A DNA stretch of 5,369 nt from Candidatus Jordarchaeales archaeon (GTDB lineage: Archaea > Asgardarchaeota > Jordiarchaeia > Jordiarchaeales > Freyrarchaeaceae): contig JAWAHN010000007.1 of the NCBI GenBank assembly GCA_038889235.1, positions 1 to 5,369 on the forward strand. The letters are read 5' to 3'. Below, piece by piece: positions 1 through 5,369 of the stretch. Under the pieces are notes generated by a model. That model made no database searches, was not told where the DNA came from, and was given only the letters and a program-made list of their open reading frames with translations. Numbering within the stretch: the stretch's first letter is position 1; each line of letters opens with the position of its first letter. The translations under genes and the position numbers were made by a program.

Positions 1-72
1 GACCAAGCCCGCTATTAATCCTCCGAGAACCGTGTAGACAGCGTTGAAAACGTACTCCAACAGCTCTCCCAC
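1..72 (-). CDS. 5' part of a probable membrane or secreted protein, running off the left edge
   Basis: Manual translation from GTG at 72..70 gives (M)GELLEYVFNAVYTVLGGLIAGLV, open to the window edge, with an 18-residue hydrophobic stretch typical of a TM helix or signal anchor. An in-frame TAA at 81..79 bounds it upstream. Only 24 codons are visible. Confidence 0.45.
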   Translation of the reverse strand, partial: MGELLEYVFNAVYTVLGGLIAGLV

Positions 73-96
73 CAGTGGTTATGCCGCTGAGTGAAC

Positions 97-130
97 TAAG
101 TACTATTTTCAATCAAGATTAAGTACTATT
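97..130. repeat. 11-bp direct repeat TAAGTACTATT x2, 23 nt apart, each with palindromic AGTACT core
   Basis: Exact copies at 97..107 and 120..130, lying 25-58 nt upstream of the minus-strand GTG at 72. An operator role is inference only. Confidence 0.5.
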
Positions 131-243
131 ATTTGCTAGGTTTCTCAACCACTTCAAGGTTTACCGCAACTTTATGCTCGCTTAAAGGTTCTTTATACCA
201 GAGTAGGTTTAGTTGAGTTTAAGTAGATGGAGTTTTTCAGCAT
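129..243 (-). pseudogene. Probable frameshifted small-gene remnant behind a strong ribosome-binding site
   Basis: ATG at 243..241 follows a perfect SD, but the frame stops after 16 codons (MLKNSIYLNSTKPTLV*, stop 195..193). An adjacent frame continues with protein-like LNLLWYKEPLSEHKVAVNLEVVEKPSK* to a stop at 131..129. Confidence 0.3.
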
Positions 244-248
244 TTAGT

Positions 249-256
249 TCACCTCC
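249..256 (-). promoter_or_regulatory. Shine-Dalgarno GGAGGTGA
   Basis: Plus-strand TCACCTCC at 249..256 is GGAGGTGA on minus, complementary to the conserved 16S rRNA 3' end, and lies 5 nt before ATG 243. Confidence 0.55.
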
Positions 257-446
257 TTATCACATCTACATGTTCTCCGCTCTCTCGCGGATTCAAAGGC
301 TTTGAGTTATCCAAGCTCAGGGAGAAAGACCCAGAGCTCTACAGCTACGTTGAGAGCATTGCTCACCGGAGTAGCTGGTCAAACTCTTCGAGTCGAAAGC
401 ACGCTTAGACACTTCAACACTTCAAACCCTACCCCGGGAGAAAGAA

Positions 447-470
447 CTTTCAATTCTTTGCATCGTATTC
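447..470 (-). CRISPR. Solitary (orphan) CRISPR repeat
   Basis: CTTTCAATTCTTTGCATCGTATTC matches the array consensus CTTTCAATTCTTTGTATTGTATTC at 22/24 positions, in the same orientation, 4114 nt from the nearest array repeat. The ATTGAAAG handle end is intact. Confidence 0.85.
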
Positions 471-991
471 GTCTGACCCCTCCGCTTCTCGATGCCTTCA
501 GAGTCCTCTCTAAACACGCTTTTGTCTCCAAATTTGGAAACAAGATGCGAAGGATCAAGAGGGACTAGGGTAAGACATCGATTGTTCTCTGTATTATGCG
601 TTACTTTGCTTCTCCAAAGCACGAGTGGGAGAAGAATACTGCATAGCTTAAACACTCCTGAGGGATTCCAGCTAGTGGAAGACTGAAACTGCAGAGATCC
701 CTTGAACCCGTGTACTTTCAATGGGCATTGATGTCTCGAAGATTCGTCGAAGACGCGAAGATTTTCACTTTGGGAAGTAATAGGTGAAAAAGCATCCTTC
801 TAGAGCTACTATTACTTGCCAATACCCCCTGTAGTTCAACGGCTTCGCTTCCAAGCAGAGGCTTCTTTTTATTAAGGAATCTAGCTCGCTCAGAGCTTTG
901 CGTAGAAACCTGCATCCAGCGGGGGCGCGTCTGGTTTGGGCTTCATAACGCTGATGTTCCTCACACAAGTATTTGTTGTAAAATCATGCTC

Positions 992-1006
992 AAGCTTAAA
1001 ACCCCA
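992..1006 (+). promoter_or_regulatory. Putative archaeal BRE/TATA promoter element AAGCTTAAAACCCCA upstream of the R-M gene
   Basis: Purine-rich AAG plus CTTAAAA, about 120 nt upstream of ATG 1124. It is identical over 15 nt to the motif in the CRISPR leader (4920..4934, minus). Confidence 0.45.
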
Positions 1007-1123
1007 GCATTTTGTGAGACAAACATGCGTTAGTGATAGGATTCTAGGTCCTCATAGGTTAAGGACGGATGTTGAAGTAGATTTTAATTTGAACCAGAGT
1101 TGTATTGAATATTTGGGGAAAAG

Positions 1124-4018
1124 ATGATCCCGGAGCCAACTGAAGACACTGTGACTAATCTTCTCGTTAAGGAGTTGGAGAAGTATGGTGTTAAGGCTGT
1201 ATCTTTTCCTAAGATTTCTACGCCCAGTGGTGTTAGAAAGCCTGACATTTGGTGCTCAAATAGCGGAGCATACGTCATTGAGGCTAAGTTCAAGGAGTCT
1301 GATCTAATTAAAGCTATAGCCAAAATTCAGAACGATTACATTAGATGGTTTGACGTTTTAGGTATCAAGGGCGGTTTTGCGGTTCTTTACCCTGAAGAGC
1401 TTATCAAACCTTTGCCTCCTGAAGTTTTAATGAGGAAGGCTCATCAGGCTAAGTTTAAAGTTGTGGCGATGTTTTCGCCGAAGGATGTTAGGAAAAGTTT
1501 TACGGTTTATGAGGGAACTTTGGCTGAAATTGCTAAGATACTTGCTGAGCATATTCTCACTCCTCCGGAACATGTTGAGCCAAGCGTGAATTACATAATA
1601 AAGGCATTGAGGGATTCAGCGGAATACATAACAGCTGCATTAAAACACTTGTCTGGGAGAGTGTTCGAGGATGTTTTTGGCGGGAAAGAAGTCTTTAAAA
1701 ACATTCTTCAATATGAAGAGCAGAAATATCCAGTTGAAACTTTAAGACTTGCTTCAGCCTATTTGCTAGTGAATCAGCTTCTTTTTTACCATGTTCTTTC
1801 TCGAAGAATGCCTGAAAAGTTCCCTGAAATTGACGCTGATGCTATTAAAAAACCAGCTGACTTAAATGTTTATTTTAAAAAAGTTTTGGATGTCAACTAT
1901 AGAGCGGTGTTTTCCTACGATGTAGCCTCAAAGATTCCGCCAAACTTCACGGACCGAGTTAAGGCTGTTATTAACGTTATCAAGGGCTTGTCTCCCGAAA
2001 AAGTGGGCGGAGATCTGCTTGGAACAATATTCCATGACTTGGTTCCTTTCGAAGTAAGAAAGACGGTTGGAGCCTTCTACACAAATGTCTTAGTTGCTGA
2101 ACTTCTTGCTTGGTTATCTATTGATAATCACAATTGCAAGGTCGCAGACTTTGCCGTAGGAAGCGGGGGCTTGCTCGTTGCTGCTTATCGAAGGAAACGC
2201 CATCTTTTGGAGAAGGAGAGAAAGTTCACCGAAGATGATCACAAACGGTTCGTTGGAAACGAACTTTTAGGCGTTGATATCATGCCTTTCGCCGCGAGTA
2301 TTGCTGCATGCCATCTCGCACTTCAATCCCCAGAGCATTTCACTAACAAGGTCAACATTGCGATTTGGGATTCAACAGAGCTTGAACCGGGCAGAACCAT
2401 TCCTTCAATAGCTAGCTTGAGATTTGTGCTTAAAGGGCAAACGACTCTTGAAATGTACCTTAAAAAACCCACTGAGAAATCCAAGGGCGTAGTGAGTCTC
2501 ACCGGGGAGATTCCCGAGGAGATTGTCCTCGAAAAATATGACGTTGTTATCATGAACCCTCCCTTCACAAGACAGGAGAGGATCCCCGAAGAATACAAAG
2601 ACTTATTATTTAAGAGGTTTAAGGACTACAAGGATTATCTTCATAGTCAGATGAGCTATTATGGCTACTTTGTATTGTTGGCTGACAGGTTTCTAAAGGA
2701 TAATGGTAGAATGGCGCTGGTCTTGCCAGCCACAGCCTTACATGTAAGGTCTGCGGAAGGACTCAGAAAACTGTGGGCTGAAAAATACCACGTAGAATAC
2801 ATCATTACTACATGGCATAGGCTCGCCTTTTCAGAAAGTGCGGTTTTCAGGGAGATTTTGCTGATTGCAAAGAAAACAAGACCTTCCAAGGATGCAGTTA
2901 CCAAAATCTGCGTCTTAAAAAGGCTTCCGGATAAGATGTCCAAAGCTCGTGAAATTGCAGACAAAATCAGAGAGCTGAAAAGCGACTATGAAGACGACGA
3001 AATTGCCGTTAAAATACATCCCTATGTAAAATTAACTGCTGATACAACTGACTGGTACAAATTCGTTTCCCTGAGCAATTTGAAACTTATAGAGATGTTG
3101 AATAACCTATTATCTTCTGAAAGGCTTGTCCCATTATCGCAGATTACAGAAGCGAAAGAGTGCGATCTAAGAGATTTCAAGTTCAAGGATTTTCACGGTT
3201 TTATCTTAAAGGATGCTAAGAGAATCCAAAGAAAAACTGATCACTGGTTTTTAGAAAAAGAAAAAGCAAATTCCATAGTGATTAAGCATAGTGAGTTCAT
3301 GCATACAATAGAAGTTCCATTAAATTGTCTAACTAGGGCGCTTAGAAGATTCTCCTATGTGAATACAATTGATGTAACAGAAAATTCAGATTACCTTATT
3401 CAGAGCTGGTTTGATAAAATACCGGAAATGGCAAAATACGCTCTATCATCAAAGGAACTTGATTCTCTTAATTCGAATGTTATCAGTTCATGGAAAAAGA
3501 GGTTTGAGAGAAAGAAAGCCCACTTGCTGTTAGCAAGAAGGCTTTACTTATCTTCTCCTGGTACGTGTTTAATTGCCTTTTACTCAGATGCTCCCATGGT
3601 GGGGGTTGATCTTTGGAGCCTAAGGGGGCTCAACAAAGAGGATGCAAAAATCCTTGCACTATGGCTAAACAGTTCCATAAACATCCTTCAACTCTTATAC
3701 CTTGGAGTTGCGTGCGAAGGACCATGGATGAAGATTCACGACTACATGTTCAACGGACTTCTCGTCCCGAATCCGAAAACGCTAACAATAGAAGAAAAAG
3801 AAGAACTACTTGAATTATTCAGAAAACTTGGAAAAGCGCCCTTTGAAAGCATAACAAAACAGCTAGAAAATGAAGACGAAAAAAGAAAAGCCATAGACAA
3901 AGCTTGGCTAAAATTACTTGGATACAAAGGAGATCCGGAAACATTCTTAACGCAAATTTACAGAGCTATTTTGGAAGAAATAAAGATTATTGAGCAATTA
4001 ATGCACGCGCGTGCATAG
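1124..4018 (+). CDS. Type IIG-like fused restriction endonuclease / N6-adenine DNA methyltransferase with C-terminal target recognition region (964 aa)
   Basis: Uninterrupted ORF. Nuclease motif P40-D41...E53-A-K55 (KPDIWCSNSGAYVIEAK). Helical linker region. MTase motif X (GAFYT), SAM-binding motif I DFAVGSG (aa 342-348), motif II GVDI, catalytic motif IV NPPF (aa 478-481, nt 2555..2566), motif VI-like FLKDNGRMALVLP. The I-before-IV order followed by a ~350-aa C-terminal region is the gamma-class / IIG layout. Specificity cannot be inferred. Confidence 0.93.
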   Translation: MIPEPTEDTVTNLLVKELEKYGVKAVSFPKISTPSGVRKPDIWCSNSGAYVIEAKFKESDLIKAIAKIQNDYIRWFDVLGIKGGFAVLYPEELIKPLPPEVLMRKAHQAKFKVVAMFSPKDVRKSFTVYEGTLAEIAKILAEHILTPPEHVEPSVNYIIKALRDSAEYITAALKHLSGRVFEDVFGGKEVFKNILQYEEQKYPVETLRLASAYLLVNQLLFYHVLSRRMPEKFPEIDADAIKKPADLNVYFKKVLDVNYRAVFSYDVASKIPPNFTDRVKAVINVIKGLSPEKVGGDLLGTIFHDLVPFEVRKTVGAFYTNVLVAELLAWLSIDNHNCKVADFAVGSGGLLVAAYRRKRHLLEKERKFTEDDHKRFVGNELLGVDIMPFAASIAACHLALQSPEHFTNKVNIAIWDSTELEPGRTIPSIASLRFVLKGQTTLEMYLKKPTEKSKGVVSLTGEIPEEIVLEKYDVVIMNPPFTRQERIPEEYKDLLFKRFKDYKDYLHSQMSYYGYFVLLADRFLKDNGRMALVLPATALHVRSAEGLRKLWAEKYHVEYIITTWHRLAFSESAVFREILLIAKKTRPSKDAVTKICVLKRLPDKMSKAREIADKIRELKSDYEDDEIAVKIHPYVKLTADTTDWYKFVSLSNLKLIEMLNNLLSSERLVPLSQITEAKECDLRDFKFKDFHGFILKDAKRIQRKTDHWFLEKEKANSIVIKHSEFMHTIEVPLNCLTRALRRFSYVNTIDVTENSDYLIQSWFDKIPEMAKYALSSKELDSLNSNVISSWKKRFERKKAHLLLARRLYLSSPGTCLIAFYSDAPMVGVDLWSLRGLNKEDAKILALWLNSSINILQLLYLGVACEGPWMKIHDYMFNGLLVPNPKTLTIEEKEELLELFRKLGKAPFESITKQLENEDEKRKAIDKAWLKLLGYKGDPETFLTQIYRAILEEIKIIEQLMHARA

Positions 4019-4413
4019 GTATCTCATGAAGGATCTCTCTAAGGTCATGTTTCCACCTCGGGACGTAGTAGAAGCATCTACGTTGGAGAGCTTTTACCTC
4101 TGAAGTAAGCTATCCAAGGTTAGCAGAGTTTGCTGAAGTCTGTTCAGGTGCAATTAATACTCGAGCACGGAGGTAGCACTGGCTAGGTTTATTCTTGAGA
4201 AGCAAAACGAAAGCTCAAACAAGTATGTAATGCAATTACTTTCCACCTTCCCGAGTCTACCTCTTTGTGAACTTGATTAGCGCATTACGTGCTTCTCTCC
4301 GGGTGCCTCCTTCCTCTGCTTTCCCTTTTTTCCTGGGTAGTTCGACTCCCGCTGCTTCTTCTCCTCTGATAGCCTCCGGTTCAGCCTCGCACGCTCTCGC
4401 AAGTTCTCTCTTA

Positions 4414-4497
4414 GATGTCTACTTCGGTGTTAAAGTAAGGAACTACGATAAAGCACTCGAGCTGGTGGGGCGCCTTGAAACACAAAAGGGACTGTAA
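4414..4497 (+). pseudogene. Possible 3' remnant of an unidentified gene
   Basis: Only the last 27 codons of ORF 4267..4497 look like real protein (DVYFGVKVRNYDKALELVGRLETQKGL*). The stop is followed 2 nt later by GGAGGT and an ATG, as at an operon junction. The family is not recognised. Confidence 0.3.
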
Positions 4498-4499
4498 AC

Positions 4500-4513
4500 G
4501 GAGGTTTGCTATG
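4500..4513 (+). promoter_or_regulatory. Shine-Dalgarno GGAGGT plus ATG opening an 18-codon ORF (4511..4567)
   Basis: GGAGGT at 4500..4505, 5-nt spacer, ATG at 4511; the frame reads MIAITMFQLFAPMPHPSA* and ends 17 nt before the array. Confidence 0.35.
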
Positions 4514-4584
4514 ATTGCTATTACAATGTTTCAACTATTTGCCCCCATGCCCCATCCCTCTGCATGATCAAAAAGTACGAAAAC

Positions 4585-4874
4585 CTTTCAATTCTCTCTA
4601 TTGTATTCTCGGAAGCGCTAACAACGCTACTGCTGTAGGCCTGTTGCACCTCTTTCAATTCTTTGTATTGGTATTCCTACATGCTGAAGCTGAGGAGGAT
4701 CAAGCGATTCTACGACATCTTCCAATTCTTTGTATTGTATTCCGCGAAGACATCATAGATGTCATTGTTGTTGATAAGTGGACCTTTCAATTTTTTGTAT
4801 TGTATTCACAAGCTCATGTACTCGTGTATCAGCGCCTTGATCCACGCGTGCTTTCAATTCTTTCTATTGTATTC
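4585..4874 (-). CRISPR. CRISPR array, 5 repeats / 4 spacers, crenarchaeal-type repeat (minus strand GAATACAATA(C/G)AAAGAATTGAAAG)
   Basis: Repeats at 4585..4608, 4652..4676 (1-nt insertion), 4719..4742, 4784..4807 and 4851..4874. Unique spacers of 43, 42, 41 and 43 nt. Orientation is inferred from the 3' ATTGAAAG end and the TATA-bearing leader on the right. Confidence 0.96.
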
Positions 4875-4945
4875 TGTGTGTGAGCTTTGATTTCGTCTCC
4901 TTAGTTTTGTTTACGAGGGTGGGGTTTTAAGCTTTAGGGTTGATC
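4875..4945 (-). promoter_or_regulatory. CRISPR leader with BRE/TATA (AAAGCTTAAAACCCC on minus, 4935..4921)
   Basis: Non-coding stretch adjoining the outermost repeat. The TTAAAA box (4930..4925) lies about 50 nt before the first repeat, which would put a start site about 25 nt before it. The distal limit of the leader is not determinable. Confidence 0.65.
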
Positions 4946-5212
4946 AAGTCTGTGGATGTTTTTATGGTGTTCATGGATATAGTTACGTTAATGATGCTGC
5001 ACTTTATTCACACCCGTACAGGAGTCTGCTGAGCAGTAGACGAAGCACTGTGTAGGTCCTTGACCCCTCAGAGTACTCACATGAGTGACTAGCCATGGGT
5101 GAACTTGGGAAGCACGAAGAACAAGTGTTCTACACTAGGAGACCTCGGAAGCAGCATCAATCATTAATCTTGCGATATGCCATAGATTACACTATGTGTT
5201 TGCTGTTCGGTA

Positions 5213-5229
5213 CACGTAGGGACTACGTG
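5213..5229. repeat. Perfect inverted repeat CACGTAG-gga-CTACGTG (operator or hairpin)
   Basis: 7-bp arms with a 3-nt centre, 25 nt past the stop of the minus-strand wHTH gene and upstream of the CRISPR leader. Confidence 0.5.
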
Positions 5230-5254
5230 CTTACATGCTCTACTCGTCGTATGT

Positions 5255-5369
5255 TTAAGCAGTTGCTTTGATCTGTTCTTCAAGTGTTTTCAAGTAGGAT
5301 TTTCCTTCTTCACTAATAGCGTACGCGTTTCTGCCGAGTGCTCTAACCTTACCTTCCTTCTTAAGCCTT
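5255..5369 (-). CDS. 3' end of a winged helix-turn-helix protein (probable transcriptional regulator), entering from the right edge
   Basis: Manual translation from 5368 gives RLKKEGKVRALGRNAYAISEEGKSYLKTLEEQIKATA* (stop 5257..5255). L-x-x-x-G-x-V, a wing, then Y-x-I-S-E-E-G-x-x-Y-L fits the end of MarR/PadR/ArsR-like wHTH domains. It is absent from the ORF track because the start is outside the window. Confidence 0.7.
   Translation of the reverse strand, partial: RLKKEGKVRALGRNAYAISEEGKSYLKTLEEQIKATA

Follow-up and report, generated by a model that had tools for sequence, protein, structure and literature searches.

Background

Recombination with host arrays through repeats, and RNA anti-CRISPRs, are known mainly from bacteria and from the viruses of Sulfolobales. 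Integration of mobile elements into CRISPR arrays via solitary repeats has been proposed in literature that is cited in PMC10651486. CRISPR repeats are known to recombine, and polymorphism is normally confined to the last repeat of an array (review PMC8047081).

Here we describe a contig of 5,369 nt (C7; this whole stretch is called the window) on which a solitary repeat and a mini-array of the same family enclose a Type IIG-like restriction-modification (R-M) gene. We regard it as a cautionary example: two CRISPR repeats around a defence gene resemble a cassette, but most probably resolve into independent debris.

Contig layout

A scan of the window revealed six copies of a 24-nt repeat family, all on the plus strand (consensus CTTTCAATTCTTTGTATTGTATTC). 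At three or fewer mismatches there are 5 matches in the window against 0.00 expected from 200 dinucleotide shuffles, and no further relic copies appear in the window even at 8 mismatches. The scan and the shuffles support the initial annotation, in which a 22/24 copy at 447-470 was said to be co-oriented with the array at 4585-4874 and to enclose, with it, 4114 nt with a complete R-M gene: the interval 471-4584 contains one intact ORF (1124-4018). Also correct was the statement that the window contains no integrase or transposase gene, though three genes of mobile-element type have left their 3' ends there (prim-pol/PriX, DUF5906 helicase and a second Type IIG). At least five pieces without relation to one another make up the interval between the repeats. 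Logan contigs of hot-spring metagenomes from four studies span this layout (pieces 127-2064, 632-4498 and 4454-4880), and an assembly artefact is therefore excluded as the source of the repeat/R-M/array arrangement. All features are listed in Table 1.

Table 1. Features of the 5,369-nt window, from left to right.
Feature	Coordinates	Strand	Remarks
Conserved left-end segment	1..92	no strand	83% identical to G041:C6:6385-6472
Prim-pol/PriX 3' stub	289..405	+	conserved part 289-352; stop at 403-405
Solitary CRISPR repeat	447..470	+	22/24 to family consensus; leaderless
Segment 'X', non-coding	567..838	no strand	70% over 273 nt to G041:C6:42400-42653
Promoter-like motif AAGCTTAAAACCCCA	989..1006	+	inverted 17/18 copy of leader TATA-region motif 4920-4937
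R-M gene unit	1082..4018	+	ORF 1124-4018, 964 aa, single-chain Type IIG-like
Second Type IIG-like 3' stub	4260..4418	-	last ~52 codons; distantly related gene
DUF5906 replicative-helicase stub and intergenic region	4414..4564	+	last 27 codons 4414-4494; start of conserved helicase/prim-pol intergenic region 4495-4564
CRISPR mini-array, probably decayed	4585..4874	+	5 repeats, 4 spacers of 41-43 nt; crRNA sense on minus strand
CRISPR leader	4875..4977	-	conserved TATA-region motif and distal TTCATGGTGTTCATGG block
Gene 3' end, 37 codons and stop	5255..5369	-	cut by right contig end (translation)

Minus-strand coding sequence runs off the contig at both ends. On the left an ORF starts within 1-92 (translation MGELLEYVFNAVYTVLGGLIAGLV...); the gene end on the right gave only sub-threshold Pfam matches and no homologue in the 63 Desulfurococcaceae genomes searched. 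The homologue of 1-92 in a Desulfurococcaceae MAG, G041, sits 722 nt past the leader of a mini-array on contig C6. On the same contig the homologue of segment 'X', which has no Pfam or Rfam matches, lies inverted ~310 nt past the leader of a 2-repeat mini-array.

These ends bear on the idea that C7 is a circularly permuted view of a small (~5.5-6 kb) circular or tandem defective element with helper-dependent replication, which would have kept the helicase/prim-pol intergenic region (a possible origin), the R-M gene, the mini-array and the solitary repeat. The order of leader and 1-92 homologue in G041:C6 would link the right and left ends of C7, even though the region between the two is not conserved with G041. 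The helicase end and prim-pol end are 1062 nt apart in G045:C11 and would be 1093 nt apart in C7 if its ends were joined. However, the contig ends do not overlap, and joining them directly would break the reading frame, so that at least a gap would be missing in the circle. Summed contig depth in the metagenomes rises symmetrically from the R-M core to both ends (several-fold higher at 1-92 than over the core), but such contig-level sums are suggestive only and are equally explained by contig breaks at strain-shared sequences. Given also that no intact replication gene is present and that no match to C7 was found in plasmid or viral collections, we consider a circular element distinctly improbable.

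Host of the contig

Matches to the repeat pattern occur in 19 genomes, 18 of which are Desulfurococcaceae or Desulfurococcus MAGs, and several window segments are 70-83% identical to Desulfurococcaceae genomes. Elsewhere in G000, the Asgard MAG with which the contig was binned, the repeat does not occur, and, apart from one lone 2-mismatch match, it is likewise missing from 399 other genomes of the same phylum. Tetranucleotide composition does not separate the contig from G000 (r = 0.83 to G000 C1, against 0.70 to Desulfurococcaceae loci). The contig most likely comes from a Desulfurococcaceae genome, or from a plasmid-like element of one, and not from the Asgard MAG; a 5-kb contig binned with the latter would thus carry Desulfurococcaceae-type CRISPR and plasmid DNA.

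The Type IIG-like gene

The 964-aa ORF matches the Pfam families Eco57I (7e-19), N6_Mtase (6e-16) and MmeI_Mtase, and PADLOC calls it REase_MTase_IIG. Methyltransferase motifs GSGG346-349 (motif I, GxGG) and NPPF478-481 (motif IV, NPPF) are invariant in 26 homologues, as are D41, E53 and K55 in the N-terminal region. By these motifs the protein would be a gamma-class N6-adenine methyltransferase, as expected for Type IIG. A model of residues 1-215 (pLDDT 78) gives weak structural matches (best E 1e-4, TM ~0.3), nearly all of them to PD-(D/E)XK or restriction-endonuclease-fold proteins including the Type IIL enzyme DrdV; the same chain is thus predicted to include a PD-(D/E)XK endonuclease domain. 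The C-terminal part, residues 620-964, where a target-recognition domain would be expected, is conserved in the family without a named domain.

Homology to the closest relatives (77-84% at the nucleotide level) spans 1082 (1124 for one of them) to 4004/4005. The transferable unit consists of the gene and ~42 nt upstream, with a TATA-like box of its own at ~1083-1091. Because identical boundaries, ~600 nt inside either CRISPR repeat, recur in four otherwise unrelated contexts, two of which carry MCM helicase and tyrosine integrase genes, the R-M gene apparently moves independently, as a self-contained unit. A target duplication would leave direct repeats on either side of the unit, but none of 14 nt or more links the flank of 1082 with that of 4005-4018, and no other insertion scars are visible at the unit boundaries. 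The initial annotation had presented the interval as a 'giant spacer' or repeat-bounded cassette. This description is not supported, given that the R-M boundaries (1082 and ~4005) are not at the repeats and that the interval is composite.

The main idea of that annotation was that the two repeats act as recombination handles by which the R-M cassette is excised or exchanged. The repeats are indeed direct and 22/24 alike, CRISPR repeats do recombine (PMC8047081), and metagenome contigs exist with joints between 469/470/476 and array repeats. These joints, however, rest on 23-26 nt, which is the repeat alone, and foreign spacers lie between wherever intervening sequence is seen; they are therefore attributed to different arrays, of the same repeat family, within the community. 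A 24-nt stretch with 22/24 identity offers homologous recombination little to work on, and the transfer boundaries lie well inside the repeats. An empty allele was looked for and not found. Among 80 loci of R-M homologues (736 kb), none is repeat-flanked and one is next to any array. We judge excision or exchange through the repeats to be very improbable. An integron-like, repeat-bounded cassette was rejected, since the cargo ends ~600 nt from the repeats and the flanking count was 0/80. It is possible, though less likely than a solitary repeat of mobile-element origin, that an array was split by R-M insertion at its trailer end.

CRISPR relics

The repeats of the mini-array start at 4585, 4652, 4719, 4784 and 4851, the second being 25 nt long through one inserted base, and belong to a crenarchaeal 24-nt family ending ATTGAAAG. 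Their regular spacing of 65-67 nt and four unique spacers are those of a CRISPR array, and so is the homology of the leader: in G041:C6, three arrays have leaders that align with 4875-4977, which agrees with the initial placement of the leader on the right, and this segment is 70-80% identical to leaders in G041, G043, G044 and G045. The spacers do not align. Each repeat carries one or two changes from the consensus and all five are mutually different, whereas large arrays in relatives have up to 51 identical repeats; the array is therefore most likely decaying by point mutation and acquires spacers no longer. The spacers have no match in phages, IMG/VR (exact cores) or the compared loci, and there are no cas genes on the 5.4-kb contig. 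The promoter-like motif at 989-1006 aligns locally with the window's leader (z = 4.9) without wider leader homology, and lies outside the transferable R-M unit.

The solitary repeat is located on the trailer side of the array and starts 41 nt 3' of the prim-pol stub. No leader-like sequence was found near it (471-620 compared; z below 0), nor any other copy within 4 kb at up to 8 mismatches, nor a supported gene across it. As in solitary repeat units (SRUs), it is intergenic and has no other full or partial repeat within ~100 bp. There is no clear promoter 5' of it; by eye, a weak TATA-like TTTAGA occurs ~40 nt upstream on the crRNA-sense strand. Of the sequencing runs that contain this DNA, none is recorded as RNA. 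Given the stub of a plasmid gene right beside it, and the solitary repeats of related prim-pol elements, an origin as the solitary repeat of a mobile element is more likely than one as a terminal repeat that was split off. Alternatively, it may be a relic of an old array. Among relatives, solitary copies and mini-arrays of 1-5 repeats are frequent.

Plasmid-type stubs and related elements

The prim-pol stub matches residues 325-345 of a 357-aa ORF (G045:C11:258-1328; Pfam PriX and LigD_Prim-Pol) at 76% over 21 aa by tblastn, and also aligns at the DNA level. The helicase stub region is 83% identical over 148 nt to G042:C1:285924-286072 (74% over 27 aa at the protein level), and the intact ORF matches Pfam DUF5906; the homology ends ~14-21 nt before the first array repeat. 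The second Type IIG stub is 56% identical over 55 aa to the C-terminus of a 1104-aa ORF (G045:C39:3763-7074; Pfam N6_Mtase, Eco57I and HSDR_N).

Family-like repeats occur in 4/16 Desulfurococcaceae prim-pol loci (54.7 kb; 0.05 expected). One such locus (G074:C2) has a solitary copy that is 22/24 to the array repeat of its own genome, and another (G092:C2) has a 2-repeat mini-array at 64 nt from a stub of prim-pol. The position of the solitary repeats relative to prim-pol varies. As a by-product of the analysis, a prim-pol/DUF5906 plasmid family of Desulfurococcaceae is thus associated with host-like solitary repeats or mini-arrays. Should the reason for it be RNA anti-CRISPRs, or recombination with host arrays through the repeats, known phenomena would extend to another archaeal family.

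It may be asked whether a prim-pol/helicase plasmid with a solitary repeat integrated in or beside the array's trailer end by homologous recombination between repeats and then decayed, leaving its R-M cargo between two repeats, or whether such a plasmid captured the array by the reverse event. Directly before each repeat lies a piece of the same replication module; in intact relatives this module is uninterrupted, its helicase end, intergenic region and prim-pol lying ~1.06 kb apart. The element family also repeatedly carries host-like solitary repeats or abuts mini-arrays. Precedent for the idea exists in work as cited in PMC10651486. Simple integration from repeat to repeat, however, should put host trailer left of the left repeat and the end of prim-pol at the right one, and because the order in the window is the opposite, extra events (tandem integration with deletions, or a circular topology) would be needed. 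The boundaries of the R-M unit are its own and its relatives are different ones (MCM/integrase elements), so that it would not be original cargo of the plasmid family. No hybrid-junction reads were seen in the metagenome contigs. Overall we find this explanation unlikely. A bolder version, in which the plasmid family uses host-mimicking solitary repeats to recombine with host arrays and so brackets defence cargo near a captured leader and mini-array, possibly as a small circular satellite, is quite doubtful; if true, nature would here provide an example of what has been proposed, the integration of mobile elements into CRISPR arrays by way of repeats.

Most probable origin

In our assessment (probability roughly 0.6) mobile-element wreckage and relics of CRISPR, most likely from Desulfurococcaceae, make up the window as a mosaic with four independent components. 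The first would be a leader-bearing mini-array that is decaying and takes up no new spacers, the second a solitary leaderless repeat carried by the prim-pol element family, and the third the three 3' stubs, presumably left by deletions. The fourth, in the order of events that we infer, would be the intact Type IIG unit (1082 to ~4005), which has its own promoter and may have arrived separately, as in other elements. Being a self-contained restriction/methylation gene, it was probably selected for or hard to lose. Both repeats would then bracket the R-M gene through a common debris field, not by mobilising it. The initial annotation had named two independent decayed arrays of one repeat family near a defence hotspot as a mundane alternative; this comes close to the evidence, with the addition that the relics lie amid debris of defence and mobile DNA.

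Some observations sit less easily with a mosaic. By its orientation, which is that of the array, and its place on the trailer side, the solitary repeat is what one would expect of a terminal repeat that was displaced. Helicase intergenic DNA stops within ~20 nt of the first array repeat, and the prim-pol stub 41 nt short of the solitary one; both are parts of one replication module, and that each breaks off just left of a repeat hints at a role of repeat-associated recombination in shaping the junctions. In prim-pol relatives the solitary repeats are not at a common position, and tetranucleotide composition gives no separation of the contig from G000.

Comparison with known systems

The replication stubs resemble what we take to be pRN-type modules of prim-pol and superfamily-3 helicase, as in crenarchaeal plasmids and integrated elements. 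They match ORFs that are adjacent in intact Desulfurococcaceae relatives, but in the window only the last 27-39 codons of each gene survive.

With the SRUs and mini-CRISPR arrays of viruses and plasmids (Medvedeva 2019, PMC6858448; Camara-Wilpert 2023, PMC10651486; review PMC11656645) the locus shares a single cas-less repeat of host type, intergenic and beside mobile-element genes, as well as a short cas-less array with its own leader. Solitary copies in relatives likewise track the repeat of their own host. In contrast to these elements, the one in the window is broken, its repeats are mutated and not identical to a host array, and its array has 4 spacers for which no target was found. RNA anti-CRISPRs (Racr) have their own promoter and are expressed as small RNAs that bind Cas proteins; upstream of the solitary repeat there is no clear promoter.

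A second comparison is with degenerate repeats at trailer ends and with arrays that decay or collapse (review PMC8047081). The solitary copy is on the trailer side, in the same orientation and with two substitutions, and the window repeats are polymorphic, as expected without turnover. Yet the copy is 4.1 kb away and not one spacer, its left neighbour is a plasmid gene stub and not a trailer, and every repeat of the window is polymorphic instead of just the last.

Finally, sequence similarity of the R-M protein to characterised Type IIG/IIL enzymes (MmeI/Eco57I family; DrdV, PDB 7lo5) is confined to the methyltransferase core. Nonetheless it appears to share with them an N-terminal PD-(D/E)XK region, gamma-class N6-adenine methyltransferase motifs and a chain of ~960 aa. 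Like other Type IIG/IIL single-gene units that move between genomes and elements, it is found in unrelated contexts, including MCM/integrase elements.

Anatomy of the repeats and the interval

The window is the whole of contig C7 (5369 nt, 42% G+C), which was binned with the MAG G000 (8 contigs, 2.14 Mb). In this contig a 24-nt repeat (consensus CTTTCAATTCTTTGTATTGTATTC) occurs six times, always on the plus strand: as a solitary copy and as an array of five (see Table). This anatomy agrees with the initial annotation, which described a 4114-nt interval between two co-oriented repeat sites with the leader on the right. Five matches with at most three mismatches are found in the window, against none expected (200 shuffles), and no additional relic copies were detected in it even when eight mismatches were allowed.

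Features of the window and mini-array sites in Desulfurococcaceae comparison genomes (G041, G043, G044 and G045)
Feature	Position	Strand	Remarks
Prim-pol/PriX C-terminal end	289-405		stub
Solitary repeat	447-470	+	22/24 to consensus
Non-coding segment	567-838		matches stretch beside another mini-array (G041:C6:42400-42653), in opposite orientation in G041
Second Type IIG-like protein (1104 aa, distantly related), last 52 residues	4260-4418	-	stub
DUF5906 helicase, last 27 residues	4414-4494		stub
Helicase/prim-pol intergenic region, first part	to about 4564		directly after DUF5906 stub
Array, 5 repeats	4585-4874	+	spacing 65-67 nt
CRISPR leader	4875-4977		right of array; aligns with leaders of three separate G041:C6 arrays (Desulfurococcaceae MAG)
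Mini-array sites	G041:C6 at 5.3 kb, 41.9 kb, 48.6 kb; G043:C2:286441-286531; G044:C8:24734; G045:C81

Two elements shared in the leader alignment are the conserved TATA-region motif and, distally, a TTCATGGTGTTCATGG block. Unlike the leaders, the spacers of the window array do not align with those of the three G041:C6 arrays. The leader therefore lies to the right of the array, and the minus strand is the crRNA sense; on it the repeat ends in ATTGAAAG, as in crenarchaeal type I-A/III repeats. Beside the solitary repeat there is no similarity to any leader. Each of the five array repeats carries a different change; large arrays in relatives contain as many as 51 identical copies. We read the window array as inactive and decaying. 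Searches for spacer targets in phage records, in IMG/VR (exact 28-29-mers), in the retrieved loci and in G000 were all negative. Besides large arrays, the Desulfurococcaceae MAGs contain numerous mini-arrays with one to five repeats, all accompanied by homologous leaders of their own; one consists of a lone repeat with leader.

The window sequence is present in hot-spring metagenomes from four studies. Contigs at ≥99% identity span 127-2064, 632-4498 and 4454-4880, which shows that the order of solitary repeat, R-M gene and array is not chimeric. A 99% variant of the R-M protein is encoded on a 3.9-kb contig with its ends at window positions 535 and 4446. An exact 35-mer over the left flank and the solitary repeat had no match in the metagenome contigs, and alternative continuations, visible as loose ends in these contigs, could not be placed, except for one that is part of the leader of another array. 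No Rfam families were found in the window at E-values up to 1.

The R-M gene as a single-gene unit

The sole long ORF of the window (1124-4018, 964 aa) encodes a protein with the Pfam domains Eco57I, N6_Mtase and MmeI_Mtase, for which the top PADLOC models are Type IIG restriction-methyltransferases. Invariant in 26 homologues (49-84% identity) are D41, E53 and K55 (the PD-ExK triad), GSGG346-349 and NPPF478-481. A model of residues 1-215 (pLDDT 78) resembled known structures only weakly (best E about 1e-4, TM about 0.3); nearly all hits have the restriction-endonuclease fold, the Type IIL enzyme DrdV among them. The gene is intact, and its predicted product is plausibly a single-chain R-M enzyme. 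Exact-protein look-ups found neither this protein nor two small ORFs on record.

The closest relatives (77-84% nucleotide identity) align with the window only from 1082 (in one case 1124) to 4004/4005, and among themselves they share only the gene and about 45 nt upstream. Given these alignment limits, the transferable unit is best defined as the R-M gene with its own TATA-like box. In two of the relatives' contexts MCM helicase and tyrosine integrase genes are present. No target duplication was found around the unit. Weak tblastn matches at 4019-4260 hinted at a second-copy relic of the R-M family; a profile search gave no support and this candidate was dropped. A 17/18 inverted match (AAGCTTAAAACCCCA) connects 989-1006, which lies outside the unit and 118 nt upstream of the start codon, with the TATA-region motif of the leader (4920-4937). 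It is the sole match, and wider leader homology is absent, so a leader remnant upstream of the gene was rejected; the motif itself may represent a promoter element common to both sites, or else a relic of a leader.

No support for a repeat-bounded cassette

The initial annotation likened the interval with the R-M gene to a 'giant spacer' and suggested either that the cassette had entered and split an array or that the repeats let it be excised or exchanged. The repeat-bounded cassette is not supported. Between the unit and the solitary repeat lie 611 nt, between the unit and the array about 570 nt, and among 80 metagenomic loci with R-M homologues (736 kb) no homologue is enclosed by repeats of one family. 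A single locus, L122 (JADDYB010009733.1, 2950-3203), has a CRISPR array near the homologue; the array consists of at least four repeats of a different family and begins about 270 nt past the end of the gene. The proposed empty allele did not appear either: a DNA search of 40 G000 relatives and 63 Desulfurococcaceae genomes returned only short mosaic matches and no close syntenic relative of the window.

Metagenome contigs contain apparent deletion joints, 470-to-4582, 470-to-4850 and 476-to-4851. Their sides are 23-26 nt and, where the content is visible, foreign spacers lie between them; they therefore belong to other arrays bearing the same repeat, and excision or a circle was rejected. A further joint, 342-to-4550, has sides of 30-33 nt. 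As both segments are conserved in related prim-pol elements, it is attributed to such an element rather than to a deletion.

Debris of plasmid-like elements

What remains of the interval is largely debris. The 'giant spacer' is thus pieced together from at least five fragments that are unrelated to one another. The mundane alternative of the initial annotation, decayed relics near a defence hotspot, proved essentially right, with the refinement that the CRISPR pieces and the R-M gene are embedded in remains of plasmid-like elements.

In the intact relatives G042:C1 and G045:C11 the helicase gene, the intergenic region and the prim-pol gene lie side by side. The intergenic region (4495-4564 in the window; about 286005-286175 in G042:C1; 100-200 in G045:C11) is about 80% conserved across elements and may be an origin of replication or a promoter of the element family; its C-rich/G-rich hairpin (CCCCCC..GGGGG) in the intact relatives is missing from the window. 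The non-coding segment (about 270 nt) is 70% conserved, has a repeat or mini-array within a few hundred nucleotides in both genomes, and is without Rfam or Pfam match. It could be an RNA or a small mobile module.

Source and ends of the contig

The repeat family was found nowhere else in G000, nor does any other G000 sequence resemble C7. Of the genome matches to the repeat pattern, 18 of 19 are Desulfurococcaceae/Desulfurococcus MAGs, and among 399 other genomes of the G000 phylum the sole match is one lone copy with two mismatches; G000 falls outside the family holding the repeat. Separate window segments show 70-83% DNA identity to Desulfurococcaceae genomes. Another G000 contig, C6 (5.7 kb, 41.6% G+C), is 73-78% identical in two stretches to the Desulfurococcaceae contig G045:C39. 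Tetranucleotide composition did not discriminate the source of C7. The repeat distribution, the segment identities and the C6 match indicate that C7 probably comes from a Desulfurococcaceae genome or one of its mobile elements and was co-binned with G000, and that C6 is probably of the same origin and mis-binned.

The breaks in G000's own contigs fall within large arrays whose repeat, GAAACAAAAACAGTCCCCACAAATGGGGATTGAAAG, is 36/37 nt long (C1:1-1586, C2:111-3908, C3:466355-470045, C5:29-1285). At C2:459212-460322, 18 copies of another 24-nt repeat, CTTTCAACTCTCTCGCTGAGATTC, form an array that is followed by a T/G-rich leader.

The data are compatible with the ends of C7 being neighbours, in a small circle or a repeated unit. 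Minus-strand coding sequence runs off the contig at each end, and in G041:C6 a homologue of window 1-92 follows a leader after 722 nt. The distance from helicase end to prim-pol end is 1062 nt in G045:C11 against 1093 nt across the joined ends. Depth climbs symmetrically to both ends, although as contig-level sums these values are only suggestive. Contig breaks at strain-shared sequences would explain the observations equally well, and terminal overlap is absent. A 37-aa fragment at the right end had no match in the 63 Desulfurococcaceae genomes, the end patterns were absent from IMG/VR, and no plasmid database entry matched the window.

Origin of the solitary repeat

The solitary repeat could possibly be a displaced terminal repeat of the array: its co-orientation and trailer-side position fit, and terminal repeats are typically polymorphic (PMC8047081). 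We favour a repeat carried by the element itself. The copy lies 41 nt past the prim-pol stub, and family-like repeats occur within about 2 kb of 4 of 16 prim-pol loci (63 Desulfurococcaceae genomes, 54.7 kb) against 0.05 expected. G074:C2 has a solitary copy matching its own genome's array repeat at 22/24, G045:C11 a solitary copy at 19/24, and G092:C2 (an 894-kb contig) a two-repeat mini-array with leader and a prim-pol stub 64 nt away. Viruses and plasmids that carry solitary repeat units or mini-arrays have already been described, which also argues for the element-borne reading; the roles proposed for these repeats are as RNA anti-CRISPRs or integration handles (PMC10651486, PMC11656645, PMC6858448).

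More interesting, if true, would be that the prim-pol plasmid family recombines with CRISPR arrays via host-mimicking repeats; we consider this improbable. Overall, the window combines known kinds of arrangement: a solitary repeat or mini-array amid debris of mobile elements, together with an R-M unit that moves as a single gene.

Follow-up and report, generated by a model that had tools for sequence, protein, structure and literature searches.

The open reading frame at bases 1124 to 4018 (forward strand) of the window, by which we mean the whole 5,369-nucleotide stretch of Candidatus Jordarchaeales DNA analyzed here, encodes a 964-residue product that is predicted from its sequence to be an archaeal single-chain type IIG restriction-modification (R-M) enzyme. 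A loop of its methyltransferase domain carries the PIP-box-like peptide QTTLEMYL (residues 439 to 446; bases 2438 to 2461, forward strand), which is conserved among homologues, helical in both structural models and part of a predicted interface with PCNA. Docking on PCNA is the most likely single mechanism for the peptide; we consider real docking possible, at somewhat less than an even chance, while the readings in which the loop element works independently of PCNA stand, all taken together, at about an even chance. Coupling to the clamp would be new for such enzymes; it is plausible but unproven, and caution is in order because bacteria have a peptide resembling the motif.

In the mechanism that we propose, the methylase-domain loop would present an internal peptide of the form G-Q-x-x-[LIM]-[ED]-x-[FY]-hydrophobic, which would plug into the hydrophobic pocket and the Q-pocket of PCNA beneath the interdomain connecting loop. 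This contact would tether the enzyme to freshly replicated DNA, where unmethylated new host sites would be methylated ahead of the enzyme's own nuclease; alternatively or in addition, the clamp might act as a sliding platform in the search for sites. How single-chain R-M enzymes, after replication, modify new sites of the host in time to forestall their own nuclease, yet cut foreign DNA, is an open problem, and those that modify one strand must distinguish new host sites from foreign ones (DrdV preprint, 10.1101/2021.01.06.425610). An enzyme riding PCNA behind the fork would be a simple physical answer to the problem of self-protection, a prokaryotic and defence-related counterpart of the coupling between DNMT1 and PCNA, and an addition of restriction-modification to the list of PCNA clients. 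The wider proposition, that a widespread archaea-only type IIG clade is wired to the replication clamp via an internal PIP box, with self-protection and perhaps restriction coupled to the fork, is one that we hold tentatively, as distinctly less than evenly probable; were it true, it would explain why the clade has spread among archaeal phyla but was not seen in bacteria.

A predicted single-chain type IIG enzyme

Over residues 310 to 610, Pfam gave matches to Eco57I (PF07669; 69 bits against a cut-off of 25.3, 7e-19), N6_Mtase (59.2 bits, cut-off 20.4) and MmeI_Mtase (31.3 bits, cut-off 27, 1.5e-07), and PADLOC called the 964-residue frame REase_MTase_IIG. The best Foldseek match of the model was BpuSI (3s1s, E 1.5e-24), while VIA-align gave Z-scores of 28.1 for CamA (residues 314 to 934), 24.8 for BpuSI (residues 154 to 962) and 22.8 for M.TaqI; DrdV was among the fold matches found by both programs. 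From the N to the C terminus, the predicted layout is a nuclease, an HsdM-N-like helical domain, a gamma-class N6-adenine methyltransferase and a TaqI/CamA-like target-recognition domain. The last lies in the same chain, with alignments to CamA, M.TaqI and M.BseCI running through residues 887 to 945 and including the DNA-recognition domains of those enzymes (Z 22-28). No companion methylase gene was found on the contig, and Rfam gave no match in the window.

Taken alone, residues 1 to 300 and residues 620 to 964 had no Pfam or PADLOC family match. The N-terminal domain, which is beta-rich in the model, holds a PD...E-x-K nuclease motif (P40-D41 ... E53-A-K55; bases 1241 to 1288, forward strand), of which at least 90% of 105 homologues preserve D41, E53 and K55. 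VIA-align rows start at about residue 150, and the domains follow the order seen in BpuSI. It is because of this motif and this domain order that we assign a putative nuclease to the region.

The methyltransferase motifs occur in the gamma-class order, I (FxGxG) ... IV (NPPY/F), all on the forward strand. D342, G346, S347, G348 and G349 of motif I, the SAM-binding loop DFAVGSGG (residues 342 to 349; bases 2147 to 2170), are invariant in the 105 homologues, as are W415 and D416 of motif III, IAIWDS (residues 412 to 417; bases 2357 to 2374), which forms strand beta-3 (412 to 414 in both models). In motif IV, the catalytic loop NPPF (bases 2555 to 2566), N478, P479, P480 and F481 are invariant.

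A conserved insertion between motifs III and IV

Between IAIWDS and DVVIMNPPF (residues 473 to 481) lies a family-specific insertion of about 55 residues (418 to 471; bases 2375 to 2536, forward strand): HMM alignments to solved gamma-class N6-methyltransferases all break between ~397-422 and ~463-466. The first-pass annotation had placed the peptide in an insertion of ~50 residues between the same two segments, which is borne out, but it had taken IAIWDS for a post-motif-II region when it is motif III.

Two AlphaFold models were obtained from different alignments, one alignment for folding having 80 rows. Their whole-model pLDDT values were 86.6 and 87.6, and this segment was the only long low-confidence stretch in both. 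AlphaFold left residues 430 to 464 (bases 2411 to 2515) unplaced, with a pLDDT of about 30-45 and below 50 throughout, and in the second model pLDDT fell below 50 at 431-445 and 447-459. Both models contain a one-turn helix at residues 442 to 446. Burial of the motif in the fold, which we considered as well, is not supported by either model.

Conservation extends beyond the peptide. I426, P427 and G455 are invariant, and A430, L432, V435, K454, V457 and L459 are also kept; besides the motif, the segment at 426 to 438 (IPSIAxLxxVLKG) is conserved, as is K-G-V-V-S-L at residues 454 to 459 (bases 2483 to 2500, forward strand; K454 in 102 and G455 in all 105 homologues). The linker that follows the motif is variable, with column 447 gapped in 89 of the 105, entropies of 2.1-3.3 bits at 448 to 453 and a length that ranges from 5 to 20 residues across homologues. 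By its low pLDDT the motif is predicted to be exposed and flexible; the conservation of its flanks hints that some of the loop may become ordered in one state or another.

Conservation of the PIP-box-like peptide

Bases 2438 to 2461 (caa acg act ctt gaa atg tac ctt) do read Q439-T-T-L-E-M-Y-L446 in the frame from 1124 to 4018, preceded by K437-G438 and followed by K447-K448-P449, as had been annotated, and the peptide conforms to the consensus Q-x-x-[LIM]-x-x-[FYW]-[FYWL]. The accompanying warning that short motifs arise by chance was apt: the loose pattern Q..[LIM]..[FYW][FYWL] arose in 7% of 20,000 shuffles of the enzyme and had 50 matches in 1666 crude open reading frames of the genome (0.09 expected per 964 residues), so the bare match is not significant. 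What places the peptide above chance is its conservation in homologues. In the 105 homologues (at least 49% identity) it takes the form G-Q-x-x-[LIM]-[ED]-x-[FY]-hydrophobic, with G438 kept in 102, Q439 in 100, L, I, M or V at position 442 in all 105, E or D at 443 in 96 and F or Y at 445 in 102. Entropies at the positions neighboring Q, L and the aromatic residue are 2.3-3.3 bits, and most homologues have an aliphatic or small residue at the eighth motif position.

Across 150 sequences reaching down to 27% identity, Q is found in 107, L/I/V/M in 131 and F/Y/W in 105, and 110 of the 277 family members of at least 800 residues match Q..[LIMV]..[FYW] plus a hydrophobic or small residue in the loop. 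Many homologues of 35-45% identity, which belong to deeper archaeal branches, have R, K, N, T or M in place of Q; in these branches, where Q is dispensable, L and the aromatic residue are retained. Q-less PIP-like motifs occur in other PCNA clients. Among the 277 proteins only 2 terminal matches were seen, and no compensating terminal PIP box was found in members without the loop motif, a sequence comparison that supports neither side. The expectation that Q, L and the aromatic residue would be kept amid variable positions was borne out, as 440, 441, 444 and 446 to 453 vary; counting the other way, 426 to 438 and 454 to 459 are conserved and Q is lost in many homologues at 35-45% identity.

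Predicted complex with PCNA

Co-folding of residues 422 to 470 with the genome's PCNA gave a score of 0.77 (runs 0.77, 0.78 and 0.74), compared to 0.49 for the best of three controls, an unrelated 49-residue protein. The mark used for these predictions is attained by 58 of 80 solved complexes and by 2 of 110 mismatched pairs. The runs had at least 78% of contacts in common, and the partner pLDDT was at least 47. In the predicted interface, enzyme residues 436 to 446 face PCNA residues 41, 44-48, 124-129, 226-227, 243 and 245-250, which make up the canonical PIP site. The prediction of the peptide-PCNA complex that the first-pass annotation had proposed thus outscores its controls, with the peptide in the canonical PIP pose, but since PCNA-PIP complexes have already been solved, the pass shows likeness and may reflect the model's memory of them. 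The C terminus of the genome's own FEN1, QTSIDRFF, resembles the loop motif. Both the contact with PCNA and its purpose are inferred.

The PCNA used may not be that of the true host, because the 5.4-kb contig, JAWAHN010000007.1, has 42% GC compared to 47-51% for the large contigs, its CRISPR-like repeat was found neither on other contigs of the genome nor in 30 relatives, and no close orthologue of the enzyme was found in same-genus genomes. The membership of this contig in the genome is unproven.

Distribution and bacterial relatives

Among the best 80 of 572 relatives in GTDB species genomes, the motif-keeping clade was archaeal in 21 of 21 loci, 15 of which form one clade in the tree, and spans Archaeoglobi, Thermoproteota, Bathyarchaeia, Nitrososphaerota, Hadarchaeota, Thermoplasmatota, Aenigmatarchaeota and Asgard archaea. 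Two close homologues labelled bacterial (P0083 and P0095) lie on MAG defence-island contigs of 7.5-10.5 kb, too short for the host to be judged. Homologue neighbourhoods held no conserved neighbouring gene as a candidate for another partner, a result counted for docking on PCNA.

Twelve Chloroflexota genes have G-Q-[AP]-R-L-A-x-W-P in the corresponding position, and most of them lie on bacterial contigs of chromosome scale (0.8-4 Mb). This clade is truly bacterial and has no PCNA, so such a motif can exist without the clamp. In the tree the look-alike (G-Q-x-x-L-x-x-W-P) is nested in the bacterial clade and is not sister to the archaeal one, and an independent origin takes two gains, as against one gain plus at least four losses. 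Each bacterial subgroup has its own hydrophobic mini-motif at the loop position (GEVKPLIPLH, VQFALS, xxTLFNT, FxILAIT or GQARLAxWP), and none of these is a clean beta-clamp motif QL[SD]LF, contrary to the suggestion that bacterial homologues might carry one instead of the PIP box.

Overall, the reading of the peptide as a PCNA-docking site is supported in part: conservation, the unplaced loop and the co-fold speak for it, and the conserved flanks, which set the loop apart from an isolated linear motif in a variable tail, the loss of Q and the Chloroflexota look-alike speak against it. Also counted against docking were the commonness of the bare pattern, the control score of 0.49, the lack of terminal PIP boxes in members without the loop motif, the doubtful tie of the contig to the genome, and the tethering of the peptide at both ends within a catalytic domain, an unusual setting for a PIP box.

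Other readings of the loop

The insertion, motif included, might be the enzyme's own docking element, ordered only in the working state, with the likeness to a PIP box incidental; we regard this as possible but well short of evenly probable. The face formed by L442 and Y445 would then pack on the nuclease or helical domain of the same chain or on a second protomer when the enzyme assembles on DNA, an assembly that type IIL/IIG enzymes (DrdV and MmeI, for example) need for cutting. Conservation of the whole insertion, beyond the motif, agrees with such a role, and a segment that is conserved yet unplaced in a monomer model is what one would expect of an interface needing a partner or DNA, although AlphaFold usually finds conserved intramolecular packing and failed to do so with two alignments. 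The freely varying length of the linker is likewise easier to reconcile with a tethered peptide than with a fixed fold. The ASLRFVL segment of the loop aligns with a GSLDFL element common to all bacterial relatives, so the insertion may be a larger folding or binding unit, beyond what AlphaFold is able to place. The longer match of ASLRFVL-KGQ..L..Y with bacterial LGSLDFL-xGQ..L..W favors self-docking too, as do the hydrophobic mini-motifs of the bacterial subgroups and the retention of L and the aromatic residue in branches that dispense with Q; the tree, however, gives the bacterial look-alike an independent origin and not a shared ancestry, and the confinement of the clade to archaea would be left unexplained. 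If the loop is an oligomerization or regulatory element rather than a clamp-binding one, it would still mark, in a large enzyme family, a switch that is conserved but not modelled. Motif-clade homologues also occur on plasmids of cultured Halorussus (Halorussus lipolyticus DT80, WP_276302657.1, with the loop sequence QRGLGDY) and Methanothermobacter (Methanothermobacter tenebrarum, plasmid pRMAS01, WP_248565342.1), and both readings are therefore testable in cultured hosts.

It is unlikely that the loop instead contacts DNA or forms a lid over the cofactor, as a basic, glycine-flanked helix that would become ordered along the DNA backbone or above the SAM pocket. Gamma-class methylases commonly have conserved loops that become ordered on DNA, and the present loop begins directly after motif III, where D416 marks the adenine-binding end of strand beta-3. 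The loop is indeed basic (R433, K437, K447, K448, K452 and K454), but the basic residues are among its variable ones, hydrophobic or acidic residues (L, E/D, F/Y) occupy the conserved positions, and the topology of the class I methyltransferase fold would have the crossover from beta-3 to beta-4 run on the side of the sheet that does not face the catalytic cleft. A chance match without a function of its own, its conservation reflecting a general constraint on a short helix, is very improbable, for although the pattern arises in 7-9% of proteins this size, the 105 homologues retain Q, L and the aromatic residue at 95-100% amid neighbors of such high entropy, and this conservation rules out chance as the whole story.

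Relation to known systems

BpuSI/Eco57I-type IIG enzymes (3s1s, PF07669) share the arrangement predicted here, in one chain, of an N-terminal PD-(D/E)xK-type nuclease (putative in the present enzyme), a helical connector, a gamma-class methylase and C-terminal target recognition. They differ in sequence (~13-15% identity) and in that the present clade has the conserved ~55-residue insertion between motifs III and IV carrying the PIP-like peptide; no link to a clamp or PCNA is described for them in the literature searched. The type IIL enzymes MmeI and DrdV are, as this one is predicted to be, stand-alone nuclease-methylase fusions without a partner methylase and face the problem of protecting newly replicated sites, which this enzyme would share, and they are thought to need several unmodified sites and to oligomerize (PMC2731913; PMC4833311; 10.1101/2021.01.06.425610). 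No clamp motif is reported for them.

Our proposal would share with eukaryotic DNMT1 the logic of a DNA methyltransferase brought to new DNA by a PIP box, which in DNMT1 reads QTTITSHF. The two differ in chemistry and class (C5-cytosine versus N6-adenine, in unrelated enzymes) and in the position of the motif, and in the present case the methylase is joined to a putative nuclease and works in defence; there is no sign of common descent.

PIP-box clients of archaeal PCNA include Fen1, PolB, the RFC large subunit, NucS and EndoQ (PMC4929162), as well as PolD DP2, whose PIP is internal (PMC7101311). The enzyme's peptide resembles theirs in the consensus Q-x-x-[LIM]-x-x-aromatic-hydrophobic with an acidic fifth residue, in forming a short helix within a flexible segment (bound PIP boxes adopt a one-turn helix, as do residues 442 to 446 of the loop) and in the PCNA pocket that it is predicted to occupy. 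Unlike most of theirs, which lie at a free terminus, it is internal and tethered at both ends, its homologues mostly have an aliphatic or small eighth residue, and its binding to PCNA is a prediction. In the literature searched, no R-M enzyme was reported to bind PCNA or a beta clamp; the closest lead comes from Pyrococcus abyssi, in which NucS co-purified with a putative adenine methyltransferase (PMC4929162).

A type IIG enzyme with a family-specific insertion

The sole long ORF of the window, which is an entire 5,369-base contig of a 2.14-Mb archaeal genome bin, runs from 1124 to 4018 on the forward strand and encodes 964 residues. Pfam matches to Eco57I, N6_Mtase, and MmeI_Mtase fall in residues 310 to 610, and type IIG nuclease-methylase fusions were its top PADLOC matches. 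In Foldseek, the AlphaFold model (pLDDT 86.6, pTM 0.81) is closest to BpuSI, a type IIG enzyme, followed by PglX, CamA, M.BseCI, and DrdV; VIA-align gave Z scores of 28.1 for CamA (over residues 314 to 934), 24.8 for BpuSI, and 22.8 for M.TaqI, with HsdM-type subunits aligning from residue ∼153. Methylase motifs I (DFAVGSGG), III (IAIWDS), and IV (NPPF) vary little or not at all, an N-terminal P-D...E-x-K motif (D41, E53, and K55) is conserved in homologues, and no second methylase gene is present on the contig. We take the product to be a single-chain type IIG restriction-modification enzyme with a putative N-terminal nuclease domain, in itself an ordinary representative of a known kind.

The PIP-like peptide Q439-T-T-L-E-M-Y-L446 (bases 2438 to 2461, forward strand) and its K-G and K-K-P flanks, as read in the first-pass annotation, match the translation exactly, while IAIWDS, there labeled a post-motif-II region, is actually motif III. 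Alignments to solved gamma-class methylases are all interrupted between ∼397-422 and ∼463-466, and residues 418 to 471 are therefore a family-specific insertion, located in the crossover from strand β-3 to strand β-4. A bare match to the loose PIP pattern means little, since the pattern occurs 50 times in 1,666 crude ORFs of the genome and arises in 7% of shuffles of the enzyme.

Conservation and predicted exposure of the loop

The expected conservation of the Q, L, and aromatic positions held in 105 full-length homologues (49 to 84% identity). G438 is kept in 102 and Q439 in 100, L442 is L, I, M, or V in all 105, E443 is E or D in 96, and Y445 is F or Y in 102. Position 446 is chiefly aliphatic (L 24, V 21, I 20, T 11, M 9, A 8), most rows (89 of 105) are gapped at column 447, and positions 440, 441, 444, and 448 to 453 are variable, with entropies of 2.1 to 3.3 bits. 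Of 150 sequences in a wider set, down to 27% identity, 107 have the Q, 131 the aliphatic residue, and 105 the aromatic; many homologues at 35 to 45% identity have R, K, N, T, or M for Q and retain L-[DE]-x-[FY] (e.g., RRPTLDMF). The linker from the motif to the conserved K454-G455-V-V-S-L varies from ∼5 to 20 residues. The PIP-like motif is not the sole conserved island of the loop: conservation of I426-P427-S-I-A-x-L and of K-G-V-V-S-L equals or exceeds that of the motif.

The first AlphaFold model has a single long low-confidence segment at 430 to 464 (block means of 34, 31, and 29), and in a second model, for which an 80-row alignment of greater diversity was used, residues 431 to 445 and 447 to 459 fall below 50; both place a one-turn helix at 442 to 446. 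Given this low confidence in both models, the predicted fold does not bury the motif. Because the loop flanks are conserved, such low confidence may mean that the loop needs a partner rather than that it is always disordered.

Predicted docking on PCNA

The genome has a single PCNA gene (251 residues; positions 650317 to 651069 of another contig of the bin, C1), whose pocket residues are widely conserved in an alignment of 28 PCNA sequences. That alignment and residues 422 to 470 of the 105-homologue alignment were used as co-fold input. PCNA with residues 422 to 470 scored 0.77, 0.78, and 0.74 against 0.49 for the best of three controls (an unrelated 49-residue control scored 0.49 with PCNA). 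Of 80 solved complexes, 58 attain the co-fold mark, as do 2 of 110 mismatched pairs. Contacts agree between runs at 78% or more, with a partner pLDDT of at least 47. The predicted interface pairs residues 436 to 446 with PCNA residues 41, 44 to 48, 124 to 129, 226 to 227, 243, and 245 to 250, with L442 and Y445 in the hydrophobic pocket and Q439 beside the PCNA C-terminal tail. The peptide-PCNA prediction thus came out as the proposal expected, in the textbook PIP pose. Because many PCNA-PIP complexes have been solved, this pass indicates likeness and may reflect structures memorized by the predictor.

At the L112 and L116 loci, on other contigs of the genome, the FEN1 C-terminus is a canonical PIP box, QTSIDRFF, and an 888-residue PolB-like ORF ends in LTRLESWI, which is PIP-like but lacks the Q.

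Distribution of the motif and bacterial look-alikes

Pattern scanning across 185,579 species genomes gave at least 572 relatives, of which the best 80, falling into two parts, were examined; a quick maximum-likelihood tree held 70 rows. In that tree, rows with WDST and the motif group together in a single clade (support of 95) whose 15 sequences are all archaeal, from Archaeoglobi, Thermoproteota, Bathyarchaeia, Nitrososphaerota, Hadarchaeota, and Aenigmatarchaeota, partial members from Thermoplasmatota and the Asgard genome Jordarchaeum being too short for the tree. The other side of the tree comprises archaeal sequences of the GSLDFL type and a single bacterial clade (44 rows), and the motif clade was not seen in bacteria among the best 80 of the 572. 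Two close homologues labeled bacterial are from MAGs, on 7.5- to 10.5-kb contigs of defence genes, which do not allow the host to be judged. Plasmid homologues at 39 to 43% identity occur in the cultured archaea Halorussus lipolyticus (L122:2149-5091; loop QRGLGDY, keeping Q-x-x-L-x-x-Y) and Methanothermobacter tenebrarum (pRMAS01, L123:2125-4995; loop QQTLF). The archaea-wide spread of the clade fits, without proving, dependence on an archaeal host factor.

In twelve Chloroflexota genes, the majority on bacterial contigs of chromosome scale (0.8 to 4 Mb), the corresponding position reads LGSL[DE]FL-x-G-Q-[AP]-R-L-A-x-W-P, aligning with IASLRFVL-K-G-Q-T-T-L-E-M-Y. To our knowledge, bacteria have no PCNA. 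In the 70-row tree this group is nested inside the bacterial clade and not adjacent to the archaeal one, so two independent origins are more parsimonious than one origin with four or more losses. The loop is shown to be able to hold a PIP-like motif for non-PCNA reasons. Each bacterial subgroup (L026-L081) has, in the loop between GSLDLL and NPPF, a short, hydrophobic motif of its own at the motif position (GEVKPLIPLH, VQFALS, xxTLFNT, FxILAIT, or GQARLAxWP), and the GSLDFL element ahead of it is conserved throughout the superfamily, which suggests from sequence that the insertion may work as a larger unit. Some of these mini-motifs loosely recall bacterial clamp-binding peptides (QLxLF and QxxLxP).

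The PCNA-docking interpretation has partial support: conservation, exposure, and co-folding, three checks proposed with it, came out in its favor, and the fourth, on bacterial relatives, gave a warning, with a GQ-x-x-L motif found where PCNA is absent. Docking of the PIP-like peptide on PCNA is the likeliest single reading, though less probable than not; against it, members without the loop motif have gained no terminal PIP box, and the motif is fixed at both ends within the catalytic domain. The insertion could instead be a self or oligomer docking element, an explanation only slightly less probable than PCNA docking. That this crossover segment is a DNA or cofactor loop is unlikely, and a PIP-like motif without function, frequent as bare matches are, is very improbable beside its conservation. 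The leftover odds are reserved for an explanation we have not thought of. The conserved, unplaced loop with its PIP-like core is a new feature that deserves a bench test.

A full-text literature search found no report of a restriction-modification enzyme binding PCNA or the bacterial clamp. The one related mention in a review of archaeal PCNA partners is the co-purification of a putative adenine methyltransferase with NucS (PMC4929162), and archaeal PolD is known to have an internal PIP (PMC7101311). The DrdV preprint sets out how single-chain enzymes that modify one strand face a problem of self-protection (10.1101/2021.01.06.425610), and Asgard mobile elements carrying type IIG enzymes have been described without a PCNA link (PMC11529989).

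Contig provenance and surroundings

The contig has a GC content of 42% versus 47 to 51% for the three large contigs, and its CRISPR-like repeat was not found in the rest of the bin or in 30 related genomes. Among those 30, the best orthologue (45% identity) is in an order-level relative, with no close orthologue in same-genus genomes. The contig could be a mobile element or could have been assigned to the wrong bin, and given its GC content, unshared repeat, and lack of a close same-genus orthologue, the PCNA tested may not be that of the right host, although PCNA pocket residues are widely conserved.

The flanks (1 to 1123 and 4019 to 4584) contain no ORF of at least 100 residues (longest, 99) and no Rfam family, so that the share of apparently non-coding DNA is unusually large for an archaeal contig of 5.4 kb. 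At 4585 to 4874 lie five slightly degenerate 24-base repeats (CTTTCAATTCTTTGTATTGTATTC) in the same orientation, with a period of 65 to 67 bases, of which none is expected by chance; their reverse complement ends in ATTGAAAG, resembling crenarchaeal-type CRISPR repeats. At 447 to 470, upstream of the gene for the enzyme, is a single copy with 2 mismatches, and repeats thus lie on either side of the gene. An 18-base inverted repeat, 94% complementary (CTCAAGCTTAAAACCCCA at 989 to 1006 and TGGGGTTTTAAGCTTTAG at 4920 to 4937), brackets both the gene and the repeat array.
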